DNA from: Escherichia phage bumzen
Direction: 5' to 3' (one strand)
Length of the DNA stretch: 64,000 bases
Sequence record: MN850635.1
How positions within the stretch are numbered: the first letter of the stretch is position 1; each line of letters opens with the position of its first letter. Positions 1 through 64,000 of this stretch are shown piece by piece. The position numbers and the translations under genes were made by a program. The notes under the pieces are model-generated. The model did not search any database, had not been told where the DNA came from, and was given only the letters and a program-made list of their open reading frames with translations.

Positions 1-5129: not shown

Positions 5130-5687
5130 ATGAGATATTTGAAGTATGCTTCATGGATTTTCCTAGCTTTACTAGAGCCATTTGCAGCAACCCTAGCAGT
5201 CATCTTAGCACCTTTCGTAGTTCCATTCTATAGTGAGAAGAAAGGACACCTACCTTTTGGATTCAGATGGATGGAGACCTATGACAACCCGATTGATGGT
5301 GATAAAGGCCACGTTGAGAGATGGGCTAAGATTAGAAAGATTGGTAAGCTAGGTGTTTATATGCAAAGAGTCGGATGGCTCTGGAGAAACAAAGCTTATA
5401 ACTTCTCTTACCATGTATTAGGAAGAGATGTAAGAGATGTTACTAAGTGGAAAGGTAATATCAACGTAAGTTCTGACCCCGAAGATAATCAGACAGGTTA
5501 TCTCCTAATGTGGAACAGTAATGCTTGGGGATTATTCGCTTTTATCCCATCAATTAAAATCTTTGGTAAACAATTTTACTGGAGAATTTATATTGGATGG
5601 AAACTAAAAAGTGTTGTCCCAGAAGAAAGAGCATTCTCAAGGGAAAGAGTTATGTTGGCATTCTTTATTCATCCACTGAGAAAGTAA
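5130..5687 (+). CDS. hypothetical membrane protein
   Basis: 185 aa ORF after AAAGAGG; hydrophobic N-terminus WIFLALLEPFAATLAVILAPFVVPF; embedded in the tRNA array. Confidence 0.55.
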   Translation: MRYLKYASWIFLALLEPFAATLAVILAPFVVPFYSEKKGHLPFGFRWMETYDNPIDGDKGHVERWAKIRKIGKLGVYMQRVGWLWRNKAYNFSYHVLGRDVRDVTKWKGNINVSSDPEDNQTGYLLMWNSNAWGLFAFIPSIKIFGKQFYWRIYIGWKLKSVVPEERAFSRERVMLAFFIHPLRK

Positions 5688-5695
5688 AGATTTAA

Positions 5696-5771
5696 AGGGG
5701 ATTAGTTTACAAGGTTAAAACCTCGGTCTTTGAAATCGAAGAAGTTGGTTCAATTCCAACATCCCCCGCCA
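5696..5771 (+). tRNA. tRNA-Gln (anticodon TTG)
   Basis: Acceptor AGGGGAT/ATCCCCC (1-72 unpaired); D-stem GTTT/AAAC; anticodon loop CTTTGAA; G73; CCA encoded. Confidence 0.65.
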
Positions 5772-5773
5772 AT

Positions 5774-5852
5774 GCTCCATTACTCCAATTGGCAGAGAGG
5801 CCAGACTTAAAATCTGTGTTATGTATCGGTTCGAATCCGATATGGAGTACCA
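5774..5852 (+). tRNA. tRNA-Leu (anticodon TAA), short variable arm
   Basis: Acceptor GCTCCAT/ATGGAGT; D-loop AATTGGCAGA; anticodon stem CAGA/TCTG, loop CTTAAAA; A73; CCA encoded. Confidence 0.55.
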
Positions 5853-5857
5853 AATTT

Positions 5858-5933
5858 AGCGGTATAGCATAACTGGCAATGCAGCAGCCTCTGAAGCTGT
5901 CCTATTAAGGTTCAAATCCTTATGCCGCTGCCA
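5858..5933 (+). tRNA. tRNA-Gln (anticodon CTG)
   Basis: Acceptor AGCGGTA/TGCCGCT; anticodon stem CAGC/GCTG, loop CTCTGAA; G73; CCA encoded. Confidence 0.65.
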
Positions 5934-5964
5934 CTTCTAAGGATTCTTGCGAGAGTCCTTAAAT

Positions 5965-6040
5965 GTGGCCTTATCATAAACGGTAATGACCCATGCTGTG
6001 AACATGGTCTATACGGGTTCAAATCCCGTAGGTCACCCCA
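5965..6040 (+). tRNA. tRNA-His (anticodon GTG)
   Basis: Acceptor GTGGCCT/AGGTCAC; anticodon stem CCATG/CATGG, loop CTGTGAA; C73; CCA encoded; no encoded G-1. Confidence 0.7.
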
Positions 6041-6045
6041 ATTTA

Positions 6046-6122
6046 TAGTCCAAGTAGCTTATATGGTTAAAGCGCGTGTCTGAAAAACATGAGAAGAGGG
6101 TTCAAATCCCACTGGACTACCA
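6046..6122 (+). tRNA. tRNA-Phe (anticodon GAA)
   Basis: Acceptor TAGTCCA/TGGACTA; anticodon stem CGTGT/ACATG, loop CTGAAAA; T-loop TTCAAAT. Confidence 0.65.
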
Positions 6123-6138
6123 ATTTCAAAGGTGCTTA

Positions 6139-6873
6139 ATGAAAGAGATGACAGAACAAGGTAAGGAGATTTTTAATCTCTTAAAAACTGGTAAAGGGTT
6201 CTCTAACCCGCTTATTACTGGTGCAGCAGTTCTCGGTGGAACCGTAGCTGCTTCTACATCACTTGTAAGCTCTATTAGTTCTGTAACAGACCCTACAATG
6301 AAGGAGAAACTTGTTGCTGCTGGACTTACAACAGTCCTTCTAAACAGCTTTACAACAAGCCTTACAAGCACTACAGCAACTACTAAAACTCTGACAGACT
6401 ACGGTCAAAAATCTATTGATGAGTTTTCATCACGTATGCAGGTAGCAAAGGGGTATTCCAATGTTATGGGTGCAGCAGGAGAACAAGTTGGTTGTACACC
6501 ATTCAGTGGTATCATGGGTGTTGCTACAGAGTATGGTCAAAAAGCTATTGACATGATGAACAGTACACTAGATAGTGTTAATGGTGTGTTAAGTGACTTA
6601 CAAGATGCTATTGATAAGGGTCTTGATACTGTTTCTGATTTAGCTAACCAAGCTGTCAGTAAGATTAATGAAGGTATTTCAAAGATTACAGCTTATGCAG
6701 ATGAAGTTGTGCAGATGATTGAAGAAGAAGCTGCCATTATTGCAGAGTACCTTAAAACGAATATCAATGGGTTCTTAGCAGGTATCTTACCAGACTGGTT
6801 TGATGATGCTTGTAAAACTGGTGTAATTGACACTATTGCAACACCAGAAATGAAGAACGCATTACAGAAATAA
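6139..6873 (+). CDS. hypothetical Ser/Thr/Ala-rich protein
   Basis: ORF track 6076-6873 trimmed to ATG 6139 because the upstream part overlaps tRNA-Phe; 244 aa with a helical C-terminal half. Confidence 0.5.
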   Translation: MKEMTEQGKEIFNLLKTGKGFSNPLITGAAVLGGTVAASTSLVSSISSVTDPTMKEKLVAAGLTTVLLNSFTTSLTSTTATTKTLTDYGQKSIDEFSSRMQVAKGYSNVMGAAGEQVGCTPFSGIMGVATEYGQKAIDMMNSTLDSVNGVLSDLQDAIDKGLDTVSDLANQAVSKINEGISKITAYADEVVQMIEEEAAIIAEYLKTNINGFLAGILPDWFDDACKTGVIDTIATPEMKNALQK

Positions 6874-6874
6874 T

Positions 6875-6967
6875 GGAAGATTAACCCTAAAAGGTAAGGG
6901 AGCAGTTTGCTAAACTGCCAGTAGCTGAGAAATCGGTGTACCAGTTCAAGTCTGGTATCTTCCTCCA
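6875..6967 (+). tRNA. tRNA-Ser (anticodon GCT), long variable arm
   Basis: Acceptor GGAAGAT/ATCTTCC; anticodon stem GCAGT/ACTGC, loop TTGCTAA; long variable arm; T-arm ACCAG-TTCAAGT-CTGGT; CCA encoded. Confidence 0.7.
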
Positions 6968-6972
6968 ATTTT

Positions 6973-7048
6973 GAATCCGTGACAGAAATGGATATGTGCC
7001 TGTCTGCAAAACAGGTTTATAAGGGTTCAAGTCCCTTCGGATTCTCCA
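6973..7048 (+). tRNA. tRNA-Cys (anticodon GCA)
   Basis: Acceptor GAATCCG/CGGATTC; anticodon stem CCTGT/ACAGG, loop CTGCAAA; U73; CCA encoded. Confidence 0.7.
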
Positions 7049-7085
7049 AGTTATTTTACTCTCTCTCAATTAAAATAATAATAAT

Positions 7086-7145
7086 GCCCTGCTATAAGTA
7101 TTCTTCCTTTCGCTACCGAAGAGTATTTTTAGACAGGGCTTTTTT
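7086..7145 (+). terminator. terminator-like hairpin with large loop at the end of the tRNA array
   Basis: GCCCTG (7086-7091) pairs with CAGGGC (7134-7139), followed by TTTTTT. Confidence 0.4.
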
Positions 7146-7210
7146 ACAGAGTTATACTTTATAGGAAGACTTATACAGTATGTCTCTGACGTACATTGTG
7201 GTTTCTCCTT

Positions 7211-7234
7211 GACGGTCTCCGTGCCGTCTTTTTT
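7211..7234 (+). terminator. rho-independent terminator
   Basis: GACGG-tctccgtg-CCGTC followed by TTTTTT. Confidence 0.6.
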
Positions 7235-7270
7235 AAGGGGAAACAAGATTAATTATTTGGAGAAAACATA

Positions 7271-7471
7271 ATGAGCGAGAACGTTTATAAAGAACTTTAT
7301 GAAGCTAACAAGAAGTTAGAGTTTATGCAGAATACTATCATGGCAATTGCAGATAGATTATCTGTAGCAACAGGTATTGATATTAAAGAAGCATCTATGG
7401 ATGCACTTCTTGATGCTGTTGATGCAAAGTTCGAAGTTAAGAAAGAAGAGACTGCTACAGACTCTGAATAA
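7271..7471 (+). CDS. hypothetical small protein upstream of terminase
   Basis: 66 aa ORF with RBS-like GGAGAAAA; helical and acidic. Confidence 0.45.
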   Translation: MSENVYKELYEANKKLEFMQNTIMAIADRLSVATGIDIKEASMDALLDAVDAKFEVKKEETATDSE

Positions 7472-7477
7472 TTCTAT

Positions 7478-9094
7478 TTGCGGAGGTGCTTAATGGACTT
7501 AAATGCTGTTAAGCAGAAGCGAGTGGAAGATGTTAGGAAAGTCCTAGCTGGAGAGTTGGGGCTTTCTGATGAAGTAAAAGAAATTATCAAATCATTCGGT
7601 AAAGACCCCTCTAAATTCCTTCCAACTCAAATTCTGACTTTATTAAGATACACACCAGACCAAGTTCGCCTTATCTTTAAATTGATGACTGATAAGAACT
7701 ATGTAGCCCCTCAGCCGGGTTCTCAAGAGGTCTTTTTAAATACTAATGCTGACTTGGTTCTCTATGGTGGTGCTGCTGGTGCTGGTAAAACTGCTGCATT
7801 GTTAATGGACTCTTTAAGGTTTATTGAAGACCCTAACTATAATGCTGTATATTTCCGTCGAAATACAACACAGTTACAAGGTGGTTTATGGCCTGCTGCA
7901 AAGAAACTATTTGGTAAGTTTGGTGGGGTTCCTCACGAGCAGAAAATGACTATCACATTCCCTTCTGGGGCGACTATCAAGTTTACCTACCTAGAACTTG
8001 AAAAGCACGCTGAAGGTCATCAGGGTATTGAATACTCAGCTATTTACTTTGACGAAGGTACACACTTCTCTGCTTCACAGATTTCATACCTACAAACCCG
8101 TCTACGTTCTGGTGCTGAAGGTGATTCATACATGAAGATTTCTATGAACCCAGACAGAGACCACTTTATTTACGATTGGGTAGAACCTTTCTTAGATGAA
8201 GAAGGTTATCCAGACCCTGAAAAGTGTGGTCGTATTCGTTGGTATGTAATGAATGATGGTGTGATGGTTTCTGATTGGGAGAGAGACAAGATTCTTGAAA
8301 TGTTCCCTCTTGAGATTCCTCAAACATACACCTTTATCTCTGGTACGATTGATGATAACCCAATCCTTGACTTCTTAGAACCTAAGTACCGTGGTAAGTT
8401 GGAAAACAACACTCCTGTAAACGTTGCAAGACTTCGTTTTGGTAACTGGAAGGCTCGTGCAGAAGGTTCAAACTATTGGCAAAGACAATGGTGTGAAATT
8501 GTTGATTCACTCCCAGAAGATGTATTTGATGTTAGAGCATGGGACTTAGCAGCAACTTTACCATCTGAGATTAACCCTAATCCGGACTGGACAGCAGGTG
8601 TTAAGATGGGTAAATCTAAAAAAGACGGTTGCTATTATATCATTGATGTAGTAAGATTTAGAGATAGACCCTCTGGAGTCGAAACACAAATTAATTTGAC
8701 TGCTGAAAGTGACGGTAAGCGAACTGGTATTTTTATCCCTCAAGACCCAGGCGCTGCTGGTAAATCCTACGCAACATCCCTCATCAGGAAACTTGCCGAG
8801 AAAGGCTATCGTGCAAGAGCTAAACCAACAAATAAAGATAAAGTTACCCGATTTGCGGGGTTTTCTGCTGCTTCTGAAGCTGGACTTGTAAAAGTTTTGA
8901 GAGGTAGTTGGAACGAAGCTTATTTCCAAGAGCTTGAAGGCTTTTGTGGTGATGGCAAAACTAAAGATGACCAAGTGGATGCTACCAGTGATGCTTTCAA
9001 CAGTCTTAACGAAGTTAAATTATTCAAGCCACCATCAATGGGTGCTCACACAGACTTAGTGAGAGGAAACCCATATGAGGGGCTTAGACGTTGA
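7478..9094 (+). CDS. terminase large subunit
   Basis: 538 aa; Walker A LYGGAAGAGKTAALL; sits immediately before the portal gene. Confidence 0.85.
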   Translation: MRRCLMDLNAVKQKRVEDVRKVLAGELGLSDEVKEIIKSFGKDPSKFLPTQILTLLRYTPDQVRLIFKLMTDKNYVAPQPGSQEVFLNTNADLVLYGGAAGAGKTAALLMDSLRFIEDPNYNAVYFRRNTTQLQGGLWPAAKKLFGKFGGVPHEQKMTITFPSGATIKFTYLELEKHAEGHQGIEYSAIYFDEGTHFSASQISYLQTRLRSGAEGDSYMKISMNPDRDHFIYDWVEPFLDEEGYPDPEKCGRIRWYVMNDGVMVSDWERDKILEMFPLEIPQTYTFISGTIDDNPILDFLEPKYRGKLENNTPVNVARLRFGNWKARAEGSNYWQRQWCEIVDSLPEDVFDVRAWDLAATLPSEINPNPDWTAGVKMGKSKKDGCYYIIDVVRFRDRPSGVETQINLTAESDGKRTGIFIPQDPGAAGKSYATSLIRKLAEKGYRARAKPTNKDKVTRFAGFSAASEAGLVKVLRGSWNEAYFQELEGFCGDGKTKDDQVDATSDAFNSLNEVKLFKPPSMGAHTDLVRGNPYEGLRR

Positions 9095-9101
9095 TAGCTA
9101 G

Positions 9102-10577
9102 GTGAGAAGAATGGCAGATATTACAGAAACACAAGAAAGCTTACCACCATTTAGAATGGGTGAAGTAGGTTCTTTGGGTCTGAAGGTTAAGAATGGAAGA
9201 ATCTATGAAGAACCTCGTCAGGCACTAAGGTTCCCTGAAAGTATTAAAACTTTCCAATTAATGATGCGTGACCCTGCTGTAGCAGCATCTGTAAATATTA
9301 TTAAGATGTTTGTCAGAAAAGTCAACTGGAGATTCGTACCTCCAAAGGGAAAAGAGCAAGACCCTAAAATGCTTGAAAGAGCAGACTTCTTTAATTCTTT
9401 AATGGATGACATGGAGCATGATTGGGCAGATTTTATTAACTCTGTAATGTCATTCTGCACTTATGGGTTCTGTGTTAACGAGAAAGTTTATAAGAAGCGT
9501 CAGGGTAAAAAAGGAAAGTACCAGTCAAAATTTGATGATGGTCTAATTGGATGGGCTAAATTACCAATCAGAAACCAATCAACACTTGATAAGTGGTATT
9601 TTGACGAAGACTTTAGAAAAGTTACTGGTGTTAGACAGAATCTGAGAAATGTTTCACATATTGCTGGAGCAATTAATCTTGGAGAAAGACCACTAACAAG
9701 AAAACTTCCACGAGCTAAATTCATGCTGTTCAAGTATGACGATGAATATGGAAACCCAGAAGGTCGTTCACCATTACTTAATGCTTATGTACCGTGGAAA
9801 TATAAAGTACAGATTGAAGAGTACGAAGCTGTTGGTGTTTCAAGAGACTTGGTTGGTATGCCAAAGATTGGTTTACCACCGGACTATCTGGATGAGAATG
9901 CAGAACCTGAAAAGAAAGCTTTCGTACAATACTGCAAAACTGTTGTTAATGATATGATTGCTAATGATAGAGCAGGTTTAATCTGGCCTAGATATATCGA
10001 CCCAGATACTAAAGAGGATATTTTCGAGTTCTCATTAGTATCTAGACAGGGTGCTAAAGCATATGATACAGGTTCTATTATTGACAGATATTCTAAGCAG
10101 ATTATGATGGCATTTATGTCAGATGTTCTTGCTATGGGTCAGTCAAAATACGGTTCATTCTCTCTTGCAGATTCTAAGACAAGCTTACTAGCGATGTCAG
10201 TAGATATTCTGCTTAAGCAAATTAAGAACGTAATTAACCGCGACTTAGTTGCACAGACTTATGCTCTTAATATGTGGGATGATGAAGAACATGTACAAAT
10301 CACATATGATGATATCGAAACTCCAGACCTTGAAGCAATTGGTTCTTATATCCAGAAGACTGTTGCAGTAGGTGCTTTGGAAGTTGACAAAGAGCTATCT
10401 AACAAGCTTAGAGAGCATATTGGTCTTCCTCCTGCTGATGAGTCTCAGCCAGTATCTGAAAAGCTTTCTCCAAATAGTCAAAGCCGTTCAGGAGATGGTT
10501 ATAAGACCGCTGGAGAAGGTACTGCAAAGACACCTTCAGCGAAAGACCCAAGCACAGCAAATAAGGCAAATAAATAA
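9102..10577 (+). CDS. portal protein
   Basis: 491 aa ORF directly after terminase; acidic and Gly-rich C-terminus. Confidence 0.65.
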   Translation: MRRMADITETQESLPPFRMGEVGSLGLKVKNGRIYEEPRQALRFPESIKTFQLMMRDPAVAASVNIIKMFVRKVNWRFVPPKGKEQDPKMLERADFFNSLMDDMEHDWADFINSVMSFCTYGFCVNEKVYKKRQGKKGKYQSKFDDGLIGWAKLPIRNQSTLDKWYFDEDFRKVTGVRQNLRNVSHIAGAINLGERPLTRKLPRAKFMLFKYDDEYGNPEGRSPLLNAYVPWKYKVQIEEYEAVGVSRDLVGMPKIGLPPDYLDENAEPEKKAFVQYCKTVVNDMIANDRAGLIWPRYIDPDTKEDIFEFSLVSRQGAKAYDTGSIIDRYSKQIMMAFMSDVLAMGQSKYGSFSLADSKTSLLAMSVDILLKQIKNVINRDLVAQTYALNMWDDEEHVQITYDDIETPDLEAIGSYIQKTVAVGALEVDKELSNKLREHIGLPPADESQPVSEKLSPNSQSRSGDGYKTAGEGTAKTPSAKDPSTANKANK

Positions 10578-11077
10578 TGGCTGAAGTTATCTCTATTTCA
10601 AATGCTACACGAGTGCATTCGTATAGAGGTGTTCTTATTATCACTGACAAATTATCTGTAGAGGCTGGCTCAAGGGTCAGCCTTTCAGGTTATGTAAGTG
10701 ATGGTGGAACCTCTGACGTTTTCACTATTTGCAGGTTACTTGATGCACCAATGAGTGGAAAACCGTTTATTTTAGGAAATTGTAGTGAAATTGTTAAAAT
10801 TCCATTTGACAGTTCATGCCTTTTGGGTGTAAAGTTATATAACTGCGAGAATAAACGTATCAATGTTAATAGCATTGAAGCCGCTTTCATTACCCTCGAC
10901 ACTGCATTTCAATCTCCAATGACAGTTAATAAAGAAACAAACAGACTTGAATACATTTTTTCACAAAATGATTACAAAGTACTTGTCAAAGGCAAAGTAT
11001 ATGATATGATTGTAAATGTGGTAGATGAATCTGGTAACCATTCAACAGTCCTTAAACAAAAAGTAAGGTTTAATTAA
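10577..11077 (+). CDS. hypothetical head-associated protein
   Basis: 166 aa ORF between portal and protease. Confidence 0.45.
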   Translation: MAEVISISNATRVHSYRGVLIITDKLSVEAGSRVSLSGYVSDGGTSDVFTICRLLDAPMSGKPFILGNCSEIVKIPFDSSCLLGVKLYNCENKRINVNSIEAAFITLDTAFQSPMTVNKETNRLEYIFSQNDYKVLVKGKVYDMIVNVVDESGNHSTVLKQKVRFN

Positions 11078-11409
11078 TGGGAACATTAACTATTGATGGT
11101 AAGAATAAAATCCTCGCCACGCTAACCCCAACGACTATTATTTTACACAATGTAGACCCAACGGCAGACCCTACAGCAAATAAGGTTACTCAGCCAGTGG
11201 CTATTTATTTTTCTGAACCGGATAATGGCTTAATTGCCTCAGAAGATACAGTTAATATTACTGTTCCAGCTTCTGCAACGGTCTCACACTATAGCTTGTG
11301 GGATGCTAACGATAAATGCGTGGCAACTGGTGCTCTTAGCAAACCTCAATTCTTTGCTGAAGAAGGTATCTATGTTATCTTTTCAGTCTCTGTAGATTTA
11401 AACAAATAG
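11077..11409 (+). CDS. hypothetical protein
   Basis: 110 aa ORF; start overlaps the upstream stop. Confidence 0.45.
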   Translation: MGTLTIDGKNKILATLTPTTIILHNVDPTADPTANKVTQPVAIYFSEPDNGLIASEDTVNITVPASATVSHYSLWDANDKCVATGALSKPQFFAEEGIYVIFSVSVDLNK

Positions 11410-11420
11410 GGTGAGTAAAA

Positions 11421-12767
11421 ATGAGTTCGAATATCTTCAGACTTGCTGATAGATTATTCAACCAACCTTTACTAGCCACTGAATCATTAGCTCACTCAGC
11501 AGCAACTTATGTGAATAACAGATTGCTGGGTGATGTCCAAGCAGCAGTAAACTTTGATAAACCCAAAGGTGACGCAAGAAGTCTTTTAAAAGTAAAAGAT
11601 GACATTGCTATTATCCCTATTATGGGTGGTTTAACCCATCGTATGACATTCATTGATGCAATGTGTACAGGTGGATTAAGCTCTTATGAGGGTTTACGTA
11701 GAGGCTTTGACGAAGCTTTAGCAGATGAGTCAATTAAGACTATTGTTCTGCATATTGATTCTGGTGGTGGTGAAGCTTCAGGTTGCTTTGAATTAGCACG
11801 TCACATCATGGCTTCAAGAGGCCAAAAGAAAATTATTGCTTATGTAGATGAGTTCGCTTGTTCCGCTGCATATGCTCTTGCATCTTCTGCTGAAGAAATT
11901 ATTGCATCACCAGATGCAGATGTTGGTTCTATTGGTGTAATCATGGTTCATCAGGAATTAACTAAGGCATTTGAAAAGAATGGCGTAACAATTAACGTCA
12001 TCAAAGCTGGTGAGTTTAAAGGTATGGGTTCACCATTCCAAGCACTTTCAGAAGAAAGCAAAGAAAGACTTCAAAAGAGAATTAATGATACCTACGCAAC
12101 CTTTACAGGTTTTGTAGCTGAATCTCGTAATCTCTCTGAAGAAGCTGTAAAGAATACTGAGGCGAATGTTTATTCTGCTCAGGAAGCTCTTGAACTTGGT
12201 TTAATTAACTCAATCATGTCTCAAGATGATTTCTTAAATTACTTACAAGGTTCTGAAGAGGCTCCTGTAAGTTTAAACGTTAACAATTCAGGTGAAGAAA
12301 TGACTGAACAAGAAAAGCAAGAACTAGAAGCTTTGCGTCTTCAGGTTGCTCAAATGAAAGCTAAAGAACAGGAAGCTGCTTTGTCAGATTTGACTAATAA
12401 GATTTCTGCTTCTGCTGAAGCTTTTGGGTTTGATGCAAAAGAAGCTGCAACGACTATTTTAGGTGCTGGTCTTGATAACCCTCTGAGTGTTCTGTTTATG
12501 AATGCTATGGAAGGTGCTAACCAGAAACTTAATGAAACTATCGCGTCCCATGCTTCTGCAATGGAAGAAAAAGAATCAGAAATTACCAAGCTGAAAGAAA
12601 CTGCTGGTGCTGTTCTTGAACATTCCAACGCTATGGAAGAAGTGGGTAATGACGGCGAAGCTGATTTGGTTGAAGAAGAAAAAGAACCAGCTAAAAATGC
12701 TTCCGAAGACACCGCTGAACAACGCAAACTGGCTCTCCAGAATGCTCTAAAATCTCTTATCAAATAA
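11421..12767 (+). CDS. prohead protease (S49/ClpP-like) fused to a scaffold-like helical domain
   Basis: 448 aa; motif LHIDSGGGEASG; C-terminal half rich in Ala/Glu/Lys/Gln. Confidence 0.7.
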   Translation: MSSNIFRLADRLFNQPLLATESLAHSAATYVNNRLLGDVQAAVNFDKPKGDARSLLKVKDDIAIIPIMGGLTHRMTFIDAMCTGGLSSYEGLRRGFDEALADESIKTIVLHIDSGGGEASGCFELARHIMASRGQKKIIAYVDEFACSAAYALASSAEEIIASPDADVGSIGVIMVHQELTKAFEKNGVTINVIKAGEFKGMGSPFQALSEESKERLQKRINDTYATFTGFVAESRNLSEEAVKNTEANVYSAQEALELGLINSIMSQDDFLNYLQGSEEAPVSLNVNNSGEEMTEQEKQELEALRLQVAQMKAKEQEAALSDLTNKISASAEAFGFDAKEAATTILGAGLDNPLSVLFMNAMEGANQKLNETIASHASAMEEKESEITKLKETAGAVLEHSNAMEEVGNDGEADLVEEEKEPAKNASEDTAEQRKLALQNALKSLIK

Positions 12768-12778
12768 GGAACACAATA

Positions 12779-13156
12779 ATGGCATATCAAGGTTTTACTA
12801 AGTTAGGTAACAGAGAACCTCTGAATGATATCATTCTTTGGGAACAGATTACCCCAACAGGCCACTCTCGTAAAGAGTACACTCCAGTTGCTTCAACAGA
12901 ATACCGTGTAGGTGAAGTTCTGAAAGCAGATGGTACTAAGGTACAAGCTGGAGAAGAAGCCCAAGCAGACTCTGTATGTATCGTTAACTTCTACGCAGAC
13001 CTACAACTATCTTATCATGGTCAGTTGAAAGTCGTTGGTATTTACCGTGACGCAGAACTAAAAGACCTGCTTACTCTTGAATCAGGTGTTGATGCTGATG
13101 CAGTCAAGACAGCTCTGGCTGCTAAAGGTATTGATTTCGTACCAACTGGCCTGTAA
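12779..13156 (+). CDS. head decoration-like protein (hypothetical)
   Basis: 125 aa ORF immediately upstream of the major capsid gene. Confidence 0.4.
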   Translation: MAYQGFTKLGNREPLNDIILWEQITPTGHSRKEYTPVASTEYRVGEVLKADGTKVQAGEEAQADSVCIVNFYADLQLSYHGQLKVVGIYRDAELKDLLTLESGVDADAVKTALAAKGIDFVPTGL

Positions 13157-13189
13157 TAACAATAATAAGACATTCTGGAGAATTTTACA

Positions 13190-14296
13190 ATGTTGACTAA
13201 TTCTGAAAAAAGCAGATTTTTCCTTGCTGACCTGACTGGTGAAGTCCAGTCTATCCCAAATACTTATGGGTATATTTCCAACTTAGGTCTGTTCCGTTCA
13301 GCACCAATCACCCAAACTACTTTCCTTATGGACTTGACTGATTGGGATGTTAGCTTGCTTGATGCGGTAGACCGTGATAGCCGTAAAGCAGAGACTAGCG
13401 CACCTGAGCGTGTTCGTCAAATCAGCTTCCCAATGATGTACTTCAAAGAAGTTGAAAGCATTACTCCTGATGAGATTCAGGGTGTACGTCAGCCAGGCAC
13501 TGCAAACGAACTGACTACTGAAGCTGTAGTACGTGCCAAGAAGCTGATGAAGATTCGTACCAAGTTTGATATTACTCGTGAGTTCCTGTTTATGCAAGCT
13601 CTGAAGGGTAAAGTTGTTGATGCTCGTGGTACTCTGTACGCTGACCTGTACAAACAGTTCGACGTTGAGAAGAAGACTATTTACTTCGACCTTGACAACC
13701 CTAATGCTGACATCGACGCTTCTATTGAAGAACTGCGTATGCACATGGAAGACGAAGCTAAGACTGGCACTGTAATCAACGGTGAAGAAATTCACGTAGT
13801 TGTTGACCGTGTATTCTTCAGCAAACTGACTAAGCACCCTAAGATTCGTGACGCCTATCTTGCACAGCAGACTCCACTGGCTTGGCAACAGATTACTGGT
13901 TCTCTGAGAACTGGTGGTACTGACGGCGTTCAGGCTCATATGAACACCTTCTACTACGGTGGTGTTAAGTTTGTCCAGTACAACGGTAAGTTCAAAGACA
14001 AGCGTGGTAAGGTTCACACTCTGGTGAGCATTGATAGTGTAGCAGACACTGTTGGTGTTGGTCATGCTTTCCCTAACGTATCTATGCTTGGTGAAGCTAA
14101 CAACATCTTCGAAGTTGCATACGGTCCATGTCCTAAGATGGGTTACGCAAATACACTTGGTCAGGAACTGTATGTATTCGAATACGAAAAAGACCGTGAC
14201 GAAGGTATTGACTTCGAAGCTCACTCTTACATGCTGCCATACTGTACTCGTCCTCAGTTGCTGGTAGATGTTCGCGCTGATGCTGAAGGCGAATAA
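13190..14296 (+). CDS. major capsid protein (HK97-like)
   Basis: 368 aa ORF after protease/scaffold with strong RBS context. Confidence 0.75.
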   Translation: MLTNSEKSRFFLADLTGEVQSIPNTYGYISNLGLFRSAPITQTTFLMDLTDWDVSLLDAVDRDSRKAETSAPERVRQISFPMMYFKEVESITPDEIQGVRQPGTANELTTEAVVRAKKLMKIRTKFDITREFLFMQALKGKVVDARGTLYADLYKQFDVEKKTIYFDLDNPNADIDASIEELRMHMEDEAKTGTVINGEEIHVVVDRVFFSKLTKHPKIRDAYLAQQTPLAWQQITGSLRTGGTDGVQAHMNTFYYGGVKFVQYNGKFKDKRGKVHTLVSIDSVADTVGVGHAFPNVSMLGEANNIFEVAYGPCPKMGYANTLGQELYVFEYEKDRDEGIDFEAHSYMLPYCTRPQLLVDVRADAEGE

Positions 14297-14317
14297 TATT
14301 CTTAAGGAGGGTTATGA

Positions 14318-14767
14318 ATGTGTTATACAGGCGACCCAGCCAATAACCCTCTTGATAGAGTAAGAATCCTCTGCACAGACACCAATAATGATGAAATTCT
14401 TATTGAACAGTCTGTGCTAGAGTGGTTCTATCTAGAATCTGGAAAGGATGAAAAGAAAGCAGCCATCAAAGCTCTTAAATATTTACTCTTTCAAGTAGCC
14501 AAGATGGGAGATGAGAAGGTTGGTGGTGTTTATTTACGTAACTCTTCCAGATTCAAGTCTCTGAAAGCTGTTTATGACGACCTTGTTAAAAGCTCTGTTT
14601 CAGGACTACCCTATGCAGGTGGTATTAATCAGTGTGATATTGACATGCGTCGTCAGAATCCTTGCTCTGTCAAGAAATACACAGAATATGGTGATGCTGC
14701 CAGATACGAAGGCAGAGATTACTGCAACCGTGTTAATGGCGTATTTATTATCGAGCGAGATGAATAA
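14318..14767 (+). CDS. head-tail connector/completion protein (hypothetical)
   Basis: 149 aa ORF after RBS AAGGAGG; position between capsid and tail genes. Confidence 0.4.
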   Translation: MCYTGDPANNPLDRVRILCTDTNNDEILIEQSVLEWFYLESGKDEKKAAIKALKYLLFQVAKMGDEKVGGVYLRNSSRFKSLKAVYDDLVKSSVSGLPYAGGINQCDIDMRRQNPCSVKKYTEYGDAARYEGRDYCNRVNGVFIIERDE

Positions 14768-15249
14768 TGGTTAAAAGGGTTATTCACCCCGCTAGAGCAA
14801 AATTAGTCGGGGCTATGAAGAACTTGCAAACGGCTAATGCTCAAGTTGGGTATTTTCAAGAACAAGGTCAACATAGCTCTGGTTTTTCTTATCCTGCTTT
14901 AATGTATTTACAAGAAGTTATTGGGGTTCCTTCAGCTTCTGGTAAAGTATATCGTAGGTTGTTTGAAATCACTATGATGCTAAACAAACAGACCTTGTTA
15001 GAGCAGACTAAGAAGAATCTATATAAGCAACTTAGCAGTCTCAACACAGACCCTTCAAATACCTTAGAAGCATTTGCAAAGAATGCTCAAAAGGCAATTA
15101 AAAGGGGTTTTGGTAATTCTGCTATCCTCCCTCCTAACGCACCTTCCACAGTCAAGAAAAAAGGCTTTAACGCACCTCTTGTTGAGACAGGTGACTTAAG
15201 AGATAACCTTGCTTATAAAATTTCTACTAAGAAGGGTATTAAGAAATGA
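14767..15249 (+). CDS. head-tail joining protein (hypothetical)
   Basis: 160 aa ORF, translationally coupled. Confidence 0.4.
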   Translation: MVKRVIHPARAKLVGAMKNLQTANAQVGYFQEQGQHSSGFSYPALMYLQEVIGVPSASGKVYRRLFEITMMLNKQTLLEQTKKNLYKQLSSLNTDPSNTLEAFAKNAQKAIKRGFGNSAILPPNAPSTVKKKGFNAPLVETGDLRDNLAYKISTKKGIKK

Positions 15250-15647
15250 GACTCTTAAACAGACACAGCTTTGTAGTAAAGCGTAAAGTCTCTGAAGACG
15301 GTTATTATAACGATGATGGTGATTGGGTAGCTTCACAAGATATTGTAGAGGTTAACTGTAAAGGTAATATCCAGCCATACATCAAAGGTTCTGTAAAGAA
15401 TGGTACACAGATTGCTTTACCGGAAGGTATCAGGCTTACCGATACAAGAATCCTGTATACCACATATAAACTTAGAACTTCAGATGATGTAGAGTGGAAT
15501 GAGTCTGATATTGTTATGATTGATGGTCATGAGTATGAAGTATTTATGACTATGGATTGGTCACAGCAATTAGCCCATACGTCCCATTATGAATATATCA
15601 TTATTAGAAGGGATAAAATGAATGCAGTTAGAAACAGCAGAACTTGA
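15246..15647 (+). CDS. tail completion protein (hypothetical)
   Basis: 133 aa ORF, overlapping start/stop. Confidence 0.4.
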   Translation: MRLLNRHSFVVKRKVSEDGYYNDDGDWVASQDIVEVNCKGNIQPYIKGSVKNGTQIALPEGIRLTDTRILYTTYKLRTSDDVEWNESDIVMIDGHEYEVFMTMDWSQQLAHTSHYEYIIIRRDKMNAVRNSRT

Positions 15648-16221
15648 AAAAGGTCTAGTTAGAACCTTAGTGGATGTTATTGGTCACAGACTAGCTCGTG
15701 ATAAAAATAATAGGCCAAACGTAATTAGAGCTTACCCTTCTGATAACTCAAATGACAAAGGTTTAAAACCTGACCAGCCATTTATCACCGTATATTGTCA
15801 AGATGCTGCAACACCTTATGGTTGGGTTCTTGATAAGTTTGTTGAGGATGATGTAGTTTGCTACAGAATTGCTTTTCAGATTCCTGTATTGATTACGGTA
15901 AATGGTAAAGGTGCTCACAGTATTATGCTTGAGCTTAAACAACGATTAGAGATGAGTTCAGTCAGAGATTTAATCCTTGAAGAAACAGGAGCTACAGTAC
16001 TAGACACTGGAGCTATCCCGAATGACTACACTTATCTCAATACAGATTTCGAAAATTCTGTGCCTCTTGTTGTAACTCTTGTAAAAAACTCAGTCCTGAA
16101 GGATGAACGTGGAAGTATTATTGAGCGTGTCATTGTTGATGGTGAGTTGGTTTATGAAGAAGGACAAGAGCCACCAGAATATACTATCCATCTAGATGTA
16201 GACTCCAAAGGGGTAAAATAA
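15622..16221 (+). CDS. tail-associated protein (hypothetical)
   Basis: 199 aa ORF preceding the sheath candidate. Confidence 0.4.
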   Translation: MQLETAELEKGLVRTLVDVIGHRLARDKNNRPNVIRAYPSDNSNDKGLKPDQPFITVYCQDAATPYGWVLDKFVEDDVVCYRIAFQIPVLITVNGKGAHSIMLELKQRLEMSSVRDLILEETGATVLDTGAIPNDYTYLNTDFENSVPLVVTLVKNSVLKDERGSIIERVIVDGELVYEEGQEPPEYTIHLDVDSKGVK

Positions 16222-17574
16222 ATGTGGAATCCAATTGTTAATGTAGATATTACATTGAACACCGCAGGAACTACAAGAGAAGGTTTTGGTTTGCCACTAT
16301 TCTTAGCTTCAACAGATAACTTTGAAGAAAGAGTGCGTGGTTACACTTCCTTAACTGAAGTTGCTGAAGATTTCGATGAGAATACTGCTGCATATAAGGC
16401 TGCTAAACAACTTTGGAGTCAGACTCCTAAAGTAACTCAGCTTTATATCGGTAGACGCGCTATGCAGTACACTGTATCAATTCCTGATGCCGTTACCGAA
16501 AGTACAGACTACTCAATTACTGTAGCTGTTGGCGGTGGAATTTCTCAACCATACCAGTACACAGCACAAGATTCAGACACTGCTGAGGTAGTGTTGCAAC
16601 AGTTTAAAACACAGATTGAAGCTGACCCAACAATCAAAGATAAGGTTTCTGTGAATGTAACTGGTAGCAATGGCTCTGCCACAATGATTATTACCAAAGC
16701 TGGTGATAATGACTTTGTGAAAGTAACAACCACAGCACAGACTGTATATATTGCAAGTACAACTGCTGATACAGCAGCAACTGCTCTGGCAGCTATCGAA
16801 GCTTACTCTACTGACTGGTATTTCATTGCAGCAGAAGACAGAACTCAACAGTTTGTCTTAGCAATGGCTTCTGAGATTCAGGCTCGTAAGAAAATCTTCT
16901 TTACGGCTAACTCCGATGTAACAGCCCTACAAGGTACAGAATTAGCCAGTGCAAATGATGTTCCAGCACAGCTTGCTAAGAATATGTACACTCGTACAGT
17001 TTGCTTGTGGCATCACGCAGCAGCAGAAGATTATCCAGAGATGGCATACATTGCTTATGGTGCTCCATATGATGCAGGCTCAATTGCTTGGGGTAATGCT
17101 CAGCTAACTGGCGTAGCAGCTTCTCTACAACCATCTAATCAGAGACCTCTGACAAGTATTCAGAAGTCTGCTTTAGATGTACGTCACTGTAACTTTATTG
17201 ACCTTGATGGTGGTGTTCCAGTGGTTCGTAGAGGGATTACTTCTGGTGGGGAATGGATTGATATCGTCCGTGGTGTTGACTGGTTAGAATCAGACCTGAA
17301 AACTTCTCTGAGAGACTTGCTAATTAACCAGAAGGGTGGTAAGATTACTTATGATGATACTGGTATTACCCGTATTCGTCAAGTCATTGAAACCTCTCTG
17401 CAAAGAGCAGTCAACAGAAACTTCCTGTCATCTTACACAGTTAATGTTCCTAAAGCCTCTCAAGTTGCTTTAGCAGACAAGAAAGCACGTATCCTGAAAG
17501 ATGTTACCTTCGCAGGTATCTTAGCAGGGGCTATCTTGGATGTTGACTTGAAAGGTACAGTGGCTTACGAATAA
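16222..17574 (+). CDS. tail sheath protein
   Basis: 450 aa ORF in the Mu/P2-like order sheath, tube, chaperones, tape measure. Confidence 0.55.
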   Translation: MWNPIVNVDITLNTAGTTREGFGLPLFLASTDNFEERVRGYTSLTEVAEDFDENTAAYKAAKQLWSQTPKVTQLYIGRRAMQYTVSIPDAVTESTDYSITVAVGGGISQPYQYTAQDSDTAEVVLQQFKTQIEADPTIKDKVSVNVTGSNGSATMIITKAGDNDFVKVTTTAQTVYIASTTADTAATALAAIEAYSTDWYFIAAEDRTQQFVLAMASEIQARKKIFFTANSDVTALQGTELASANDVPAQLAKNMYTRTVCLWHHAAAEDYPEMAYIAYGAPYDAGSIAWGNAQLTGVAASLQPSNQRPLTSIQKSALDVRHCNFIDLDGGVPVVRRGITSGGEWIDIVRGVDWLESDLKTSLRDLLINQKGGKITYDDTGITRIRQVIETSLQRAVNRNFLSSYTVNVPKASQVALADKKARILKDVTFAGILAGAILDVDLKGTVAYE

Positions 17575-17589
17575 TAGAGGTAAATTGGA

Positions 17590-18036
17590 ATGGCTATGTA
17601 TCAGCAATATTCCCCTAAAGACGTTGTATGTAGCTGGAACGGCATTGCTATTGAAGGCTTTGCTCCAGACTCATTCTTGCGTCTACAGAGAACATCACCA
17701 CTTGTGACACCAGTTGTTGGTGCAGGTGGTCAGGTTGCTCTGACACGAAATGCAGACAAGACAGGTACTATTGAGATTGAGCTAATGCAGACTTCTCTCT
17801 CTAACCAGATGCTTTCTGCAATTCAAGCTAAACAAGACAATATGGAACTTGAAGAAGATATCTCTTCTAACTTCGTAATCTACGACCCATCAGGCTCTGT
17901 TCTGGCAACTGGTATTAACGCTTGGTTGCAGGAGTTACCACAGATTGAACTTGGTCGTGACCAGAACTCTAAAACTTGGATTTTTGGTTGTGAGAAGTTA
18001 GACTACACTTCTACAATTCCAGCGTCAAGTGTTTAA
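17590..18036 (+). CDS. tail tube protein
   Basis: 148 aa ORF directly after the sheath; followed by a strong terminator. Confidence 0.55.
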   Translation: MAMYQQYSPKDVVCSWNGIAIEGFAPDSFLRLQRTSPLVTPVVGAGGQVALTRNADKTGTIEIELMQTSLSNQMLSAIQAKQDNMELEEDISSNFVIYDPSGSVLATGINAWLQELPQIELGRDQNSKTWIFGCEKLDYTSTIPASSV

Positions 18037-18048
18037 TAAATCCTATAA

Positions 18049-18080
18049 GGGGGAGACTTTAAAAGGTCTTCCCCTTTTTT
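18049..18080 (+). terminator. rho-independent terminator
   Basis: GGGGGAGAC-tttaaaa-GGTCTTCCCC followed by TTTTTT. Confidence 0.7.
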
Positions 18081-18108
18081 GTTTCTTTTAAAGTATTAAG
18101 GAATCACA

Positions 18109-18507
18109 ATGAAAACAGAATCTAGAGTAATTAATGGTAAGAAAGTAAATATCGTTCTGCTTGGGGCAAGAGATGGTATTAAGATGTCTATGAAGTTGGG
18201 TAAGATTGTTGTCCCAACCTTTGCACAGATGCTATCAAGTCTGACTGACAAGGGTAAGAAAGAAGCTCCAATGGTTCCATTTAAAGAACTTGTTGAAGCT
18301 TGTTTTGACAGAATTGAAGAAATTAACCTTGAAGAGATGGCTACCCTGCTGTTTCAAGGGGCAACTGTTGATGACTTCCCACTTAATATTGATACGTACT
18401 TCCAAGCAAACTATGGTGAGTTCATTGATTACTTAGCATTTGCGCTGGAGGCAAACTTCGGAAGTTTTTTCGAAGCAAGCATTTTCAAAAGCCTAACTTC
18501 TCAGTAA
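18109..18507 (+). CDS. tail assembly chaperone (hypothetical)
   Basis: 132 aa ORF upstream of the tape measure. Confidence 0.45.
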   Translation: MKTESRVINGKKVNIVLLGARDGIKMSMKLGKIVVPTFAQMLSSLTDKGKKEAPMVPFKELVEACFDRIEEINLEEMATLLFQGATVDDFPLNIDTYFQANYGEFIDYLAFALEANFGSFFEASIFKSLTSQ

Positions 18508-18509
18508 AC

Positions 18510-18748
18510 ATGGGTAACACTCTACAGACACCACTAACTGATGCTGCTGTAGAGGCAACCTATGAAGAAGCAGACGAGATGAAATTTGTGCTTGCTATTT
18601 ATGGTATGGAAGGGTGTAAAGAAACACTTGACCAACTCTTTGCTATGACATTCTCTGATTTATTATCATTGAGACAATTTCTTGAAATTCAGAGGTCGTA
18701 TAAAGAGGAAATTGCTTACAACGAACTTAGAAGAGCAGGAAAAATGTA

Positions 18749-18749
<1 letters not shown>
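18510..18749 (+). CDS. tail assembly chaperone, second ORF (hypothetical)
   Basis: 79 aa ORF abutting the tape measure start. Confidence 0.4.
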
Positions 18750-26747
<7,998 letters not shown>

Positions 26748-26749
26748 TA

Positions 26750-27898
26750 ATGGCAGTAGGTGAAATTCAAATTAGTGCCTTGCCTCAAGCAGCCTTACCA
26801 ATTGACCTTAGTGATATCTTCCATCTTAAACAGGGTATCGAGGATAAGAGATGTACTCTTGAGCAATTACTTGCTCCACACTCAAGCCTAAGAAATAACC
26901 CTCATGGTGTTACTAAGACACAAATTGGTTTAGATAACGTTATTAATGCTCTCCAGTTAGTCGCTGCAAATAACTTATCAGATATTGTTAATGTAGCTGA
27001 GGCAAGAGCAAATCTACAGATTATGTCTTCAGAAGAGGTTAATAGCCTTATTCAACAGCATATTAATGACAAGAGCAACCCACACAATACAACTAAGGCG
27101 CAGGTTGGTTTAAGTAATGTCCAGAACTGGGTGACATCTAACCTTTATAATGAGGATGCAGATAAGTATGCTACAGCAAGAGCAGTAAATAACTTGTACA
27201 AGGCTGTTCAGGCTTCTTATCCAGTAGGTACTATCCATCTCTCTATGAATCCTGCAAACCCTTCTACATATTTAATTTGTGGAGGTACTTGGGAGTTAGT
27301 TTCAAAAGGAAGAGCACTTGTAGGTTATGATAGAGATTCTAGGCCAGTTGGTTCAACGTTTGGTTCACAGACTACTGCACTGACGGTTAATAACATCCCT
27401 GCACATACCCACTCAGTGTATGTCACTGGTGGTGGTCACACTCATGGTGCAACGGCCTCTGTCAGTGCTTTTGATTATGGCACTAAAGGGACTACAACGT
27501 TTGACTACGGAACCAAGACCGTATCTACTTACGACTATGGCAACAGAACAACAAGTGCCGCTGGCTTAACACAAACAACATTCATTAACCGTGGCTATGC
27601 TGATGGTGGCTGGAGAGGTTTATCGGTTGAGGGGGCAAGCTATGACCCAAGAGCTACGTTGACAACAGCTAACAACCACACTCACTCTGTAGCAATTGGT
27701 GCGCATAATCACACAGTGGGGATTGGTGCTCACAGCCATTCTGTTGCAATTGGTTCCCACAACCACTCAGCAACAGTAACAGTAACCGGAGCAGGTGAGC
27801 ATTCGCACTCTGGCACAACTGGCACAACTGGTTCTGGTCAAGCATTTAGCGTTGAGCAGCCATCCTTCGTATTGTATGTATGGCAGAGAACAGCTTAA
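26750..27898 (+). CDS. tail fibre protein with His-rich C-terminal tip
   Basis: 382 aa; C-terminal repeats PAHTHSV, GGHTHGA, FDYGTK x3, HTHSVAIGAHNHTVGIGAHSHSVAIGSHNHS. Confidence 0.65.
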   Translation: MAVGEIQISALPQAALPIDLSDIFHLKQGIEDKRCTLEQLLAPHSSLRNNPHGVTKTQIGLDNVINALQLVAANNLSDIVNVAEARANLQIMSSEEVNSLIQQHINDKSNPHNTTKAQVGLSNVQNWVTSNLYNEDADKYATARAVNNLYKAVQASYPVGTIHLSMNPANPSTYLICGGTWELVSKGRALVGYDRDSRPVGSTFGSQTTALTVNNIPAHTHSVYVTGGGHTHGATASVSAFDYGTKGTTTFDYGTKTVSTYDYGNRTTSAAGLTQTTFINRGYADGGWRGLSVEGASYDPRATLTTANNHTHSVAIGAHNHTVGIGAHSHSVAIGSHNHSATVTVTGAGEHSHSGTTGTTGSGQAFSVEQPSFVLYVWQRTA

Positions 27899-27908
27899 TT
27901 TCTTTACA

Positions 27909-27928
27909 GGGGCTGTATAGCCCCTTTT
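27909..27928 (+). terminator. rho-independent terminator
   Basis: GGGGCT-gtat-AGCCCC followed by TTTT. Confidence 0.65.
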
Positions 27929-27944
27929 AAGAGGAAAATTTATA

Positions 27945-30299
27945 ATGGCAGATTACAAGTTGAGTGAATTAAACTCAATTGATACAATTCGTTCAGACGA
28001 CCTCCTTCATATCAGGGTTAAAAAGAGACCTGAAATGCTGGGTGATGAAGACCGTCGAATGACCTATCAAGACTTCTTAGCGTCTTTTAAACTAGAAAGA
28101 TTTGTCCAGATTGCTGGTAGCACTATGACGGGTGACTTAGGAATTGTCAAGTTACTTTATGGTGGTAAGGCAGTATTTGACCCTACAGGTTCTTCTGAGA
28201 TTACTATGGGGGATGTTTTAAAGGCTTTTAAAATCAATGCAAATGGTCTTAAACTAACTATTGCAGATGCTTCAAGGTCTGCAACTGTTTATCATACTCT
28301 TAATAAGCCAAGTCCTAATGAACTTGGGATGAGAACTAATGAAGAGAATGATGCAAGATACTCAAGATTGGCTGCAAATAACACCTTTAGAGGTACTCAA
28401 AATATTCTATCTGATAATGAAACTATTATTGTTAAGAATATTACACAAGGAATGCCGCTGTATATTCGCGGTCAAGATGCAGATGGTACTAACAGGTGGT
28501 ATCTAGGTAATGATAACAAAGGTACAGACAATCTTGTTTTAAAAAATGTTAAATCTGGTGCATATGTAGCTATTTTGGGTAGCTTAATCACTGTGAACAA
28601 ATCTATCCAGATTACTGGTCAAGTTCAACCTTCTGATTGGTCTAACTTAGATACTAGATACTTTACTCAGACAGCAGCTAATCAGAGATTTGCACAGCTA
28701 GTTGGTAATAACACCTTCAGGGGTATTAACAATTTTGTAGGAGAGTTCAATATCACCAGAGATAACGCTGTGCTAGTCGTTAAGAATGCCACTGCTGCAA
28801 CTGGACTGTACTTGCTGGGGCAGAAGGCTGATGGGACAAACAAGTTCTACTTAGGGACTGATGACTCTGATTCTGTAGTTAATCTACATAACTACATCAC
28901 AAGCACAACCATCTCTTTGTCAAATGTGATTACCACTACTAAGACTGTGAAAATCACTGGACAAGTTCAACCTTCAGATTGGACTAACATTGACTCTAGA
29001 TACATCTCAGCAGGAACTTTGAGTAATCTTGCTAAGTTAAGTGATGTAAACACTTTTAGGATTGCACAGATTATTAATCAGAATGGTTCATTGTTACAGC
29101 TAAAGAATACTACACAAGACAAAGAGCTATACTTTGCTGGTCATAATGCTGATGGTGTTAGAAGGTGGTACATTGGGAATGGGGAACCATCCAACCCAGA
29201 AAGATTTATTATCCATAACGACAGAACTGCAACTACGATTTATATGCAAGATGATTTCTTGCTGAATAAAACTGTTAAAATTACTGGTCAAGTTCAACCA
29301 TCTGATTGGTCTAACTTAGATGCTAGATACTTCACTCAGGCAGCAGCTAATCAGAGATTTATGTATGCAGGTTCTACAGGAGAAGCTACAGAGCAGAATG
29401 CAGATGGTGTGGCATGGAACGCTAAAACAGGCTTATATAATGTAACCTCAACAAATGCTGATTACACAGCACTTGTGTTTCAAATGTATCAGGGGGTGAC
29501 CTCTTCTACTGCCTGTGCGCAATTAAAGTTCCAGTATAAAAACGGTGGAATGTGGTACAGAACATCTGTAGCTAGTAAAGGTTTTGAAGCTAAGTGGTCT
29601 AAGGTTTACACAGAGGCTCAGAAACCAACCCCTTCAGAGCTTGGTGCATACACTAAAGCAGAAACTGACCAGAAGATTGCACAGGCAGTAAGTGACTCTA
29701 CAGACCTTAATAAAATCTACCCAGTAGGTATTGTAACGTGGTTTAACAGTAATGTTAACCCTAATACAGCACTGCCTGGTCTAACTTGGACGTACCTTAA
29801 CAATGGTGTTGGTAGAACTATCAGAATTGCAGCAGCAAACGGTTCAGATGTTGCTACAACAGGTGGTTCAGACTCTGTGACGTTAGCTGTTGGTAACTTA
29901 CCATCACACACTCACAGTTTTTCTGCTACCACTTCATCTTTTGACTACGGAACAAAAAACACTAACACGACTGGTGCTCACGCTCACTCTGTAAGTGGCT
30001 CTACTTCATCTGCTGGTAACCACAACCATTCCATTTCGTGGATTGGTCAGAACTCTAAACACTACTCTGGTGGTGGTGGTGGTAGTATTGGTGTAGGACC
30101 GGGTTACACCGATGCTAACGGTGCTCACACCCACTCTGTAAGTGGTACTGCCGCTTCTGCTGGTAACCATGCTCACAGTGTAGGTATCGGTGCTCACACC
30201 CATACAGTTAGTGGTAACACTGGTGGTACAGGTTCTGGTTCAGCATTTAGTGTTACTAACCAGTTCTACAAGTTAATGGCTTGGGTAAGAACTGCTTAA
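27945..30299 (+). CDS. long tail fibre protein with internal repeats and His-rich C-terminal tip
   Basis: 784 aa; three copies of [11 protein letters not shown](S/T)N(L/I)D; C-terminus [29 protein letters not shown] repeats. Confidence 0.7.
28611..29360. repeat. intragenic tandem repeats (about 335 bp period, 3 copies) in the long tail-fibre gene
   Basis: ATTACTGGTCAAGTTCAACC(T/A)TCTGATTGG at about 28611, 28953 and 29281. Confidence 0.6.
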
Positions 30300-30306
30300 T
30301 CCCTTG

Positions 30307-30335
30307 TTGACTGATTGTTAAGATGGTGTTAATAT
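30307..30335 (+). promoter_or_regulatory. sigma70-like promoter candidate
   Basis: TTGACT (30307-30312), 17-nt spacer, TAATAT (30330-30335). Confidence 0.5.
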
Positions 30336-30378
30336 TCTTTATGGGTATTCTCACCATCTTGGCTGATGAGGTGATTAA

Positions 30379-30573
30379 ATGCCTACAATCCTAGCAATTC
30401 TTCTAAAAAATCTAGGTAGCTTCTTCTGGAAACTCATTTTATCCCTTCTAAGTGAATACATGATTGAGAAAGTGTTCTTTAAGCTTGCAAGATACCTTGC
30501 GAGTAAAACAGACACACCTATTGATGATGAGTTCGTAGATAACTTAGAAAAAGCTTTTAAGGGGGAGAAATAA
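30379..30573 (+). CDS. small membrane protein (holin-like?)
   Basis: 64 aa; hydrophobic N-terminus ILAILLKNLGSFFWKLILSLL. Confidence 0.4.
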   Translation: MPTILAILLKNLGSFFWKLILSLLSEYMIEKVFFKLARYLASKTDTPIDDEFVDNLEKAFKGEK

Positions 30574-30945
30574 ATGAAGTGGCTAGAGGAAGCTTTTAAA
30601 AATAATATTGGTGCAATTGTAGTTGGTATTTTTAGTGTTATTGGGATGTATACCACGATGCAAGTCTCAAGTGGTAAGCAAGAAGTATCTGTCACAACAA
30701 AGTTACAGCAGCTAGATAATTATTCCAAAAGTAACTATTCAGCTATTCGTGATTTACAGTCTGACATGAGACTGATTCAGCTAGGGATGGAGAACCAGAA
30801 AGTTCAGTTAGAGAATGTTAAGGGTGAAAACGCAAAACTTACCAAAACTCTTGATAAATTCTCTGACAGTGTGAACAATCTGGCTCAATCAGTATCAGCC
30901 TTGCAAGCTATTACTGAAAAGAACACAAAGAATACTGAAAAATAA
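30574..30945 (+). CDS. membrane-anchored coiled-coil protein (spanin-like?)
   Basis: 123 aa; N-terminal TM segment IGAIVVGIFSVIGMY then heptad-like region; no endolysin seen in this window. Confidence 0.4.
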   Translation: MKWLEEAFKNNIGAIVVGIFSVIGMYTTMQVSSGKQEVSVTTKLQQLDNYSKSNYSAIRDLQSDMRLIQLGMENQKVQLENVKGENAKLTKTLDKFSDSVNNLAQSVSALQAITEKNTKNTEK

Positions 30946-30952
30946 AATTTAA

Positions 30953-30978
30953 GGCTCCCGTAAAAAGGAGCCTTTTTT
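30953..30978. terminator. bidirectional rho-independent terminator between convergent gene blocks
   Basis: GGCTCC-cgtaaaaa-GGAGCC with TTTTTT downstream and an A/T run upstream. Confidence 0.7.
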
Positions 30979-30982
30979 GTTT

Positions 30983-31882
30983 TTACTTACCTACTGACAG
31001 AGGTGCTTCAATCTTCCCTGCATGTTGGTAGTTGTTAATACCACCAATAAAATCACTTGCAGTAAGATGTTTCAGGTCACTCAGGGTGTTAAGCTGTACA
31101 CCAATCTCAAAAGTAGGTGCATGGAACTCTTCATTGTTCATCAGTTTATAAACCTGCTTCATATGGTTCTGATAAATCTGGGTATCCCCAAAGACACCTA
31201 TCAAGTACCGTGGAGTGTATCCAGTCATCTTGCAAAGAACTTCTAAGATGAAGCCATAAGACGCAATGTTAAATGGAAGCCCTAAAAAGGTGTCTACAGA
31301 ACGTTGATACCATTGCAAGTCAACTTCACCTTCGTTAGTGATATAAATCTGAAACAGGACATGACAAGGTGCTAAAGCCATTGAGTTTGCTGCGATATCT
31401 GCTGCATTCCAAGCATTAACAAGCATGTATCGGTCTGTGATATCACCCTTCATCTTCGTTACTAAGGTCTCTAGCTGGTCTACAACACAACCGTTATAAC
31501 CTTCAAAGTTTCTCCACTGAACTCCATAGATTCTCCCACCTGCATCCTCTAACCAATCTTGTTCAGAAGAATAATTAGAGCTTAACCAACGTTTAAAATC
31601 ATCTGACCAGATAGTCCAGCGTTCTCCGTCATTTTCATCCCAAGTACGGTAACGAAGTTCACCCAGCTTATTCTCACCATTCAGGAACCATAAAGCCTCC
31701 CCAATAACTTGCCGTGTAAACACCTGTTTAGATGTTAAGAGCGGGAAACCAGTCCTCATATCAAAACGAAACTGAGGTGGAGCAAAAGCAGAGATAACAT
31801 CTCCAGTTCGTGTAGTACGCAGTTCACCAACGGATAAAACATGGTTCAGGATATTTTTGTAACTTGTATCTGCTTGTGACAT
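30983..31882 (-). CDS. thyA: thymidylate synthase
   Basis: 299 aa; ThyA-like N-terminus ...RTGDVISAFAPPQFRFDMRTGFPLLTSK; active-site LAPCHVLFQ. Confidence 0.85.
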   Translation of the reverse strand: MSQADTSYKNILNHVLSVGELRTTRTGDVISAFAPPQFRFDMRTGFPLLTSKQVFTRQVIGEALWFLNGENKLGELRYRTWDENDGERWTIWSDDFKRWLSSNYSSEQDWLEDAGGRIYGVQWRNFEGYNGCVVDQLETLVTKMKGDITDRYMLVNAWNAADIAANSMALAPCHVLFQIYITNEGEVDLQWYQRSVDTFLGLPFNIASYGFILEVLCKMTGYTPRYLIGVFGDTQIYQNHMKQVYKLMNNEEFHAPTFEIGVQLNTLSDLKHLTASDFIGGINNYQHAGKIEAPLSVGK

Positions 31883-31883
31883 A

Positions 31884-32429
31884 TCAAAAGTGTCCTTTTA
31901 CTTGTGGAACATAAATTTCAAAAGTTGCTTTACCATCCTCTGATGGTTTTGACTGTACCTTTGTAAACACACGGTTATCATACAGCTTCTCAAAGAAGTT
32001 TTCAAAAGGTAAATGCACAGTGGCCTCTTCAGTAACTTTATGGAAAACAGTATGGAACACCACACTAGCATACGGTAAAGCATTGACAAGGATACCTGCA
32101 CCACCAATTACAAAGACATCTTCATCAATAGAGCTATCAAGATACTTCAAAAATGCTCCAAATGACTCTTTACTGGCTTTAGCATACATTACATCATCTT
32201 TGCCAAAGTCTATGCCTAAGTATGGTACAGAATTTGTTAAGATGAGGTTTGCACGTTCTGGTAAAGGTTTACTACCCAGAGTCTTAAAAGTCTCATTACC
32301 CATGACTACTAAGTTATTTTTAGTGAGCCTCTTAAACTCTTGCATGTCCTGTTTATGTCGAGGCCACGGCATACCAGTCGGTGTACCAAATTCACCGTTT
32401 TCACCACTTGCAAATATTAGCTTAATCAT
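31884..32429 (-). CDS. frd: dihydrofolate reductase
   Basis: 181 aa; MIKLIFASGENGEFG...GMPWP...VVMGNETF; adjacent to thyA. Confidence 0.8.
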   Translation of the reverse strand: MIKLIFASGENGEFGTPTGMPWPRHKQDMQEFKRLTKNNLVVMGNETFKTLGSKPLPERANLILTNSVPYLGIDFGKDDVMYAKASKESFGAFLKYLDSSIDEDVFVIGGAGILVNALPYASVVFHTVFHKVTEEATVHLPFENFFEKLYDNRVFTKVQSKPSEDGKATFEIYVPQVKGHF

Positions 32430-32686
32430 TTTGTAAATCCTTTCTTAATGAACCAGTTAATAACATTCTTCACAGCTTTATTGCTGTGATAGATTAAGTG
32501 TGGTGTAGGTTGGTATGAACCATAGGCCCAGAATGATAGATGCTCACCACAACCAACACATGTCGTACTCTCTTCAGCTATATGACCATTAACAATCACA
32601 TGAACTTCACCTTGCAAGTCTGTACATCCACAATGTGGGCATCGGATAGGTGTTCCATCAGACTCATAGCAGTGTTCAATTTTCAT
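32426..32686 (-). CDS. zinc-ribbon protein (hypothetical)
   Basis: 86 aa; Cys pairs CPHCGC and CVGCGEH. Confidence 0.45.
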   Translation of the reverse strand: MKIEHCYESDGTPIRCPHCGCTDLQGEVHVIVNGHIAEESTTCVGCGEHLSFWAYGSYQPTPHLIYHSNKAVKNVINWFIKKGFTK

Positions 32687-33202
32687 TTATTTAACCTCAA
32701 AAACTGGCTCAAGAACCAATATAAAATCTACACAGTCATCTTCTTCATCCAGAATACCATCAAAGTTCTTAGGAACGAAGTCGAAGAGGCTCATCACAAA
32801 ACAGTCAGAAGTAACCTTTATAGTTCCTCCCATGTTCTCTACAGTTAACACTGTACGACTTTCTTTTACCTCCCTCAGAAGATTACCTACAAAGTCATCT
32901 AAGAAGTACTTCATCAATGACTTAAAACCTTTAGGATAATCTGTACCAGAGTATGTTTCAATCTGCGGTACAAGCTTAACATTTATACTAGTCTTTGTTA
33001 AGAATGCACTAGAGAACATACTATCAGGTAGCTTACAAACAGTCTTTCCAGTACCTTCATGTTCAATCTCAACAAAACCAGCTTCGTCGCCACATGTAAC
33101 TATTTTAAAAGATGCTTCATTCTCATACTGTGAAGCCATAAACTTTTTAAGCATCTCTTTAAGGAAATCTGCATGAGCATCTTGTAAGTAGACATCAATC
33201 AT
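32687..33202 (-). CDS. hypothetical protein
   Basis: 171 aa ORF in the - strand operon. Confidence 0.45.
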   Translation of the reverse strand: MIDVYLQDAHADFLKEMLKKFMASQYENEASFKIVTCGDEAGFVEIEHEGTGKTVCKLPDSMFSSAFLTKTSINVKLVPQIETYSGTDYPKGFKSLMKYFLDDFVGNLLREVKESRTVLTVENMGGTIKVTSDCFVMSLFDFVPKNFDGILDEEDDCVDFILVLEPVFEVK

Positions 33203-33215
33203 AGTTAATCACCTA

Positions 33216-33575
33216 TTATGGGAACAGACACTTAATGTCATCGTTTTTGAAAACAAAACTCGTGTAGTTATGACCGTCAACATCCAGCCAAACAGCCTGA
33301 ACATCTACACCATCAAGATTCTGGTAAAGCTCTTTGATGAAGTGGTCTTTCACAATCTGACTGCTAGTTGTTTCCAGCTTAATGTTCGAGATTGCTGAAC
33401 CTACAGCCATATAGCCCATGACACGTTTCTTCTCAGTATGCTTAATCTTACCATCTTTGTAAGCCATAATGAGATTGGAAAGAATTTTTACACCATAATA
33501 CTTTTCAAGGTGAGTAGGTACACCATAAAAACCTAATGCGAAGTTTTCAGAGTGGATAATGTTTTCACGTTTCAT
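33216..33575 (-). CDS. hypothetical protein
   Basis: 119 aa ORF. Confidence 0.4.
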   Translation of the reverse strand: MKRENIIHSENFALGFYGVPTHLEKYYGVKILSNLIMAYKDGKIKHTEKKRVMGYMAVGSAISNIKLETTSSQIVKDHFIKELYQNLDGVDVQAVWLDVDGHNYTSFVFKNDDIKCLFP

Positions 33576-33576
33576 A

Positions 33577-33906
33577 TTAATCTGCCAACCTTAAATTAAA
33601 ATTAACACCAAATTTTTCACATACTTCCAACATATACTCAAGGGAAACATTCCCAGTGAGGTGGATTATGTTGGATACACGAGCCTGAGAGATACCACAA
33701 ATTTTAGCAACTTGCTCTTGAGAAAGACCTCTGGATTTAATCTCTCTCTTAAAACGATGTGCAACGAAGTCTCTCATTTCGTCTACATCCATTGGACAAA
33801 TATAACTCTCCATTTCAGCCTCTCTATCAGCCTCCCAATCATCTTGTGGGGCATAAGGGTCAAAAACCTCATTCATCTTTCTTCTTCCGTTTACGTGAAG
33901 TATCAA
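33577..33906 (-). CDS. HTH-domain DNA-binding protein
   Basis: 109 aa; helix-turn-helix-like LSQEQVAKICGISQARVSNI. Confidence 0.5.
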   Translation of the reverse strand: MILHVNGRRKMNEVFDPYAPQDDWEADREAEMESYICPMDVDEMRDFVAHRFKREIKSRGLSQEQVAKICGISQARVSNIIHLTGNVSLEYMLEVCEKFGVNFNLRLAD

Positions 33907-34081
33907 TTAATGAGTCTATGTTTGTAGCTCTGACCTTTTCACGTTCATCATTAAGATAATCATCAAGAGCCTTTTCAATCTGTGAATCATCTTGACAGAT
34001 AACTGTAAAGACTGTAAAGCCGTCTGTATCGTCAATTATCTTACCATAACCGCTTCTGGGATGTAACTTTTTAAGAGCCAT
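33869..34081 (-). CDS. hypothetical small protein
   Basis: 70 aa ORF. Confidence 0.35.
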   Translation of the reverse strand: MALKKLHPRSGYGKIIDDTDGFTVFTVICQDDSQIEKALDDYLNDEREKVRATNIDSLIDTSRKRKKKDE

Positions 34082-34082
34082 A

Positions 34083-34466
34083 TCAAATACCTGTGCAGCT
34101 TCTGTTTTCTAAGAAATACTCAACACCATACATAGCTTTTTGCATCAAATCTTCTTTAAACTGGATACGATGATTGAGCATAGACTGTACATCAATATCA
34201 TCAGGGTGTTTCTCTTTAATATTTGCAGATTGCAGGAAATACTCTGCAAGAACACGATATTGGTAGTCAGTTACCTTATCAGTCATCTCTGTCAAAGACT
34301 CTTCAGAGATTGGTTTAAGTAGCTCACCATTAGCCAGAGCAACACCTTTTACAATCTGGCAAGTATCTTCTGGAACACCTGACAAGTCCACATTTGGAAG
34401 TTCTGTTGCATTGACTGGTAAATTCATTGTCATAACCATTGCAGCAGCTAATAAAATCTTTTTCAT
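34083..34466 (-). CDS. secreted/periplasmic protein with signal peptide
   Basis: 127 aa; N-terminus MKKILLAAAMVMTMNLPVNA. Confidence 0.5.
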   Translation of the reverse strand: MKKILLAAAMVMTMNLPVNATELPNVDLSGVPEDTCQIVKGVALANGELLKPISEESLTEMTDKVTDYQYRVLAEYFLQSANIKEKHPDDIDVQSMLNHRIQFKEDLMQKAMYGVEYFLENRSCTGI

Positions 34467-34511
34467 AATGACCTCAAAGTTATATTAAATTTTGTATTAC
34501 GTTGAGTATAA

Positions 34512-34540
34512 AAATAAGCTATAACACCTGACTTGTCAAC
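34512..34540 (-). promoter_or_regulatory. sigma70-like promoter candidate on the - strand within a palindrome
   Basis: - strand reads TTGACA, 17 nt, TATTTT; overlaps palindrome AAGCTATAA...TTATAGCTT; about 50 nt upstream of the CDS starting at 34466. Confidence 0.4.
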
Positions 34541-34944
34541 AGACTTTATAGCTTATTTGGCAGATTTTTTATAAGGTTACTGCCATCCTTCCATACCAAA
34601 CCTCACCTGACCTCGCCTAACCCTACCTTACCCCACCATACAGCACCTTATTAAAACACCCTGTTTAAAGACCTTTTAAAAAGGTAAGTCTCATTTTAAT
34701 GTAGCTGAGACTAACTACCCATACCTCACCCTACCAGACCCTACCAGACCAGACCTTACCCTACCAGACCCTACCGAACATCACTTAAAAACCCTATGAG
34801 ATACTCTATCGAATATAATTTAAAGACTCTTAAGTGATGTAATCGAATTTTAATGTAGCTCCGATTAACTACCCATACCTCACCTCACCCAACCATACCA
34901 TGCCTTGCCAGACCGCACCTTACCTCATTAAAAGACCCTCTTAA

Positions 34945-34985
34945 AAGACCTTTTAAAAAGGAGCCTCCGAAGAGGCTACCTAGTC
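34945..34985 (-). terminator. rho-independent terminator on the - strand
   Basis: - strand reads GCCTC-TTCG-GAGGC followed by TCCTTTTT; directly downstream of the CDS ending at 34989. Confidence 0.6.
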
Positions 34986-34988
34986 AAC

Positions 34989-35429
34989 TTAGAAAGGTTT
35001 TCTACGTTGCTTGTTAATGTTAGCTTTCATAGCAGCTAAATGGTTTTGCTGTTCAATCAGTCGTGAACGTTCTTGATGACTAAGCGCCATAGTGTTCACA
35101 TTCTCAATTGCTTGAGTGGCTTGCTTTAAAGCTCGACCAATCTTACCAGACATTTTGCGTTTTGCAATAGTTGCTTGATGCTTAGGTTCAACCACACGAT
35201 AACCAACACCCATTGAAGCAACCAGATAAATCTTCTCTTCTTTAAGAAGCTTTTCAATAAACTTCTCAAGTCGGTTTAGACGTGTAAGTGCATAAGCCTT
35301 CATTTCATCTTCGTACTTAACAATGTCACCTTGATAAGTTGGCTTCACAATACCTAAGAAGGTATCCATCTCGGAATGTGATACAGTGTCGCCGTAACTA
35401 AACTTTGCTGCTAATGCTTTTGTATTCAT
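34989..35429 (-). CDS. hypothetical protein (cassette gene 2)
   Basis: 146 aa, basic C-terminus; flanked by the two repeat regions. Confidence 0.5.
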   Translation of the reverse strand: MNTKALAAKFSYGDTVSHSEMDTFLGIVKPTYQGDIVKYEDEMKAYALTRLNRLEKFIEKLLKEEKIYLVASMGVGYRVVEPKHQATIAKRKMSGKIGRALKQATQAIENVNTMALSHQERSRLIEQQNHLAAMKANINKQRRKPF

Positions 35430-35431
35430 AA

Positions 35432-36573
<1,142 letters not shown>

Positions 36574-37710
36574 TTACTCATAATCCCTAATAACTAGCCC
36601 TACAGGAAACTGTAAAGAACCTTTACGAGTCATCTTCTGGAACTGAACAGTTAAAGGTTTCCCGATAAACTCTTCAGGATGTTCAGCAAGATACTGTTTC
36701 TTCTCGTGTGTAGTTTTCCATGAAACATCTACAAAGACGTTAGGAAGAGTCTCTACAACGAACTTACCATGACCACGCTTATCGGTCTTTACACCAGTCA
36801 CTTTAAACTCTTCAGTGTGCATCTTCTTGTGCTTAATCAAGAAGTATGAACGGTGACAACACTCATAGAAGGAGTCTTCAGAGATTGAACGGTACATTGC
36901 ACCTTCAAACTTAGCTTCAACCCACTTATCATGAGCTTCATCAAACTCTTCCCAAGAATTTACACGGATAGTCTGTACAGGAACAACTCTACAGGTATCC
37001 CCAAGCTCAACAATAGGTGAGTTATCAATAACTTCACGACGCTCAGGCCAAGATTTTGAATTGTCACAGATATCATACCAGTAGAATTTAAGAAGGTGAC
37101 GGTCTGGATTGTCAGCATTCTTAATCATAGATACAATATCTTCTAAGTCCCAACCATGAGCATAAATCTCGCCATCAAAGTCTTCAACTTGCGGGTGTAA
37201 TTTAAGCAGCAAAAGCAAATCTGGGATTAGTTCTGCTGGAACGTTGTAAACAGTATTCTCACGAGAATAAGCCGTGAAACTAACTGAATCAGCATCTCTT
37301 GAAATTCTGCAACGTACACCATCAAGTTTTGGTTGAGCATCAGCAGGGAACTTCAAATACTTTGCGTGGCTAACCTTTGCAGCATCATGAGCAAGCTGTA
37401 CACCTGCCTTTTCAGTATTCTGTGCAGACTCTTTTGTGTAAGCATAACCTTTGCGGTCAACTTGCTTTTTGTACTTAGCAGCAACTTCAAAGAGAGCTTG
37501 CTGTTCAGCGTTACGCTCATTCTTTTTACCGATGTTTTTAGGTTCTGCTGTATACTCTTCAAACATCATCTTGCCATTTTCTTTACCGTAGGTTGTAATA
37601 ACTTTGTTACCTACAGCAACGCATGACCAGACGTTAAAAGAGCCATCTTTATTTTGTTTGTATAGAATTGTCATTTTTAACCTCTGAGTGATACCAAGTA
37701 TTGCAAGCAT
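36574..37710 (-). CDS. ATP-dependent DNA ligase
   Basis: 378 aa ORF (true start possibly an internal Met); adenylation motif KLDGVRC. Confidence 0.75.
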   Translation of the reverse strand: MLAILGITQRLKMTILYKQNKDGSFNVWSCVAVGNKVITTYGKENGKMMFEEYTAEPKNIGKKNERNAEQQALFEVAAKYKKQVDRKGYAYTKESAQNTEKAGVQLAHDAAKVSHAKYLKFPADAQPKLDGVRCRISRDADSVSFTAYSRENTVYNVPAELIPDLLLLLKLHPQVEDFDGEIYAHGWDLEDIVSMIKNADNPDRHLLKFYWYDICDNSKSWPERREVIDNSPIVELGDTCRVVPVQTIRVNSWEEFDEAHDKWVEAKFEGAMYRSISEDSFYECCHRSYFLIKHKKMHTEEFKVTGVKTDKRGHGKFVVETLPNVFVDVSWKTTHEKKQYLAEHPEEFIGKPLTVQFQKMTRKGSLQFPVGLVIRDYE

Positions 37711-37862
37711 TACATGCGTAAAGCTCTAAGTCATTTTTATCTGGTTTATGAAAACAGTTTGCTCCGCAGTGGCAACGAAATGGCTTTCCACCAACTGTCA
37801 GGACGAAGGACTGAATCTTTCCATCAGGAGTCCGTACAGCATTTTATGCTTATCTTCTTTGT

Positions 37863-38168
37863 TCATTTCCTCTTGCCACCAATTTCTACGTCAATAACTT
37901 GAACATCACCAGCAACATCAAACTTATGAATGATGCTTTCCACAGTGTAAGTCCAACCATCAATGCGAACCAACTCACCTTCTCGTGGGACGATTGGGTT
38001 ACGTTGAGCTACCGTTGTAGTAGAGTGAACAACATCATAACAATAGATATAGTTTACTAGGACTTCCATCGTGAAACCCTCACTCAATAACCGTAGTGTG
38101 TGATTGACCATTTTTGCCATAGCTATAAGATGTTGTTGTTTGGGAGTTTGGACATCTGACAACAACAA
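37863..38168 (-). CDS. hypothetical protein (start uncertain)
   Basis: 101 aa ORF whose 5' part overlaps the lipoprotein gene in another frame; true start probably internal. Confidence 0.3.
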   Translation of the reverse strand: MLLSDVQTPKQQHLIAMAKMVNHTLRLLSEGFTMEVLVNYIYCYDVVHSTTTVAQRNPIVPREGELVRIDGWTYTVESIIHKFDVAGDVQVIDVEIGGKRK

Positions 38169-38316
38169 TATCTCTGCTTATAGCATCACCATGTAACTTG
38201 TATACTCTGCAATCTTGCATCTCTGGTGGGAGGCTGTAAGAAGCATTTTTATCTTCATAAGAAGGGTTGCAGCCAGATAGAAAAATAACACCAAGCGCAA
38301 TTACTGATTTCCACAT
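38080..38316 (-). CDS. small lipoprotein
   Basis: Trimmed to the Met preceded by GGGGTG; signal peptide with lipobox MWKSVIALGVIFLSGC; mature part about 60 aa. Confidence 0.55.
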   Translation of the reverse strand: MWKSVIALGVIFLSGCNPSYEDKNASYSLPPEMQDCRVYKLHGDAISRDIVVVRCPNSQTTTSYSYGKNGQSHTTVIE

Positions 38317-38503
38317 AATACACCCCTGTTTACTGTTCACGATGCTCTACTTCTCTGTATGTACGTCGATAATGAATGATAAGTGGTGCTAATTCATTGC
38401 TTTTAACATTTGAGCGTAACAGTTGCCAGTCAAAACCTTTACCAACTCTTCCATATAAATTAAAAAACTTAACTTTGCGTTTCATTTTCGGTATCTCCAA
38501 TAT

Positions 38504-38731
38504 TCAGAGGTTAATATTAATACGTTCGCCCTTAAGGACTCCAGTACGGTCCCTTGCAATCTTACCATCAACAATAAGGATATGCGCAGACCTTAAAGAG
38601 TCATTATTAAAACCTTTTACGAACTTACTAGGCATCACTACAATAAGCATCTCCTGAATCAACTCTGGAGTATAGCAGTTATCATGAAGTTGTTGGATAA
38701 CGTCTGCAAGTGTCATTTTTGATGTCTCCAA
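38504..38731 (-). CDS. hypothetical small protein
   Basis: 75 aa ORF. Confidence 0.35.
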   Translation of the reverse strand: METSKMTLADVIQQLHDNCYTPELIQEMLIVVMPSKFVKGFNNDSLRSAHILIVDGKIARDRTGVLKGERININL

Positions 38732-38922
38732 TACTCAATGTCAATAAGTTCTTGTGCAATGCTTTTCAGATTACCTTTCAAGAAAACCTTCTCAGAACCT
38801 GAAAGAGATGAATTGTCAATTAACCTGTTCATTCTCTCAAACAACTTCTGCTTACGGTTCTTGATAGTTTCCTTTGAAGCGCCTTTCATCATCGCTGCAT
38901 GGGTTCTTCCACGATGGCTCAT
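38713..38922 (-). CDS. hypothetical small basic protein
   Basis: 69 aa ORF. Confidence 0.35.
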   Translation of the reverse strand: MSHRGRTHAAMMKGASKETIKNRKQKLFERMNRLIDNSSLSGSEKVFLKGNLKSIAQELIDIEYWRHQK

Positions 38923-38973
38923 AAGTCCTCCTATACAAGATATTGTATAAGGTACTCTTCCCTGAGCACCTTG

Positions 38974-39507
38974 TCAACTTAGTTTTGCAAACTCTCCGTG
39001 GAGTTTAATAGCAGCTTCACAGTAAGCTTTATGGGCTTCTTCAGGGGTGTCATGGTGACCTAAAAACATCTTCTTACCTTTATAACTTATCTGTGCGACC
39101 CACTTACCAGACTTCTTCTTAAGACTTACACCCTTGTACCCAGATTTATTGGTGACTGGTTTACCTTTATTCCAAGCACTTTGAAAATCATCTGCTTCCC
39201 TTAAGTTTACAATCCTGTTGTCAAGTGAGTCTCCGTTGATATGGTCAATGATACCTTTTGGCATCTTGCCATACACGTAAAGCCATGCGAGTCTGTGTGC
39301 TTTATGTGCTTTCTTGTCAAAATAGATACTAATCTGTTTATGACCACTTGAATCAGTCTGGATATTACCTGCCACCTTTCCTGCATAATTACTGTTAAAA
39401 ACACTAACAGCTCTTGATTTACCTTCTCTACGAAGCCAAGTAAAGACCCCTGTTTCGGGGTCATAGTGCAGCAGCTCCTTTAAACGTTTTTGTAAAATTA
39501 AATCCAT
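38974..39507 (-). CDS. HNH-AP2 homing endonuclease
   Basis: 177 aa; HNH-type IDHINGD plus AP2-like YKGVS...WVAQI; N-terminus LHYDPETGVFTW shared with the ORF at 49103. Confidence 0.65.
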   Translation of the reverse strand: MDLILQKRLKELLHYDPETGVFTWLRREGKSRAVSVFNSNYAGKVAGNIQTDSSGHKQISIYFDKKAHKAHRLAWLYVYGKMPKGIIDHINGDSLDNRIVNLREADDFQSAWNKGKPVTNKSGYKGVSLKKKSGKWVAQISYKGKKMFLGHHDTPEEAHKAYCEAAIKLHGEFAKLS

Positions 39508-39510
39508 TAA

Positions 39511-42210
39511 TCAATGTACCTCATACCAGCTCTTACCAACCTTTGCTGTACCAGTTACAAGTGTTTCTTTCCTCAAACCTAAGTTTTTTGAAGCTTGTCC
39601 ATACATCCAGTCAGCAATTGCTTTCATATCATGTGTCATACCCTCTGGACATTCCCAACTATTTTCATCGTGATATGCCAGAAGTAACCTTGCTCCGATA
39701 GCTGGTTTTCGAGCATTCAGTTTTGTCAGGCCATCTTCACAGGCTTTTCTTGCTGCTAGGTTGATGGCCTCATTCTGAATCTGTGCTTCCGAACTCATCA
39801 GGAGGTAGTTCAGTAGTTTATGTGGAGATTTGCACCATATCCATGCTCCAGCGACCCTGATATAACCACCTTTAGCAATTGAAGAATTCTTCCCAAAAAC
39901 CTCTTCCAGAGCCTTTTTAGACGCCTTAAAATCGGCTTCTAAACTATCAAGTAACTTCTTAATCTTTGGCAGACGCATATAGTAAGTTTGTTTAGTCAAT
40001 GCACCTTCTTCCGTAGATGATGCCTTGATAGTTTTTGCAAACTTCTCGTCTCCGGCTCCAAATAACAGGGCGTAGATGCCATTTTTGCTCTTCTTACGGC
40101 CTTTTGTAATCTCGTGAAGAAGTTCCTCATCCTGTGTCTCCCTACAACGAACAATATCTTCTTCCTTGTTCAGACCAAAGTAAATACTGTTCAGTGTATG
40201 CGCATCAGTCCCTGTGTAGACTTCATAGAGGTCGTTCTCAGCATCATAACGAAGATACTTGTCAGTTTCTGGATTAAGATACTTATCGAGATGCTTGCAA
40301 TAGTATCTGCCATCCTCTTGCTTAGTGAACTCTACTGACTCTTTACCCTCAGTTACCGCTTTAGTGAAGTCTTCATCACCCATAAAGTTACAAAGAAGAA
40401 CTAGCTGTGCAGAGTTCTGGTCAACTGAAACGATATTAGTACCTTCCTCGCAAATCCAAACCTCCCTCATAGGTGCTCCATAGACAGCAGCACCAGACGG
40501 TACGTTTACAATACCATATTGTGTCATACGTCCAGTTGAAGTACCAAACACCATTGCACCAGCACTAAGGCGACCATCAGGACGAATCTGGTTCAACCAA
40601 CCTTTTTCATCATCCTTTGAGTTCTCAATAGTTCTGCGTCTGTGCATCAAAGTATAGTACTTAGCAATCTTCTGTCCAAGCTCACCTTCAATCGTATCAT
40701 AAGATGACTCAGTAAGTTTTGGTGAAGTACGGATTAAGCAAGGCTCAAGCAAATCTGTGTATTTCTTCACAGACCAGTTATGCTCAATGTACTGGACACC
40801 TTCATGTTCAACATAACTTAAACCACATCGTTCCACCATCTCCTGCCACTTAGGATGTTTTGTAATCATCTTTTTATTGTCTTTGAAACGACAAACTTTG
40901 ACAGGGCGACCGTCTGAGTCTTTCTTGTAGTTCCAGTCATCTGGAATCCAACCAACTGATTTCAAGTAGTCTTTAACAACTGCTACCTGAGTCATACGAG
41001 AAACTTCAAACTCAATTGGTGTATATGGTGCATCAATCAAACCTGTGTAGCGACTTGACTCAAGTTCAAAGTGGTTAACAACGTGGCTGTTATAGTACTT
41101 CACAGTTTTGACTGTTTTTACTGGCTTCCAGTCTTTGCATTTCTTACCAATCTTTGCATTCAACTCATTGCAAATTGCACGAGCATCCTTCATTGCTACA
41201 AAACCTTCCTTGTACTCTTCACCAGTTACAGAGTTGGTTGGTGTATAGCAATTCCTTTTTTCAATGTTAAAAATCTTTGTAGTTGGCTTACCAAATGGCT
41301 TGATTTCATATGTCTGCATCTCACCGTTACGTACCTGCTGACGGTACTTCGTCTTAGGGTACTTGGTAATTCTCTTCAGTCCATCTGCATGACCAAATGT
41401 TTCAACATACTCATTCCAAGCCCTTGCAAACTCTTCTCCAGTGACTTTACCTTTGGTCTTAATAGTTGGAGGAAGATGTGGTTCAACCTCTGAAGCAAGC
41501 TCATTAGTCAACTTGTCAAGTTCCTTTACATGGAACTCCATAAGCTCTTTGTCAGCTTTCCAACCATTGATAGCTTGCTGGCTCATCCAGAAAGATGTCT
41601 CTTTAGCTCGCATGTAGGTTTCATAAGTGTCTATGCCACACTTCTTAAGCTTGAGATACTCATTATCAAGTGCCCGTTTAGTTTTGGCGTTAATACGGAT
41701 ATCTTCTACAACACGAGTGAAGATTTCTGCATTCCACACACCCCAATGCTCAATCTCTGGCTTACGAACACCAACACGAGCACCCCATGCAGCCAAGCCA
41801 TGAGCACCTTTATAACCCTTTGGGGTTGGTCTATCCATCCACTGAACACGAGACTGGATAAGAGAGTCCTGAAAGAAATTACTCCACGGTTTACACTTTG
41901 GATTATCAAAGTTCCATAAATCAGGTGCAATGTGATTGAAAACCCACCAGTCATAACCGAGACCATTATGGATGCAAAGACGTTTTGCCTTTAACGCAAA
42001 TTCAACACCTTCACGTAAACCACCTTTGATGTACTTGGTATACTTGTGACCGAGGATAGGCTCATCTGTAAAGACCCATACAGGTGGCTCTTCATCGTCA
42101 GATTTATAGTCTGCGAAAGCCATTACGTGCACTTTAGTGAACTCAAGGAGTAAACCATCAGTTTCTGTATCACCAACCAAATGTAAGTTTTTAAAATCTA
42201 CGTTTTCCAT
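39511..42210 (-). CDS. DNA polymerase, family A, with 3'-5' exonuclease domain
   Basis: Start set to MENVDF, which follows a GAGGGAG RBS on the - strand; exo motif GDTETDG; about 900 aa. Confidence 0.85.
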   Translation of the reverse strand: MENVDFKNLHLVGDTETDGLLLEFTKVHVMAFADYKSDDEEPPVWVFTDEPILGHKYTKYIKGGLREGVEFALKAKRLCIHNGLGYDWWVFNHIAPDLWNFDNPKCKPWSNFFQDSLIQSRVQWMDRPTPKGYKGAHGLAAWGARVGVRKPEIEHWGVWNAEIFTRVVEDIRINAKTKRALDNEYLKLKKCGIDTYETYMRAKETSFWMSQQAINGWKADKELMEFHVKELDKLTNELASEVEPHLPPTIKTKGKVTGEEFARAWNEYVETFGHADGLKRITKYPKTKYRQQVRNGEMQTYEIKPFGKPTTKIFNIEKRNCYTPTNSVTGEEYKEGFVAMKDARAICNELNAKIGKKCKDWKPVKTVKTVKYYNSHVVNHFELESSRYTGLIDAPYTPIEFEVSRMTQVAVVKDYLKSVGWIPDDWNYKKDSDGRPVKVCRFKDNKKMITKHPKWQEMVERCGLSYVEHEGVQYIEHNWSVKKYTDLLEPCLIRTSPKLTESSYDTIEGELGQKIAKYYTLMHRRRTIENSKDDEKGWLNQIRPDGRLSAGAMVFGTSTGRMTQYGIVNVPSGAAVYGAPMREVWICEEGTNIVSVDQNSAQLVLLCNFMGDEDFTKAVTEGKESVEFTKQEDGRYYCKHLDKYLNPETDKYLRYDAENDLYEVYTGTDAHTLNSIYFGLNKEEDIVRCRETQDEELLHEITKGRKKSKNGIYALLFGAGDEKFAKTIKASSTEEGALTKQTYYMRLPKIKKLLDSLEADFKASKKALEEVFGKNSSIAKGGYIRVAGAWIWCKSPHKLLNYLLMSSEAQIQNEAINLAARKACEDGLTKLNARKPAIGARLLLAYHDENSWECPEGMTHDMKAIADWMYGQASKNLGLRKETLVTGTAKVGKSWYEVH

Positions 42211-42381
42211 TTTTACTCCCTCTAAAATCATTAACCTCATACATTACTGCAAAAAATTATAAAAAGCAAGTTGACAATGCACTTGACAAGGTGTTAATCT
42301 TTGCGAAGTGGGTTTTTACTTAAAAGGTTACTTAACAGTTTAACTATACAGATACTTTAAAACTCTTAAAAGATTATTTAA

Positions 42382-42423
42382 TAGCTTTTAAAAAGCTTTA
42401 AAGTATAACGTATAGAATACGTT
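42382..42423. promoter_or_regulatory. palindromic operator-like sites in the divergent intergenic region
   Basis: AGCTTTTAAAAAGCT (42382-42396) and AACGTATAGAATACGTT (42407-42423), between divergent gene blocks. Confidence 0.35.
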
Positions 42424-42467
42424 AAGATAAAAGATTAAAACTTAATAGTTACTTAAAAGAGGCTTAC

Positions 42468-42890
42468 ATGCAGAAAATGTTTGTTCACCCAGACATAGCT
42501 GACTTTGTTAGAGCTTTGCAGAAGTTGGAAGAACTTGACATTGCTGCTCAACGGGAATATGCTCACCATCACAGGAGAATGGTTGATATACAACATGAAA
42601 TAGAGTTATCTGAAAACTATGAAGATGACTTAAAATGCTCTGTGTTTGAGCATATGAAAGATGTTGCTACAGCGAGACGTAAAGCTAAAGACACAGTTGC
42701 TTTACTAGACTCTCTTAAAAAGAGGTTGCAAAGTGGTACAGACCTGTGTAATCTAGCGTCACTGATTAACGATGTTGAAACTTCTTGGGATAGGCACTAT
42801 TATCCACGTTCTGAAAAGACACTTGACTTTTCTTCATCCGAAAACTTAAAATGTTCTAGAAAGAAACTTAACCAACTGAGAGAGAAATAA
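42468..42890 (+). CDS. hypothetical protein
   Basis: 140 aa ORF, first gene of the + strand block. Confidence 0.45.
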   Translation: MQKMFVHPDIADFVRALQKLEELDIAAQREYAHHHRRMVDIQHEIELSENYEDDLKCSVFEHMKDVATARRKAKDTVALLDSLKKRLQSGTDLCNLASLINDVETSWDRHYYPRSEKTLDFSSSENLKCSRKKLNQLREK

Positions 42891-42891
42891 T

Positions 42892-43692
42892 ATGAATATC
42901 GATGTAGAAAAGATGCTTGAAGAAAAAGGTATTGACGAAGCATTTTTAATCAATGCCGTAGAAAGCATGGCTATGATTCTTCGTGGGAACAACTACACAG
43001 AACAGTTTATGCCTTCAAGCTATAACTTGCCTGAAGACAAGTCTGATAATGGTGCTTTTGCAGAACAGGTTAACATGATGTTGACAGACACTACACTTGC
43101 TTTAGCATCTATAGTCGTAGGTGTTGATGCTCTTGCAGAGTTCATTTTTAAGGAGATGCAGAAAAATGACTATATCTCCCTTAACTCTGAAGAAAAGGAC
43201 TTATTACTGTCATTAGGTAATAATGAGTTAATTTCCATGATAATTTCATCAACAAGTGCTGTTATGGCTGCTCTTGAGAAGCGAATGGGAGAGAAGCTGT
43301 CACGATATGAAAAACTTGATTGGGGGGTAGAAGAACTAAACCCACGAATCCAAGAAATTATCCAGCAAACCAAAGATTCTTTGGAAGAAGCTGTTGAAAA
43401 TGACTCTGTAGCTGATATAGAACCACTTCAGGTGAAAGTTGCACTGATGATTCCAGCTATCTCTACGATGATGAATATCGTTGCACTAATCCAACTTTCA
43501 CAGATGATGGGTGTAAGTATTGAGTTCATTGAGGAGATGACTGGTGGCGTTAGTATGCAAGCCATCAATGATGTTTTGGTGAACATTGGTGCTTCAATCA
43601 TTGAAGAAAAACTACGCATTAACTTCGGTGATGATTTTGTGAAGCAAATCTCAGCTATGGCTGAAAAAGAGTATGCTGACCAACTGCACTAA
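42892..43692 (+). CDS. hypothetical protein
   Basis: 266 aa ORF, start adjacent to the upstream stop. Confidence 0.45.
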   Translation: MNIDVEKMLEEKGIDEAFLINAVESMAMILRGNNYTEQFMPSSYNLPEDKSDNGAFAEQVNMMLTDTTLALASIVVGVDALAEFIFKEMQKNDYISLNSEEKDLLLSLGNNELISMIISSTSAVMAALEKRMGEKLSRYEKLDWGVEELNPRIQEIIQQTKDSLEEAVENDSVADIEPLQVKVALMIPAISTMMNIVALIQLSQMMGVSIEFIEEMTGGVSMQAINDVLVNIGASIIEEKLRINFGDDFVKQISAMAEKEYADQLH

Positions 43693-43710
43693 GTCTTTAT
43701 AAATCTTACA

Positions 43711-43734
43711 AGCCTCCTTAGTTGGGGGCTTTTT
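43711..43734 (+). terminator. rho-independent terminator candidate
   Basis: AGCCTCC-ttagtt-GGGGGCT followed by TTTTT. Confidence 0.5.
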
Positions 43735-43753
43735 AGTAATTAAGGGAGATAAA

Positions 43754-44497
43754 ATGAGTAATATTATCGCATTTACTGGAAAGGCACGTTCTGGAAAAGA
43801 CACCTCGTGTTCTATTGTGAAGAACATCTTAGAGGATGAGTACGGCTACAATGTTGCAGTAATGGCCTATGCAGACAACCTTAAACTATCTGCATCAAAG
43901 ATATTTGACCTGACTTGGAATGACCTGTATGGTGAAACTAAAGAGACTCCACAGGTTTTTGATTTATCATATCCTGAATTGATGTTCAAAGTTACAGAAG
44001 TTATGGAGTTTACCTTCAAAGATGAACGTTACCATATGGATTTTAAGCTTATGTCAGAACTAACCGGACGATTAATCATGGAGCTTAAGAAGATTGCTAA
44101 ACCGACTCTATTAACACGTCTAGGATTTAGCAACAAGTATAAATTCTCATCAAGACAAATTCAACAGATTTGGGGTACTGAAGTCATCCGTAAAGTTATG
44201 GGTGACAAATTCTGGGCTAAAGACCTTGAAAAACGAATGGCTCGCTTCTTTGAATCTTGTTCACTTATGAATCAAGAGGGTGTTGTTTTAATCAGTGACT
44301 TAAGGTTTGACTCTGAAGCTGAGTGGCTGAGTAGATTTGCACACCAGACTATTGAAGTAAAAAGAGACAATGTGGACAAGGTTTCATCACATGTTTCAGA
44401 AAATGGAATTTCTACCAAATATGCGCGTGACATTATCCATAATAATGGTACTCTTGCAGACCTTGAAAGTAAGCTAAGAGCTATCCTGAAGATTTAA
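43754..44497 (+). CDS. deoxynucleoside monophosphate kinase
   Basis: 247 aa; P-loop IAFTGKARSGKDT, similar to T4 gp1 as I recall it. Confidence 0.65.
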   Translation: MSNIIAFTGKARSGKDTSCSIVKNILEDEYGYNVAVMAYADNLKLSASKIFDLTWNDLYGETKETPQVFDLSYPELMFKVTEVMEFTFKDERYHMDFKLMSELTGRLIMELKKIAKPTLLTRLGFSNKYKFSSRQIQQIWGTEVIRKVMGDKFWAKDLEKRMARFFESCSLMNQEGVVLISDLRFDSEAEWLSRFAHQTIEVKRDNVDKVSSHVSENGISTKYARDIIHNNGTLADLESKLRAILKI

Positions 44498-44505
44498 AAG
44501 AGAGA

Positions 44506-44706
44506 ATGAAGATGAGAGTAAAAGACAATTTTAAAGTTATTGACCACCGTTTAGTGGAACTCTCATCTCTTTCCAATGAGGTAATGATTGAACGTCTTAA
44601 GAGAGTTGAATCACGAAGGAAAGAGATTGCAGATGAAATTCATGAACTGGACAAGATTGAAAATGGATTGAAGGCAGAACTACAACGAAGAGGTGCTAAT
44701 GTCTAA
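44506..44706 (+). CDS. hypothetical small coiled-coil protein
   Basis: 66 aa ORF overlapping the primase start. Confidence 0.35.
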   Translation: MKMRVKDNFKVIDHRLVELSSLSNEVMIERLKRVESRRKEIADEIHELDKIENGLKAELQRRGANV

Positions 44707-46684
44707 AGGTCGTAAATTGAAAGAGGCTGGTCAGTTTATTGGTCATTGTGCATGTCCACGTTGTGGTTCATCAGATGCTGGTTCAATCTATCATCATGAC
44801 GATGATTCTTATTCGATGACTTGCTTTAGCTGTAACAAAGGTTTCCCAGAGTGGGATTTTGATAAAGGACAAATCGTGAGCACTTATTCTACTGGTTCAG
44901 ATAACAAAAACCGTACTTTCCGTGGAATGGATTTAGACGATGTAAAAGAAAACCTAGAAGCAATGGACTTGAAAGACAGGAAGATTCCTGCAAAAGTCCT
45001 TGAACGCTTAGGTATCAAGGTTGACATTGACAGTGACGGTGAAATTGATGCGCATTTCTATCCAACTTACAAACGTAATGAAGATGGTAAGCTAGAGCAT
45101 GTTGGTTACCGTGTTCGTCACCGTTACCCAGAAGACCATCCAAAAGAGCACCTACGTGGTAAGCTAAAAGACTTTTCTGGTGGTGTTGGAGACATTAAAG
45201 GTGAACTGGCAATGTTCGGTTCATGGATTGCTCCAGAAGGTGGTAACCGTCTATTCATCTGGGAAGGTGAGATGGAATGTGCGACAGCAATCTATATGAC
45301 TTCTCTTGCGATTAAAGATAAGTCTCGTCGTAAGAATTACTGTCACGTATCTGTACCATCAGGTGCAAACATTAAGTCTATCAAAGACAACTATCAGTAC
45401 ATCACATCATTTGATGAGATTTACTTGTGCTTTGATAACGATGAAGCAGGTGCTAAAGCCACTAAAGAGGCTGCTGGCATTCTCCCTATCGAGAAGGTTC
45501 GTTTATTCCAGTATCCAGAGGGTGTAAAAGACCTTAACGAATGGTGGACAAAGTTCTATAAAGAGAAAGATACAGTTCTTGAAGGGTTTAAGCAGCGTAT
45601 ATACAATGCACCCCGTTACTGCCCTGCTGGTATCAAGAACTTCGCAGATGGTTTTGAGGCAATGAAGAATCGTGGTCAGATTCCATTGATTCCTTTCCCA
45701 GAATCATTCGGAGATTTGAACAGACTGACTTATGGCGGTTATGGTTTAGGTGAGATTACAACTCTGGCAGCACCCTCTTCAGTGGGTAAATCTGCATACA
45801 CTCGTGAAATGATTTACACAGCTTGGAAAGAAACCGATTACAATATTGGTGTAATTCCTGTAGAAGATACCTATGAAGAGTTGATGGAGATGCTTTGTGC
45901 AATCCACCTTAGCAAGCAGATTTCTGAGATTCCTTATGACGAACGCGATTGGGATGAATTGAAGGAAGCACACGCAGAACTGTCTAAAGGTCGTCGTATC
46001 CACATCGTAGACCATCAAGGGGCAATTGACCAAGATAACTTGCTGGAGTTTGTTGACTATCTTGTTAATAGCTTAGACTGTAAGATTATTATTCTTGACC
46101 CTATTACGTTGGCTCTGTCACGTTCAGATACGGATGAAGAGGAAGTTTTGTCTGAGCTATTGCGTCGTTGCAAACGCTACCAGTATGCACAAGTGAACGT
46201 CTGTCACGTTCGTAAGAGTGCAGGTGGTCAGAAGGCTAACTCTGAAGGTGGGGATATCTCTGAAGAGGATATTAAAGGCTCTGGTGCGTATTTCCAGATT
46301 TCTATGAACAACATTCTGTTAATGCGTAACAAGGTTGACCCAGACCCTGTTAAGAAAAACTTGACAAAAATCAAGCTAACTAAATGTCGTCGTCACGGTA
46401 AGTCAACGGGTATTGCTGGTCATACTTGGTACAATCCAGATACAGGACGCCTCATCAAAGCATCTGGTTGCGGAGTTGACATTGATGGTGCAGCAGAAAA
46501 TATTCGCCAACAGTTTGGTATTGGTGAAGCTGAAGACCATTACGATGACTCTTTGCCACATTATGAGGATGAAGTGTTTGACCGTGAGACTGGTGAAGTC
46601 TATACTGAAGAGCAGCGCCAAAGCTCAACGATTCCACCTGTATTAAGTGAGGATGCAGATGACTGCCCATTCGAAACTGAGTGA
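44693..46684 (+). CDS. DNA primase-helicase (gp4-like)
   Basis: 663 aa; N-terminal zinc ribbon CPRCGSSD...CFSCNKG; helicase Walker A APSSVGKSAYT. Confidence 0.8.
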   Translation: MLMSKGRKLKEAGQFIGHCACPRCGSSDAGSIYHHDDDSYSMTCFSCNKGFPEWDFDKGQIVSTYSTGSDNKNRTFRGMDLDDVKENLEAMDLKDRKIPAKVLERLGIKVDIDSDGEIDAHFYPTYKRNEDGKLEHVGYRVRHRYPEDHPKEHLRGKLKDFSGGVGDIKGELAMFGSWIAPEGGNRLFIWEGEMECATAIYMTSLAIKDKSRRKNYCHVSVPSGANIKSIKDNYQYITSFDEIYLCFDNDEAGAKATKEAAGILPIEKVRLFQYPEGVKDLNEWWTKFYKEKDTVLEGFKQRIYNAPRYCPAGIKNFADGFEAMKNRGQIPLIPFPESFGDLNRLTYGGYGLGEITTLAAPSSVGKSAYTREMIYTAWKETDYNIGVIPVEDTYEELMEMLCAIHLSKQISEIPYDERDWDELKEAHAELSKGRRIHIVDHQGAIDQDNLLEFVDYLVNSLDCKIIILDPITLALSRSDTDEEEVLSELLRRCKRYQYAQVNVCHVRKSAGGQKANSEGGDISEEDIKGSGAYFQISMNNILLMRNKVDPDPVKKNLTKIKLTKCRRHGKSTGIAGHTWYNPDTGRLIKASGCGVDIDGAAENIRQQFGIGEAEDHYDDSLPHYEDEVFDRETGEVYTEEQRQSSTIPPVLSEDADDCPFETE

Positions 46685-46936
46685 TAGTTATAAAAGAGAG
46701 GGGTTCACACCCTTCTTTGAAGAAAAAAGTTTAAATAAATTTCAGGAAGAGTGTTTGACAAAGATTGATAGATTCTATAGAATGCTCCTCATGAAATGCG
46801 ATGGAGAGGTTGAGATAAAAGAAGATTTTCACCAGAGCATGATTACAGTCATCATTGCGCTGCCTCAGCATAATATTAGTTGGCTGTTTATAATTAAAGA
46901 AAATGTGTTTGAATATCAAGTATATCGGAGAATATC

Positions 46937-47086
46937 ATGAAACACTCTAAAGCATTTGAAAAAGTTTTTGGGGATTCCTTAAAAGCCACTGCTGGAAAAC
47001 CAGCAAAATACTATGAAGAAAAACGTGTAAGAACTGGAAAAACTGCACGCAAAGCAGCTTCTAAAGATAAGCACAATTTCCAGTAA
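46937..47086 (+). CDS. small basic protein (not in the ORF track)
   Basis: 49-codon ORF ATG 46937 to TAA 47084 after GGAG. Confidence 0.3.
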   Translation: MKHSKAFEKVFGDSLKATAGKPAKYYEEKRVRTGKTARKAASKDKHNFQ

Positions 47087-47093
47087 TTAGTAT

Positions 47094-47122
47094 TTGACAA
47101 TAGGGTATCAACAAACTAGAAT
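47094..47122 (+). promoter_or_regulatory. sigma70-like promoter candidate
   Basis: TTGACA (47094-47099), 17-nt spacer, TAGAAT (47117-47122). Confidence 0.5.
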
Positions 47123-47158
47123 TGGTACTCTTCATAAATTGAGATAGAGGTTTAAATA

Positions 47159-48016
47159 ATGTCTAAAGTTGTTAAAATGAAAGCTCCGGTAGAGAAGTAC
47201 AACGGTACTGAACGTCAAACTCTGCGTTACCTGCTGAAAGATGTCTGGTTTTATTACCTGAACACTTCACCACGTCCGGGGAAAGGTAAGTCTATTGATA
47301 AGAAATTCCCAGGCAAAGACTGTAACTACAGCGTATCAATTCTGGCAGAAGACGGTAACAAACTCTTTAAAGAGTTTACTAAGTCTAAGAAGAACCCAGA
47401 AGGTTGGGATAAAGTTACTACTGAAGCAGTTGATGCAGATGACTTCGAAGAGAAGTTTGGTTGTAAACCACCTTTTGAAGCAGACACTTACTACATCTTG
47501 AAAGTAAGTCGTGCAGCAGCTTATAAAGATGGTGCTGTATGGACAGCTAAACAGTCATTCCCTGTAATGCTGATTGAAGAAGTAAATGGTAAGCGTGTAG
47601 CTGTTAAGCAGCCGATGAAGAAAATCAAAGCTCAAGCATCTGATAAACATGAAGATGACAAGAACTATGATGTAATTCATCCAGATATCGCAGTTGGTAA
47701 TGGTTCTTTTGGTAGTGTGATTCTTTCTACTCACTTCTACACTTTTGAGAACAATGTTCTGACAAAACCTATTCAGGAACAGTTTATCATTGATACTCTT
47801 GTACCTTACACTGGTGGTAACGGTGCTAATGGTGAACCTGAACTTGATGAAGATGAACTGGCTATGCTTGGTCTTGATGGTGTTGAAGATAACGGTGAAA
47901 TCACTGAAGAAGACGCAACAGACCATAAACCTTCGAATGCTTCTGATGATGGTGATGATGAAGATTTGCCAGACCCAGATGACGAAGAAGATGAAGACTT
48001 CGATACAGAAGACTAA
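47159..48016 (+). CDS. single-stranded DNA-binding protein-like, acidic C-terminal tail
   Basis: 285 aa; C-terminus DDGDDEDLPDPDDEEDEDFDTED. Confidence 0.45.
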   Translation: MSKVVKMKAPVEKYNGTERQTLRYLLKDVWFYYLNTSPRPGKGKSIDKKFPGKDCNYSVSILAEDGNKLFKEFTKSKKNPEGWDKVTTEAVDADDFEEKFGCKPPFEADTYYILKVSRAAAYKDGAVWTAKQSFPVMLIEEVNGKRVAVKQPMKKIKAQASDKHEDDKNYDVIHPDIAVGNGSFGSVILSTHFYTFENNVLTKPIQEQFIIDTLVPYTGGNGANGEPELDEDELAMLGLDGVEDNGEITEEDATDHKPSNASDDGDDEDLPDPDDEEDEDFDTED

Positions 48017-48034
48017 TCTCTAAAAGTTACTTTA

Positions 48035-48062
48035 AAGCCCTGTACTTAGTATGGGGCTTTTT
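48035..48062 (+). terminator. rho-independent terminator candidate
   Basis: AAGCCC-tgtacttagtat-GGGGCTT followed by TTTT. Confidence 0.5.
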
Positions 48063-48078
48063 CATATGGAGAGCCATA

Positions 48079-49125
48079 ATGGAGAAGTACACATTAACAA
48101 AACTTCCCGATTCAGTTACACATGTTTTTATTGACTCTGATAGTATTGCCTATAAAGGTGCTTGTGTAGTTGAGAAAGCAAAATATAAATATGTCAATAA
48201 ACTCACAGCAGAAGAATCTGAGCCATTTGATAATGCTAAAGATGCTGCAAGATGGTTAGCAGACCAGAGAATCCTTGTGGAAGAACTTGGCCTAGCATTT
48301 GATGAAGATGAATGGGAAAGACAGACTTGGAAAGAAGCTAAGAGTGAAAAAGAAGCTATCATGGCTACTCAACAGGTTCTTCAGGAATGGCTTAAGGTTG
48401 TTGGTAAAGAGAGAACTTGGGTAGGTTACTTAACAGAGAAAGGTGTGCATAAACATAAAGACATTAAAGGTCTTGAGCACCAATATCAAGGTAACCGTAA
48501 AGATGCTGTCACACCAACACACTTAGTTGCTTGTCGTGAATATCTTCTGTCAAGACCAGAGTTCAAACTCTTAAGGGGAGGCTTCGAAGCCGATTCAATC
48601 GTAATTGCTAAAGCTGAAAAGATGGGTAAGAAAGCTGCTCTTATGAGTATTGACAAAGACCTTCGACAAGCTGAAGGGACTTATTGTATTGATATGACTT
48701 ATGAAAAATCACCACTAATTTTTATCGCTGATAATAATGTTGGTAATATCTGGGATTGCCCTATCAAATCAAAACCAAAAGCTGCAAAAACAGTTGGTGT
48801 AGGTTTTAAATTCTTGTGTTATCAGGCTGTTGCTGGAGATAATGCAGACAACTACTTCGGCCTAAAAGGTGCTGGTAAAGTAGCTGTGATGAATGCTTTA
48901 GAGGGTAAAGAGACCTACAAAGAGTGTCTTGACGCTATCTATGAACTTTATGCTAAAAAAGACTCTTATACCTATGTGTCATGGGATGGACAGACCGTTA
49001 CAAAGACGCCGTTAGAGTTAATGGAACAGCATTTCTTCCTAGCTTATCAAGAGCGAAATAAATCAGATATTTTTTCATTTGAAAAGTATGGTTGGACTCC
49101 AAATGTTGACTCAGCAGATACTTAA
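48079..49125 (+). CDS. 5'-3' exonuclease / RNase H (FEN family)
   Basis: 348 aa; N-terminal VFIDSDSIAYKGA and IVIAKAEKMG...LMSIDKD resemble T4 RNase H as I recall it. Confidence 0.6.
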   Translation: MEKYTLTKLPDSVTHVFIDSDSIAYKGACVVEKAKYKYVNKLTAEESEPFDNAKDAARWLADQRILVEELGLAFDEDEWERQTWKEAKSEKEAIMATQQVLQEWLKVVGKERTWVGYLTEKGVHKHKDIKGLEHQYQGNRKDAVTPTHLVACREYLLSRPEFKLLRGGFEADSIVIAKAEKMGKKAALMSIDKDLRQAEGTYCIDMTYEKSPLIFIADNNVGNIWDCPIKSKPKAAKTVGVGFKFLCYQAVAGDNADNYFGLKGAGKVAVMNALEGKETYKECLDAIYELYAKKDSYTYVSWDGQTVTKTPLELMEQHFFLAYQERNKSDIFSFEKYGWTPNVDSADT

Positions 49126-49603
49126 AGAATATCTACACTATGACCCCGAAACAGGGGTCTTTACGTGGATAAAGAAATCAGCTAAAAGAACAGTTATAGG
49201 TTCCATTGCAGGTACACCACATAAGCGAGGTTATATTAGGATAAAAATTAAAAGAAAACCCTATATGGCTCATGATTTAGCAATCCTGTACACAGACGGT
49301 TTCCTACCTAACAGAGTAGACCATCGAAACGGTATTACTAATGATAATCGGAGATTAAATCTAAGGGTTTGCACACAAGCTGAAAACTCTTGGAATAGAA
49401 GAACACACTCCAACAACACATCTGGAGTTAAGGGTGTATCTTTCTATAAGGCTAACCAAAAATGGAAGGCCAGAGTTATGACACACGGAGTATCTCACTT
49501 TCTGGGGTATTTTGACAGTATTGAAGATGCCAAAGATGCAGTCACAAAGAAAAGAGAAGAACTACATAAAGAGTTTTCAAATCACGGAGAAGCTTATGAA
49601 TGA
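49103..49603 (+). CDS. HNH-AP2 homing endonuclease (paralog of 38974-39507)
   Basis: Start set to ATG 49103; N-terminus LHYDPETGVFTW; HNH-type VDHRNGI; AP2-like SGVKGVSFYKANQKWKARV. Confidence 0.6.
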   Translation: MLTQQILKEYLHYDPETGVFTWIKKSAKRTVIGSIAGTPHKRGYIRIKIKRKPYMAHDLAILYTDGFLPNRVDHRNGITNDNRRLNLRVCTQAENSWNRRTHSNNTSGVKGVSFYKANQKWKARVMTHGVSHFLGYFDSIEDAKDAVTKKREELHKEFSNHGEAYE

Positions 49604-50097
49604 AGATTAAAGGATTTGGCAATTGCCCTACCTACGGTCATTGGGTATCTTTATGTGGGGAAGTTGACCCCACTAAACATTTTGGCTTTGTCTATTTAGT
49701 ACACTGTAAGAAGACTGGACAGTATTATATCGGAAAGAAACAGTTTAACAGTGTGACCAAAAGAAAAGTTGCTGGGAAGACTCGGAAGAAGATAGTCACT
49801 AAGGAAAGTGATTGGATGACTTATGAGACTTCTTCTGAGTATATTAAAAAAGATATTGAGAGTTTTGGAAAAGAATTTTTTGACTTTTACATTATTCAGA
49901 CCTACTACACAAAAGGTGGCCTAGTCTATGGTGAAGCAAACCTTCAACATAAATTCGATGTAATGACAAAAAGGATTGACTCTAAGCTCAGACTCTTCTA
50001 CAATGCCAATATTGCAGCAATTAAGTTTATCACTAAAGAAACTTATGAAGATGCTGAAAAAAGAATCCATAAGGTAATGAAAGCAAATTGTGCTTGA
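49600..50097 (+). CDS. GIY-YIG endonuclease-like protein
   Basis: 165 aa; GFVYLVHC...GQYYIGKK matches a GIY...YIG arrangement. Confidence 0.45.
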   Translation: MKIKGFGNCPTYGHWVSLCGEVDPTKHFGFVYLVHCKKTGQYYIGKKQFNSVTKRKVAGKTRKKIVTKESDWMTYETSSEYIKKDIESFGKEFFDFYIIQTYYTKGGLVYGEANLQHKFDVMTKRIDSKLRLFYNANIAAIKFITKETYEDAEKRIHKVMKANCA

Positions 50098-50103
50098 TAA
50101 CTA

Positions 50104-50367
50104 TTGAGAGAGAATAAAATGTTTAACAAAAGTAAAGCTGTGAGTCATGTAGCAAAAGTTGACAGCAAGATTGAAGAACTTGAGCGCATCCTTGCAAATG
50201 CTAGAGAGTCAATAATTAAAGAAGTTGAAGCTGTTGAGTCTCAAATGCAGCACCTAATGCTTAAACGTCAAGAGCTACGTGAACATCTAGAATATATTGA
50301 AACACGAGAGCTAAAGGTTAACAAATATTTTAAGGAGTCCGAATGTTTAACTCAAGAGAATCAGTAA
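50104..50367 (+). CDS. hypothetical small coiled-coil protein
   Basis: 87 aa ORF. Confidence 0.35.
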   Translation: MRENKMFNKSKAVSHVAKVDSKIEELERILANARESIIKEVEAVESQMQHLMLKRQELREHLEYIETRELKVNKYFKESECLTQENQ

Positions 50368-51098
50368 AAAACTGGAACCTTCGTTGTGGAAACACTCAAA
50401 AGCAACCTTACAGTGATGAGTATTGGGAATCTTTAAAATCTCAATCTCTGTGTATGCTTGAAGAAGCAAAAGAGCTTGTAAAAGCAATTGAAGAGAAAGA
50501 CCCCATTGAGACACTGGATGCTCAGGCAGATTTGCAATATGTTCTTGACGGCTTGATTTATCTGTCACAACATGACCATAACGGTGCTATGAAAGCTGTT
50601 TGCCGTAATAATGACCTGAAGTACACAGATGACTATGAAGAAGCTTTAAAACGTCTTGCAGACATTGAAAAGCGTACTGGTCAAGAGTGTATTATCAGAA
50701 TGTCAGTAGTTGATGGTAAAGAGTGGTATGCTATTGTTCGTGCAGCCGATGGGAAGATTATGAAGCAATCAAATCTCCCTAAAGTACAGCTTGGTGAATA
50801 CATTGTAGAACTTGAAAGCCAAGAACTTTTTGTGGTAGTATCTGAGACATGCGTTATCTGCAAAGGTATTGTAGGTAGCTTAAAGGATTTGGGTGTAGAT
50901 GGTTTTGTAGAAGTTAATCCAATTACCTCTAAAGCAGATAAAGACTTCTGTAAAGAGAACGGACTATGGATTGCAGATATTGTCTACTATGATGGTGAGC
51001 AGTTCCATGTAACCTCATACCCGAAACTGAATTATGATGCTAATAACCTGAAGTGCTGGTTAAAAGGGGTTGGTTATAATGGATTCACAGAACATTAA
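50343..51098 (+). CDS. hypothetical protein, possible MazG-like N-terminal domain
   Basis: 251 aa; N-terminal helical EExxE-rich region EEAKELVKAIEEKD; weak call. Confidence 0.3.
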   Translation: MFNSRESVKNWNLRCGNTQKQPYSDEYWESLKSQSLCMLEEAKELVKAIEEKDPIETLDAQADLQYVLDGLIYLSQHDHNGAMKAVCRNNDLKYTDDYEEALKRLADIEKRTGQECIIRMSVVDGKEWYAIVRAADGKIMKQSNLPKVQLGEYIVELESQELFVVVSETCVICKGIVGSLKDLGVDGFVEVNPITSKADKDFCKENGLWIADIVYYDGEQFHVTSYPKLNYDANNLKCWLKGVGYNGFTEH

Positions 51099-51402
51099 TA
51101 AAGAGGGTGTGGCTCAGAAGAGCCACTTCTCAAACTACAATATTTCTATGACGGTGTTTATGAATGACCCGTTACTAGAAAAATATGGTGAGACTCCAGA
51201 TACACTTCTGGACAATGAACAAGTTTTAAAAGCAGTCCTGTACAAATACGGTATTGATATTGAGAAAGAGTATTCTTTTGAAATCTGCCAACACAGAAAC
51301 ACTTTTGGTAAAGTTGTGATGGCTCCACTCTTTATGGGCGTAGAAAGGACTGACTATGGCTGGTTGTATCTGAAAAGAAACTTGGAGAAATACCGTGTCT
51401 AA
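51070..51402 (+). CDS. hypothetical protein
   Basis: 110 aa ORF. Confidence 0.35.
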   Translation: MVIMDSQNINKEGVAQKSHFSNYNISMTVFMNDPLLEKYGETPDTLLDNEQVLKAVLYKYGIDIEKEYSFEICQHRNTFGKVVMAPLFMGVERTDYGWLYLKRNLEKYRV

Positions 51403-51730
51403 AGCAAAAAAGCTATCTTATGATGACATTATCTCAGGTGCTAAGTTAGGTGTTGATAGTATCGGACAAGATGTTAAGCACGGAGACACAGTCATGTACT
51501 GTGATGACCGAAGAGGTAGAAGTGCAATCTTGTTTGGAAGAATTGTTTGCAAGATGAGAGGTAATTACGTTGTTGCAGACATGGATGTGAACGTTACACA
51601 AAAACTTGAAACAATTATGGATGCTAGCGCACCATCATGGTTCCTAAATTGTATGCACACCTCGTCAGTCACAAAAGTAAGTGATAAGTTTTACGATATG
51701 TGGCAGAATGAGCAAATTTTCAAGATTTAA
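51395..51730 (+). CDS. hypothetical protein
   Basis: 111 aa ORF followed by a strong terminator. Confidence 0.4.
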   Translation: MSKAKKLSYDDIISGAKLGVDSIGQDVKHGDTVMYCDDRRGRSAILFGRIVCKMRGNYVVADMDVNVTQKLETIMDASAPSWFLNCMHTSSVTKVSDKFYDMWQNEQIFKI

Positions 51731-51735
51731 ACTAT

Positions 51736-51758
51736 GGAGCCTCTTCGGAGGCTCTTTT
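51736..51758 (+). terminator. rho-independent terminator with UUCG tetraloop
   Basis: GGAGCCTC-TTCG-GAGGCTC followed by TTTT. Confidence 0.75.
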
Positions 51759-51776
51759 CATCTGTAGGATTCAAAA

Positions 51777-54011
51777 ATGATTAAGACAATTAAAAAATCA
51801 AATGGTACAGTAGTAAGCTTTGACCCAGAAAGACTGAATAAGTGGGCATCATGGGCAGATAAACGTGGAATTATCTGGTCAGAAGTCACTATGGAAGCTA
51901 TGAAACGTGTTTATGAAGGATGCACCACAAAAGAGATGCACCAAGCCATGATTGATGTTTGTGTTGATAAACAAACTCAAGAGTACTCAGATATGGCTGG
52001 ACGGCTACTTCTGGGGATTATCTACAAAGAAGCCTTTGGAGGCTTTACTAAAGTTCCTACACTGGTTACCTTCGTTAAAAATATGGAGAGAGCAGGACTT
52101 TGGGAGAAGATGGACTATTCACAGGAAGAGCTTGAATATCTGCAAGGTTACATCGTACACTCAAAAGATATCTCTTACGGTTATGCAGTCTTGAAACAGT
52201 TCAGAGACAAGTATGGTATCCGTGATATTAAAACGGGAAGACTTTTTGAGTCACCACAATTTATGTTTATGGGTATGGCTATGAAAGCCTTTGAGAAGCA
52301 ACCAAAGCACCGTAGACTGCAAGATGTTATCAAGCTGTACACTTACCTATCTGACCTGAAGATTAACGCCCCTACGCCTTATTTAAATGGCTTAAGAGCA
52401 ACTAAATCAGGTTATGCGTCATGCTGTTTGATTAAGGCAAATGATACCGCTGAGTCTCTCGGTATTGCTGCAAAGGTTGCTTATGATATGACCACAAAGC
52501 AAGCTGGTATTGGTATGCTGATGGAGACACGTACTATTGGTGATGGTATCCGTCAAAATACGATTGAGCACATGGGTAAACTACCTTATTACAAGCTTGT
52601 ACGTTCATCTGTAGAGGCAAACAAACAGAAGAGTCGTGGCGGTTCAGCTAATAACTTCTACACTGCTCTAGACCCGCAGATTGAAGATTTACTGCGTTTG
52701 AAGCACCCTACAACGGTTCCTTCTAAACGTATTAATGAGATGGACTACTCATTCGGCACAAACGATTATTTCTGGCAGTGTGTTCAGTATGATACAGATT
52801 GGTTGCTATTCTCTTACAAAGATGCACCAAAACTCTATGACATGTTCTACACAGCATCTGCTGATGAGTTTGCTATGGCAGTTGGTCACGCAGTACATTC
52901 AGGAGTTAAGCACAGACGAGTAAAGGCTCGTGAAATTGCTAAGCTGTTTATTCAACAGCGTTATGCTACAGGTCGTGTGTATCCATTCTTCACTAACAAT
53001 GCAAACACGCATACACCATTTAAAGAGTCATTGAAGATGTCAAATCTTTGTATGGAAATTGTGTTGCCAGTGTATGGTTTTGAGAAAGAGACAGACCTTT
53101 ACAGAGATGATGCTGTGAAAGAGGATGGTGAGGTGGCTCTTTGCTTCCTAGCTAGTTTGGTTGCAGGGAGAATTTCAGAAGATGAATACGCTGACGTTGC
53201 TTATTATGCTCTTGCAATGGTTGACTCCGTTATTGACCTTATGGATTATCCGTATCCGTCGATGCGTAACCATGTTCAGAAGCGTCGTTCTGTTGGGATT
53301 GGCCTTACAAATGTGGCTCATTACCTTGCGAAGAACTACGTGAACTACTCTTCACGAGCAGGTAAAACGAAGCTTCATGAGCTTGCTGAAATGCACTCTT
53401 ACTATCTGCATGAAGCCTCTCTGAGACTTGCTAAAGAGCGTGGTGTTCCAGAGTACATGAAGTTCACTAAGTATCCTGAAGGCTGGGTTCCTCCAAAGAC
53501 AGCTAACAAGAAGATTGATGAAAAGCATGATGCAAAACTAAGATATGATTGGGATGACTTAGCACAACGTATCAAAGAGAATGGTGGAATCCGAAACTCT
53601 GTATTAGAAGCTTACATGCCTAATGAGAGTTCTTCACTAGCAACTAATACGACAAATGGCTTGTACCCAATTCGTGACTTTATTTTAACTAAAAAATCTG
53701 CAACTGGTAACGTACTGTTTATTGTTCCAGATTATGAAGAGTTGAAGTATGTCTATGAAATTGCTTGGGATATTGACACCTTTGATATGATTGATTGTTA
53801 TGCAATTGTTCAAAAGTTCACTGGTCAGGCTATCTCTTCAGACTTCTATGTTGACTATGCAAAGTCTAAGAAGGTATCATTGGCTCAAGCTTTGAAGTAC
53901 ATGATTTATGCCAACTCGGTAGGTATGAAAACCATGTACTACCTTAACAGTCGCATTGGTGTAGGTAAATCTGCACTGCAAGATGCTTATTGCGAGGGTT
54001 GTGGTGTTTAG
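51777..54011 (+). CDS. nrdA: ribonucleotide reductase class I large subunit
   Basis: 744 aa; ATP-cone-like N-terminus; active-site region SNLCMEIVLP. Confidence 0.85.
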   Translation: MIKTIKKSNGTVVSFDPERLNKWASWADKRGIIWSEVTMEAMKRVYEGCTTKEMHQAMIDVCVDKQTQEYSDMAGRLLLGIIYKEAFGGFTKVPTLVTFVKNMERAGLWEKMDYSQEELEYLQGYIVHSKDISYGYAVLKQFRDKYGIRDIKTGRLFESPQFMFMGMAMKAFEKQPKHRRLQDVIKLYTYLSDLKINAPTPYLNGLRATKSGYASCCLIKANDTAESLGIAAKVAYDMTTKQAGIGMLMETRTIGDGIRQNTIEHMGKLPYYKLVRSSVEANKQKSRGGSANNFYTALDPQIEDLLRLKHPTTVPSKRINEMDYSFGTNDYFWQCVQYDTDWLLFSYKDAPKLYDMFYTASADEFAMAVGHAVHSGVKHRRVKAREIAKLFIQQRYATGRVYPFFTNNANTHTPFKESLKMSNLCMEIVLPVYGFEKETDLYRDDAVKEDGEVALCFLASLVAGRISEDEYADVAYYALAMVDSVIDLMDYPYPSMRNHVQKRRSVGIGLTNVAHYLAKNYVNYSSRAGKTKLHELAEMHSYYLHEASLRLAKERGVPEYMKFTKYPEGWVPPKTANKKIDEKHDAKLRYDWDDLAQRIKENGGIRNSVLEAYMPNESSSLATNTTNGLYPIRDFILTKKSATGNVLFIVPDYEELKYVYEIAWDIDTFDMIDCYAIVQKFTGQAISSDFYVDYAKSKKVSLAQALKYMIYANSVGMKTMYYLNSRIGVGKSALQDAYCEGCGV

Positions 54012-54066
54012 TTTTAATAACTATGAGGGTCGTAAAAGACCCTCTAAAAATAACTTTGGAGAGACC

Positions 54067-54324
54067 ATGAAAGATTTAATAGAAAAACATGAGCGGCCTA
54101 TATACTTGCTCCACAAGCCTCGGAAAACGATGTACTATGTTAGTAGCACAGATATGATGATAAAACAAAATGATGACTCATGGGTTGCTGGTATCTCTTA
54201 CATCTCTACAGCAGATGGTAAAATATACGCAAGACCTTATGAGATGTTCAACAAAGAAAATTGGGAAGTTTTAGACAGAAAACAAGCCTTAGAAATGATA
54301 AAGAAAGGAGAAATCACACTATGA
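54067..54324 (+). CDS. hypothetical small protein between nrdA and nrdB
   Basis: ORF track 53983-54324 trimmed to the ATG after GGAGAG; about 85 aa. Confidence 0.35.
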   Translation: MKDLIEKHERPIYLLHKPRKTMYYVSSTDMMIKQNDDSWVAGISYISTADGKIYARPYEMFNKENWEVLDRKQALEMIKKGEITL

Positions 54325-55394
54325 TTAACCAGCACCCAATCTTTTTAGGTGGTGAGAGAAAAACTTTTGACTCACTCAATAAGCACTACCCAAAAATCTT
54401 TGAACTTTATAAACAACAAAAAGCACAAGATTGGTCAGAAGATGAGTTCCCTTTTGAACAATCACGTCTTGATTTTGAGAGTGTCCCAGCATCAATGTCA
54501 GGTGTAATGCTTGAGATTCTTAAGTGGCAATGGGAAGCAGACACTCAAGTTGCTAAGAGCTTGGCATTTGCCTTTGCACCTTTTATCTCTGATGACATAT
54601 ATGCAACTGCAATTATGAAGCAGTCTGAGATTGAAAACCTACATGCTCTTACTTACTCAGAGATTGTAAGGCAATGTATTAAAAACCCTGAAACAATCTT
54701 AGATGAGATTAACCAGAATGTTGCTGTGCAAGACCGATTAAAAACTGTGAATCGTGTTCTTGAAGAATTATTGGATGAAGGGATAAACTACCGACTGAGT
54801 TATGTACGTGATTCACTTCTGGACAAAGACCCTTTACACTTCCATAAAGTGATTCTAAAAGGTCTGTTTGCAGTGACTGCACTTGAAGGTATATCTTTTA
54901 TGGCATCCTTTGCATGTACCTTTGCACTTGATGCTCAAGATAAATTTCAGGGTATTGCTCAAGCTGTCCAGAAGATTATGCTTGACGAAATCCTTCACAC
55001 TAAAATTGATATTGAAGTTTTAAAAGAAACTTTAAGAGATGATGAGTGGCAGAAAGCTTTTCAACAGATTCTTCCAGAGATTAAAGTAATCTTAGATGAA
55101 GTAGTTGAAAGTGAAGAGAAATGGTCGTATTATATCTTCTCCGAAGGACGTGCTGTAGTTGGCTTAAATACAAAGCTTCTTCATGAGTGGGTTTACTATA
55201 ATGCTGCCCCACTGTATGATATGTTTGGCATTCCAAGAGATTTTGTAGCTCCCAAAGAACCACCTTTGAAGTACATGATTAAGAAGATGGAAATTGATAA
55301 AGAGCAGAATGCTAATCAGGAGCAACAGAACGGTGCGTACCTGTTGAATACTGTTGTAGATGATTTGAATAGTGGATTTTTAGAGGTTCCTTAA
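54321..55394 (+). CDS. nrdB: ribonucleotide reductase class I small subunit
   Basis: Start set to ATG 54321 after AAGGAG; about 357 aa, helical, directly after nrdA. Confidence 0.75.
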   Translation: MINQHPIFLGGERKTFDSLNKHYPKIFELYKQQKAQDWSEDEFPFEQSRLDFESVPASMSGVMLEILKWQWEADTQVAKSLAFAFAPFISDDIYATAIMKQSEIENLHALTYSEIVRQCIKNPETILDEINQNVAVQDRLKTVNRVLEELLDEGINYRLSYVRDSLLDKDPLHFHKVILKGLFAVTALEGISFMASFACTFALDAQDKFQGIAQAVQKIMLDEILHTKIDIEVLKETLRDDEWQKAFQQILPEIKVILDEVVESEEKWSYYIFSEGRAVVGLNTKLLHEWVYYNAAPLYDMFGIPRDFVAPKEPPLKYMIKKMEIDKEQNANQEQQNGAYLLNTVVDDLNSGFLEVP

Positions 55395-55636
55395 TGACTT
55401 ATATAATTTACTCCAAAACTGGATGCCCTCAGTGTGAGACTGCAAAGAATTTTGCAAAAGCTCGTGGTATTGACCATGTTGTGAGAATGTTAGGGCAGGA
55501 TTATGAACTGTCAGACCTGATGGATATTGCACAGATGCCAGTTCGTCAGATGCCATTCATCATGAAAACCGATGGACAAAACCTAAAACCTGTTGGGACG
55601 CTACAGAATTTTATGGCAGAGGTGAATAATGCTTAA
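55394..55636 (+). CDS. glutaredoxin-like protein
   Basis: 80 aa; redox motif CPQC near the N-terminus; adjacent to nrdB. Confidence 0.7.
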   Translation: MTYIIYSKTGCPQCETAKNFAKARGIDHVVRMLGQDYELSDLMDIAQMPVRQMPFIMKTDGQNLKPVGTLQNFMAEVNNA

Positions 55637-55835
55637 ACGCATTTGGGAAGGTTTGGTTGTTGATGCACCAGCTATTGTGATTGGTATGCTTATTGTTAAC
55701 CTATTTACTGACTTTGAACAAGGTTCATTGTTTGGAGCCATGTTACTATGGGTTATCTTCGAAATATTAGAGATACAGCTAGGCATCACTGAAAAACTAA
55801 GAGAAATCTTTGCGAAGTTTTCTAAAAAGATTTAA
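55629..55835 (+). CDS. small membrane protein
   Basis: 68 aa, hydrophobic. Confidence 0.35.
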   Translation: MLKRIWEGLVVDAPAIVIGMLIVNLFTDFEQGSLFGAMLLWVIFEILEIQLGITEKLREIFAKFSKKI

Positions 55836-55843
55836 AATGAAAG

Positions 55844-55865
55844 GGTCTCTTCGGAGACCTTTTTA
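55844..55865 (+). terminator. rho-independent terminator with UUCG tetraloop
   Basis: GGGTCTC-TTCG-GAGACC followed by TTTTT. Confidence 0.75.
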
Positions 55866-55883
55866 GCATGTAAAGGGGCAATA

Positions 55884-58028
55884 ATGAACAAAGTACAGAT
55901 TATTAAAAAGAATGGCTCACTTGAAGAACCTGATATCAAAAAAGTTTTAGCAGCAGTCACAAAGTCAGCTAACAGAGTTGGTTATAAAGAGCTTCCACCA
56001 GATGTTACTCAAGCTCTTGAGTCAGCATTTATGAGGATTCTGGTAAAGTCCACTAAGCAGAATAATTTGCTAATTTCGGTAAATGATATTCACAGTATTG
56101 TTGAGGGTGCTTTGGCAGAAGTCAATCACGAGATTTATGAGTCTTACTCAACATATAGAAATTACCGTAAAGAGGTTGCTCAAAATTGGGATGAGCTTTA
56201 CCAAAAGACTAGAGATACACTCTTCTTAGGTGACCGTGAAAATGCTAACTTTGACAGCAGTTTAATTTCTACAAAAGGCTCAATTATTCGTGGTTACTTG
56301 ACTAAAGAAATCTTTAAACAGTACCATTTAACACCAGAGGAACTTGAAGCCATTGAAAAAGGGTTTATCTACATCCATGATTTAAGAGACCTAATTTTTG
56401 GTGGTATCAACTGTTGCCTGTTTGACATCGGTAAAGTACTGAAAGGTGGCTTTGAAATGTCTGGTATCGAATACTGTGAACCAAAGTCTGTGCTGTCAGC
56501 CTTACAGGTTATTGGCGATGTAGTTCTTTCAGCAACTGCACAGCAATTTGGTGGCTTTACTTTAGCAGAGATTGATAAGGTACTTGTACCGTATGCTAAA
56601 AAATCTTTAGTGTACCACTCAGAGAAAGCTGAAGAGTACGGAATACCTAAAGAGCAACACTATAATTACGTAATGGAGCAATTACAGAATGAGTTAACAC
56701 AAGGTTTCCAATCTCTTGAAATGAAACTTAACACTGTTCCTTGCAGTCGCGGTGATTTTGCATTTACTACTCTGACATTTGGCCTGTTGGAACCAGATAT
56801 GCACAATGAAGATAACCGTCTTCAGTTTATGATTGCCAATACAATCCTTAATGTAAGGATGAACGGGCAAGGAAAAAGCAAAAAACCTGTTGTGTTTCCT
56901 AAACTTGTGTATATCTATGAAGAGACAAGACATAAACTTGATGTATGCCAAGCAAGGTTGTTTGAAAAAGCTATTGAGTGTTGCTCTAAAGCGATGTATC
57001 CAGATTTCTTAAGTGTATCTGGTCATGGTGCTGTAGCAGATGCTTTTAAGCGTTCTGGTAAGGTGATTTCACCGATGGGTTGCAGAGCTTTCTTATCTCC
57101 ATATCTTAACGAGAATGGAGAAGAGTTCTATGTTGGTCGTGCTAACATTGGTGCTGTATCTTTGAACTTGCCAATGATTTACCAGTATTCTAAAGAGAAT
57201 GGTTTAGATTTCTGGAAAGAGCTTGATAAGTACCTAGAGATGATTCGCAGCTTCCACAAGAAACGCTACGAAATGATTGCTAACATGCCAGCAAGCTCTA
57301 ACCCTCTTGCATTCACACAGGGTGGTCTGTACAAAGGGAATAAGAAACCTACTGACAAGGTTGGCTGGGATATCGTGAAGTCCTTCACAGCTTCTTTTGG
57401 GGTTACTGCGCTTGATGAGCTATCTGTTCTTGCTGAAGGTAAACGACTCCATGAAGTTGGAAGCTGTAGTTTTGCATATGATGTTCTGGCATACATTAAC
57501 ATGAAAACTGAAGAGTTTAAGAACGAAGATGGCTTCTTGTATGCGGTATATGGCACTCCAGCAGAATCACTTTGTGGAACTCAGTTAAAACAGTTCAGAG
57601 ATATGTTTGGCGTTATTAAAGGTGTCTCTGACAAGGAATACTTTACAAACAGTTTCCATATGAATGTTGCAGCAGACATCTCACCATTTGAGAAGCAGGA
57701 CTTAGAAGAGCCATTCTTCCATATCTGTAGAGGTGGTAGAATCCAGTATGTAAGGGTAGCTAACCCAGAAAACTTAACAGCACTTAAAAGTTGTATTACA
57801 AGAGGGATGTTGAAAGGTTTCTATCAGGGGCTTAACTTTGACTTAGCAATCTGTGAACATTGTGGTAACAGACCAAAGGCTGATGTTGAAGAATGTGAGG
57901 TTTGCCATTCACATGATATCTCTGTGATTAACAGGGTGTGCGGGTACTTGTCATTCACAAAAATTAAAGGTCAGTCTCGAATGAATGACGCTAAGATGGC
58001 AGAAATTAAGGATAGGGTTTCTATGTAA
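55884..58028 (+). CDS. nrdD: anaerobic ribonucleoside-triphosphate reductase
   Basis: 714 aa; C-terminal zinc site CEHCGN...CEVCHS and glycyl-radical motif RVCGYLS. Confidence 0.85.
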   Translation: MNKVQIIKKNGSLEEPDIKKVLAAVTKSANRVGYKELPPDVTQALESAFMRILVKSTKQNNLLISVNDIHSIVEGALAEVNHEIYESYSTYRNYRKEVAQNWDELYQKTRDTLFLGDRENANFDSSLISTKGSIIRGYLTKEIFKQYHLTPEELEAIEKGFIYIHDLRDLIFGGINCCLFDIGKVLKGGFEMSGIEYCEPKSVLSALQVIGDVVLSATAQQFGGFTLAEIDKVLVPYAKKSLVYHSEKAEEYGIPKEQHYNYVMEQLQNELTQGFQSLEMKLNTVPCSRGDFAFTTLTFGLLEPDMHNEDNRLQFMIANTILNVRMNGQGKSKKPVVFPKLVYIYEETRHKLDVCQARLFEKAIECCSKAMYPDFLSVSGHGAVADAFKRSGKVISPMGCRAFLSPYLNENGEEFYVGRANIGAVSLNLPMIYQYSKENGLDFWKELDKYLEMIRSFHKKRYEMIANMPASSNPLAFTQGGLYKGNKKPTDKVGWDIVKSFTASFGVTALDELSVLAEGKRLHEVGSCSFAYDVLAYINMKTEEFKNEDGFLYAVYGTPAESLCGTQLKQFRDMFGVIKGVSDKEYFTNSFHMNVAADISPFEKQDLEEPFFHICRGGRIQYVRVANPENLTALKSCITRGMLKGFYQGLNFDLAICEHCGNRPKADVEECEVCHSHDISVINRVCGYLSFTKIKGQSRMNDAKMAEIKDRVSM

Positions 58029-58039
58029 AACTTGACAAG

Positions 58040-58426
58040 GTGGTGTGGGTCTTGATAGGCTTACATCACCTTTTTATTTGGAGTTACATTATGGACTTGT
58101 GGCTTTATGTAGCAGTTTGTGGGATTGTATGTCTGATAATCTTATTTATTCTTGGAATAATGCGATTTAGAGACATCATACAGTCAGATTTTTTGCCTGA
58201 GTTTACCATGATAGTTGGAGTTATTACACTTTGTGTCTTGGCTGTGTTCTATTCATACAAAACTGTGATATGGATGGAGGCAAACAATTGTGTAAAAACT
58301 CATCAGCATCGTGAGGTTACTCATTTTGTGAGTGTACTTAGTGGTAGCACCACTATACTTGTCCCACAAACTTCTGTAGAGTATCTTTACACATGTGATA
58401 ATGGTAAAACTATATGGTGGAATTAA
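58040..58426 (+). CDS. hypothetical membrane protein
   Basis: 128 aa, two hydrophobic segments. Confidence 0.4.
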   Translation: MVWVLIGLHHLFIWSYIMDLWLYVAVCGIVCLIILFILGIMRFRDIIQSDFLPEFTMIVGVITLCVLAVFYSYKTVIWMEANNCVKTHQHREVTHFVSVLSGSTTILVPQTSVEYLYTCDNGKTIWWN

Positions 58427-58629
58427 CAATGACAACACTCTTAAAAGTATTGATACCCATACTACATATAGCAGTCTTCTTTTTTGGTGTTAGTGTTATG
58501 GTATGGGGATTTTCAGACCCACAATGGAGTTTCTCATATCATGGTCAGATGGATTTATGGTCATGCTTCAAACCATTTTTAGGGTTAGCTATAGCATTCA
58601 GTGCATTACCAACTAAGGTGAAATTATGA
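58414..58629 (+). CDS. hypothetical small membrane protein
   Basis: 71 aa, hydrophobic. Confidence 0.35.
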   Translation: MVELTMTTLLKVLIPILHIAVFFFGVSVMVWGFSDPQWSFSYHGQMDLWSCFKPFLGLAIAFSALPTKVKL

Positions 58630-59021
58630 TTAAGTTGAACCAAAAACAGTTAGAGTGGATTAAAGATTATGCCTCAGAGTGTGGCTCTTGTGAAAAGAAT
58701 CACGTAAGGTACTCAACATTCCATACGAACTTCACATTGTATATTGGTGACAATGTTCTAAGTGATTCTGTAGAAGATGGTGTAGTATTGCCTAATGAAT
58801 TACTTGATAAACTAGCTGTAGTCTCTGGAACTTGGTCTGAAGAAGATGGTCACGAGCTGTCTGATGATGTTGTCTTCTACACCCTTGAAAACATCATGAA
58901 CCCAGAGTACATTATGCTAATGACTTGCGCACAAGATTGTGTACCATTACAAAACTTCATTAAAGAGCACTGTGAAGAATTTATTACTAAACAGGTTCCT
59001 TGTCAGGTGGTATTTGAATGA
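58626..59021 (+). CDS. hypothetical protein
   Basis: 131 aa ORF. Confidence 0.4.
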   Translation: MIKLNQKQLEWIKDYASECGSCEKNHVRYSTFHTNFTLYIGDNVLSDSVEDGVVLPNELLDKLAVVSGTWSEEDGHELSDDVVFYTLENIMNPEYIMLMTCAQDCVPLQNFIKEHCEEFITKQVPCQVVFE

Positions 59022-59317
59022 GTAAAACAATTCGAAGAAAAGGTTTAAAGAACGTTCATGGACTTTATGAGTGGAGAAATGAGGTACGTAACAGAGAAAA
59101 TGCTTCAGAGGTCTACTACCACTCTGATATGATGTCTAGAAAAGGTGGCTCTTACGACTTCACAAGCCAGCCTTGTAGAGAGATTAAGAAGGCTACTAAA
59201 CGTCTTACAAGAACACAAATAAGGCAGCTTTCTAAGACATCCTACTTAGATGAAGACTTTGACATTGATAGCAAGTCTCCAAAGAAAGCTGCTCAGAGCA
59301 CTTATATGTATTGGTGA
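59018..59317 (+). CDS. hypothetical protein
   Basis: 99 aa ORF. Confidence 0.35.
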   Translation: MSKTIRRKGLKNVHGLYEWRNEVRNRENASEVYYHSDMMSRKGGSYDFTSQPCREIKKATKRLTRTQIRQLSKTSYLDEDFDIDSKSPKKAAQSTYMYW

Positions 59318-59326
59318 GGTAACTAG

Positions 59327-59812
59327 ATGAATTACATGGAGATTCGACCATTTGATACAGCTAATGGTGAAGGGGTTCGTGTAAGCCTCTTCGTAGCTGG
59401 CTGTAAACATCACTGTGAAGGCTGCTTTAACAGGGAGTCTTGGAAGTTTAATGCTGGTAAAGTGTTCACTTATGCAAACCTCTACGGCATCATTAAGTTA
59501 ATGGATGATGATGCTGTCAGTGGGCTGTCAATACTTGGTGGAGAACCTCTGGATGATAGAAATATTCAAGAGGTTACCAACATATGCAAACGTATTAAAA
59601 CCGTTTACCCAGAAAAATCTATCTGGCTCTGGACAGGTTTTCAGTTACACGAAAAAATTCACCTAGATGTGATGAAATATGTTGACGTGGTGATTGATGG
59701 TAAGTATGATTCATCTAAACCAACAGTTAAACCATATCGTGGTTCTGATAACCAAAACCTCTGGAGAAAAGAGTATGGATGGCAAGGCGATTGTCAATGG
59801 CGAGCAGAGTGA
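59327..59812 (+). CDS. nrdG: anaerobic ribonucleotide reductase activating protein (radical SAM)
   Basis: 161 aa; Cys cluster CKHHCEGC near the N-terminus; close to nrdD. Confidence 0.75.
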   Translation: MNYMEIRPFDTANGEGVRVSLFVAGCKHHCEGCFNRESWKFNAGKVFTYANLYGIIKLMDDDAVSGLSILGGEPLDDRNIQEVTNICKRIKTVYPEKSIWLWTGFQLHEKIHLDVMKYVDVVIDGKYDSSKPTVKPYRGSDNQNLWRKEYGWQGDCQWRAE

Positions 59813-60050
59813 TTATTCTGGCAAATGGACTTACGACATCAACAAGTTAGATGCTTGGATGATTTATACGAGAGAAAAATTTGGTGCAAGTTCATTATGT
59901 GCTCTTGCAACGATGGTGAAGAACGTTACCTTTGACATTCATGACTCAGATAAGTTTGGAGACTTCTACAGGATTCAAAACATCAGAGAAGGCATGACTC
60001 CAATTGGTATCACTGAAGAAGAACTTCATAAGTTCTGTATTAAACTTTAA
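59694..60050 (+). CDS. hypothetical protein (overlaps the nrdG 3' end; start uncertain)
   Basis: 118 aa ORF in another frame; likely starts at an internal Met. Confidence 0.3.
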   Translation: MMVSMIHLNQQLNHIVVLITKTSGEKSMDGKAIVNGEQSDYSGKWTYDINKLDAWMIYTREKFGASSLCALATMVKNVTFDIHDSDKFGDFYRIQNIREGMTPIGITEEELHKFCIKL

Positions 60051-60331
60051 TGAGGGAGACTAAAATGGGAATTTTAGGTAATATGAAAGCTGGCTTCTTG
60101 AAGGCACTGGCAAAAGCAGCAGCAATCATTTCTATGACTGGAAAGCAGGTTGGTGTAGATGCTTCAGCAGTTGCACAAGTTCTTACAAGCCAAATTGAAC
60201 AGCAACCTTACATCTACGTAGGCCGTGGCAAAGGTGGTAAAAAACAAGCACATCGACCAACTGGTGCAGCAGCAATTAAACGTGCAGCTAAAAAAGCTCG
60301 TAACCGTAAACGTAATAAGAAGGCTAAATAA
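60050..60331 (+). CDS. hypothetical protein with basic C-terminus
   Basis: 93 aa; C-terminus RAAKKARNRKRNKKAK. Confidence 0.4.
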   Translation: MRETKMGILGNMKAGFLKALAKAAAIISMTGKQVGVDASAVAQVLTSQIEQQPYIYVGRGKGGKKQAHRPTGAAAIKRAAKKARNRKRNKKAK

Positions 60332-60333
60332 TC

Positions 60334-60654
60334 ATGAGCAAAGTTTATAACACTCGCAAATTACAGATTTTCGTACTGTGCCAGTTTATGGCTAAAGAAT
60401 ACAACTTCTACTATTGCGGCACAGGTTTTATTAGCGACGATGATGGTTCATACCTACCATTCAAAGAAGCTGTAAAACTCTTTAATGAAGAGAAAAGCTC
60501 TAAGAAAGATATTGAAAAGGTTAAGCTAACTTACAGTAAGAAAGATAAGAAGATTATCTGCCTAGATAACTTTGTAAAAGTTACTGGAGAAGCAAAAGAG
60601 TTTATGGATGAGAGTGAGATTTCATTCACAAGCATCTTGAAAGTAGCTCAGTAA
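60334..60654 (+). CDS. hypothetical protein
   Basis: 106 aa ORF followed by a terminator. Confidence 0.4.
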   Translation: MSKVYNTRKLQIFVLCQFMAKEYNFYYCGTGFISDDDGSYLPFKEAVKLFNEEKSSKKDIEKVKLTYSKKDKKIICLDNFVKVTGEAKEFMDESEISFTSILKVAQ

Positions 60655-60667
60655 ACAGATACTATAA

Positions 60668-60690
60668 GGGAACTGTAAAGGTTCCCTTTT
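60668..60690 (+). terminator. rho-independent terminator
   Basis: GGGAAC-tgtaaag-GTTCCC followed by TTTTTATTTT. Confidence 0.7.
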
Positions 60691-60705
60691 TATTTTGGAG
60701 ATGAT

Positions 60706-61221
60706 ATGTATCTGTCAAACCTAAAACGTTCTGCTGCAATGTCAGTGCTAAGACTCAGCTTTGAGGAACGTCAAGAGTTCATTGACTCCCACCAATACGA
60801 CCCTTCTAACTCCAATCACATGATTCTCTGGAATCGTGGCAGTACTCGTGAAAGAGCACTATTCCGTTACTACCCGCATTACACCATAGATAACCTGTAT
60901 GAATGTTTTGTTGTGAAGAACACCATTACAGTACTTAATAGACTTTGCAGATACACAGGTAGTCAATCCTTCACATTAGGCCACCACAAACCTGTTACAA
61001 AGGGTGGTGAGCATCACTGTGCAAACTGGTTTATCCAGACTAAACTTGATAATCAGAATCAAGGAGATAGCCTTCTAAGCACCCCTAAGATGACCTATGA
61101 AGAGCAAGAGAAATATATCAAAAATAATATGCCAGAGGTGCTTGACAACAACTATACAGATTTGGCAATATCTCTCCTGTTGAAGTTCGAGACAGTTTAT
61201 AGGGCAACTTACAATGGCTAA
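60706..61221 (+). CDS. HNH nuclease-like protein
   Basis: 171 aa; LGHHKPVTKGGEHHCANW fits an HNH-type arrangement. Confidence 0.4.
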   Translation: MYLSNLKRSAAMSVLRLSFEERQEFIDSHQYDPSNSNHMILWNRGSTRERALFRYYPHYTIDNLYECFVVKNTITVLNRLCRYTGSQSFTLGHHKPVTKGGEHHCANWFIQTKLDNQNQGDSLLSTPKMTYEEQEKYIKNNMPEVLDNNYTDLAISLLLKFETVYRATYNG

Positions 61222-61492
61222 AGAGAAGTGGGAAATTTTACCATTAGTGAGTGAAGGTGGTAATGGTTGTGAGATGTACATGATACGTGGTCATGTTCCA
61301 GAACCAATTGCACTTGAGATGGTAAACAATTTTACAGATGGCTCTTACAAAGATTTAGGAGAGCCAACTATAAAGCATCAATGGGTCAAACCTGTACCAG
61401 ACAGCACAGGTAACTGTAGTGTACTTTATCACGTTGTAGACCCTGCAAAATGCAAATCTGCAATGGCAGTAACAAACATAACCTTTGATTGA
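61214..61492 (+). CDS. hypothetical protein
   Basis: 92 aa ORF. Confidence 0.35.
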   Translation: MAKEKWEILPLVSEGGNGCEMYMIRGHVPEPIALEMVNNFTDGSYKDLGEPTIKHQWVKPVPDSTGNCSVLYHVVDPAKCKSAMAVTNITFD

Positions 61493-62387
61493 GAGAGAGA
61501 AAACTATGAAAACTGTTATTGAAGTCGTTGTCACCGCACAAGAGAAATTCTTCCACACAGAAAAATTTAATATCATCCAATTCCCATCTGGAGAAATTGG
61601 TGGAAACTTCTCTGAAGATTTTGTTAAGTTTACTGAGCGTAATGCTGGTAAGATTGACAATGTTATACTTACTGTGCAGGGATATGATAAAGATACACTG
61701 TTTGCATTAGCTTTGGCTAAGGATGCCGTTGACAGTCTTGTTCCACATAAATCAGCGATGAAAACCGTTGTTTTCGGGTTCTTACCGAATGCTCGATATG
61801 ACCGACATATGTTCAAAGGTGATTCAGCAGCACTGAAAGCTTTTGCCAACCTCGTTAATGCAATGGGCTTTGATGCAGTATGTGCTCTTGACCCTCACAG
61901 CAATGTTGCAGAAAACTTATTTAAGTGCTTTCAGGGCATGAAGCAAAAAGATGTAGCAGCACACTTTGCAAGTGACCCACGCATTGATTTCTTGGTAGCC
62001 CCAGATGCAGGTGCAGCTAAGAAGACTGAAGAGACTGCTAAAGAGGTGGATAAACCATATATCACAATGTCTAAAATGCGTAACCTTAAGACTGGTGAAA
62101 TTACTGGTATGCGAATCCTTGATGATGTTGATTTGACCGATAAAACTGTTATGATTCTCGACGATATCTGTGATGGCGGTCGAACCTTCATAGAAGCAGC
62201 TAAACATCTTCGTGAAGCAGGTGCAAAACGTGTGGAACTCTATGTAACTCATGGCATTTTCTCTAAAGGTGTTGAAAGCTTACTTGACAATGGTATTGAC
62301 CATATCTACACTACAAACACTTTAGGTGAAGCTAAAGACCGTGGCTTAACACATTATGGCCAAGTTACTGTAGCAACCATTGATTGA
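61485..62387 (+). CDS. prs: ribose-phosphate pyrophosphokinase (PRPP synthetase)
   Basis: 300 aa; PRPP-binding motif VMILDDICDGGRT; true start may be the internal MKTVIEV. Confidence 0.75.
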   Translation: MIEREKTMKTVIEVVVTAQEKFFHTEKFNIIQFPSGEIGGNFSEDFVKFTERNAGKIDNVILTVQGYDKDTLFALALAKDAVDSLVPHKSAMKTVVFGFLPNARYDRHMFKGDSAALKAFANLVNAMGFDAVCALDPHSNVAENLFKCFQGMKQKDVAAHFASDPRIDFLVAPDAGAAKKTEETAKEVDKPYITMSKMRNLKTGEITGMRILDDVDLTDKTVMILDDICDGGRTFIEAAKHLREAGAKRVELYVTHGIFSKGVESLLDNGIDHIYTTNTLGEAKDRGLTHYGQVTVATID

Positions 62388-62396
62388 AACTTTATA

Positions 62397-62417
62397 GGGG
62401 CTTGAAAGCCCCATTTT
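62397..62417 (+). terminator. terminator-like hairpin
   Basis: GGGGCT-tgaa-AGCCCC followed by ATTTT. Confidence 0.55.
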
Positions 62418-62432
62418 GAGAGAGATTAAAAG

Positions 62433-64000
62433 ATGACTAAATCACTTTATGCAGTACCAGCAGGTTTAAACGCAGATGCTTACAAATCTGGTCATGTTTA
62501 CCAGTATCCTAGTGCAACAGATTACTTGATGTTCAACCTGACACCACGTAGCGACAAATGGTTTAACAGCCCTTTAGCAATTGATGGTGTAGTGGCTTTT
62601 GGTATTCAACGTTTTGTTAAAGATTACTTGATAGACCACTGGAACGCCACTTTCTTTGAACGTGATAAAAAAGAAGCAATTGACGAAATCTTAGAAGTTA
62701 TGAATGGTGTTCTGGGGAAAGATGCTATCGGTCGAGAGCATTGGGAAGCACTTCACGACTTAGGTTATCTACCAGTTGAAGTGTACGCTGTAGAAGAAGG
62801 CACAGTTGTCCCGATGCGTGTCCCAATGATTGTCTTCCAGAACACTGTTTCAGGTTTCCATTGGGTAGCAGGTTATCTAGAAGACGCTTTCTCTGCTGAG
62901 ATTTGGAAGGCTTGCACCATTGCAACTATTGCATTGCACTACAAACGTATCTGTAAGAAGTGGGCTGACCTCACTTGCGACAACGACTTGCATTTACCTT
63001 ATCAGTGCCATGACTTTGCTATGCGTGGTATGTCCGGCTTTACTGATGACGCATTCAACGCTGTAGGACACTTAACCAGCTTTAAAGGGACTGATAGCTT
63101 CCCTGCTGTATACACGGCTAAACGTATCTATGGGCAGACCTATCCAATCTCTGATATTGGAAGCTCTGTACCAGCCACTGAACACTCTGTAATGTGTGCA
63201 AACATTGCTTGGGAAGGTGGTAACGAGTTGGTTGAAGAAGAAAGACGATTTAAAGGTGAGTTACAAACCTTCCGTCGTTTCTTAACAGAAACTTACCCAA
63301 CTGGTATTGCAAGTATTGTTTCAGACACTTATAACTTCTGGAGAACTGTGTCAGAAATCTTACCAGCACTTCGTAAAGAAATTATGGAACGTGATGGTAA
63401 GCTGGTAATTCGCCCTGACTCTGGAGACCCTGTACATATTGTCACAGGCTATAAAGCAATCCACTTAGAGTGTGCTAAGAAGGCTTATTATGAGCACCTA
63501 AGCAAGCTGGAAGCTAGTGACACAATGTTGAATGCTGTTCTGAACATGAAGCTTGAAAACATCAACTATGGTATTGCTGGATGGCTACTGTCAGAAGGCT
63601 ACGAAATGGTTGTTGACAAAGAAGACTTTGAAGTTGCTGATACAGTGATGTTGAAAAATGCTTATATGGTTGGCTCTGCAAACGTTGTAACACGTCCTGT
63701 AGCAGAGATTGATGGAGCTATTAAGACCCTGTACAACATCTTCGGAGGGACTATTAACTCTAAAGGGTTTAAGGTACTGGATGAGCACATCGGCCTTATC
63801 TATGGTGACTCTATCACGCTGGAACGTGCAAACGAAATCCTGAAGCGTCTGTATGAAATGGGTTTTGCAAGCTCTAACGTAGTGTTTGGTGTAGGCTCTT
63901 ACACTTACCAGTACATGACTCGTGACACCTTTGCATTTGCTGTCAAAGCAACTCTTGCAAGCATTGGTGGTAAAGAGATTATGCTTGCAAAAGACCCTAA
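62433..64000 (+). CDS. nadV: nicotinamide phosphoribosyltransferase (3'-truncated at window end)
   Basis: ATG 62433 after GAGAGAT; frame open to the window end (over 520 codons); N-terminal MTKSLYAVPAGLNADAYKSGHVYQYP and FAMRGMSG resemble NadV/NAMPT as I recall it. Confidence 0.7.
   Translation, partial: MTKSLYAVPAGLNADAYKSGHVYQYPSATDYLMFNLTPRSDKWFNSPLAIDGVVAFGIQRFVKDYLIDHWNATFFERDKKEAIDEILEVMNGVLGKDAIGREHWEALHDLGYLPVEVYAVEEGTVVPMRVPMIVFQNTVSGFHWVAGYLEDAFSAEIWKACTIATIALHYKRICKKWADLTCDNDLHLPYQCHDFAMRGMSGFTDDAFNAVGHLTSFKGTDSFPAVYTAKRIYGQTYPISDIGSSVPATEHSVMCANIAWEGGNELVEEERRFKGELQTFRRFLTETYPTGIASIVSDTYNFWRTVSEILPALRKEIMERDGKLVIRPDSGDPVHIVTGYKAIHLECAKKAYYEHLSKLEASDTMLNAVLNMKLENINYGIAGWLLSEGYEMVVDKEDFEVADTVMLKNAYMVGSANVVTRPVAEIDGAIKTLYNIFGGTINSKGFKVLDEHIGLIYGDSITLERANEILKRLYEMGFASSNVVFGVGSYTYQYMTRDTFAFAVKATLASIGGKEIMLAKDP

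Follow-up and report, generated by a model that had tools for sequence, protein, structure and literature searches.

The window, that is, the whole 64,000-nt stretch analysed here, comes from a Felixounavirus (a Felix O1-type myovirus), and ARAGORN located 25 tRNA genes in it between positions 1776 and 7048, every one on the + strand. Two protein-coding genes, hereafter ORF A and ORF B, lie inside this array, and the four tRNA genes flanking them were confirmed with Rfam. The features of the locus, in window coordinates, are the following:

3119..3147, + strand: best sigma-70-like promoter match 5′ of the ORF-bearing part of the array, TTGACA-17-TATACT (11/12 matches)
5035..5110, + strand: tRNA-Arg(ACG), 5′ neighbour of ORF A (ARAGORN, Rfam)
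5111..5118, + strand: left copy of the 8-bp direct repeat flanking the ORF A cassette, ATTTAAAG
5130..5687, + strand: ORF A, DUF7338 / phrog_2143, N-terminal membrane helix plus basic alpha/beta domain
5352..5962, no strand assigned: stretch equivalent, by homology, to the direct terminal repeat of relatives
5690..5697, + strand: right copy of the 8-bp direct repeat, ATTTAAAG, overlapping the first 2 nt of tRNA-Gln
5696..6122, + strand: the five inter-ORF tRNA genes, Gln(TTG), Leu(TAA), Gln(CTG), His and Phe (ARAGORN, Rfam)
6139..6873, + strand: ORF B, DUF7217 / phrog_2114, acidic all-helical bundle
6875..7048, + strand: tRNA-Ser(GCT) and tRNA-Cys, the final two genes of the array (ARAGORN, Rfam)
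7086..7146, + strand: first intrinsic terminator, a long GC-closed hairpin followed by a U-run, ending the tRNA/ORF unit
7211..7234, + strand: second intrinsic terminator, GACGGTCTCCGTGCCGTC followed by T6

In 215 phage records, 80% or more of the interval was present, with identities of 80-99%. HNH genes also occur in these arrays, three of them in that of Felix O1 and one in the window at 3397-3795.

ORF A starts with an ATG located 19 nt past the end of tRNA-Arg(ACG) (5110), with a Shine-Dalgarno sequence (AAGAGG) 8 nt 5′ of it, encodes 185 aa and leaves a gap of 8 nt before the start of tRNA-Gln(TTG) (5696). Residues 1-184 aligned with positions 1-176 of the 180-position Pfam profile DUF7338 (PF24027) at 207.6 bits, E = 1.6e-61 (gathering cut-off, 27 bits), and the match to phrog_2143 reached E = 2.2e-80; copies 95-99% identical occupy the same slot between tRNA-Arg and tRNA-Gln in more than 180 phage records. 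ORF B encodes 244 aa and starts 16 nt past the end of tRNA-Phe (6122), in agreement with the spacing of less than 20 nt given in a preliminary description of the locus, with AAGGTG just 5′ of the start; a single nucleotide, and not two as stated there, separates its stop codon from tRNA-Ser(GCT) (6875). A longer reading of ORF B from a GTG (6076) was discarded, as it overlaps tRNA-Phe and is unsupported by homologues. Residues 8-243 aligned with positions 2-238 of the 238-position profile DUF7217 (PF23854) at 292.2 bits, E = 4.4e-87 (gathering cut-off, 29 bits), the match to phrog_2114 reached E = 2.3e-111, and about 190 records contain the protein with an identity of 95-99%. Thr accounts for 11.1% of its residues, Ala for 9.8%, and Ser and Gly for 8.6% each, which bears out the Ser/Thr/Ala-rich character initially noticed. 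On sequence grounds, ORF A and ORF B are real genes under purifying selection, with dN/dS values of 0.05-0.15 for both in comparisons with Felix O1, VpaE1, SUSP1 and Michonne. The Felix O1 annotation lists them as ORF48 (NP_944875.1), which is the same gene as ORF A with nothing structural that differs, and ORF49 (NP_944879.1), the same gene as ORF B. Both were thus already catalogued, in that genome and as DUF7338 and DUF7217 in Pfam, and the finding is in this respect largely ordinary. Copies of both ORFs, about 97-99% identical, occur in hundreds of genomes. Neither the Pfam nor the PHROGs family of either ORF has an assigned function.

ORF A contains one strong hydrophobic segment, with a 19-residue Kyte-Doolittle maximum of 2.11 at residues 9-27, and its AlphaFold model places a helix at residues 2-33, an N-terminal helix that is conserved across DUF7338. 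Together, these two observations justify the label of membrane protein that had been given to this gene from its letters, and ORF A resembles holins in being a small phage protein with one or more transmembrane helices. Its C-terminal domain, with a pI of 9.96, is strongly basic. Homology searches and structure prediction, the checks proposed in the preliminary description, returned family matches and models for both proteins, although a fold comparison of the alpha/beta domain of ORF A found no solved structural relative and no nucleic-acid-binding or enzymatic fold, and searches of PADLOC and NCBIfam gave no family match for it.

The ORF B model is a confident, compact, acidic all-helical bundle. 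Several labels that database matches suggested for this protein were rejected. That of "GTP-binding domain" derives from phrog_289, a chimera of three consecutive Ackermannviridae genes whose similarity to ORF B is confined to the final third. Matches to tape-measure proteins (E = 1e-5 to 7e-3), ZorA and apolipoprotein were compositional coiled-coil similarities far below the family cut-offs. A "putative membrane protein" label was dismissed as well, since it relies on a single weak window (1.62) that is unconserved in homologues and forms a bundle helix in the model. The position of an ORF B homologue adjoining gp3 in Ackermannviridae prompted a comparison with the T4 gp2 DNA-end protector, which gave an hhalign probability of 1.1%. 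Longer proteins in which DUF7217 is fused to other sequences carried no informative domains.

The promoter at 3119-3147, a consensus match only, is a candidate promoter and corresponds to P45, which was put forward in the Felix O1 paper. Between 3147 and 7086 no terminator was found except a weak 5-bp stem within ORF B, and the tandem terminators stand 3′ of tRNA-Cys (hairpin z-score of -5.2 for 7049-7240), the first of them at a site for which the Michonne annotation gives a terminator at the equivalent position. The scanned region contained 25 promoter-like matches compared with 19.0 ± 4.8 expected from shuffled sequences, no clear excess, and no convincing promoter or terminator was detected between the array and either ORF. 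Transcripts of Felix O1 ORFs 48 and 49 have been detected by RT-PCR. Co-expression of ORF A and ORF B with the tRNAs, as had been suggested at the outset, is plausible for the window phage: both ORFs and the tRNAs would be carried on one shared precursor RNA, and tRNA trimming of the RNase P / RNase E type would free the ORF A and ORF B messages. The thrU-tyrU-glyT-thrT-tufB operon of E. coli is an example of a protein gene co-transcribed with tRNAs and separated from them by tRNA processing, and the T4 tRNA region with the homing endonuclease SegB is a preferentially inherited, endonuclease-rich mobile block; in contrast to both, the ORFs described here are wedged between tRNAs with spacers of 1-19 nt.

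The stretch between 5352 and 5962, which comprises the 3′ 336 nt of ORF A followed by tRNA-Gln, tRNA-Leu and tRNA-Gln, has a left edge supported by two assemblies and an approximate right edge. In the UAB_Phi87 record, an exact terminal repeat of 542 bp corresponds to window positions 5355-5896, and the UAB_Phi87 paper reports a repeat of 608 bp determined by Bal31 digestion and run-off sequencing. The contig of typing phage 15 begins at window position 5352, and PhageTerm assigned a 581-bp repeat to Pr103Blw. We infer that the physical genome end of the window phage probably lies between ORF A and ORF B, starting inside ORF A. The chromosome end of a close relative interrupts what reads as an array, which matters both for engineering therapeutic or diagnostic phages and for interpreting early transcription.

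The ORF A cassette is a clean 579-bp presence/absence unit flanked by the 8-bp repeat. ORF A is missing in Mooglevirus and Kolesnikvirus: in Michonne it is precisely absent, with tRNA-Arg followed by only 9 nt and then tRNA-Gln, and in Roscha1 it is absent at the tRNA/terminase locus that was examined. The 67 kb of Michonne that were searched, out of 90 kb, yielded no DUF7338 gene, and Michonne gp109, which also has 185 aa, was ruled out as a relocated ORF A. Relatives of ORF A are present in unrelated phages, with 80% identity in Av-05 and 55-62% in T4-like phages, and the synonymous divergence from SUSP1 is 0.30 for ORF A versus 1.03 for ORF B. Judging from this distribution, ORF A is a mobile accessory cassette.

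In large virulent myoviruses the DUF7338 gene is located inside or just 3′ of tRNA clusters. When DUF7338 contigs of at least 80 kb were considered, a same-strand tRNA gene lay within 1.2 kb in 23 of 32, and the tRNA partners differed by lineage; in the control, DUF7217 in Ackermannviridae, this was the case for none of nine loci. The linkage was seen in Ounavirinae, Hafnia phages, Avunavirus, several Straboviridae groups, Otagovirus and environmental contigs. As an example, the DUF7338 copy of Otagovirus phiPsa315 (Pfam E = 1.2e-45) sits between tRNA-Val and tRNA-Trp, and Otagovirus has no DUF7217 gene at the equivalent place. The linkage of DUF7338 to tRNA clusters across unrelated phages is recurrent and statistically unlikely, and illustrates tRNA regions as carriers of accessory genes.

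The recurrence of this linkage in many groups with different tRNA partners could mean that the function of ORF A is tied to the phage tRNAs, for example by countering tRNA-cleaving defences or by coupling tRNA supply to the membrane. The basic C-terminal domain would suit such a role, and the CRISPRi-ART authors speculate that auxiliary genes of tRNA regions answer tRNA-targeting defences. We consider this improbable, because most of the distant relatives have no tRNA within 4 kb and are found by endolysins instead, and because neither a nucleic-acid-binding or enzymatic fold nor a PADLOC family was matched. Moreover, co-mobility within homing-endonuclease-rich tRNA regions explains the linkage equally well, and for tRNA regions of this kind T4 SegB provides a precedent as co-mobile blocks.

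It is in smaller, tRNA-less phages that the DUF7338 gene heads a lysis cassette, with an endolysin adjoining. Within one or two genes 3′ of DUF7338 we found Phage_lysozyme, GH108, Peptidase_M23, Amidase_3 or Amidase_2, that is, five unrelated endolysin types. The GH108 locus (L150) has an additional Rz-like spanin, and at two loci (L081 and L084) DUF7338 stands where a holin gene would be expected, immediately ahead of Amidase_3 and Amidase_2 endolysins. Several of these cassettes carry a separate small membrane protein before the endolysin, including two that match GTA_holin_3TM. The lysis genes of the window phage are scattered and no endolysin lies near ORF A. Since DUF7338 has two homes, tRNA clusters and lysis cassettes, ORF A is most likely a lysis-associated inner-membrane protein, and among Ounavirinae proteins it is currently the strongest candidate for a membrane component of lysis. 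It could act as a holin built like that of T4 (class III) or as a holin partner or regulator and, in phages with scattered lysis genes, it would ride in the recombination-prone, homing-endonuclease-rich tRNA region. The preliminary description had left the role of both genes unknown; for ORF A the context of its distant relatives narrows that role to lysis, as an earlier annotation had proposed.

That annotation is found in the Mushroom genome paper, in which the ORF A homologue is called a "class-III holin" on the basis of its topology. Ounavirinae are otherwise without an identified holin, and lysis in this subfamily has been described as a mystery. The knock-down phenotypes that had been called for are available from the published CRISPRi-ART screen of SUSP1, which scored agp134 (ORF A) as Semi-Fit and agp133 (ORF B) as Not Fit. 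The agp134 guides begin 6 nt past tRNA-Arg, and agp137, another Semi-Fit "gene" of SUSP1, is an ORF overlapping two tRNAs; the Semi-Fit score of ORF A may thus come from a polar effect on tRNA-Arg maturation. The Michonne authors report a putative class-III holin, yet no DUF7338 gene was found in the portion of that genome indicated above, so that ORF A is not a universal Ounavirinae holin. A label of "structural protein" given to the DUF7338 homologue of YerA41 was accorded little weight, because the particle preparation also held polymerases and helicases.

Holin T of T4 offers a further comparison. Both this protein and ORF A combine a single N-terminal membrane helix with a globular domain of about 150 residues, and each is encoded apart from the endolysin in a genome where the lysis genes are dispersed, but no sequence or fold similarity was found between them and ORF A did not fall within Phage_holin_T. 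T4-like carriers of DUF7338 possess their own holin T, so that the two proteins co-exist in the same phages. This coexistence speaks against the stronger proposal, in which ORF A would be the one holin of Felix O1-type phages, of class III with a single N-in C-out membrane helix, and would time lysis together with a soluble lysozyme and spanins. So do its absence from Mooglevirus and Kolesnikvirus, which lyse normally, the other small membrane protein that stands between DUF7338 and the endolysin in several cassettes, and its lack of homology to known holins. We therefore regard this proposal as unlikely, in spite of the Mushroom annotation, the single-helix architecture, the holin position at L081 and L084, the Semi-Fit score in SUSP1 and the fact that no other holin has been identified. 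A broader version, in which DUF7338 is an unrecognised class-III-like holin or lysis-timer family with its own fold, relocated into the tRNA operon of large myoviruses, would extend to the groups with scattered lysis genes, namely Felix O1-type phages, Av-05, several T4-like groups and Otagovirus. We hold it to be decidedly unlikely; if it were true, lysis timing would be coupled to transcription and processing of the tRNA precursor, the long-missing holin of Felix O1-type phages would have been found and the double signature of tRNA or endolysin neighbours would be explained. In the opposite direction, the adjacency of DUF7338 to lysis genes could be merely positional, the junction between tail fibre and lysis genes being favoured by unrelated morons, and in our own reading the basic C-terminal domain fits a periplasmic placement less comfortably. 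The reading of ORF A as a lysis-associated membrane protein is the one that we retain.

ORF B is syntenic, at the end of the tRNA array and 5′ of the terminase gene, in Felixounavirus, Suspvirus, Mooglevirus and Kolesnikvirus, a distribution that marks it as a conserved Ounavirinae gene and neither a recent insert nor a moron. A homologue, ORF129 of Dickeya phage LIMEstone1 ("unknown structural protein"), was detected by MS in virions with 2 peptides and 18% coverage; it has a late promoter, and a structural counterpart is reported in ViI. ORF B and LIMEstone1 ORF129 are equally long, are 27% identical over their full length (E = 3e-27) and have two invariant cysteines in common. By analogy with this Ackermannviridae homologue, ORF B is most likely a low-copy, non-essential minor virion-associated protein, and in the window phage it would be located in the particle. 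The gene settings differ, as in Ackermannviridae the DUF7217 gene lies far from tRNAs, by a tail-completion gene and under the late promoter, whereas in Ounavirinae ORF B lies at the end of the tRNA array. The shotgun virion proteome of Felix O1 does not list ORF49 in a table restricted to proteins with a coverage of 25% or more. The 51 kDa virion band called "Gp49" in Felix O1 was not usable for ORF49, whose product has 25.7 kDa, and fits gp63 (48.9 kDa), likely the sheath. The VpaE1 and wV8 proteome papers contain no usable statement on the ORF A or ORF B proteins.

These proteome data, the absence from the shotgun list and the mass mismatch of the "Gp49" band, also suit an early, non-structural intracellular protein that stays outside the Felix O1-type particle. 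The location of ORF B within the tRNA unit, the maximal RT-PCR signal at 5 min in Felix O1 and the Not Fit score in SUSP1 agree with it too. Nevertheless, the same RT-PCR table also places the maximum of gene 58, the major capsid gene, at 5 min, which makes the timing classes of that table unreliable, the shotgun list was limited by its coverage threshold, and the homologue is present in LIMEstone1 virions with a structural counterpart in ViI; on balance we find an early role possible but doubtful. Felix O1-type phages are without an identified small terminase. Since ORF B directly precedes the sole terminase gene recognised, with the inferred genome end some 200 bp away, it might be taken for the missing small subunit or for a packaging-site factor. 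This is highly improbable, given that tandem terminators separate ORF B from the terminase gene, that searches of Pfam and PHROGs returned no terminase-family match, that the bundle model has no HTH or beta-barrel and that the gene scored Not Fit in SUSP1. Furthermore, Ackermannviridae encode T4-type terminase subunits elsewhere and keep DUF7217 by the tail-completion gene, with its product in virions. Taken as a whole, the account in which both are genuine genes of a tRNA unit, ORF A a lysis membrane protein and ORF B a conserved virion-associated protein, seems to us about an even prospect.

ORF A and ORF B are two different kinds of gene, and this distinction bears on the original proposal that both are accessory morons without a known role that were inserted into the tRNA array and share its expression. 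"Accessory" holds for ORF A, absent from Michonne and Roscha1 and with copies in unrelated phages, but not for ORF B, which is syntenic in four genera. The presence/absence behaviour of ORF A likewise agrees with the term moron, the SUSP1 screen suggests that both ORFs are non-essential or mildly important, and no function is assigned to them in Pfam or PHROGs. Against these points, ORF B is conserved across the four Ounavirinae genera and has virion-protein homologues, and the contexts of the ORF A family are non-random. In addition, both ORFs lack a promoter and terminator of their own, and for this reason neither is a classical moron. We accordingly consider it somewhat unlikely that both are morons. 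Compared with the lambdoid morons bor and lom, ORF A is similar in being an extra gene that is cleanly absent in some relatives and differs in being without a promoter or terminator of its own, whereas ORF B is invariable within the subfamily.

Comparison of the interval 5000-7100 with phage genomes returned 291 matching records, 215 of which cover at least 80% of it. They include Escherichia phages Barry, Tribble and fjerdesal (98.6% each) and Salmonella phage Felix O1 (96.9%). Because of these record matches, the window is assigned on sequence grounds to Felixounavirus, subfamily Ounavirinae. The features of the region are as follows (window coordinates):

1776-7048, one strand: 25 tRNA genes (ARAGORN)
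3119-3147, + strand: best upstream promoter-like site, 11/12 matches, corresponding to P45 proposed for Felix O1
5130-5687, + strand: ORF A, 185 aa, starting 19 nt past tRNA-Arg(ACG) and ending 8 nt short of tRNA-Gln(TTG)
5352-5962: putative equivalent of the direct terminal repeat, placed by homology to close relatives
6139-6873, + strand: ORF B, 244 aa, starting 16 nt past tRNA-Phe and ending 1 nt short of tRNA-Ser(GCT)
7086-7146, + strand: first terminator, a long hairpin with a U-run, after tRNA-Cys
7211-7234, + strand: second terminator, after the first

ORF A and ORF B are real genes, but they are already catalogued. They are ORF48 of Felix O1 (NP_944875.1), annotated there as 'Phage conserved protein', and ORF49 (NP_944879.1), which bears the label 'hypothetical protein'. 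Both gave full-length Pfam matches, ORF A to DUF7338 (1.6e-61) and ORF B to DUF7217 (4.4e-87), and both belong to PHROG families labelled unknown function (phrog_2143 and phrog_2114, respectively). In pairwise comparisons with four or five relatives, dN/dS was 0.05-0.15 for both wherever divergence sufficed. The preliminary description of a membrane protein gene and a Ser/Thr/Ala-rich protein gene amid tRNAs agrees with these data, since ORF A (pI 9.96) carries a single strong N-terminal hydrophobic segment besides its DUF7338 match and ORF B (25.7 kDa, pI 4.5) has a high content of Thr, Ala, Ser and Gly. The start of ORF B does lie within 20 nt of tRNA-Phe, as had been noted; its distance to tRNA-Ser, given as 2 nt, had to be corrected by one nucleotide.

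The tRNAs bordering both ORFs are backed by Rfam, and Shine-Dalgarno-like sequences precede ORF A (AAGAGG) and ORF B (AAGGTG). Promoter-like matches over the scanned 9.5 kb showed no clear excess above chance, and no credible terminator was found on the + strand between the 3119-3147 site and the end of tRNA-Cys. Both terminator sites are annotated likewise in Citrobacter phage Michonne. The handling of tRNA operons in E. coli and T4 gives a model for the release of embedded mRNAs and, by analogy, the ORF A and ORF B mRNAs may be freed through tRNA processing. RT-PCR in Felix O1 showed that ORFs 48 and 49 are transcribed, with maximal scores at 5 min; because capsid gene 58 was likewise scored at 5 min in the same table, we took this result solely as evidence of transcription.

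Both genes had been considered morons, which was half right: on comparative evidence ORF A is a mobile cassette of accessory character, whereas ORF B is conserved in the subfamily. The array of Michonne (Mooglevirus) contains only 9 nt between tRNA-Arg and tRNA-Gln, and alignment showed that window 5117-5689 is absent from it. In the window, an 8-bp direct repeat, ATTTAAAG, borders the cassette (5111-5118 and 5690-5697). The 67 kb of Michonne examined yielded no DUF7338 gene, nor did the locus from Erwinia phage Roscha1, and the match of other Moogleviruses to the region was limited to the tRNA part. Copies of ORF A are found in Hafnia phages Zyzzx and SarahDanielle (88% identity), in Escherichia phage Av-05 (80%; IMG/VR locus L042) and in many T4-like phages (55-62%). 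Relative to SUSP1, dS was 0.30 for ORF A and 1.03 for ORF B, genes merely 450 nt apart; the low ORF A value is consistent with a more recent exchange and suggests that the ORF A/terminal-repeat segment was exchanged recently between genera.

In Felix O1, SUSP1, Michonne and Roscha1, in turn, ORF B is directly followed by a small ORF, the large terminase and the portal gene. The Roscha1 homologue (44% identity) comes after the last tRNA, tRNA-Ser(GCT), whereas in Felixounavirus this tRNA is downstream of ORF B. Either the tRNA or ORF B has thus switched sides between Felixounavirus and Kolesnikvirus, and the position of ORF B 'inside' the array reflects a local rearrangement. The 93-nt tRNA-Ser(GCT) itself is 89% identical between window 6868-6970 and Roscha1 (locus L005, 4878-4980).

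The genomic context of DUF7338 was surveyed in 80 IMG/VR loci scanned for tRNAs. Of the 32 contigs that were 80 kb or longer, 23 had a same-strand tRNA at most 1.2 kb from the DUF7338 gene, the gene being part of a same-strand tRNA cluster or following closely after one. The tRNA-linked carriers comprise Ounavirinae, Hafnia phages, Av-05, several T4-like groups, Otagovirus and environmental contigs. The flanking tRNAs are Arg/Gln in Felixounavirus, Asp/Ser in the Hafnia phages, Gly/Gln in Av-05 and Phe/Met in one ∼170-kb T4-like-sized group (within a 19-tRNA array), and in other lineages a Met, Gly or Arg tRNA is found upstream. In Pseudomonas phage phiPsa315 (Otagovirus), a bona fide DUF7338 gene (locus L018, 2986-3546; Pfam 1.2e-45) is flanked by tRNA-Val and tRNA-Trp. 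Since a gene falls <1 kb from a tRNA by chance in ∼1% of cases in genomes with one to three tRNAs, the linkage is not accidental, even though related phages are non-independent samples. As a control, none of nine Ackermannviridae loci with a DUF7217 gene had a tRNA within 4 kb. A direct tRNA-related function of ORF A is unlikely and unsupported; the linkage is best explained by co-mobility, because homing endonucleases abound in the tRNA regions of phages and these regions are preferentially inherited (T4 SegB). The array contains three HNH genes in Felix O1 and one in the window (3397-3795).

In contigs without a nearby tRNA, an endolysin of one of five unrelated kinds was found one or two genes past DUF7338.

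Endolysins linked to DUF7338 genes (L-numbers denote fetched loci)
Phage_lysozyme: L069, L080, L085
GH108 + PG_binding_3: L072, L087
Peptidase_M23: L068
Amidase_3: L081, 13 nt downstream
Amidase_2: L084

Loci L150 and L151 are also endolysin-linked. On one metagenomic contig a tail-fibre gene is followed by DUF7338, a 96-aa membrane ORF, a GH108 endolysin and an Rz-like spanin; a small ORF often separates DUF7338 from the endolysin, and these ORFs encode membrane proteins, two of which match GTA_holin_3TM. Proximity to endolysins of exchangeable type is the hallmark of a gene that belongs to a lysis cassette. The genome paper of Salmonella phage Mushroom names its homologue a class-III holin, several records bear that label, and according to both the Felix O1 paper (PMC3185647) and the CRISPRi-ART supplement (PMC11879866) this phage group has no identified holin. 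The lysis reading nonetheless has limits: a putative class-III holin is reported in Michonne despite the missing DUF7338 gene in the 67 kb examined, T4-like carriers possess holin T, searches found no homology of ORF A to holin families, and the tail-fibre/lysis junction is a usual landing site for unrelated accessory genes too. For these reasons we go no further than a lysis-associated membrane protein (holin, co-holin or regulator), a reading that we consider evenly balanced; that ORF A is the main holin is improbable. Together with the links of the family to tRNAs and to endolysins and the genome-end position, this testable hypothesis constitutes the useful yield of the analysis.

A transcriptome-wide dCas13d screen is available for the close relative SUSP1 (PMC11879866). 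There, agp134 (88394-88951), which encodes a protein with 96% identity to ORF A, was Semi-Fit (score 1.24, KS p 0.087, 3 guides), and agp133, 84% identical to ORF B, was Not Fit (score -0.12). The large terminase was merely Semi-Fit, which implies that false negatives occur. The ORF A phenotype could reflect disturbed tRNA maturation, because its guides start 6 nt past tRNA-Arg and because agp137, also Semi-Fit, overlaps tRNAs. This hypothetical gene (locus L008, 2354-2527) is an ORF overlapping tRNA-Lys and tRNA-Ile, and its phenotype may be due to blocked processing of these tRNAs and not to a protein product.

The region also contains a chromosome end in close relatives. The UAB_Phi87 record has an exact 542-bp direct repeat at both ends, corresponding to window 5355-5896; the paper on this phage gives the terminal repeat as 608 bp, from Bal31 digestion and run-off sequencing. 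One contig from typing phage 15 (E. coli O157) starts at window 5352, and PhageTerm gave a 581-bp repeat in another Felixounavirus. These coordinates put the left end of the packaged DNA of these relatives inside ORF A, at about codon 75, followed by the rest of ORF A, tRNA-Gln, tRNA-Leu, tRNA-Gln, tRNA-His, tRNA-Phe, ORF B and terminase, with intact ORF A at the right end. Packaged DNA would therefore carry a truncated extra copy of the ORF A 3′ end and three tRNAs. The tRNA 'array' would be unbroken solely on the circular or concatemeric map; in the window, the end is placed by homology only.

DUF7217 homologues occur throughout Ackermannviridae (26-29% identity to ORF B), in genes adjoining a lipoprotein gene and a tail-completion gene. 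ORF B aligned over its full length (E 3e-27) with ORF129 of Dickeya phage LIMEstone1, a structural protein detected by mass spectrometry with 2 peptides and 18% coverage. The family counts ∼194 cluster representatives, and most of these are 220-300 aa long and stand alone. Cysteines C119 and C225, invariant in Ounavirinae and Ackermannviridae, could form a disulfide or metal site. The best reading, held tentatively at slightly below even, is that ORF B is a low-copy, non-essential virion-associated protein; the rival, an early non-structural protein, is less likely. ORF49 is not in the Felix O1 shotgun list (PMC3185647). The same paper assigns a virion band of 51 kDa to 'Gp49', a possible sheath protein; at 25.7 kDa ORF49 is ruled out, gp63 (48.9 kDa) fits, and the label is probably a numbering slip propagated into abstracts. 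The term 'GTP-binding domain' is misleading for DUF7217 proteins, phrog_289 (500 positions) being a composite of three consecutive Ackermannviridae genes: against Salmonella phage moki (locus L003, 5325-6720), positions 18-146 correspond to gp037, 134-207 to gp038 and 259-500 to the DUF7217 gene. Further labels for ORF B fail as well: tape-measure hits (E 1e-5 to 7e-3) span coiled-coil segments only, the one weak hydrophobic window (1.62) behind a membrane-protein label is not shared by homologues, and T4 gp2, the DNA-end protector, gave an hhalign probability of 1.1%.

Between the terminators and the large terminase lies a conserved 66-aa acidic ORF (7271-7471) that gave no match in a Pfam search; its SUSP1 homologue, agp132, was Not Fit. 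A recognised small terminase is still absent for the Felix O1-type group. Finally, Rfam detected a weak 26th tRNA-like element (3352-3430; 33.4 bits), uncalled by ARAGORN. A 132-aa ORF whose Cys-rich motifs resemble those of HNH proteins (3397-3795) begins within this element. Relatives have a tRNA-Arg(TCT) in the matching part of the array, and the arrangement suggests a homing endonuclease inserted into or beside a tRNA gene at 3352-3795.

Follow-up and report, generated by a model that had tools for sequence, protein, structure and literature searches.

Two neighbouring ORFs in a window of 64,000 nt (the whole stretch of DNA analysed, to which all coordinates refer) encode fibre proteins with histidine-rich ends, and the longer of the two contains internal repeats. 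This raises the question which fibres these are, what the histidine-rich ends contribute to them and whether the repeats cause variation in fibre length. We assign ORFs 26750-27898 and 27945-30299 to the short tail fibre (STF) and the long tail fibre (LTF) of a Felix O1-like myophage of the genus Felixounavirus, both being lateral fibres with tips of the T4 gp37 type, an assignment which we consider highly probable (about 0.88). A histidine-rich gp37-type tip on both fibres is already known from a 2025 publication on phage Bas63. Added here is the finding that LTF is a cassette mosaic, in which near-identical blocks alternate with saturated ones at conserved junctions.

Identity and gene setting

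26445..26747, + strand: ORF upstream of STF, 100 aa (phrog_4141, E 2.6e-62; position and length as bas63_0025)
26750..27898, + strand: STF gene, 382 aa (phrog_2097 tail fibre, E 2e-127; orthologue of Bas63 gp26)
27945..30299, + strand: LTF gene, 784 aa (phrog_4277, 1289 bits, full length; orthologue of Bas63 gp27)

Both fibre proteins match their families, phrog_2097 and phrog_4277, from end to end, and LTF is 100% identical to the tail fibre protein of Escherichia phage bumzen; judged by LTF, the phage of the window is bumzen or nearly identical to it. DNA matches were found in 239 records of Felixounavirus type. Bas63 (Escherichia phage JohannRWettstein), whose STF gp26 and LTF gp27 were described in a cryo-EM study (PMC12609058), shares with the window the genus, the gene order, the fibre lengths (382 and 784 aa) and an LTF with a mid domain besides its three gp34-like repeats. 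Between the two phages STF is 98.7% and LTF 74.4% identical, and the HxH positions are the same in both fibres. Comparison of the ORFs of the window with the Bas63 annotation and with eight other genomes revealed the gene order of Bas63, i.e. wedge 2, wedge 1, LTF platform, STF, LTF, a small ORF and a holin-annotated ORF. Judged by family, position and length, the 100-aa protein is the orthologue of Bas63 gp25, which serves as platform of the long fibre on the wedge of the baseplate (role according to PMC12609058). A scan of 26000-31000 for promoters and terminators gave hits at chance level only.

The histidine-rich tips

STF and the distal part of LTF are divided as follows.

26891..27127, + strand: STF shaft with internal repeat NNPHGVTKTQIGLDNV and SNPHNTTKAQVGLSNV (sequence; helices in the model)
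27179..27391, + strand: STF collar of the T4 gp10 C-terminal-domain type, ~aa 144-214 (Pfam Gp10_C; PDB 2FKK, 5HX2)
27392..27541, + strand: STF needle, outgoing strand, with 2 HxH (aa 219, 230), then FDYGTK, FDYGTK and YDYGNR (aligned to T4 gp37 AHSHS...SSFDYGTKG)
27542..27673, + strand: STF head (hairpin) region, ~aa 265-308, boundaries approximate (variability among homologues)
27674..27814, + strand: STF needle, returning strand, with 5 HxH (aa 310, 319, 328, 337, 351; aligned to T4 gp37)
27815..27895, + strand: STF C-terminal segment GTTGTTGSGQAFSVEQPSFVLYVWQRTA (common to both fibres; conserved among homologues)
29715..29894, + strand: LTF collar, ~aa 591-650 (Gp10_C 26.3 bits, slightly below the cutoff of 27; aligns to the STF collar)
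29895..30032, + strand: LTF needle, outgoing strand, with HxH at aa 655, 679 and 693 and one FDYGTK (motif scan; T4 gp37 alignment)
30033..30125, + strand: LTF head (hairpin) region, ~aa 697-727 (variability among relatives)
30126..30296, + strand: LTF needle, returning strand (HxH at aa 728, 742, 751), and C-terminal segment (motif scan; T4 gp37 alignment; invariant His and C-terminal columns)

The clusters of HxH motifs, which a preliminary description of this DNA had pointed out at both fibre ends, were recovered: STF contains 7 and LTF 6, more than any shuffle of their own composition (STF, mean 0.99, maximum 5 in 2000 shuffles; LTF, mean 0.39, maximum 4). Likewise, the similarity of the C-terminal ends holds, as the last ~250 aa of STF and LTF, including GSGQAFSVEQPSFVLYVWQRTA, align with 35% identity (E 7e-28). 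The claim of FDYGTK repeats in both fibres applies to STF (two FDYGTK plus YDYGNR) and fails for LTF, which has a single FDYGTK. In STF the collar matches Gp10_C (E 9e-18, 65.9 bits, cutoff 27) as well as PDB 2FKK and 5HX2 at sequence level; in LTF it is conserved at 0.98-0.99 among homologues.

Searched with phmmer against the T4 gp37 tip (2XGF), LTF matches over aa 653-763 (E 1.1e-17) and STF over aa 147-352 (E 3.1e-14). The HxH and FDYGTK motifs of both fibres line up with those of T4, even though only five of the six LTF HxH are aligned to a T4 HxH in the HMMER alignment. In each fibre the HxH lie on an outgoing and a returning strand (2+5 in STF, 3+3 in LTF) around a non-repetitive head, and four HxH of the returning STF strand follow a 9-residue period (27 nt; DNA repeat family D2, spacing 27). 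Within the otherwise variable tip, the histidines are invariant or nearly invariant columns: none of 57 STF relatives, with identities as low as 27%, departs from H219, H221, H337 or H339, and in LTF nine His columns are invariant and three nearly so (51 relatives). W378 and R380 in the STF C-terminal segment are invariant among homologues as well; in T4 and Bas63 the counterpart of this segment turns back to the collar (PMC12609058). The heads are variable, and that of STF is the most variable part of its fibre. In STF, identity to 48 homologues drops to 0.13-0.39 in the head, where the insertions are placed; the LTF head has an identity of 0.65 with insertions, and its DNA identity to VpaE1 and UAB_69 goes down to 0.32-0.48.

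The same elements were described for Bas63, where the tips have a collar, a needle and a head, the chain reverses, the di-His motifs number 7 and 6 and rod domains resemble gp34 (PMC12609058), and the Sf14 paper agrees with this description (PMC11821841). A difference within the motifs concerns aa 692-695, which read HHxH in Bas63 and NHNH in the window. Taken together, the 2XGF matches, the aligned HxH, the conserved histidines and the same arrangement in Bas63 (PMC12609058) bear out the earlier suggestion of a tip module shared by two fibres.

By analogy with T4 and Bas63, each fibre would be a homotrimer docked on the baseplate by its N-terminus. Its tip would consist of a collar of the gp10 C-terminal type, a thin needle and a head domain at the far end. 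The needle chain would go out, turn in the small head and come back, and the six strands of three chains would form a barrel. Metal binding, the other half of the earlier suggestion, is putative for both tips and inferred by homology to T4, where the gp37 histidines hold iron in 2XGF, the ions being enclosed by the needle along its threefold axis (PMC12609058). Each needle HxH would accordingly offer two His per chain, and three chains (six His) would hold one metal ion, Fe2+ in T4; with three chains around each HxH, 7 metal sites are presumed in STF and 6 in LTF. Such sites would rivet the needle, a structural role rather than that of a receptor site, while the variable head, as in T4, would presumably contact the LPS core, which Bas63 requires for infection. 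In the fibre density of Bas63, side chains could not be modelled (PMC12609058).

Structure prediction (AlphaFold2, single chains, both fibres) yielded a poor model for STF (pLDDT 63, best in the collar with 73-91) and a weaker one for LTF (50.8 overall), whose tip has a pLDDT of 25-35, i.e. is unmodelled. Given this low confidence, the single-chain models are of no use for His geometry. Foldseek with the low-confidence STF monomer gave weak hits, the best being T4 gp10 (E 0.01-0.03) and the gp37-like Bizionia C24 tip 6OV6 (E 1.2-2.2); 2XGF was not returned in this search. With the LTF model it retrieved T4 gp34 (4UXG, E 1e-4) and the Mu fibre (8JU3, E 5e-7), results informative for shaft and mid domain only.

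The T4 gp37 tip resembles both fibres in its collar, its two-strand HxH needle with a head in between, FDYGTK and the 9-residue GxHxHxVxI period, whereas the head sequences of T4 gp37 and of the window's fibres are unrelated. In T4 the tip ends a kinked fibre of four proteins and ~1400 Å; here it sits directly on short fibres made of one protein each and, unlike in T4, is found on two fibres of one virion. The T4 fibre needs the chaperones gp38 and gp57A. For Sf14, no chaperone homologue was reported (PMC11821841). Sf14 belongs to another genus (Mooglevirus), and its gp52 and gp53 (391 and 792 aa) have the same domain plan, including a Mu gp49/T7 gp17-like domain and a gp37-like tip (PMC11821841), with the difference that the gp37/C24-like region of gp52 is central, not terminal, according to its authors (PMC11821841). 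For Sf13 and Sf19, which are closely related to Sf14, identity to the window over the first 458 aa of LTF is ~48%.

The shaft of the long fibre

Proximal to its collar, LTF contains the following parts.

27945..28319, + strand: LTF N-terminal part, aa 1-125, baseplate-binding domain and first shaft segment (conservation; role from PMC12609058)
28320..28649, + strand: repeat 1, aa 126-235, gp37_trimer/T4 gp34-like, variable core ~nt 28365-28604 (Pfam E 1.9e-15)
28594..28691, + strand: conserved junction after repeat 1, encoding 31 aa (DNA repeat family D3)
28650..28991, + strand: repeat 2, aa 236-349, variable core ~nt 28725-28964 (Pfam E 1.4e-10)
28940..29006, + strand: conserved junction after repeat 2, encoding 22 aa (DNA repeat family D1)
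28992..29318, + strand: repeat 3, aa 350-458, variable core ~nt 29025-29264 (Pfam E 1.7e-15)
29263..29360, + strand: conserved junction after repeat 3, encoding 31 aa (DNA repeat families D1 and D3)
29319..29714, + strand: mid domain, aa 459-590, Pfam gp37_C/phage Mu fibre type (PF12604; PDB 8JU3)

Aa 1-125 are 0.91-0.99 identical among 120 homologues. Three repeats of ~110 aa follow, with start-to-start spacings of 342 and 327 nt. BLASTP of whole LTF against itself returned the identity match alone; the repeats were compared as fragments against a masked copy. Any two are 37-44% identical in protein (E 1e-20 to 3e-26) and 53-56% in DNA. The preliminary description had seen three DNA-level repeats of about 335 bp. 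Three units there are, whereas at DNA level whole units reach just these 53-56%, and only the 67-98 nt of the junctions reach 75-90%. The 15-aa string quoted for all three occurs exactly once, the other two copies being different. The LTF repeats have diverged too far in DNA for Tandem Repeats Finder, which called no repeat in 24000-33000. Between the junction after repeat 1 and that after repeat 3, DNA identity is 90% over 98 nt, and the former is kept across relatives at 0.77-0.98.

PF20744 (gp37_trimer) exceeds its gathering score in each repeat (57.1, 41.4 and 57.3 bits, cutoff 21.7). This match, and that of the model to 4UXG (E 1e-4), relate the repeats to the T4 gp34 rod domains (PDB 4UXG, 5NXH), from which LTF differs in having three copies only, sharply conserved junctions and hypervariable cores. 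The mid domain matches PF12604 (E 1.8e-19, 70.1 bits, cutoff 22.5) and PDB 8JU3 (sequence E 2e-16; fold E 5e-7); residues 320-426 of the phage Mu fibre align with LTF aa 469-578. The Mu counterpart is located close to the distal end of a fibre that has its own chaperone, whereas in LTF the region is internal and followed by a T4-type tip. Extra length is given to the LTF shaft by three domains of ~110 aa in tandem, which are of the T4 gp34 rod type and are succeeded by one of the phage Mu fibre type. The mid domain varies among relatives, and in momo-type fibres a longer unrelated domain takes its place. Its length as measured by regular expression is confounded by motif variation; the values kept are those for the window (135 aa) and momo.

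Cassette exchange

Aligned in 60-nt windows to 8 relatives, LTF DNA consists of blocks of ~0.9-1.0 identity alternating with others of mostly 0.4-0.6, and the junctions stay at 0.8-1.0. Block boundaries peak at the junctions. The Bas63 LTF, for instance, carries different cassettes, with identities of 49% in the repeat-1 core, 29% in the repeat-2 core and 42% in the mid domain. Altogether 360 repeat units fall into 15 types that occur in 40 combinations, and all four combinations of two repeat types are present in 28, 22 and 12 quartets. Repeat cores, mid domain and head are swapped as cassettes between phages; the exchange sites of the shaft are its short conserved junctions, those of the needle its FDYGTK and HxH boxes. 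In the literature searched, no specific report of mosaic or recombining fibres in Felixounavirus turned up.

Exchange seems to extend to STF and to the pair. One STF variant departs from the STF of the window right after FDYGTK and rejoins it at the last HxH box. In mio, UAB_69 and two metagenome contigs, STF and LTF of the same genome share a tip cassette of 200-274 nt (87-91% nt identity), which sits between motifs of the FDYGTK/His-box type; as a side result, head cassettes are seen to work in the short as well as in the long fibre. A cross-fibre search with the window's own heads gave no match of at least 80% (maxima 47% and 35%). Since these two heads are unrelated, the phage of the window most likely carries two different tip specificities.

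The recombination-linker idea is reportedly due to Tetart, Desplats and Krisch (1998), who dealt with T-even adhesins. Applied here, it would have the HxH, FDYGTK and shaft-junction motifs act mainly in DNA, with a secondary role in the protein. Block boundaries on these very motifs, the STF variant and the cassettes shared within one genome are all in its favour, and we regard it as a real possibility, if short of even odds. Against it, the histidines persist in relatives as distant as 27% identity, whose DNA can no longer be aligned, which argues for a constraint on the protein, and the T4 gp37 histidines hold iron (2XGF, according to PMC12609058). As the two roles are compatible, the linker role is an addition to the best explanation, that of gp37-type tips on STF and LTF, and does not replace it.

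More tentatively, and with rather less confidence, the fibre pair may be viewed as a combinatorial host-recognition kit in which shaft, Mu-like mid and head cassettes reassort independently and heads also convert between STF and LTF of the same genome. Head transfer would then be a gene conversion with FDYGTK and His boxes as its linkers, and a lineage could switch between one specificity on two fibre lengths (mio, UAB_69) and two specificities (window, Bas63). Felix O1-like phages are in use for Salmonella diagnostics and biocontrol, and the natural cassette boundaries marked here in both fibres could aid host-range engineering of such phages.

The variable part of the shaft allows a further, in our opinion unlikely, explanation: the LTF repeat cores and the mid domain could be putative lateral modules for glycan binding or sheath docking under diversifying selection. 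Host range would be encoded over the full length of the fibre, and not at the tip alone, if lateral binding of surface glycans were a further property of the shaft cassettes. Cores with 29-49% aa identity between phages, next to flanks with 95-100%, come in discrete types that reassort, and the mid domain shares homology with the distal part of the Mu fibre, besides a resemblance to the tip domain of T7 gp17. Furthermore, receptor contacts proximal to the tip are considered by the Sf14 authors (PMC11821841), and in the virion both fibres lie along the sheath (PMC12609058). However, bumzen, skuden, tootiki, momo and mio, all isolated on K-12 MG1655 (rough LPS), differ in cassette types, which are therefore not needed to discriminate this host, and drift in a structurally tolerant shaft together with recombination would look alike.

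Repeat number and fibre length

The preliminary description had proposed repeat-mediated length variation and a comparison of copy number among relatives. Using an HMM built from the three LTF units, we found exactly three, at aa 126-235, 236-349 and 350-458, in 120 of the 120 closest LTF cluster representatives; copy number is invariant, and the proposal is contradicted for the diversity sampled. Counting repeats by a strict regular expression that matched the motif of the junctions gave wrong numbers (0-3 in relatives) and was rejected. Over the 458-aa N-terminal part, 249 of 253 Ounavirinae phage records (including Moogle, SUSP2 and Sf13 types) are colinear, the spans of this part being ~1360-1410 nt among the matches listed. 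The authors of the Bas63 study, too, found no variable repeat number in 18 species (PMC12609058).

LTF lengths do differ among relatives (778-843 aa), and tandem units with conserved junctions of 67-98 nt could in principle misalign, so that unequal crossing-over between the three ~335-bp repeats would change fibre length among isolates by gain or loss of units. Against the fixed number and the colinearity just described, we consider this very improbable. The differences fall outside the repeats: the ~60 aa by which the 843-aa form is longer lie within the replaced mid domain, and the smaller ones in mid domain and head. Length differences of LTF are due to swapped tip or mid-domain cassettes.

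Putative fibre-tip iron and gene naming

For HxH-rich fibres, a 'Ferrojan horse' idea is said to be discussed in one paper. That tip iron engages host siderophore receptors is extremely improbable here, even though two fibre trimers, one of each kind, are presumed to offer as many as 13 metal sites, as the T4 ions are buried inside the needle on the threefold axis (2XGF, according to PMC12609058), Bas63 depends on LPS core and the group is without a known protein receptor.

The practical use of identifying STF and LTF is the correct annotation of both genes. GenBank naming is inconsistent, and the Bas63 record labels the short fibre gene 'long tail fiber protein'.

Fibre genes and their neighbourhood

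The short tail fibre (STF) and the long tail fibre (LTF) are encoded side by side, downstream of baseplate genes.

Features of the fibre region
24116-25585, 5' of the fibre genes: Baseplate_J protein
25588-26445, 5' of the fibre genes: baseplate protein, 285 aa
26445-26747, directly 5' of the STF gene region: 100-aa protein
26750-27898, forward strand: STF ORF, 382 aa
27945-30299, forward strand: LTF ORF, 784 aa
28320-28649, forward strand: LTF repeat 1, aa 126-235, PF20744 match
28650-28991, forward strand: LTF repeat 2, aa 236-349, PF20744 match
28992-29318, forward strand: LTF repeat 3, aa 350-458, PF20744 match
30379-30945, 3' of the LTF: 64-aa ORF and 123-aa ORF
30951-30974, between the 123-aa ORF and the convergent thymidylate synthase gene: terminator-like bidirectional hairpin

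The 784-aa LTF is 100% identical to the bumzen 'tail fibers protein', and the DNA shares 80-97% identity with 239 Felixounavirus-type records. Gene order in the fibre region is that of bas63_0023 to bas63_0029 in the near-identical Escherichia phage JohannRWettstein (Bas63), described as wedge 2, wedge 1, LTF platform, STF gp26 and LTF gp27 (PMC12609058). Gp26 is 98.7% identical to the window STF; gp27 is 74.4% identical to the window LTF and of equal length. In the GenBank record of Bas63 the short fibre of 382 aa (bas63_0026, L001:3306-4454) is named 'long tail fiber protein', whereas the long fibre of 784 aa is entered as 'tail fiber protein'; these labels are reversed with respect to the cryo-EM assignment. 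The 123-aa ORF 3' of the LTF has a hydrophobic N-terminal stretch and is annotated as 'holin' in relatives; homologues of the 64-aa ORF in relatives carry a Phage_PM2_Gpl Pfam match. Beyond the 123-aa ORF, the thymidylate synthase and DHFR genes lie on the opposite strand. Elsewhere in the window a cluster of 25 tRNA genes occupies 1776-7048 on the forward strand.

LTF repeats are exchangeable cassettes of fixed number

The preliminary description had reported three DNA-level repeats of about 335 bp in the LTF gene and had proposed length variation mediated by them. Three tandem units are indeed present, with a period of 342 and 327 nt, and each matches Pfam PF20744 (gp37_trimer). On the DNA level, however, the units are only 53-56% identical (37-44% pairwise in protein); the recognisable DNA repeat is restricted to a segment of 67-98 nt per junction (75-90% identity), and Tandem Repeats Finder reported no repeat within 24000-33000. 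In the LTF structure model, confidence is higher in the cores of the repeats and in the mid domain (pLDDT 70-89); by fold, these parts match the Mu fibre (8JU3, E 5e-7) and the T4 gp34 rod (4UXG, E 1e-4), with a weak match to the tip domain of T7 gp17. By sequence, aa 469-578 match 8JU3 (E 2e-16) and Pfam gp37_C. The same likenesses to Mu, T4 gp34 and T7 gp17 domains have been described for the LTFs of Bas63 and of the Mooglevirus Sf14, which has a comparable fibre pair (PMC12609058, PMC11821841); no homologue of the T4/Mu fibre chaperones was reported in the Sf14 genome (PMC11821841). A linker motif before repeat 1 (28308-28361) recurs before the collar (29625-29678; BLASTP E 5e-5 to 3e-4).

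Copy number was compared among relatives, as had been proposed, and is invariant at three. An HMM built from the three LTF units and run on the 120 closest cluster representatives found three domains, neither more nor fewer and always in the same places, in every one of these homologues (70-100% identical, 778-843 aa). In tblastn, the N-terminal 458 aa of the LTF reached at least 80% query coverage in 249 of 253 phage records, with spans of about 1360-1410 nt among the matches listed (Felixounavirus, Mooglevirus, Suspvirus). The Bas63 authors report no variable repeat number for 18 species (PMC12609058). Differences in LTF length map to short insertions or deletions within the mid domain and the head, and the largest one in the family stems from replacement of the usual mid domain by a longer unrelated one in the momo-type LTF of 843 aa. 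For the relatives sampled, the proposal that the repeats mediate length variation is contradicted. LTF variants of 841-843 aa, in which an unrelated longer domain stands where other LTFs have the Mu-like gp37_C mid domain, occur in phage momo (L003:1801-4332) and in a metagenomic locus (L009:5214-7739, 841 aa).

What does vary is the content of the blocks. When the LTF gene was compared with eight relatives in 60-nt segments, DNA blocks of about 0.9-1.0 identity alternated with blocks of mostly 0.4-0.6, with borders at conserved junctions (28605-28724, 28965-29024, 29265-29324 and about 29625). The blocks held in common differ from phage to phage: skuden has repeats 2 and 3 in common with the window but differs in repeat 1 and the mid domain, tootiki has the mid domain only and Bas63 repeat 3 only. 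The shaft at 28365-29624 is thus a mosaic built from four cassettes, namely the cores of the three repeats plus the mid domain; identity of each to a given relative is either about 90-100% or about 40-55%. Single-linkage clustering at 70% sorts the 360 repeat units from the 120 homologues into 15 types, which occur in 40 combinations, and four-combination quartets of types are numerous (28, 22 and 12). Block boundaries in these homologues peak at aa 141-160, 221-260, 321-360 and 441-480 and at both head flanks. Repeat-2 types are confined to position 2 in all 120; four types are found at positions 1 and 3 alike, with cross-position identity of up to 78%, which fits with the 90% DNA identity between the junction that follows repeat 1 and the one that follows repeat 3. 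Given the fixed count and the mosaic blocks, the LTF repeats matter as exchangeable cassettes in fixed number rather than as a ruler for fibre length. K-12 MG1655 was the isolation host of five phages whose cassettes differ, which argues against a role of the cassettes in recognising that host.

A histidine-rich tip on both fibres

The His-rich C-terminal tip that had been noted on both fibres is real and far above chance level. The STF has seven HxH motifs (2000 shuffles of its own composition: mean 0.99, maximum 5) and the LTF six (mean 0.39, maximum 4). Over the last ~250 aa the two proteins are 35% identical (E 7e-28), reaching ...AFSV......W.RTA. FDYGTK repeats had likewise been ascribed to both; the motif, (F/Y)DYG(T/N)(K/R), has three copies in the STF and a single one in the LTF. 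Both proteins match the crystallised T4 gp37 tip 2XGF (LTF E 1e-17, STF E 3e-14), and their HxH motifs, FDYGTK motif and 9-residue GxHxHxVxI period align onto the corresponding gp37 residues. The needle is preceded in both by a collar of the T4 gp10 C-terminal type (Pfam Gp10_C 65.9 bits in the STF and 26.3 in the LTF; cutoff 27). Across 57 STF relatives (down to 27% identity) only ten columns are invariant, H219, H221, H337 and H339 among them, with H310 and H312 nearly so; across 51 LTF relatives nine tip histidines are invariant and three nearly invariant.

For Bas63, both fibres have been described as collar, needle and a small head where the chain reverses, forming a six-strand barrel; the di-His motifs, numbering seven in the STF and six in the LTF, were compared with T4 gp37 and its seven iron sites, and the fibre density did not permit modelling of side chains (PMC12609058). 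Since the tip matches T4 gp37 and the Bas63 study describes the same, the earlier reading of a shared metal-binding tip module is correct, with metal presumably present in both tips by homology to T4. Both the observation and this part of the interpretation had already been published for that near-identical phage. Single-chain AlphaFold2 models of the tips were too poor for inference (STF pLDDT 63, LTF tip 25-35), and the best fold match of the STF model was T4 gp10 (E 0.01).

Relatives of the STF are 360-415 aa long and contain 7-10 HxH motifs (nine in 43 of 48) and 1-4 FDYGTK motifs, all of this variation being confined to aa 201-360. If repeat number varies anywhere in these fibres, it is in the short needle motifs. 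The STF shaft has an internal repeat of its own at 26891-26947 and 27071-27127 (NNPHGVTKTQIGLDNV and SNPHNTTKAQVGLSNV).

A common tip cassette in both fibre genes of some relatives

In four loci the STF and LTF genes of the same genome share a cassette of 200-274 nt, comprising distal needle and head, at 87-91% DNA identity; it begins at the FDYGTK motif and ends at an HxH box.

Loci with a cassette common to STF and LTF
L009:4001-7739, metagenomic locus
L010:2788-6355, metagenomic locus
L011:2764-6325, phage mio
L008:606-4171, Salmonella phage UAB_69

The L010 cassette is found at two places in 14 of 66 matching phage-collection records. Such sharing suggests that the two fibre genes exchange sequence or undergo gene conversion with each other. 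Together with the LTF mosaic, it adds modestly to what is well known of mosaicism in tail fibres. In seven other isolates and in the window, STF/LTF matches extend over 27-49 nt only, in the needle and the C-terminal region. Neither head of the window has a cross-fibre counterpart of at least 80% in the sample (maxima 47% and 35%), so that the two tips of this phage most likely differ in specificity. Infection by Bas63 requires an intact LPS core. Two GenBank entries, MG065664.1 ('Campylobacter phage A132') and MG065668.1 ('A126'), match the Felixounavirus fibre-tip cassette at 98.9% and 75.7% identity and look like mislabelled or contaminated records.

Follow-up and report, generated by a model that had tools for sequence, protein, structure and literature searches.

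A probable type II VIPR locus with five hairpin-tailed guide RNA units in the Felix O1-like coliphage bumzen

Introduction

Hairpins that keep a common loop but exchange their stem raise the questions of what holds the loop constant, which strand is read, and what reads it. The window analyzed here, a stretch of 64,000 nucleotides from the Felixounavirus genome of Escherichia phage bumzen (MN850635.1), a Felix O1-like myovirus, contains such hairpins. A preliminary description placed three of them at 34687-34710, 34841-34866, and 36225-36248, and all three are present in the sequence. Their common loop, TTTTAATGTAGC, occurs exactly three times in the 64 kb (plus strand, 34694, 34848, and 36231), as does their common flank, AACTACCCATAC (34713, 34867, and 36250). 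The two stem versions that had been recognized are borne out, although not their length of 5-6 bp, as both read as 7 bp: AGTCTCA/TGAGACT at 34686-34711 and 36224-36249, and AATCGAA/TCCGATT at 34841-34866, where an A.C mismatch on the plus strand is a G.U wobble on the minus strand. The versions differ at three base pairs, all of them compensated (3/3).

Three further features had gone undescribed: a tract of pentamers beside every hairpin, two more units of the same kind (hairpins at 34558-34585 and 36095-36122), and base pairing between the conserved loop and the conserved flank. After each hairpin the plus strand continues with CCCATACC and then with 11-12 phased pentamers NNACC, whose NN varies from pentamer to pentamer; on the minus strand the order is (GGYNN)n and then the hairpin, in a unit of ~100 nt with a tail of ~35-40 nt. 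This arrangement corresponds to that of a recently reported system, VIPR.

VIPR was first described in 2026, in a single preprint still awaiting peer review (bioRxiv 10.64898/2026.04.26.720920). It consists of Vipr, an ancestral RAMP protein of ~20 kDa, the accessory gene vap, and vrRNAs; vap encodes a predicted DNA-binding protein and forms a two-gene operon with vipr (bioRxiv 10.64898/2026.04.26.720920). In a vrRNA, which is ~100 nt long, 9-16 YNNGG repeats precede an invariable 3' tail of ~40 nt, which has been likened to the repeat handle of crRNAs and in the SUSP1 clade includes a pseudoknot (bioRxiv 10.64898/2026.04.26.720920). Small-RNA sequencing detected vrRNAs in SUSP1-infected cells, and they co-purify with Vipr; double-stranded DNA is read through pairing with the NN dinucleotides, one target base being skipped between them, and binding represses transcription, the natural targets lying mostly in satellites and prophages (bioRxiv 10.64898/2026.04.26.720920). 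The bumzen locus at 34552-36417 (minus strand) is very probably a type II (SUSP1-clade) VIPR system, and its hairpins are the 3' tail stem-loops of the vrRNAs, under selection for structure.

Layout of the locus

The features of the locus are given below in the order in which the minus strand is read; T1 to T4 denote four types of tail.

36390-36417, minus strand: sigma-70-like promoter TTGACA-16-TATACT, from a consensus scan (11/12 matches)
36218-36320, minus strand: putative vrRNA E, with T1 tail and hairpin 36224-36249 (third hairpin of the preliminary description)
36090-36187, minus strand: putative vrRNA D, 12 YNNGG units (36128-36187) and T3 tail, directly upstream of vipr
35432-36019, minus strand: vipr, 195 aa, read from Met6 of a 200-aa ORF (35432-36034)
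34989-35429, minus strand: candidate vap1 (vipr accessory protein), 146 aa, second gene of the operon, directly downstream of vipr
34962-34977, minus strand: intrinsic-terminator-like hairpin AGCCTCTTCGGAGGCT followed by a T-run, from a consensus scan
34835-34927, minus strand: putative vrRNA C, 11 YNNGG units (34873-34927) and T2 tail
34680-34778, minus strand: putative vrRNA B, 12 YNNGG units (34719-34778) and T1 tail
34552-34650, minus strand: putative vrRNA A, 12 YNNGG units (34591-34650) and T4 tail, with predicted RNA ends

The five vrRNA-like units fill both intergenic regions around the two-gene vipr-vap operon, E and D upstream and C, B, and A downstream, and these two regions are the only places in the 64-kb window where phased pentamer tracts occur. 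The promoter lies upstream of vrRNA E, vrRNA D, and vipr-vap, and the record of phage AYO145A has a promoter annotated at the equivalent place; the terminator-like hairpin lies between vap and the downstream array C-B-A. The genes flanking the hairpins are all on the minus strand, and the locus adjoins ligase and polymerase genes. Over the 3 kb around the hairpins, identity is 96% to the Felixounaviruses LF82P1 and LF82P9 and ~95% to wV8.

Several smaller elements accompany these features. Two minus-strand promoters (36417-36390 and 34539-34511) are each embedded in a palindrome: ATAAGCTATAA-N21-TTATAGCTTAT surrounds the -35 element of the promoter at 34539-34511 (region 34511-34560), and GGTGAGTA-N24-TACTCACC spans the -10 element of the promoter at 36417-36390 (region 36360-36417). 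The palindromes could be operators; a gene for a helix-turn-helix regulator is found nearby, at 33577-33906. There are two kinds of conserved leader. One, CCTTTTTAAAAGGTCTTT-N5-GGGTNTTTTAAT, precedes units A, C, and D (34651-34685, 34928-34961, and 36188-36223) and could act as a weak promoter (TTAAAA-18-TTTAAT), and the other, an inverted repeat CATCACTTAAG...CTTAAGTGATG, precedes units B and E (34779-34839 and 36317-36359). Either kind may be a promoter or a processing site. Elsewhere in the window 25 tRNA genes are clustered on the plus strand at 1776-7048, as is usual for Felix O1-like phages.

Structure, covariation, and strand of the tails

On the minus strand the T1 tail reads GGGUAGUU-AGUCUCA-GCUACAUUAAAA-UGAGACU, in which GUAG(U), immediately before the stem, pairs with (G)CUAC of the loop; T3 has GUGG/CCAC in these columns, and T4 has AAGG/CCUU. 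The conserved loop and the conserved flank are thus, as predicted from the sequences, the two strands of an H-type pseudoknot, and both are conserved because they pair.

Selection on RNA structure, which the preliminary description had argued from the compensated stems, is upheld by a covariation test on 16 distinct tails of the four types, aligned without gaps; the structure tested was derived from the same sequences. Partners pair in 98.6% of cells, compared with 31-44% when they are slid by 1-3 columns; both sides change in eight of the nine pairs (3/4 in the pseudoknot, 5/5 in the stem), few independent events being represented since the sequences fall into four tail types; and the covariation score was reached by none of 500 shuffles. 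Within a tail type the stems are nearly invariant and the loops vary at a few positions. Among 101 tail copies of related phages, one change disrupts a stem as against more than 20 loop variants, so stems are not broken at the rate at which loops change, the pattern that would have spoken against selection on the stems.

The strand can be told from the same copies. The hairpins had been read on the plus strand; the minus-strand reading is better supported, by G.U pairs and by folding. The stems of 100 of the 101 copies are fully paired on the minus strand, as against 89 on the plus strand. One pair of the T2 stem is G-C in three copies, G.U in 12, and A-U in one, and its minus-strand G.U would be read as an A.C mismatch on the plus strand; G.U pairs confined to one strand point to an RNA with the minus-strand sequence. 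For copy C the folding energy is -6.4 kcal/mol on the minus strand versus -2.9 on the plus strand. Relative to shuffled sequences the folding z-scores are modest (-0.8 to -2.2).

A covariance model of the tail finds exactly five matches in the window, all on the minus strand. In unit A (34559-34592, E 2e-7) the hairpin is UGGCAG/CUGCCA (34558-34585) with pseudoknot AAGG/CCUU. Unit B (34687-34720, E 2e-9), the first copy of the preliminary description, has hairpin AGUCUCA/UGAGACU (34686-34711) with pseudoknot GUAG(U)/(G)CUAC, and unit C (34841-34874, E 1.5e-9), the second copy, has AAUCGGA/UUCGAUU with the G.U pair (34841-34866). Unit D (36096-36129, E 6e-9) has UGGUAG/CUACCA (36095-36122) with pseudoknot GUGG(AU)/(AU)CCAC. 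Unit E (36224-36257) stands apart in its tract (36256-36320), which is partly degenerate, with ~13 units of which nine keep GG; this vrRNA may be inactive. The same model has four matches in L017, an IMG/VR locus considered below, and one in Felix O1; 35 distant Vipr loci yield none. With Rfam 15, only tRNAs reach the gathering score in the window, and nothing is found at 34400-36650 up to E = 1.

The role first proposed for the hairpins, that of intrinsic terminators or attenuators of minus-strand transcription, is hard to reconcile with this structure and is quite improbable. It had been based on a T-rich run after every hairpin on the minus strand, whereas only the AGTCTCA-type (T1) hairpin has one, being followed there by UACCUUUUU; the T2, T3, and T4 tails lack a U-run, so that one of the four types fits. 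Rho-independent terminators have a G+C-rich stem, a loop of 3-8 nt, and a U-run directly after the stem. The stems here are weak and AU-rich, 6-7 bp with 2-3 G-C pairs, their loops of 12-16 nt are engaged in the pseudoknot, and the consensus scan calls none of them as a terminator. The loop is conserved through pairing with the upstream flank, a pairing that a terminator does not need; the modest folding z-scores also count against this role, as does the place of the hairpins, as 3' tails of vrRNA guides adjoining the Vipr gene. That place is in part what the proposal has in its favor, since the hairpins stand at the expected 3' ends of ~100-nt vrRNAs; in T1-type vrRNAs the putative element formed by hairpin and U5 might help set the 3' end.

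The protein partner

The tracts lead to the same protein when they are searched for blind. A scan of IMG/VR for seven phased ACC triplets, for which fewer than one match would be expected by chance on a rough estimate, returned at least 120 loci. About half of the matches listed are plain microsatellites, and 59 of the listed loci have tracts with variable NN, of 10-17 units each (mode 12-13). Among the units of these 59, the first position is mostly A (85%), with G in 10%, the second and third hold C in 97%, and the fourth and fifth are near random; the C-rich strand is opposite to the coding strand in 29 loci, the same in nine, and mixed in 21. An all-against-all comparison of the flanking ORFs yields one family of ~190 aa in 35 of the 59 listed loci, its genes lying on the G-rich strand in 33 of 36 cases, and the 200-aa ORF of the window matches this family in 32 listed loci (E down to 4e-31). 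The tracts thus have a conserved protein partner, since one family is common to the loci that carry them. Some IMG/VR contigs (L039 4601-5047, L049 2301-3404, and L125 3232-4333) hold long arrays of 7-11 tracts separated by very short conserved linkers (e.g., CATTAG in L039) and devoid of a SUSP1-like tail; they may represent the further array architectures mentioned in the VIPR preprint.

The partner is Vipr. The bumzen protein is identical at 191 of 195 residues (98%) to PDB entry 36pp, 'SUSP1 Vipr protein' (E 7e-128), above the preprint's clade cut-off of >90%, and by this sequence comparison falls within the experimentally studied clade. A profile of the Vipr family matches one solved structure, again 36pp (E 1.8e-80). 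The AlphaFold2 model of Vipr (pLDDT 95) has as its top Foldseek matches CRISPR RAMP proteins throughout, mostly Csm3/Cas7 of types III and VII with a few Cmr and Cas6; the PDB copy searched, which runs up to 8 April 2026, gave no match to 36pp. On sequence and model, Vipr is a predicted guide-RNA-binding protein with a Cas7-like RAMP fold.

Searches of Pfam, PHROGs, NCBIfam, and PADLOC with Vipr and the vap candidate returned nothing informative, and neither protein matches a CRISPR-associated family in Pfam, NCBIfam, or PADLOC. The ORF at 34989-35429 is a candidate vap by synteny. The vipr-vap stretch has 87% DNA identity along its whole length to L017, and weak homologues of the candidate adjoin Vipr in three other IMG/VR loci (L137, L141, and L103). 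A homologue search collects just three proteins; the single-sequence model is of low confidence (pLDDT 69), and its best fold matches, mostly winged-helix regulators, are not significant (E 0.25 or worse).

Comparison with known systems

The closest counterpart is the type II VIPR system of SUSP1, represented by L017, which encodes the exact 36pp sequence and shows the published SUSP1 layout, a single vrRNA upstream and three downstream, with tails of types T3, T1, T1, and T4. The two loci have in common the vipr-vap operon with a Vipr 98% identical, vrRNAs on both sides, the YNNGG repeat, and three of the four tail types found here (T1, T3, and T4). The tail of unit B is identical to two tails of L017, and unit D matches the single upstream vrRNA of L017 in tail type and position. 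The differences are that there are four vrRNAs in SUSP1 and five here, the extra one being the partly degenerate upstream unit E, which lacks a counterpart in L017; that one downstream tail here is the T2 stem variant; and that all NN guide sequences differ. By analogy with SUSP1, and with tails identical or nearly so to those of L017, the bumzen vrRNAs are expected to be ~100 nt long, expressed, and bound by Vipr.

Class 1 CRISPR systems are a more distant parallel, drawn also in the preprint for crRNA and Cas7 (bioRxiv 10.64898/2026.04.26.720920). Shared are the structural matches to Csm3/Cas7 and the combination of a variable guide with a conserved structured part; here, however, a repeat-spacer array is lacking, the non-contiguous guide has its NN at 5-nt intervals, and the conserved part is a pseudoknotted 3' tail. 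A CRISPR array was also considered for the locus itself and rejected, as a repeat search finds only units of ~130-150 nt and the pentamers, with no match to a CRISPR-associated family.

The TRAP site in the Bacillus trp leader consists of 11 G/UAG triplets with spacers of 2-3 nt and is read by a protein multimer. The tracts resemble it in having ~11-12 conserved triplets at 5-nt spacing, but the triplet here is GGY, the partner has a RAMP fold, and no antiterminator/terminator pair is present; in VIPR the spacer bases carry the information and read DNA (bioRxiv 10.64898/2026.04.26.720920).

Repeats as DNA elements

GenBank records of related phages give the same repeats labels that are uninformative or misleading: 'DR_4' in wV8, 'repeat_region' in heid, dune, and others, 'BREX site' in Tribble, and 'possible binding site of StbAB' in KhF3; the records inspected call both Vipr and the vap candidate 'hypothetical protein'. 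The KhF3 label is one of the points in favor of a role for the repeats at the DNA level, either as an iterated binding site of a partition protein or regulator or as an R-loop origin within a replication module; the neighboring ligase and polymerase genes and the G-rich non-template strand downstream of a strong promoter are others. Nevertheless such a role is extremely unlikely. That G.U pairs are confined to one strand points to RNA; a guide RNA fits both the strict 5-nt phasing, in which NN is free, and the co-occurrence with a RAMP protein across unrelated phages; and in SUSP1 the vrRNAs were detected and co-purified with Vipr (bioRxiv 10.64898/2026.04.26.720920).

No better are the prospects of the proposal that the units serve mainly in recombination, as substrates by which a gene cassette is shuffled, in the manner of the PeSL elements of T4-type phages. 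Its appeal comes from the distribution of the cassette. Felix O1 (L006 2853-3134; AF320576 57632-57913), aligned with window positions 34467-36573, is devoid of vipr and vap and has one chimeric vrRNA-like unit, as against the five that flank the cassette here, and of 230 related phage records with a match, 110, or about half, carry at least 80% of the locus. Recombination would account for gain and loss of the cassette, but not for a covarying tail or the GGY phase, and it is hardly credible as the main function; it is compatible with a VIPR system as a side effect.

Relatives devoid of Vipr, Felix O1 among them, retain one promoter-linked vrRNA-like unit whose T4 tail is intact. In Felix O1, where it occupies a single intergenic region, the unit has ~11 partly degenerate pentamers and is preceded by the leader and promoter that in bumzen precede unit E. 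It looks like the product of a deletion between tracts E and A, or like an orphan guide. It is unlikely that two further propositions hold together: that this unit is an expressed orphan guide and, separately, that the T1 hairpin with U5 forms the 3' end of vrRNAs. If true, the orphan guide might borrow the Vipr of a co-infecting relative, or soak up Vipr as an anti-VIPR decoy.

Of the remaining candidates, genome terminus or packaging repeats like the T7 arrays were rejected, as Felixounaviruses have direct terminal repeats of ~600 bp and there is no evidence of a genome end here, records that start nearby doing so by assembly or convention; Rho loading sites on an antisense RNA, an R-loop origin, primase sites, G-quadruplexes, and a TRAP-like attenuator were dropped once the partner protein had been found.

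Proposed mechanism and guide targets

As a VIPR system the bumzen locus would work as its SUSP1 counterpart does. By analogy with the SUSP1 preprint, Vipr would bind the GGY positions of a vrRNA and present the NN dinucleotides, which would pair with double-stranded DNA in such a way that one target base is passed over between successive dinucleotides, and binding would repress transcription in competing phages or satellites. The tail may, in our reading, anchor or cap the Vipr-RNA complex.

Under the 1-nt-skip rule no self-target is found in the window, where the best match is 16-17 of 24 bases; this agrees with the controls of the preprint. Sequence collections were scanned with exact 1-nt-skip patterns of 10 NN, or 20 specified bases, for which an estimated ~0.1-1 match per scan would arise by chance. 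Guide D has no exact match in the viral, genome, and metagenome collections. Guide C has none in the viral collection and three in metagenomes, two of which are one low-GC SbcC-like gene and one non-coding, a number at chance level. Guide A has an in-frame match in the portal gene of an unknown environmental phage (L150 3849-3877, on a 4.2-kb contig), over 10 of 12 NN and with the skipped base at the wobble position, likewise at chance level and with no counterpart in E. coli genomes or known phages; a second match, in a Saprospiraceae genome, is at the chance rate as well. The portal-gene match is the sole candidate target found. Since matches occur at the rate expected by chance, they are not evidence of targeting. 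All NN guides differ from those of SUSP1, so their targets are presumably different too.

Significance

The feature is already known from the VIPR preprint, and no new principle is added here. What the analysis contributes lies in the independent routes to it, as a DNA pattern scan recovered the link between tract and protein, and covariation recovered the hairpin, the pseudoknot, and the functional strand. Specific to bumzen are its five guides, one of them degenerate, and a T2 tail with the G.U pair that speaks for the minus strand. In practice the locus gains a corrected annotation, and five natural guide sequences become available for target searches. With VIPR, RNA-guided DNA recognition takes a newly reported form, in which a non-contiguous guide is used by an ancestral Cas7-like RAMP protein, and the bumzen window would provide a natural, complete instance of it in a Felix O1-like coliphage.

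Follow-up and report, generated by a model that had tools for sequence, protein, structure and literature searches.

The stretch of DNA analysed here (64,000 nt of Escherichia phage bumzen, sequence record MN850635.1; hereafter, the window) is that of a Felixounavirus genome, i.e. of a Felix O1-like virulent phage. A run of co-directional genes on the minus strand includes a complete gene for a small lipoprotein. The features of this region, in the order of transcription, are as follows (coordinates refer to the window):

36574–42240, minus strand: co-directional gene run containing the lipoprotein gene (ORF list and annotations of relatives)
39511–42240, minus strand: DNA polymerase (ORF list and annotations of relatives)
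38974–39507, minus strand: HNH/AP2 homing endonuclease (ORF list and annotations of relatives)
38713–38922, 38504–38731 and 38330–38500, minus strand: three small ORFs in the interval between the HNH gene and the lipoprotein gene (ORF list)
38323–38327, minus strand: AGGGG Shine-Dalgarno-like motif, 6 nt 5' of the lipoprotein ATG (read from the upstream sequence)
38080–38316, minus strand: lipoprotein gene, complete, with ATG at 38316 and 78 codons followed by a TGA stop (38082–38080); member of phrog_902
38272–38316, minus strand: signal peptide, residues 1–15 (MWKSVIALGVIFLSG), with Lys3 in the n-region, a hydrophobic core and L-S-G, then Cys
38269–38271, minus strand: Cys16 codon (TGC), predicted lipid-modified N-terminus of the mature protein (sequence read; invariant column)
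38083–38268, minus strand: mature periplasmic part, residues 17–78 (alignments and AlphaFold2 model)
38209–38211, minus strand: Cys36 codon, the first of an invariant pair, at the base of the predicted hairpin (invariant in 64 sequences)
38152–38154, minus strand: Cys55 codon, in an invariant C-P motif (sequence read; Cys55 and Pro56 are both invariant)
37863–38072, minus strand: 69-aa ORF downstream of the lipoprotein gene (ORF list)
36574–37710, minus strand: DNA ligase, beyond the 69-aa ORF (ORF list and annotations of relatives)

The lipoprotein gene had been placed next to the DNA polymerase and HNH genes; it does belong to the same co-directional run, but three small ORFs separate it from the HNH gene. 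The stop codon of the ORF immediately upstream (TAA, 38332–38330) lies just before the AGGGG motif, indicating tight operon packing, and an alternative GTG start further upstream (38340) would give rise to an identical mature lipoprotein. In the records of related phages, the same gene is annotated as a 237-nt CDS for a hypothetical protein. The GC content of the gene equals that of its neighbours, and all PHROG matches of the small neighbouring ORFs are to families of unknown function. A scan of the gene run for promoters and terminators produced counts not above those obtained with shuffled sequence; judging solely from its position, the gene is probably expressed early.

The 78-aa product of the gene reads MWKSVIALGVIFLSGC followed by NPSYEDKNASYSLPPEMQDCRVYKLHGDAISRDIVVVRCPNSQTTTSYSYGKNGQSHTTVIE. 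Bacterial lipoprotein precursors are recognized by a PROSITE PS51257-type rule, namely, a positively charged n-region, an uncharged hydrophobic h-region and the pattern [LVI][ASTVI][GAS]C with the Cys at positions 15–35. The window protein is a computed match to this rule, with Lys3, the uncharged h-region IALGVI, L-S-G-C and the lipid-accepting residue at Cys16. Signal-peptide/lipobox prediction thus returned a lipoprotein signal, and the original prediction of a lipobox signal peptide is borne out (MWKSVIALGVIFLSGC, Cys16), with a lipobox also present in 208 of the 213 homologues examined. Pfam LPAM_1 is matched by 10 of the 64 family members, and no other credible lipobox ORF is found in any of the six frames of the 64-kb window. 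In E. coli, Asp at position +2 is the signal for Lol avoidance, whereas sorting to the outer membrane is the default; given that residue +2 of the window protein is Asn rather than Asp, the Lol system of enterobacteria would be expected to deliver it to the outer membrane by default.

A single PHROG, phrog_902, is matched by the window protein (residues 1–76, E=1.9e-16). The profile of 64 members of this family retrieves 1,245 cluster representatives (50% identity clusters) at E ≤ 0.001. For nearly all homologues, a match to PF16225, which we take to be DUF4884, is precomputed; given that the available copy of Pfam yielded no PF16225 match for the window protein or its relatives, this assignment comes from the precomputed table only. 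Across the 64 aligned sequences, Cys16, Cys36, Cys55 and Pro56 are invariant, and Pro30, Thr60, Gly67 and Lys68 are conserved in at least 90%; exactly two Cys residues beyond the lipid Cys are present in 181 of 208 members. Every motif of the family signature (lipid Cys, L-P, D-C, hairpin, VVRCPNSxTTT and G-K) is found in the window protein. Among phages of Enterobacteria, Vibrio, Acinetobacter, Aeromonas and Erwinia, core identity is 35–45%, with the motifs remaining invariant, and the median pairwise dN/dS among 19 distinct Felixounavirus alleles is 0.064, indicative of strong purifying selection. The gene can therefore be regarded as confirmed to be a genuine, conserved gene for a small protein with predicted lipidation. 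The +2 residue, by contrast, differs among members (E 44, D 41, S 34, N 28 and T 21). Some of them may therefore stay anchored in the inner membrane, and this makes one common outer-membrane target less likely.

The family is carried by virulent, mostly large phages, and its motif was matched only once on bacterial chromosomes, in 185,579 species genomes. Orthologues with at least 60% identity are present in 196 phage records, compared to 293 for the neighbouring ligase, and a few alleles are frameshifted. By these distributions, phrog_902 appears to be an accessory gene found almost only in phages. Most of the distant homologues examined lie amid genes for helicases, origin-binding proteins, ligases, tRNAs, DHFR, NAMPT and RNA ligases, and the remaining ones have unannotated neighbours only. 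An all-against-all BLAST comparison of the neighbours at 20 diverse loci revealed no conserved partner gene, only scattered genes for DHFR, NAMPT, polynucleotide kinase and RNA ligase. The names found for family members are either ‘hypothetical protein’ or, automatically, ‘Lipoprotein’ and nothing else, and a literature search for the family found no paper. Scans of the window protein against Pfam, NCBIfam and PADLOC gave no match, and sequence searches against the PDB matched unrelated lipoproteins in their signal peptides alone.

The mature lipoprotein would consist of 63 aa, counting the lipid Cys (~7.1 kDa), and contains Cys36 and Cys55, in agreement with the Cys-containing mature part of roughly 60 residues that had been anticipated. 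It starts with a variable tether of ~12 residues (NPSYEDKNASY), followed, in the alignments, by a conserved core composed of LPxE-x-DC, a beta hairpin, VVRCPNSxTTT and GK. In the AlphaFold2 model, which is of moderate confidence (mean pLDDT 68, with block means of 72–85 for residues 21–60), strands are formed by residues 37–41, 50–54, 59–66 and 69–76. The model is compatible with a disulfide between Cys36 and Cys55, which would probably close the hairpin formed by strands 37–41 and 50–54. A fold search against solved structures in the PDB found no similar structure, and that against BFVD retrieved family members only.

The genomic setting of the gene resembles that of two genes of phage T4. 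In the T4 record, the relevant gene orders are 43, imm.1, imm, 42 and 61, 61.1, 61.2, sp, 61.4, dmd, 41. Thus, imm is the second gene after DNA polymerase gene 43, and the window gene is likewise located, co-directionally, in a replisome gene cluster, whereas sp, which encodes a periplasmic product, is found in a similar context between primase 61 and helicase 41. Imm and Sp are small exported or membrane proteins which, according to the notes of the T4 record, act after adsorption rather than by receptor masking. Unlike the window protein, neither of the two is a lipoprotein, with Sp having a signal peptide without a lipobox and Imm residing in the inner membrane, and the hhalign probabilities of a match to the window protein are 0.2% for Imm and 0.4% for Sp. 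The shared replisome-cluster context is an analogy and does not prove a function.

Small phage lipoproteins that act in the periplasm are the best understood means by which virulent phages exclude competitors. By analogy with these proteins and with Imm and Sp, our tentative proposal, which we consider plausible without attaching high confidence to it, is that the window gene, which occupies a position like that of T4 imm and sp, encodes a factor for exclusion or protection that is probably made early and acts at the envelope, on one of its conserved components. As expected from established lipoprotein biology, the precursor would leave the cytoplasm through Sec, receive its lipid on Cys16 and then lose the signal peptide to signal peptidase II. 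A domain of ~50 residues would then hang on the ~12-residue tether, being beta-rich and probably stapled by the Cys36–Cys55 disulfide. The short tether and the beta-rich core, along with the size class and Cys pair typical of T5 Llp, T1/N15 Cor and Rtp45, would suit a membrane-proximal periplasmic binder. Like Imm and Sp, such a protein might act on the envelope of a cell that has already been infected, such that later-arriving phages would be stopped at or after adsorption, the cell would be protected from lysis-from-without, or less progeny would be lost on cell debris. Considering that the core is nearly invariant across host genera and that the genus is reported to bind LPS, the phage's own receptor is a less likely target than a conserved envelope component, be it an outer-membrane machine, a host lipoprotein or a cell-wall enzyme.

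If the protein is truly an exclusion or envelope-protection factor, it should have a conserved envelope component as its target and would thereby provide a handle on outer-membrane biology. Such a role would also matter for the design of phage cocktails, given the wide use of Felixounaviruses against Salmonella and E. coli. Should the protein turn out to be a minor accessory one, the finding would be ordinary. A bolder version of this proposal, which we regard as unlikely, is that phrog_902 represents a new class of receptor-independent periplasmic effectors, in which a disulfide-stapled mini-domain, tethered under the outer membrane, would bind envelope machinery that is conserved universally, with LptDE, BamA, Lol or the cell-wall apparatus as examples. 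Such a target would explain how one near-invariant core can serve phages of five host groups, and the outcome would be that other phages are broadly excluded or that the envelope is taken over, in a way unlike that of Llp, Cor and Rtp45.

Among the alternatives to an exclusion or protection factor, the one that fares best, albeit still rather unlikely in our estimation, is that the lipoprotein is a periplasmic effector of host takeover or counter-defence, which would inhibit or hijack a conserved envelope enzyme or sensor and thereby keep the infected cell intact and productive. Candidate targets include a lytic transglycosylase or another cell-wall hydrolase, a protease, a nuclease, the Lol, Bam and Lpt machineries, and a stress sensor such as RcsF. 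The invariance of the core among phages of distant gamma-proteobacterial hosts is consistent with this possibility, and the varying +2 residue suggests that periplasmic tethering matters more than the identity of the anchoring membrane. The limitation of the family to virulent, mostly large phages, where it occurs in early or metabolic modules, and its near absence from bacterial chromosomes also fit. However, the protein shows no similarity to known inhibitors of lysozymes and hydrolases or to any solved structure, the scans of Pfam, NCBIfam and PADLOC gave no match, and no conserved neighbour points to a pathway. The data do not separate such an effector from an exclusion factor.

The original prediction was that the protein masks the phage receptor in the manner of T5 Llp. 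Under this scenario, the lipoprotein would bind the phage's own outer-membrane receptor from the periplasm and alter its surface loops, so that the receptor-binding protein cannot dock. T5 Llp and T1/N15 Cor are made as precursors of 75–78 aa with a mature part of ~60 aa, a lipobox and one Cys pair, and come from virulent phages, all of which applies to the window protein as well. With its ~60-aa mature part, Cys pair, short tether and non-Asp +2 residue, the window protein has the physical hallmarks of the characterized exclusion lipoproteins, Rtp45 included, and the predicted outer-membrane sorting matches too. The protein receptor targeted by both Llp and Cor is FhuA, whereas that of phage Rtp is LptD. 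To our knowledge, each characterized example (Llp, Cor and Rtp45) is linked to a single protein receptor and is encoded beside a receptor-binding gene. Llp is reported to be made shortly after infection. Rtp45 is a lipoprotein of ~6–7 kDa with one disulfide, which engages its target through beta-strand pairing from the periplasmic face (PMC12685063). Llp, Cor and Rtp45 bind outer-membrane proteins at the periplasmic face, with Llp and Rtp45 working allosterically, and the binding of Rtp45 to LptDE (PDB 9RPS) demonstrates that machinery which is both conserved and essential can be the target of such a lipoprotein (PMC12685063).

Homology to these proteins is nevertheless ruled out by PHROG assignment and hhalign comparison, and the same holds for Sp and Imm. 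Llp and Cor match phrog_1119 (1e-19 and 3e-30, respectively), whereas the window protein does not match this family even at E ≤ 10. When only the mature parts are compared by hhalign, the probabilities are 1% for Llp, 0.5% for Cor and 0.06% for Rtp45. A full-length hhalign match to Cor (probability 90%) was lost upon removal of the signal peptide, which alone had caused it. Llp (8a60_B and 7qjf_A) and Rtp45 (9rps_D), all of which are in the searched PDB library, were matched neither by sequence nor by fold. The spacing of the Cys pair differs as well: 18 residues lie between the two cysteines of the window protein, whereas in Llp and Cor, the pair connects the N-terminal and C-terminal regions. 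Absence of homology alone does not exclude an Llp-type mechanism, because sequence similarity does not extend to all of the known exclusion factors: Llp and Cor both belong to phrog_1119, whereas the mature sequence of Rtp45 and its Cys30–Cys38 disulfide look different.

The llp gene is divergent from oad/pb5, cor follows J-like tail genes, and rtp45 directly adjoins the receptor-binding protein gene rtp44; by contrast, the window gene is located in a replication cluster, between the genes for DNA polymerase and ligase, and has no tail-fibre or receptor-binding neighbour. Furthermore, Felix O1-type phages have been reported to target LPS, not protein receptors (PMC8594841), which leaves the periplasmic-face mechanism of Llp and Rtp45 without an obvious target. 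The lack of a receptor-binding neighbour and the reported use of LPS, together with the missing homology and fold match, thus disfavour Llp-style receptor masking. In addition, a core that is maintained among phages whose hosts and receptors are unrelated, and that is under strong purifying selection, is unlike what would be expected of a factor tracking a variable receptor. Indeed, phrog_902 differs from Llp, Cor and Rtp45 in being a large, almost phage-only and strongly constrained family that occurs in phages sharing neither hosts nor receptors. The T5-like Vibrio phage JSF10 also carries a family member, and a search of its late region turned up no further small lipoprotein next to the RBP-like gene, so that the phrog_902 member could fill that role there. 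On balance, we consider it improbable that the window protein blocks the receptor of its own phage.

The small outer-membrane lipoproteins of phages are most often o-spanins. An accessory role in lysis would mean that the protein regulates lysis timing from the periplasm (as an antiholin, as an anti-spanin or as a component of lysis inhibition) or serves as a second o-spanin-like factor. Like the window protein, Rz1-type o-spanins are small phage lipoproteins with periplasmic cysteines, and the window protein carries the outer-membrane lipoprotein signal. Some metagenomic family members have C-terminal tails resembling coiled coils, small membrane proteins immediately adjoin the gene in a few phages (loci L007, L031, L039 and L040), and the rIIA and rIIB genes are present in Felixounaviruses. 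However, o-spanin genes overlap or adjoin the i-spanin gene in a lysis cassette, whereas the window gene does neither, being located in a replication cluster, and none of its neighbours encodes a transmembrane domain. No consistently adjacent i-spanin-like partner was detected at 19 diverse loci, a scan of the flanking ORFs at diverse loci for transmembrane domains gave no consistent pattern, and no lysis gene is prominent among the clustered neighbours at the 20 loci. The mature part also lacks the proline richness of Rz1-like proteins.

Moreover, Felixounaviruses carry a separate, complete pair of overlapping Rz/Rz1-type genes elsewhere, and an o-spanin identity of the window lipoprotein is ruled out for this reason. 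In the related phage vB_Si_35FD, the pair is located downstream of rIIA/rIIB (locus L003, 14088–14435 and 14329–14598, overlapped) and includes a 115-aa i-spanin with a transmembrane segment and a coiled coil (phrog_1152, ‘Rz-like spanin’, E=8e-42), together with a lipobox ORF that overlaps it and reads MKKLSQSFIMFVLLITMSGC. The ‘i-spanin’ and ‘o-spanin’ labels in the record of this phage sit on the wrong ORFs. Overall, an accessory function in lysis seems improbable, too. From a practical standpoint, irrespective of which function proves correct, phrog_902 is now a defined and testable family for which both of the obvious labels, that of an o-spanin and that of an Llp homologue, are excluded.

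Finally, the notion of a chance ORF with a lipobox-like start and no function, to which the small size and the few frameshifted alleles could be taken to point, is so improbable as to be considered refuted by the conservation data, i.e. the median dN/dS of 0.064, the 1,245 cluster representatives at E ≤ 0.001 and the conserved lipobox and Cys pair, and also runs counter to the CDS annotation in relatives, the Shine-Dalgarno-like motif and the operon packing.

The small lipoprotein gene of the original prediction was located and described correctly:

38080–38316, minus strand (ATG at 38316 to TGA at 38082–38080): candidate lipoprotein ORF, 78 aa

Residues 1–16 (MWKSVIALGVIFLSGC) satisfy the PROSITE-type lipoprotein rule, with Lys3, an uncharged hydrophobic stretch and the lipobox L-S-G-C, which places the Cys at position 16; when all six frames of the window were scanned for lipoboxes, no other ORF was a credible candidate. 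The stop codon of the upstream ORF lies just ahead of an AGGGG motif 6 nt 5′ of the ATG, and the downstream ORF starts 10 nt past the TGA, so that the gene is packed into an operon, with a GC content (38.8%) equal to that of its surroundings. Its proposed position next to the DNA polymerase and HNH genes is only partly borne out: the gene sits within the DNA polymerase–HNH–ligase run, but three small ORFs separate it from the HNH gene. The surrounding 6.5 kb match 264 phage records, most with 90–95% identity and 166 with a query coverage of 80% or more, nearly all of them Felixounavirus (Felix O1-like myoviruses, 84–91 kb) of Escherichia, Salmonella or Shigella. In relatives, the corresponding 237-nt CDS is annotated as a hypothetical protein. 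The median pairwise dN/dS of the mature part is 0.064 across 19 distinct Felixounavirus alleles; this is a real, constrained gene, and a chance ORF is excluded.

The protein matches phrog_902, a family of unassigned function, over nearly its full length (E = 1.9e-16), whereas NCBIfam and PADLOC scans gave no match. PF16225, presumably DUF4884, is listed for homologues in a precomputed annotation table, on which this assignment rests, the scan with the Pfam copy at hand not having returned it. Source names are invariably ‘hypothetical protein’ or the automatic UniProt ‘Lipoprotein’; the family is thus already catalogued and uncharacterised. Homologues were detected by tblastn in 584 phage records, including Felixounavirus and relatives, approximately 295 Vibrio phages of approximately 114 kb, the T5-like Vibrio phage JSF10, Acinetobacter phages (Obolenskvirus, Saclayvirus), jumbo phages (Asteriusvirus, Eneladusvirus) and a T4-like Aeromonas phage. 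A 64-member profile matched 1,245 representatives of 50% identity clusters (E ≤ 0.001), all small proteins. A lipobox is present in 208 of the 213 fetched members, the exceptions being mis-called starts, two atypical lipoboxes and one fragment, and 181 carry the lipid-bearing Cys plus exactly two more. In the 64-sequence alignment, Cys16, Cys36, Cys55 and Pro56 are invariant and conservation is 90% or higher at Pro30, Thr60, Gly67 and Lys68, yielding the signature L-P-x-E-x-x-D-C, a variable hairpin, V-V-R-C-P-N-S-x-T-T-T and then G-K. The mature core, with its invariant motifs, is 35–45% identical between phages infecting Enterobacteria, Vibrio, Acinetobacter, Aeromonas and Erwinia. Longer metagenomic members carry C-terminal tails of two recurring types (P0053, P0056, P0086, P0099, P0187 and P0093; P0033, P0034, P0037, P0076, P0097 and P0124): (I/V)(D/N)G(V/E)(E/T)Y repeats separated by Pro/Glu-rich linkers, and a helical tail ending in ...ALxKLSxEExxALGL. 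Two further members, P0072 and P0102, have coiled-coil-like C-terminal segments.

Of 185,579 bacterial species genomes, only 1 has the best-conserved motif, VVRCPNS[SQ]T, in a confirmed homologue, and the family therefore looks essentially phage-borne; every named phage checked that carries a member belongs to what we take to be a lytic group. The single bacterial occurrence (Hylemonella gracilis ATCC 19624, NZ_AEGR01000062.1, L044:7956–8234) is neighboured by an XRE-like regulator, a second lipoprotein-like ORF and a secreted protein resembling, by eye, endonuclease/exonuclease/phosphatase, with large ORFs following the homologue; the locus resembles a mobile or defence island. In the Felix O1 group, the gene is common but probably not universal, with orthologues of at least 60% identity in 196 records versus 293 for the adjacent ligase. 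Members P0013 and P0014, from Felixounavirus-like contigs, are frameshifted alleles in which the frame shifts after approximately residue 46 and which end ...CCCQMSKLSNNNIL, indicating that the gene is dispensable in at least some lineages. Both observations fit an accessory gene. In the Asteriusvirus Escherichia phage BAU.Micro_ELP-22, the second gene downstream from the family member encodes an unrelated Cys-rich lipoprotein (MIKKLLTVVFVFCTMFLTAC, then NDDGRF...; L008:4617–4892).

An exclusion function like that of T5 Llp had been proposed, and this is partly supported. The candidate is a small phage lipoprotein that does have the physical hallmarks of exclusion factors, but it is no relative of Llp, Cor or Rtp45. 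T5 Llp and T1 Cor, used as positive controls, each match phrog_1119 (‘Cor superinfection exclusion protein’), whereas the candidate has no such match, even at E ≤ 10. The full-length family profile matched Cor with 90% probability, but the alignment covered little more than the signal peptide; once signal peptides had been removed, the values were 1% for Llp, 0.5% for Cor and 0.06% for Rtp45. Furthermore, Llp and Cor have one Cys near the mature N-terminus and the other near the C-terminus, whereas 18 residues lie between the two Cys of the candidate. On these grounds, homology to Llp is rejected. An AlphaFold2 model built from the family alignment is of moderate confidence (mean pLDDT 68; block means 72–85 for residues 21–60), with strands 37–41 and 50–54 flanked by Cys36 and Cys55, which we infer to form a disulfide closing the hairpin. 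Residues 17–28 form a variable tether; by analogy with Llp and Rtp45, a short tether and a small beta-rich domain would fit a membrane-proximal binding partner.

Our leading, albeit tentative, reading is that the lipoprotein, probably made early and tethered beneath the outer membrane, would act on a conserved envelope component to bring about exclusion or protection. It is favoured by an analogy of context with T4, the closest available, where imm is the second gene after DNA polymerase gene 43 and periplasmic sp is located between the primase and helicase genes, both products acting on the infected cell's envelope once a second phage has adsorbed; no homology of the candidate to Imm or Sp was found. 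Conservation of the core across host genera, with strong purifying selection, suggests that the target is itself conserved and not a lineage-specific receptor. A rather unlikely alternative is an effector of host takeover or counter-defence that acts on a conserved enzyme or sensor in the periplasm. The +2 residue differs between members (E 44, D 41, S 34, N 28, T 21), such that some may stay in the inner membrane; this cautions against any single-target model.

The receptor masking originally envisaged is disfavoured, and its strict Llp-type form appears improbable. Llp and Rtp45 bind a protein receptor from its periplasmic side and distort its surface loops (PMC12685063), a mechanism without an obvious counterpart for LPS, which Felix O1-type phages are reported to target in place of protein receptors (PMC8594841). 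Whereas llp, cor and rtp45 adjoin receptor-binding or tail-tip genes, the candidate lies in the DNA polymerase–HNH–ligase run; its core is conserved across five host groupings and, among the Felixounavirus alleles, is under strong purifying selection. Of the distant homologues examined, most reside near genes for helicase, origin-binding protein, ligase, tRNA, DHFR, NAMPT or RNA ligase, and others have unannotated neighbours only. In JSF10, a 624-aa gene (L045:25120–26994) adjoins the terminase genes at roughly the T5 oad/pb5 position, in opposite orientation, with no Llp-like small lipoprotein next to it; a scan of approximately two thirds of the genome revealed a single small lipoprotein, the phrog_902 member of the tRNA region (L010:3998–4258). 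The gene is unsurprising in itself; the family is well defined, widespread and testable, and could reveal a receptor-independent periplasmic strategy.

An accessory role in lysis timing is hardly probable, and identity as an o-spanin is rejected, because Felixounavirus has a separate overlapped pair and the candidate lacks an i-spanin partner. In Salmonella phage vB_Si_35FD, whose lipoprotein is 98.7% identical to the candidate, this standard pair lies downstream of rIIA/rIIB:

MZ327261.1 59088–59435: true i-spanin, 115-aa Rz-like protein
MZ327261.1 59329–59598: true o-spanin, overlapped 89-aa lipobox ORF
L003:14088–14598 (MZ327261.1 59088–59598): the pair as a locus

The 115-aa protein has an N-terminal transmembrane segment and matches phrog_1152 (‘Rz-like spanin’, E = 8e-42), and the 89-aa ORF overlaps its gene in another frame; judging by synteny, the pair falls outside the window. 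The candidate's own neighbours lack transmembrane segments, and in the 19 diverse loci that were checked family members had no i-spanin-like partner. The record labels ‘i-spanin’ (59401–59598) and ‘o-spanin’ (59595–59864) designate ORFs with neither a transmembrane segment nor a lipobox, and the o-spanin absence reported for one sister phage in a published comparison may reflect the same annotation problem.

Downstream of the ligase, on the same strand, the window encodes a 127-aa protein of phrog_4332, function unassigned, bearing a classic Sec signal peptide (MKKILLAAAMVMTMNLPVNA, then TELP...; 34083–34466, minus); counting the candidate, two or more products of this run thus seem to be exported to the periplasm. 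The DNA polymerase of the window (39511–42240) is one 909-aa ORF, whereas that of vB_Si_35FD (L002:27795–30762) is annotated as two CDS approximately 230 nt apart, and several other relatives carry ‘DNA polymerase (x2)’, suggesting a polymorphic insertion or intron beside the HNH homing endonuclease gene.

What the first reader, a model, noticed from the sequence alone, without database searches (positions are those of the whole stretch)
42240..42467. Divergent intergenic region with two near-perfect palindromes
Seen: between the - strand polymerase gene and the + strand replication genes lie AGCTTTTAAAAAGCT (42382-42396) and AACGTATAGAATACGTT (42407-42423), plus tandem TTGACA boxes at 42271 and 42283. 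Inference: binding sites for dimeric regulators coordinating divergent transcription.
Basis: seen in the sequence. Interest (0 to 1): 0.35.

Follow-up and report, generated by a model that had tools for sequence, protein, structure and literature searches.

The report
Phage early-promoter region with phased 8-mers
The two palindromes are real but ordinary parts of a strongly conserved control region of a Felix O1-like phage, whose more notable content is a conserved host-type promoter followed by about a dozen evenly spaced copies of an 8-base word of unknown function.

Summary
The window is a Felix O1-like phage (Felixounavirus). The interval is the 257-bp gap between the DNA polymerase gene (true start 42210, minus strand) and a 140-aa gene (42468, plus strand).

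- **Observation:** Palindrome 1 lies at 42383-42397, one base off.
- **Chance:** the palindromes are not beyond chance for this A+T-rich DNA. Two or more such repeats arise in 4.9% of composition-matched shuffles.
- **Position:** they lie 77-119 nt downstream of the likely rightward start, not between the divergent promoters.
- **Conservation:** 42261-42467 is 81-98% identical across three genera, where third codon positions are 40-63%. Palindrome 2 is kept by two compensatory double changes. It is lost in more distant genera, which keep only its TATAGAAT core.

Three stronger features emerged.
1. TTGACA box 1 pairs with TGtTAATCT as an extended -10 promoter. Its position is conserved across the subfamily, and a near-identical copy sits at Felix O1's other divergent junction.
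2. CTTwAnAG words run on one strand with an 11-bp period, 7 copies against 0.27 expected. This is the least stable duplex in the genome.
3. The same words fill the terminal-repeat region.

Function is unproven. I favour a phased protein-binding array controlling early transcription. Rivals are a promoter-coupled replication origin and a leader-RNA element.

The parts
42208..42222 (-). DNA polymerase start codon (ATG ending at 42210) and Shine-Dalgarno GAGGGAG (42216-42222)
   Evidence: Read directly. Suspvirus and Mooglevirus records annotate the equivalent start. The alignment is conserved up to about 42224 and then drops. The Felix O1 records use 42231 or 42240 instead.
42241..42269 (-). Candidate leftward (polymerase) promoter: -35 TTGCTT (42269->42264), 17-bp spacer, -10 TAATGT (42246->42241)
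   Evidence: Inference from conservation. AAAAAGCAAG is invariant, and the T-A---T positions of TA[AG][TG]GT are kept in three genera with a constant 17-bp spacer. The match to consensus is weak, and it fell below the threshold of my own promoter scan. Back-to-back leftward promoters are predicted at the same relative place in Erwinia phage W25 and in Arno162.
42271..42276 (+). TTGACA box 1, the -35 element of rightward promoter P1
   Evidence: TTGACA followed 17-18 bp later by a TAnnnT hexamer occurs at -178 to -198 from the downstream ATG in all 9 lineages scanned. A TG extension precedes the hexamer in 7 of the 9, but not in the two Kolesnikvirus phages. A related record annotates this site as a promoter.
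42283..42288 (+). TTGACA box 2, 12 bp downstream of box 1 and inside the P1 spacer
   Evidence: Unchanged in the 9- and 18-sequence alignments of three genera. No usable -10 lies 16-18 bp downstream, where the sequence is AAGTGG. The 23-nt tandem core recurs only once more in Felix O1, at the gene 40/41 junction. Its role is unknown.
42292..42300 (+). Extended -10 of P1: TG-t-TAATCT, with a predicted start near 42306-42307
   Evidence: TGnTA[AG]T[CG]T is kept in Felixounavirus, Suspvirus, Mooglevirus and Yersinia phage P778, and TGcTAGGCT in Arno162. The simple consensus scan did not list it, because only 3 of 6 hexamer positions match. The start site is inferred, not mapped.
42313..42460 (+). 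A+T-rich array of same-strand 8-mers CTTwAnAG. Strict copies lie at 42319, 42331, 42344, 42365, 42396, 42441 and 42452. Degenerate copies lie at 42355, 42377 and 42385.
   Evidence: There are 7 copies against 0.27 in shuffles, and this is the only cluster in the window. Word positions 1, 2, 3, 5, 7 and 8 are conserved, while positions 4 and 6 and the spacers vary. The array is enriched in 8 lineages and has a period of 11.0 bp. It is the least stable and most A+T-rich 100-150 bp of the window and of the Felix O1 genome.
42383..42397 (.). Palindrome 1, AGCTTTTAAAAAGCT. It is formed where degenerate words abut (TTTAATAG | CTTTTAAAAAG | CTTTAAAG). As an RNA hairpin it could extend to 42377-42402.
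   Evidence: Four of 6 pairs never vary. One pair changes U-A to U-G in 3 sequences, and one pair is broken in 2. The folding energy of this segment is no better than shuffles (z=-0.7).
42406..42424 (.).
   Evidence: Two pairs changed on both sides (A-T to T-A in 9 of 18 sequences, C-G to T-A in 4 of 18). None of the inner 7 pairs is ever broken. The local hairpin has z=-3.8. It is absent as a palindrome in the more distant relatives.
42413..42418 (+). TAGAAT, a -10-like hexamer in the centre of palindrome 2 and a possible secondary promoter P2
   Evidence: The core (T)ATAGAAT or TATAAT persists at -55 to -80 from the ATG in Felixounavirus, Suspvirus, Arno162, P778 and Kolesnikvirus. Mooglevirus has TAACAT. 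No good -35 is present; the best is TTAAAA with a 19-bp spacer. This is inference only.
42343..42369 (-). Alternative leftward promoter annotated in a related record (TTAAGA-N15-TATAGT)
   Evidence: This is the annotation of phage vB_EcoM_ASO1A. The -10 TATAGT (42348->42343) is invariant in three genera. The -35 is poor.
42457..42890 (+). Shine-Dalgarno AAGAGG (42457-42462) and the 140-aa ORF (42468-42890), first gene of the rightward replication operon
   Evidence: The protein is conserved across Ounavirinae, belongs to PHROG 4039 of unknown function and has no Pfam match. Its model is a long helical hairpin with mean pLDDT 71.

Best explanation
The interval is the control region of the early replication genes of a Felix O1-like phage.

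**Shown or well supported**
- The gap carries a host sigma-70-type rightward promoter P1: box 1 TTGACA at 42271, an 18-bp spacer, then TG-t-TAATCT.
- Its position is conserved across the subfamily.
- A near-identical copy sits at the phage's other divergent junction.

**Inferred**
- A weak leftward polymerase promoter lies back-to-back with P1 at 42241-42269.
- P1 starts transcription near 42306-42307.

From about +12 of P1 to the ribosome-binding site of the 140-aa gene runs a 150-bp stretch of about 80% A+T. It is built from copies of the 8-mer CTTwAnAG, all on one strand, about 11 bp apart.

The two palindromes are pieces of this array, not free-standing operators between the promoters. Palindrome 1 arises where words abut. 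Palindrome 2 is a clade-specific inverted repeat around a more widely conserved TATAGAAT core.

The mechanism I think most likely is inferred, not shown. The array would be a multi-site platform on one face of the DNA for a sequence-specific protein, phage or host, not yet identified. That protein would control rightward early transcription just downstream of P1, as a roadblock or shut-off, or by acting on a secondary start at TAGAAT. Palindrome 2 would serve at most as an accessory dimer site or hairpin.
For: - **Identity of the phage:**
- **Purifying selection:** 42261-42312 is 90-98% identical and 42313-42467 is 81-83% identical to Suspvirus and Mooglevirus. Third codon positions of the flanking genes are 40-63% identical.
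- **P1:** position conserved in 9 lineages. A paralogous 23-nt core lies at Felix O1 21514-21536, followed by its own word-bearing leader.
- **Word array:** 7 copies against 0.27 expected, and it is the only cluster in the window.
- **Out-of-sample test:** the array is also enriched in five distant lineages from which the pattern was not derived (p<=0.003 each).
- **Pattern of variation:** six word positions are fixed, while positions 4 and 6 and the spacers vary. This is the pattern expected of a recognised motif.
- **Spacing:** the best period is 11.0 bp, and 0 of 3000 random placements reach the observed phasing.
- **Same words elsewhere:** CTTAACA words are concentrated in the untranslated terminal-repeat region beyond transcription terminators. 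That region holds 16 of 51 genome occurrences in 1.9% of the genome. Related TGTTAAGA words fill the equivalent gap of phiEa104. This favours recognition on DNA.
- **Palindrome 2:** two compensatory changes.
- **Exclusions:** no Rfam family, tRNA, terminator or small ORF in the gap.
Against: - No binding protein is identified. The neighbouring 140-aa protein has no DNA-binding fold.
- The promoters and start sites are predictions. The -10 of P1 matches only 3 of 6 consensus positions, and the simple scan missed it.
- In both leaders and in both halves of the terminal-repeat region, the words lie in the sense orientation relative to the nearest incoming transcription. This would fit an RNA-level element equally well.
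- RNAalifold independently predicts both palindromes as leader hairpins.
- A-tract phasing is high but not extreme, in the top 0.5-2.6% of windows.
- An 11-bp period can also come simply from tandem 11-12-nt units.
- The word pattern was defined from this window, so its enrichment here is partly circular. The test in the distant lineages is not.
Confidence: 0.35

Rival explanations
1. Promoter-coupled replication origin. P1 would transcribe into an easily unwound A+T-rich element. The transcript or the opened duplex would let the T7-like primase-helicase and polymerase start replication. The phased 8-mers would act as iteron-like sites. This is the design of the T7 primary origin and of T4 oriF/oriG, as I recall them; that knowledge was not checked here.
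For: - The array is the least stable 100- and 150-bp duplex of the window and of the whole Felix O1 genome (-105 kcal/mol against a mean of -128 with sd 5).
- A conserved promoter points into it.
- It sits between the family-A polymerase gene and the operon with the dNMP kinase, primase-helicase and exonuclease genes.
- The GC skew changes sign here.
- The direct repeats are phased near the helical repeat.
- A second copy of the module is compatible, since several phages have more than one origin.
Against: - The skew change coincides with the change of gene orientation, so it adds nothing.
- No initiator is identified.
- The words run right up to the ribosome-binding site.
- The same module precedes gene 41, which heads the tRNA and structural-gene direction rather than replication genes.
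- T7 and T4 origins of this type do not need iterons, as far as I recall.
- There are no replication data for any Ounavirinae in the literature searched.
Confidence: 0.25
2. Leader-RNA element. The about 160-nt 5' leader made from P1 would carry two small hairpins (extended palindrome 1 and palindrome 2) and repeated single-stranded CUUwAnAG words. These would be bound or cut by a protein that sets mRNA stability, translation of the 140-aa gene, or read-through of the operon's many terminators. Candidates are RNase E-type processing and an antitermination-type factor.
For: - All strict words are on the transcribed sense strand. They start about 12 nt after the predicted start and end at the Shine-Dalgarno sequence.
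- The sense orientation also holds at the gene-41 leader and in both halves of the terminal region.
- RNAalifold predicts both hairpins.
- Palindrome 2 shows compensatory changes.
- The only variation in the inner stem of palindrome 1 is U-A to U-G, which keeps pairing on the plus-strand RNA only. It is seen in Suspvirus and separately in one Felixounavirus.
- The Felix O1 paper notes that read-through of its many terminators is unexplained (PMC3185647).
Against: - The whole-leader fold is not better than shuffles (z=-1.76, 11 of 200 shuffles fold as well).
- The covariation term is small (-0.8 kcal/mol).
- No Rfam match was found.
- The canonical BoxA 12-mer finds no plus-strand match in the gap at up to 3 mismatches.
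- The arrays in the terminal-repeat region lie beyond intrinsic terminators, with no gene to regulate.
- The hairpins are not conserved in the more distant relatives.
Confidence: 0.2
3. The two long palindromes would be operators for dimeric regulators that coordinate the two divergent promoters.
For: - Both palindromes have two-fold symmetry.
- Both are conserved in Felixounavirus, and largely so in Suspvirus and Mooglevirus.
- Both half-sites of palindrome 2 change together, as expected if a dimer's specificity drifts.
- Palindrome 2 is centred on a -10-like TAGAAT.
Against: - The palindromes lie 77-119 nt downstream of the P1 start and about 140-180 bp from the likely polymerase promoter, so they do not overlap either core promoter.
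- They are not beyond chance.
- Palindrome 1 loses symmetry through single changes in Suspvirus, one Felixounavirus and Sf13-like phages.
- Neither palindrome recurs elsewhere in the window.
- The paralogous module at gene 40/41 carries a different inverted repeat.
- No helix-turn-helix gene lies nearby.
Confidence: 0.1
4. No specific recognition at all. The stretch would be only an A+T-rich spacer full of stop codons, whose composition generates 8-mer look-alikes and palindromes.
For: The palindromes are within chance for this composition. Similar words also occur singly next to terminators elsewhere in the window.
Against: - Composition-matched shuffles give 0.1-0.3 words where 2-7 are seen, in 8 lineages.
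- Fixed and variable positions alternate within the word.
- The region is far more conserved than silent sites.
- The phasing is non-random.
Confidence: 0.08

Closest known systems
Extended -10 sigma-70 promoters of virulent coliphages (host-RNA-polymerase early promoters)
   Same: It has a consensus TTGACA -35, a TGn motif one base upstream of a TAnnnT hexamer and a 17-18-bp spacer. It heads an early operon of a phage that encodes no RNA polymerase of its own (PMC3185647).
   Different: The -10 hexamer is weak (TAATCT). A second, equally conserved TTGACAA box sits inside the spacer and has no known role. The start site is unmapped.
Promoter plus unwinding-element origins (T7 primary origin; T4 oriF/oriG). 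My own knowledge, not checked here.
   Same: A promoter fires into the most easily melted DNA of the genome, next to T7-like polymerase and primase-helicase genes.
   Different: Those origins have no phased 8-mer array. Here the module is duplicated in front of a non-replication operon. No replication data exist.
Iteron arrays of phage and plasmid origins (lambda ori, SPP1 oriL/oriR). My own knowledge.
   Same: It has direct repeats in one orientation, phased near the helical repeat, next to A+T-rich DNA, in more than one copy per genome.
   Different: The units are only 8 bp at 11-13-bp spacing, against the 17-22 bp typical of iterons. No initiator gene was recognised. The array lies in a transcribed leader.
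Palindromic operators between divergent promoters (lambda OR type)
   Same: It is a divergent intergenic region with inverted repeats of 7-8-bp arms.
   Different: The repeats do not overlap either core promoter. They are single-copy and of different sequence, not above chance, and no repressor gene is adjacent.
Short-repeat arrays flanking the T7 terminal repetition (CCTAAAG-type). Recalled from Dunn and Studier 1983; not verified with the tools.
   Same: An A+T-rich 7-8-mer of similar form (C-T/C-T-A-A-A-G) is repeated many times around the terminal repeat of a genome with direct terminal repeats.
   Different: In Felix O1-like phages the same word family also forms the leaders behind two early promoters. 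The function of the T7 arrays is itself unsettled.

Membership tests
Sigma-70 promoter, extended -10 class (P1) | -35 hexamer close to TTGACA | tested here: met
   TTGACA lies at 42271-42276 and is conserved in all lineages scanned.
Sigma-70 promoter, extended -10 class (P1) | TG one base upstream of a -10 hexamer with A at position 2 and T at position 6, and a spacer of 17 +/- 1 | tested here: met
   TG-t-TAATCT lies at 42292-42300 with an 18-bp spacer. The hexamer matches only 3 of 6 positions, but the key T, A and T are present and conserved. The generic scan did not list it.
Sigma-70 promoter, extended -10 class (P1) | Transcription start mapped 6-8 nt downstream | not testable with these tools
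   No transcript-end data for any Ounavirinae were found in the literature searched.
Palindromic operator of a dimeric regulator | Two-fold symmetric site | tested here: met
   There are 7-bp and 8-bp perfect arms.
Palindromic operator of a dimeric regulator | Site overlaps or abuts the core promoter it controls | tested here: not met
   The palindromes lie at +77 to +119 from the P1 start and more than 135 bp from the candidate polymerase promoter. Only a weak -10-like TAGAAT lies within palindrome 2.
Palindromic operator of a dimeric regulator | Symmetry conserved in relatives | tested here: inconclusive
   Palindrome 2 is kept with two compensatory changes in three genera. Palindrome 1 is partly broken. 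Neither is kept in the more distant relatives.
Palindromic operator of a dimeric regulator | Cognate DNA-binding regulator encoded nearby | tested here: not met
   The adjacent proteins have no Pfam DNA-binding domain. The 140-aa protein models as a helical hairpin, and its fold matches are generic.
Replication origin of promoter + unwinding-element or iteron type | Promoter directed into the least stable A+T-rich DNA | tested here: met
   This is the least stable 100- and 150-bp stretch of the window and of the Felix O1 genome, downstream of P1.
Replication origin of promoter + unwinding-element or iteron type | Phased direct repeats | tested here: met
   The period is 11.0 bp, and 0 of 3000 random placements reach the observed phasing.
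Replication origin of promoter + unwinding-element or iteron type | Replication starts there, and an initiator binds the repeats | not testable with these tools
   No data exist and no initiator was recognised.
Intrinsic terminator or attenuator | G+C-rich hairpin followed by a T run | tested here: not met
   The scan found 0 terminator-like sites in 41900-42900. Neither palindrome is followed by a T run.
Any described RNA family (Rfam 15) | Covariance-model match | tested here: not met
   The best E-values were 3.5-4.9, far below the gathering scores. No tRNA or tmRNA was found.
BoxA antitermination element | GCUCUUUAACAA-like 12-mer in the leader | tested here: not met
   No plus-strand match with up to 3 mismatches lies in 42300-42467. 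The resemblance is closer in phiEa104 (CCTCTTAACAG) and at Felix O1 12519-12545, by eye only.

The most novel reading that the evidence does not exclude
The 8-mer CTTwAnAG / CTTAACAR would be the recognition word of one still unknown factor in Felix O1-like phages. That factor would tie together three places. Two are the leaders behind the tandem-TTGACA early promoters at the genome's two divergent junctions. The third is the terminal-repeat region. For example, promoter-coupled origins or polar transcription or replication control sites could be shared with the genome ends.
Probability: 0.2. Interest if true: 0.65.

Novelty: new variant of a known kind. Interest (0 to 1): 0.4.

Why it matters
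Felix O1 is a classic Salmonella typing and biocontrol phage. Its transcription programme and replication origin are unknown. Its genome paper found no promoter in this gap and left temporal control and terminator read-through unexplained (PMC3185647).

This analysis gives concrete, testable elements:
- a conserved extended -10 promoter with an odd second TTGACAA box;
- a candidate polymerase promoter;
- a phased word array shared with a second junction and with the genome ends.

If the words prove to be binding sites of one factor, they would mark the phage's early control circuit or its origin. They would also be useful for engineering these phages. The palindromes on their own are of minor interest.

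Tried and rejected
- **Tandem Repeats Finder** found nothing in 42200-42500. The array is too degenerate.
- **Rfam, ARAGORN, the terminator scan and a small-ORF list** found nothing in the gap.
- **Whole-leader RNA folds** are not significant on either strand (z=-1.76 and +0.95).
- **Palindromes as a subfamily-wide feature** were rejected. The best inverted repeat per leader in 7 lineages gives a combined p of 0.26.
- **The 140-aa neighbour as the binding protein.** It has no Pfam match, a PHROG of unknown function, no PDB sequence match, a helical-hairpin model and only generic fold hits.
- **GC skew as origin evidence** was rejected, because it is confounded with gene orientation.
- **BoxA identity.** The 12-mer is not matched in this gap.
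- **Strong intrinsic curvature.** AAA phasing is in the top 0.5-2.6% of windows but is not the maximum.
- **IMG/VR scan for three adjacent words.** It returned the Ounavirinae loci plus many unrelated perfect tandem repeats. These are expected from the design of the pattern and are uninformative.
- **Other readings by eye.** T4 MotA-box geometry, the T4 late-promoter motif and an N4-type hairpin promoter were considered and dropped. The spacing does not fit, or the required phage factors are not reported for Felix O1.
- **Literature.** No transcript maps, origin data or description of this gap exist beyond predicted promoters. A search to verify the T7 terminal short repeats found nothing usable.

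Full report
**What the window is.** A 3-kb query around the finding matches about 260 phage records. The best are Escherichia and Salmonella Felixounavirus at 96-98.5% identity, including Felix O1 itself. The 330 bases upstream of the 140-aa gene's start are identical to Felix O1. The interval separates the family-A DNA polymerase gene (minus strand) from a rightward operon. That operon encodes a 140-aa protein, a 266-aa protein, dNMP kinase, a T7-type primase-helicase and an exonuclease. The Felix O1 genome paper assumed divergent early promoters here, between genes 96 and 97, but reported finding no recognisable promoter (PMC3185647). One related record annotates two predicted promoters in the gap.

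**The observation.** All four features are present.
- Palindrome 2 is at 42407-42423 and extends to 8-bp arms at 42406-42424.
- The TTGACA boxes are at 42271 and 42283.
- The polymerase start is best placed at 42210, behind GAGGGAG. Suspvirus and Mooglevirus records annotate it there, and the alignment is conserved only up to that ribosome-binding site. The gap is therefore 42211-42467.

**Are the palindromes more than chance?** Barely.
- The window has 34 perfect inverted repeats with arms of at least 7 and a loop of at most 4, against about 23 in shuffles.
- Shuffles of the gap that keep dinucleotide content yield two or more in 4.9% of trials and one or more in 29%.
- I repeated the test on the homologous leaders of seven independent lineages, asking whether the best inverted repeat exceeds shuffles. 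The combined p was 0.26.
- Inverted repeats occur in every lineage at roughly the same place. Their sequences differ, and they are no more frequent than this composition predicts.

**Conservation.**
- Across Felixounavirus, Suspvirus and Mooglevirus the gap aligns with 90% column identity.
- Against each of the other two genera, 42261-42312 is 90-98% identical and 42313-42467 is 81-83% identical.
- Third codon positions of the flanking genes are only 40-63% identical.
- The part next to the polymerase gene (42211-42260) is the least conserved.
- From 42261 onward the gap is therefore under strong purifying selection.
- Within palindrome 2, two base pairs changed on both sides: A-T to T-A in 9 of 18 sequences, and C-G to T-A in 4 of 18. 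None of the seven inner pairs is ever broken. These represent about two evolutionary events.
- In palindrome 1, four of six pairs never vary. One changes U-A to U-G in three sequences, apparently twice independently. One is broken in two sequences.
- In the more distant relatives neither palindrome survives. These are Yersinia phage P778, Kolesnikvirus, Pectobacterium phage Arno162 and metagenome lineages at 46-57% protein identity. What persists at the position of palindrome 2 is a core TATAGAAT or TATAAT.

**Promoters.** A scan tolerant of weak hexamers gave one result common to all nine lineages. TTGACA is followed 17-18 bp later by a TAnnnT hexamer, 178-198 nt upstream of the 140-aa gene. 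A TG extension precedes the hexamer in all but the two Kolesnikvirus phages.
- In the window this is box 1 (42271) plus TG-t-TAATCT (42292-42300), with a predicted start near 42306-42307.
- Box 2 lies inside the spacer and has no usable -10 downstream. It is nevertheless unchanged in the aligned sequences of three genera.
- The 23-nt core GTTGACAAnGCACTTGACAAGGT occurs exactly twice in Felix O1: here and at the gene 40/41 divergent junction. There it is again followed by a leader with the same words, a different inverted repeat, and a ribosome-binding site.
- For the polymerase, the best candidate by conservation is TTGCTT (42269->42264), 17 bp, TAATGT (42246->42241), back-to-back with P1. The match to consensus is weak and the call is an inference.
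- An alternative -10, TATAGT at 42348->42343, is also invariant.
- With these assignments the palindromes lie 77-119 nt downstream of the rightward start, not between the promoters.

**The word array.** The main content of 42313-42460 is a series of same-strand 8-mers: CTTAAAAG, CTTAACAG, CTATACAG, CTTTAAAG, CTTAATAG and degenerate copies.
- Seven strict copies occur where composition-matched shuffles give 0.27. No other cluster exists in the 64-kb window.
- In the alignment, word positions 1, 2, 3, 5, 7 and 8 are fixed. Positions 4 and 6 and the spacers vary.
- The pattern was defined on this window. It is also enriched in five distant lineages from which it was not derived (2-4 copies against 0.1-0.2 expected, p<=0.003 each).
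- Word positions are phased with a best period of 11.0 bp, and none of 3000 random placements reaches the observed statistic.
- The stretch is the most A+T-rich and least stable 100-150 bp of the window and of the whole Felix O1 genome.
- Palindrome 1 is where degenerate words abut (TTTAATAG-CTTTTAAAAAG-CTTTAAAG). The word is itself nearly symmetric (CTT..AAG), which explains why inverted repeats are common here.

**The same words elsewhere.** Outside the window, Felix O1 12,300-13,930 is a 1.6-kb untranslated gap between convergent operons. It holds 16 of the genome's 51 CTTAACA occurrences in 1.9% of its length, often at 11-13-bp spacing. The left part carries them in one orientation and the right part in the other.
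- Many GenBank records of relatives begin or end inside this gap. This fits the 608-bp direct terminal repeat reported for a related phage (PMC4837284).
- phiEa104 has an equivalent gap full of TGTTAAGA words.
- Single words also flank intrinsic terminators at 43,690-43,735 and 48,015-48,062 in the window.
- An ordinary internal promoter at 47,094 has no word leader.

**Weighing mechanisms.**
- *For recognition on DNA:* the phasing near the helical repeat, and the arrays in the terminal region, which lie beyond terminators and have no gene to regulate.
- *For an RNA-level role:* the strict sense orientation of the words behind both promoters, their extent from about +12 to the ribosome-binding site, the two hairpins predicted by RNAalifold, and the plus-strand-only U-G variant.
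- *Against an RNA-level role:* the leader fold is not significant (z=-1.76), there is no Rfam match, and the BoxA 12-mer is not matched here.
- *For an origin:* the least stable DNA of the genome lies downstream of a conserved promoter, between polymerase and primase-helicase genes.
- *Against an origin:* the skew switch is confounded with gene orientation, the module is duplicated in front of a non-replication operon, and no initiator is seen.
- The adjacent 140-aa protein gave no help. It has no family with a known function, models as a helical hairpin (mean pLDDT 71), and has only generic fold matches.

**Verdict.** The region is regulatory and box 1 is a real promoter element by conservation. 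The palindromes, however, are minor, clade-specific parts of a larger and previously undescribed phased word array in the leader, not operators sitting between the divergent promoters.

My estimates for the mechanism are:

| Reading | Estimate |
|---|---|
| Protein-binding array on DNA controlling early rightward transcription | about 0.35 |
| Promoter-coupled replication origin | about 0.25 |
| Leader-RNA element | about 0.2 |
| No specific recognition | under 0.1 |

None can be settled without transcript-end mapping, footprinting and origin mapping.

Noticed in passing
window 42208-42240: The polymerase start codon is annotated inconsistently among public records, at the equivalents of 42210, 42231 and 42240. 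Conservation and the GAGGGAG ribosome-binding site favour 42210.
   Followed up: partly
L161 (Felix O1 NC_005282) 12300-13930, outside the window: A 1.6-kb untranslated gap lies between convergent operons. It is packed with CTTAACA / CTGTTAAG / CTTGTTAG / CTATATAG words in two opposed orientation blocks. Many relatives' GenBank records start or end inside it, so it probably contains the direct terminal repeat.
   Followed up: partly
L161 21495-21668 (Felix O1 gene 40/41 junction, just left of the window start): This is a paralogous copy of the promoter module. GTTGACAAAGCACTTGACAAGGT is followed by a leader of about 100 nt with CTTAAAAG-type words and an inverted repeat AGATATC-N6-GATATCT. It and the pol-gap copy are the only matches to the 23-nt core found in Felix O1 1-43,000 and in this window.
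   Followed up: partly
L182 (phiEa104) 16485-16520 and 16471-17901: A tandem TTGACA pair (TTGACATTCTACTTGACAGGGGCTAAAGT) sits at the left edge of phiEa104's own untranslated gap. That gap is filled with CTTCTAA(A/G) words on the left and TGTTAAGA words on the right.
   Followed up: no
window 42892-43692: The 266-aa gene in the replication operon is labelled 'minor tail protein' in many records and in PHROG 4251. It has no Pfam match, sits among early replication genes, and is absent at this place in Yersinia phage P778. The label looks doubtful.
   Followed up: no
window 43690-43735 and 48015-48062: Single or paired words (CTTTATAA, CTTACAAG; CTCTAAAAG, CTTTAAAG) lie immediately upstream of intrinsic-terminator hairpins. 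The 57-bp direct repeats reported in the Felix O1 paper also hold such words around a hairpin.
   Followed up: no
L011/L012/L015 about 465-962 (Kolesnikvirus): An HNH homing endonuclease gene is inserted between the polymerase gene and the control region in Erwinia and Hafnia phages. Those phages also carry a second strong promoter (TTGACT-18-TGgTATGAT) just upstream of the 140-aa gene.
   Followed up: no
window 34980-36040: The accessory ORFs on the minus strand here (146 aa and 200 aa) differ from the Felix O1 genes at the corresponding place. The window's phage is therefore mosaic relative to Felix O1 in this block.
   Followed up: no
window 42352-42406: A longer imperfect inverted repeat (27-nt arms, 78% complementary, centred at 42379) spans palindrome 1. 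As single-stranded DNA the 63-nt segment folds better than shuffles (z=-3.2).
   Followed up: partly
L050, L051, L063, L072, L134 (unrelated IMG/VR contigs): Perfect 11-13-bp tandem repeats containing CTTAAAAG or CTTAATAG lie just upstream of genes or promoters in unrelated viral contigs. They were found by a pattern that demands three adjacent words, so the resemblance may be an artefact of the search.
   Followed up: no
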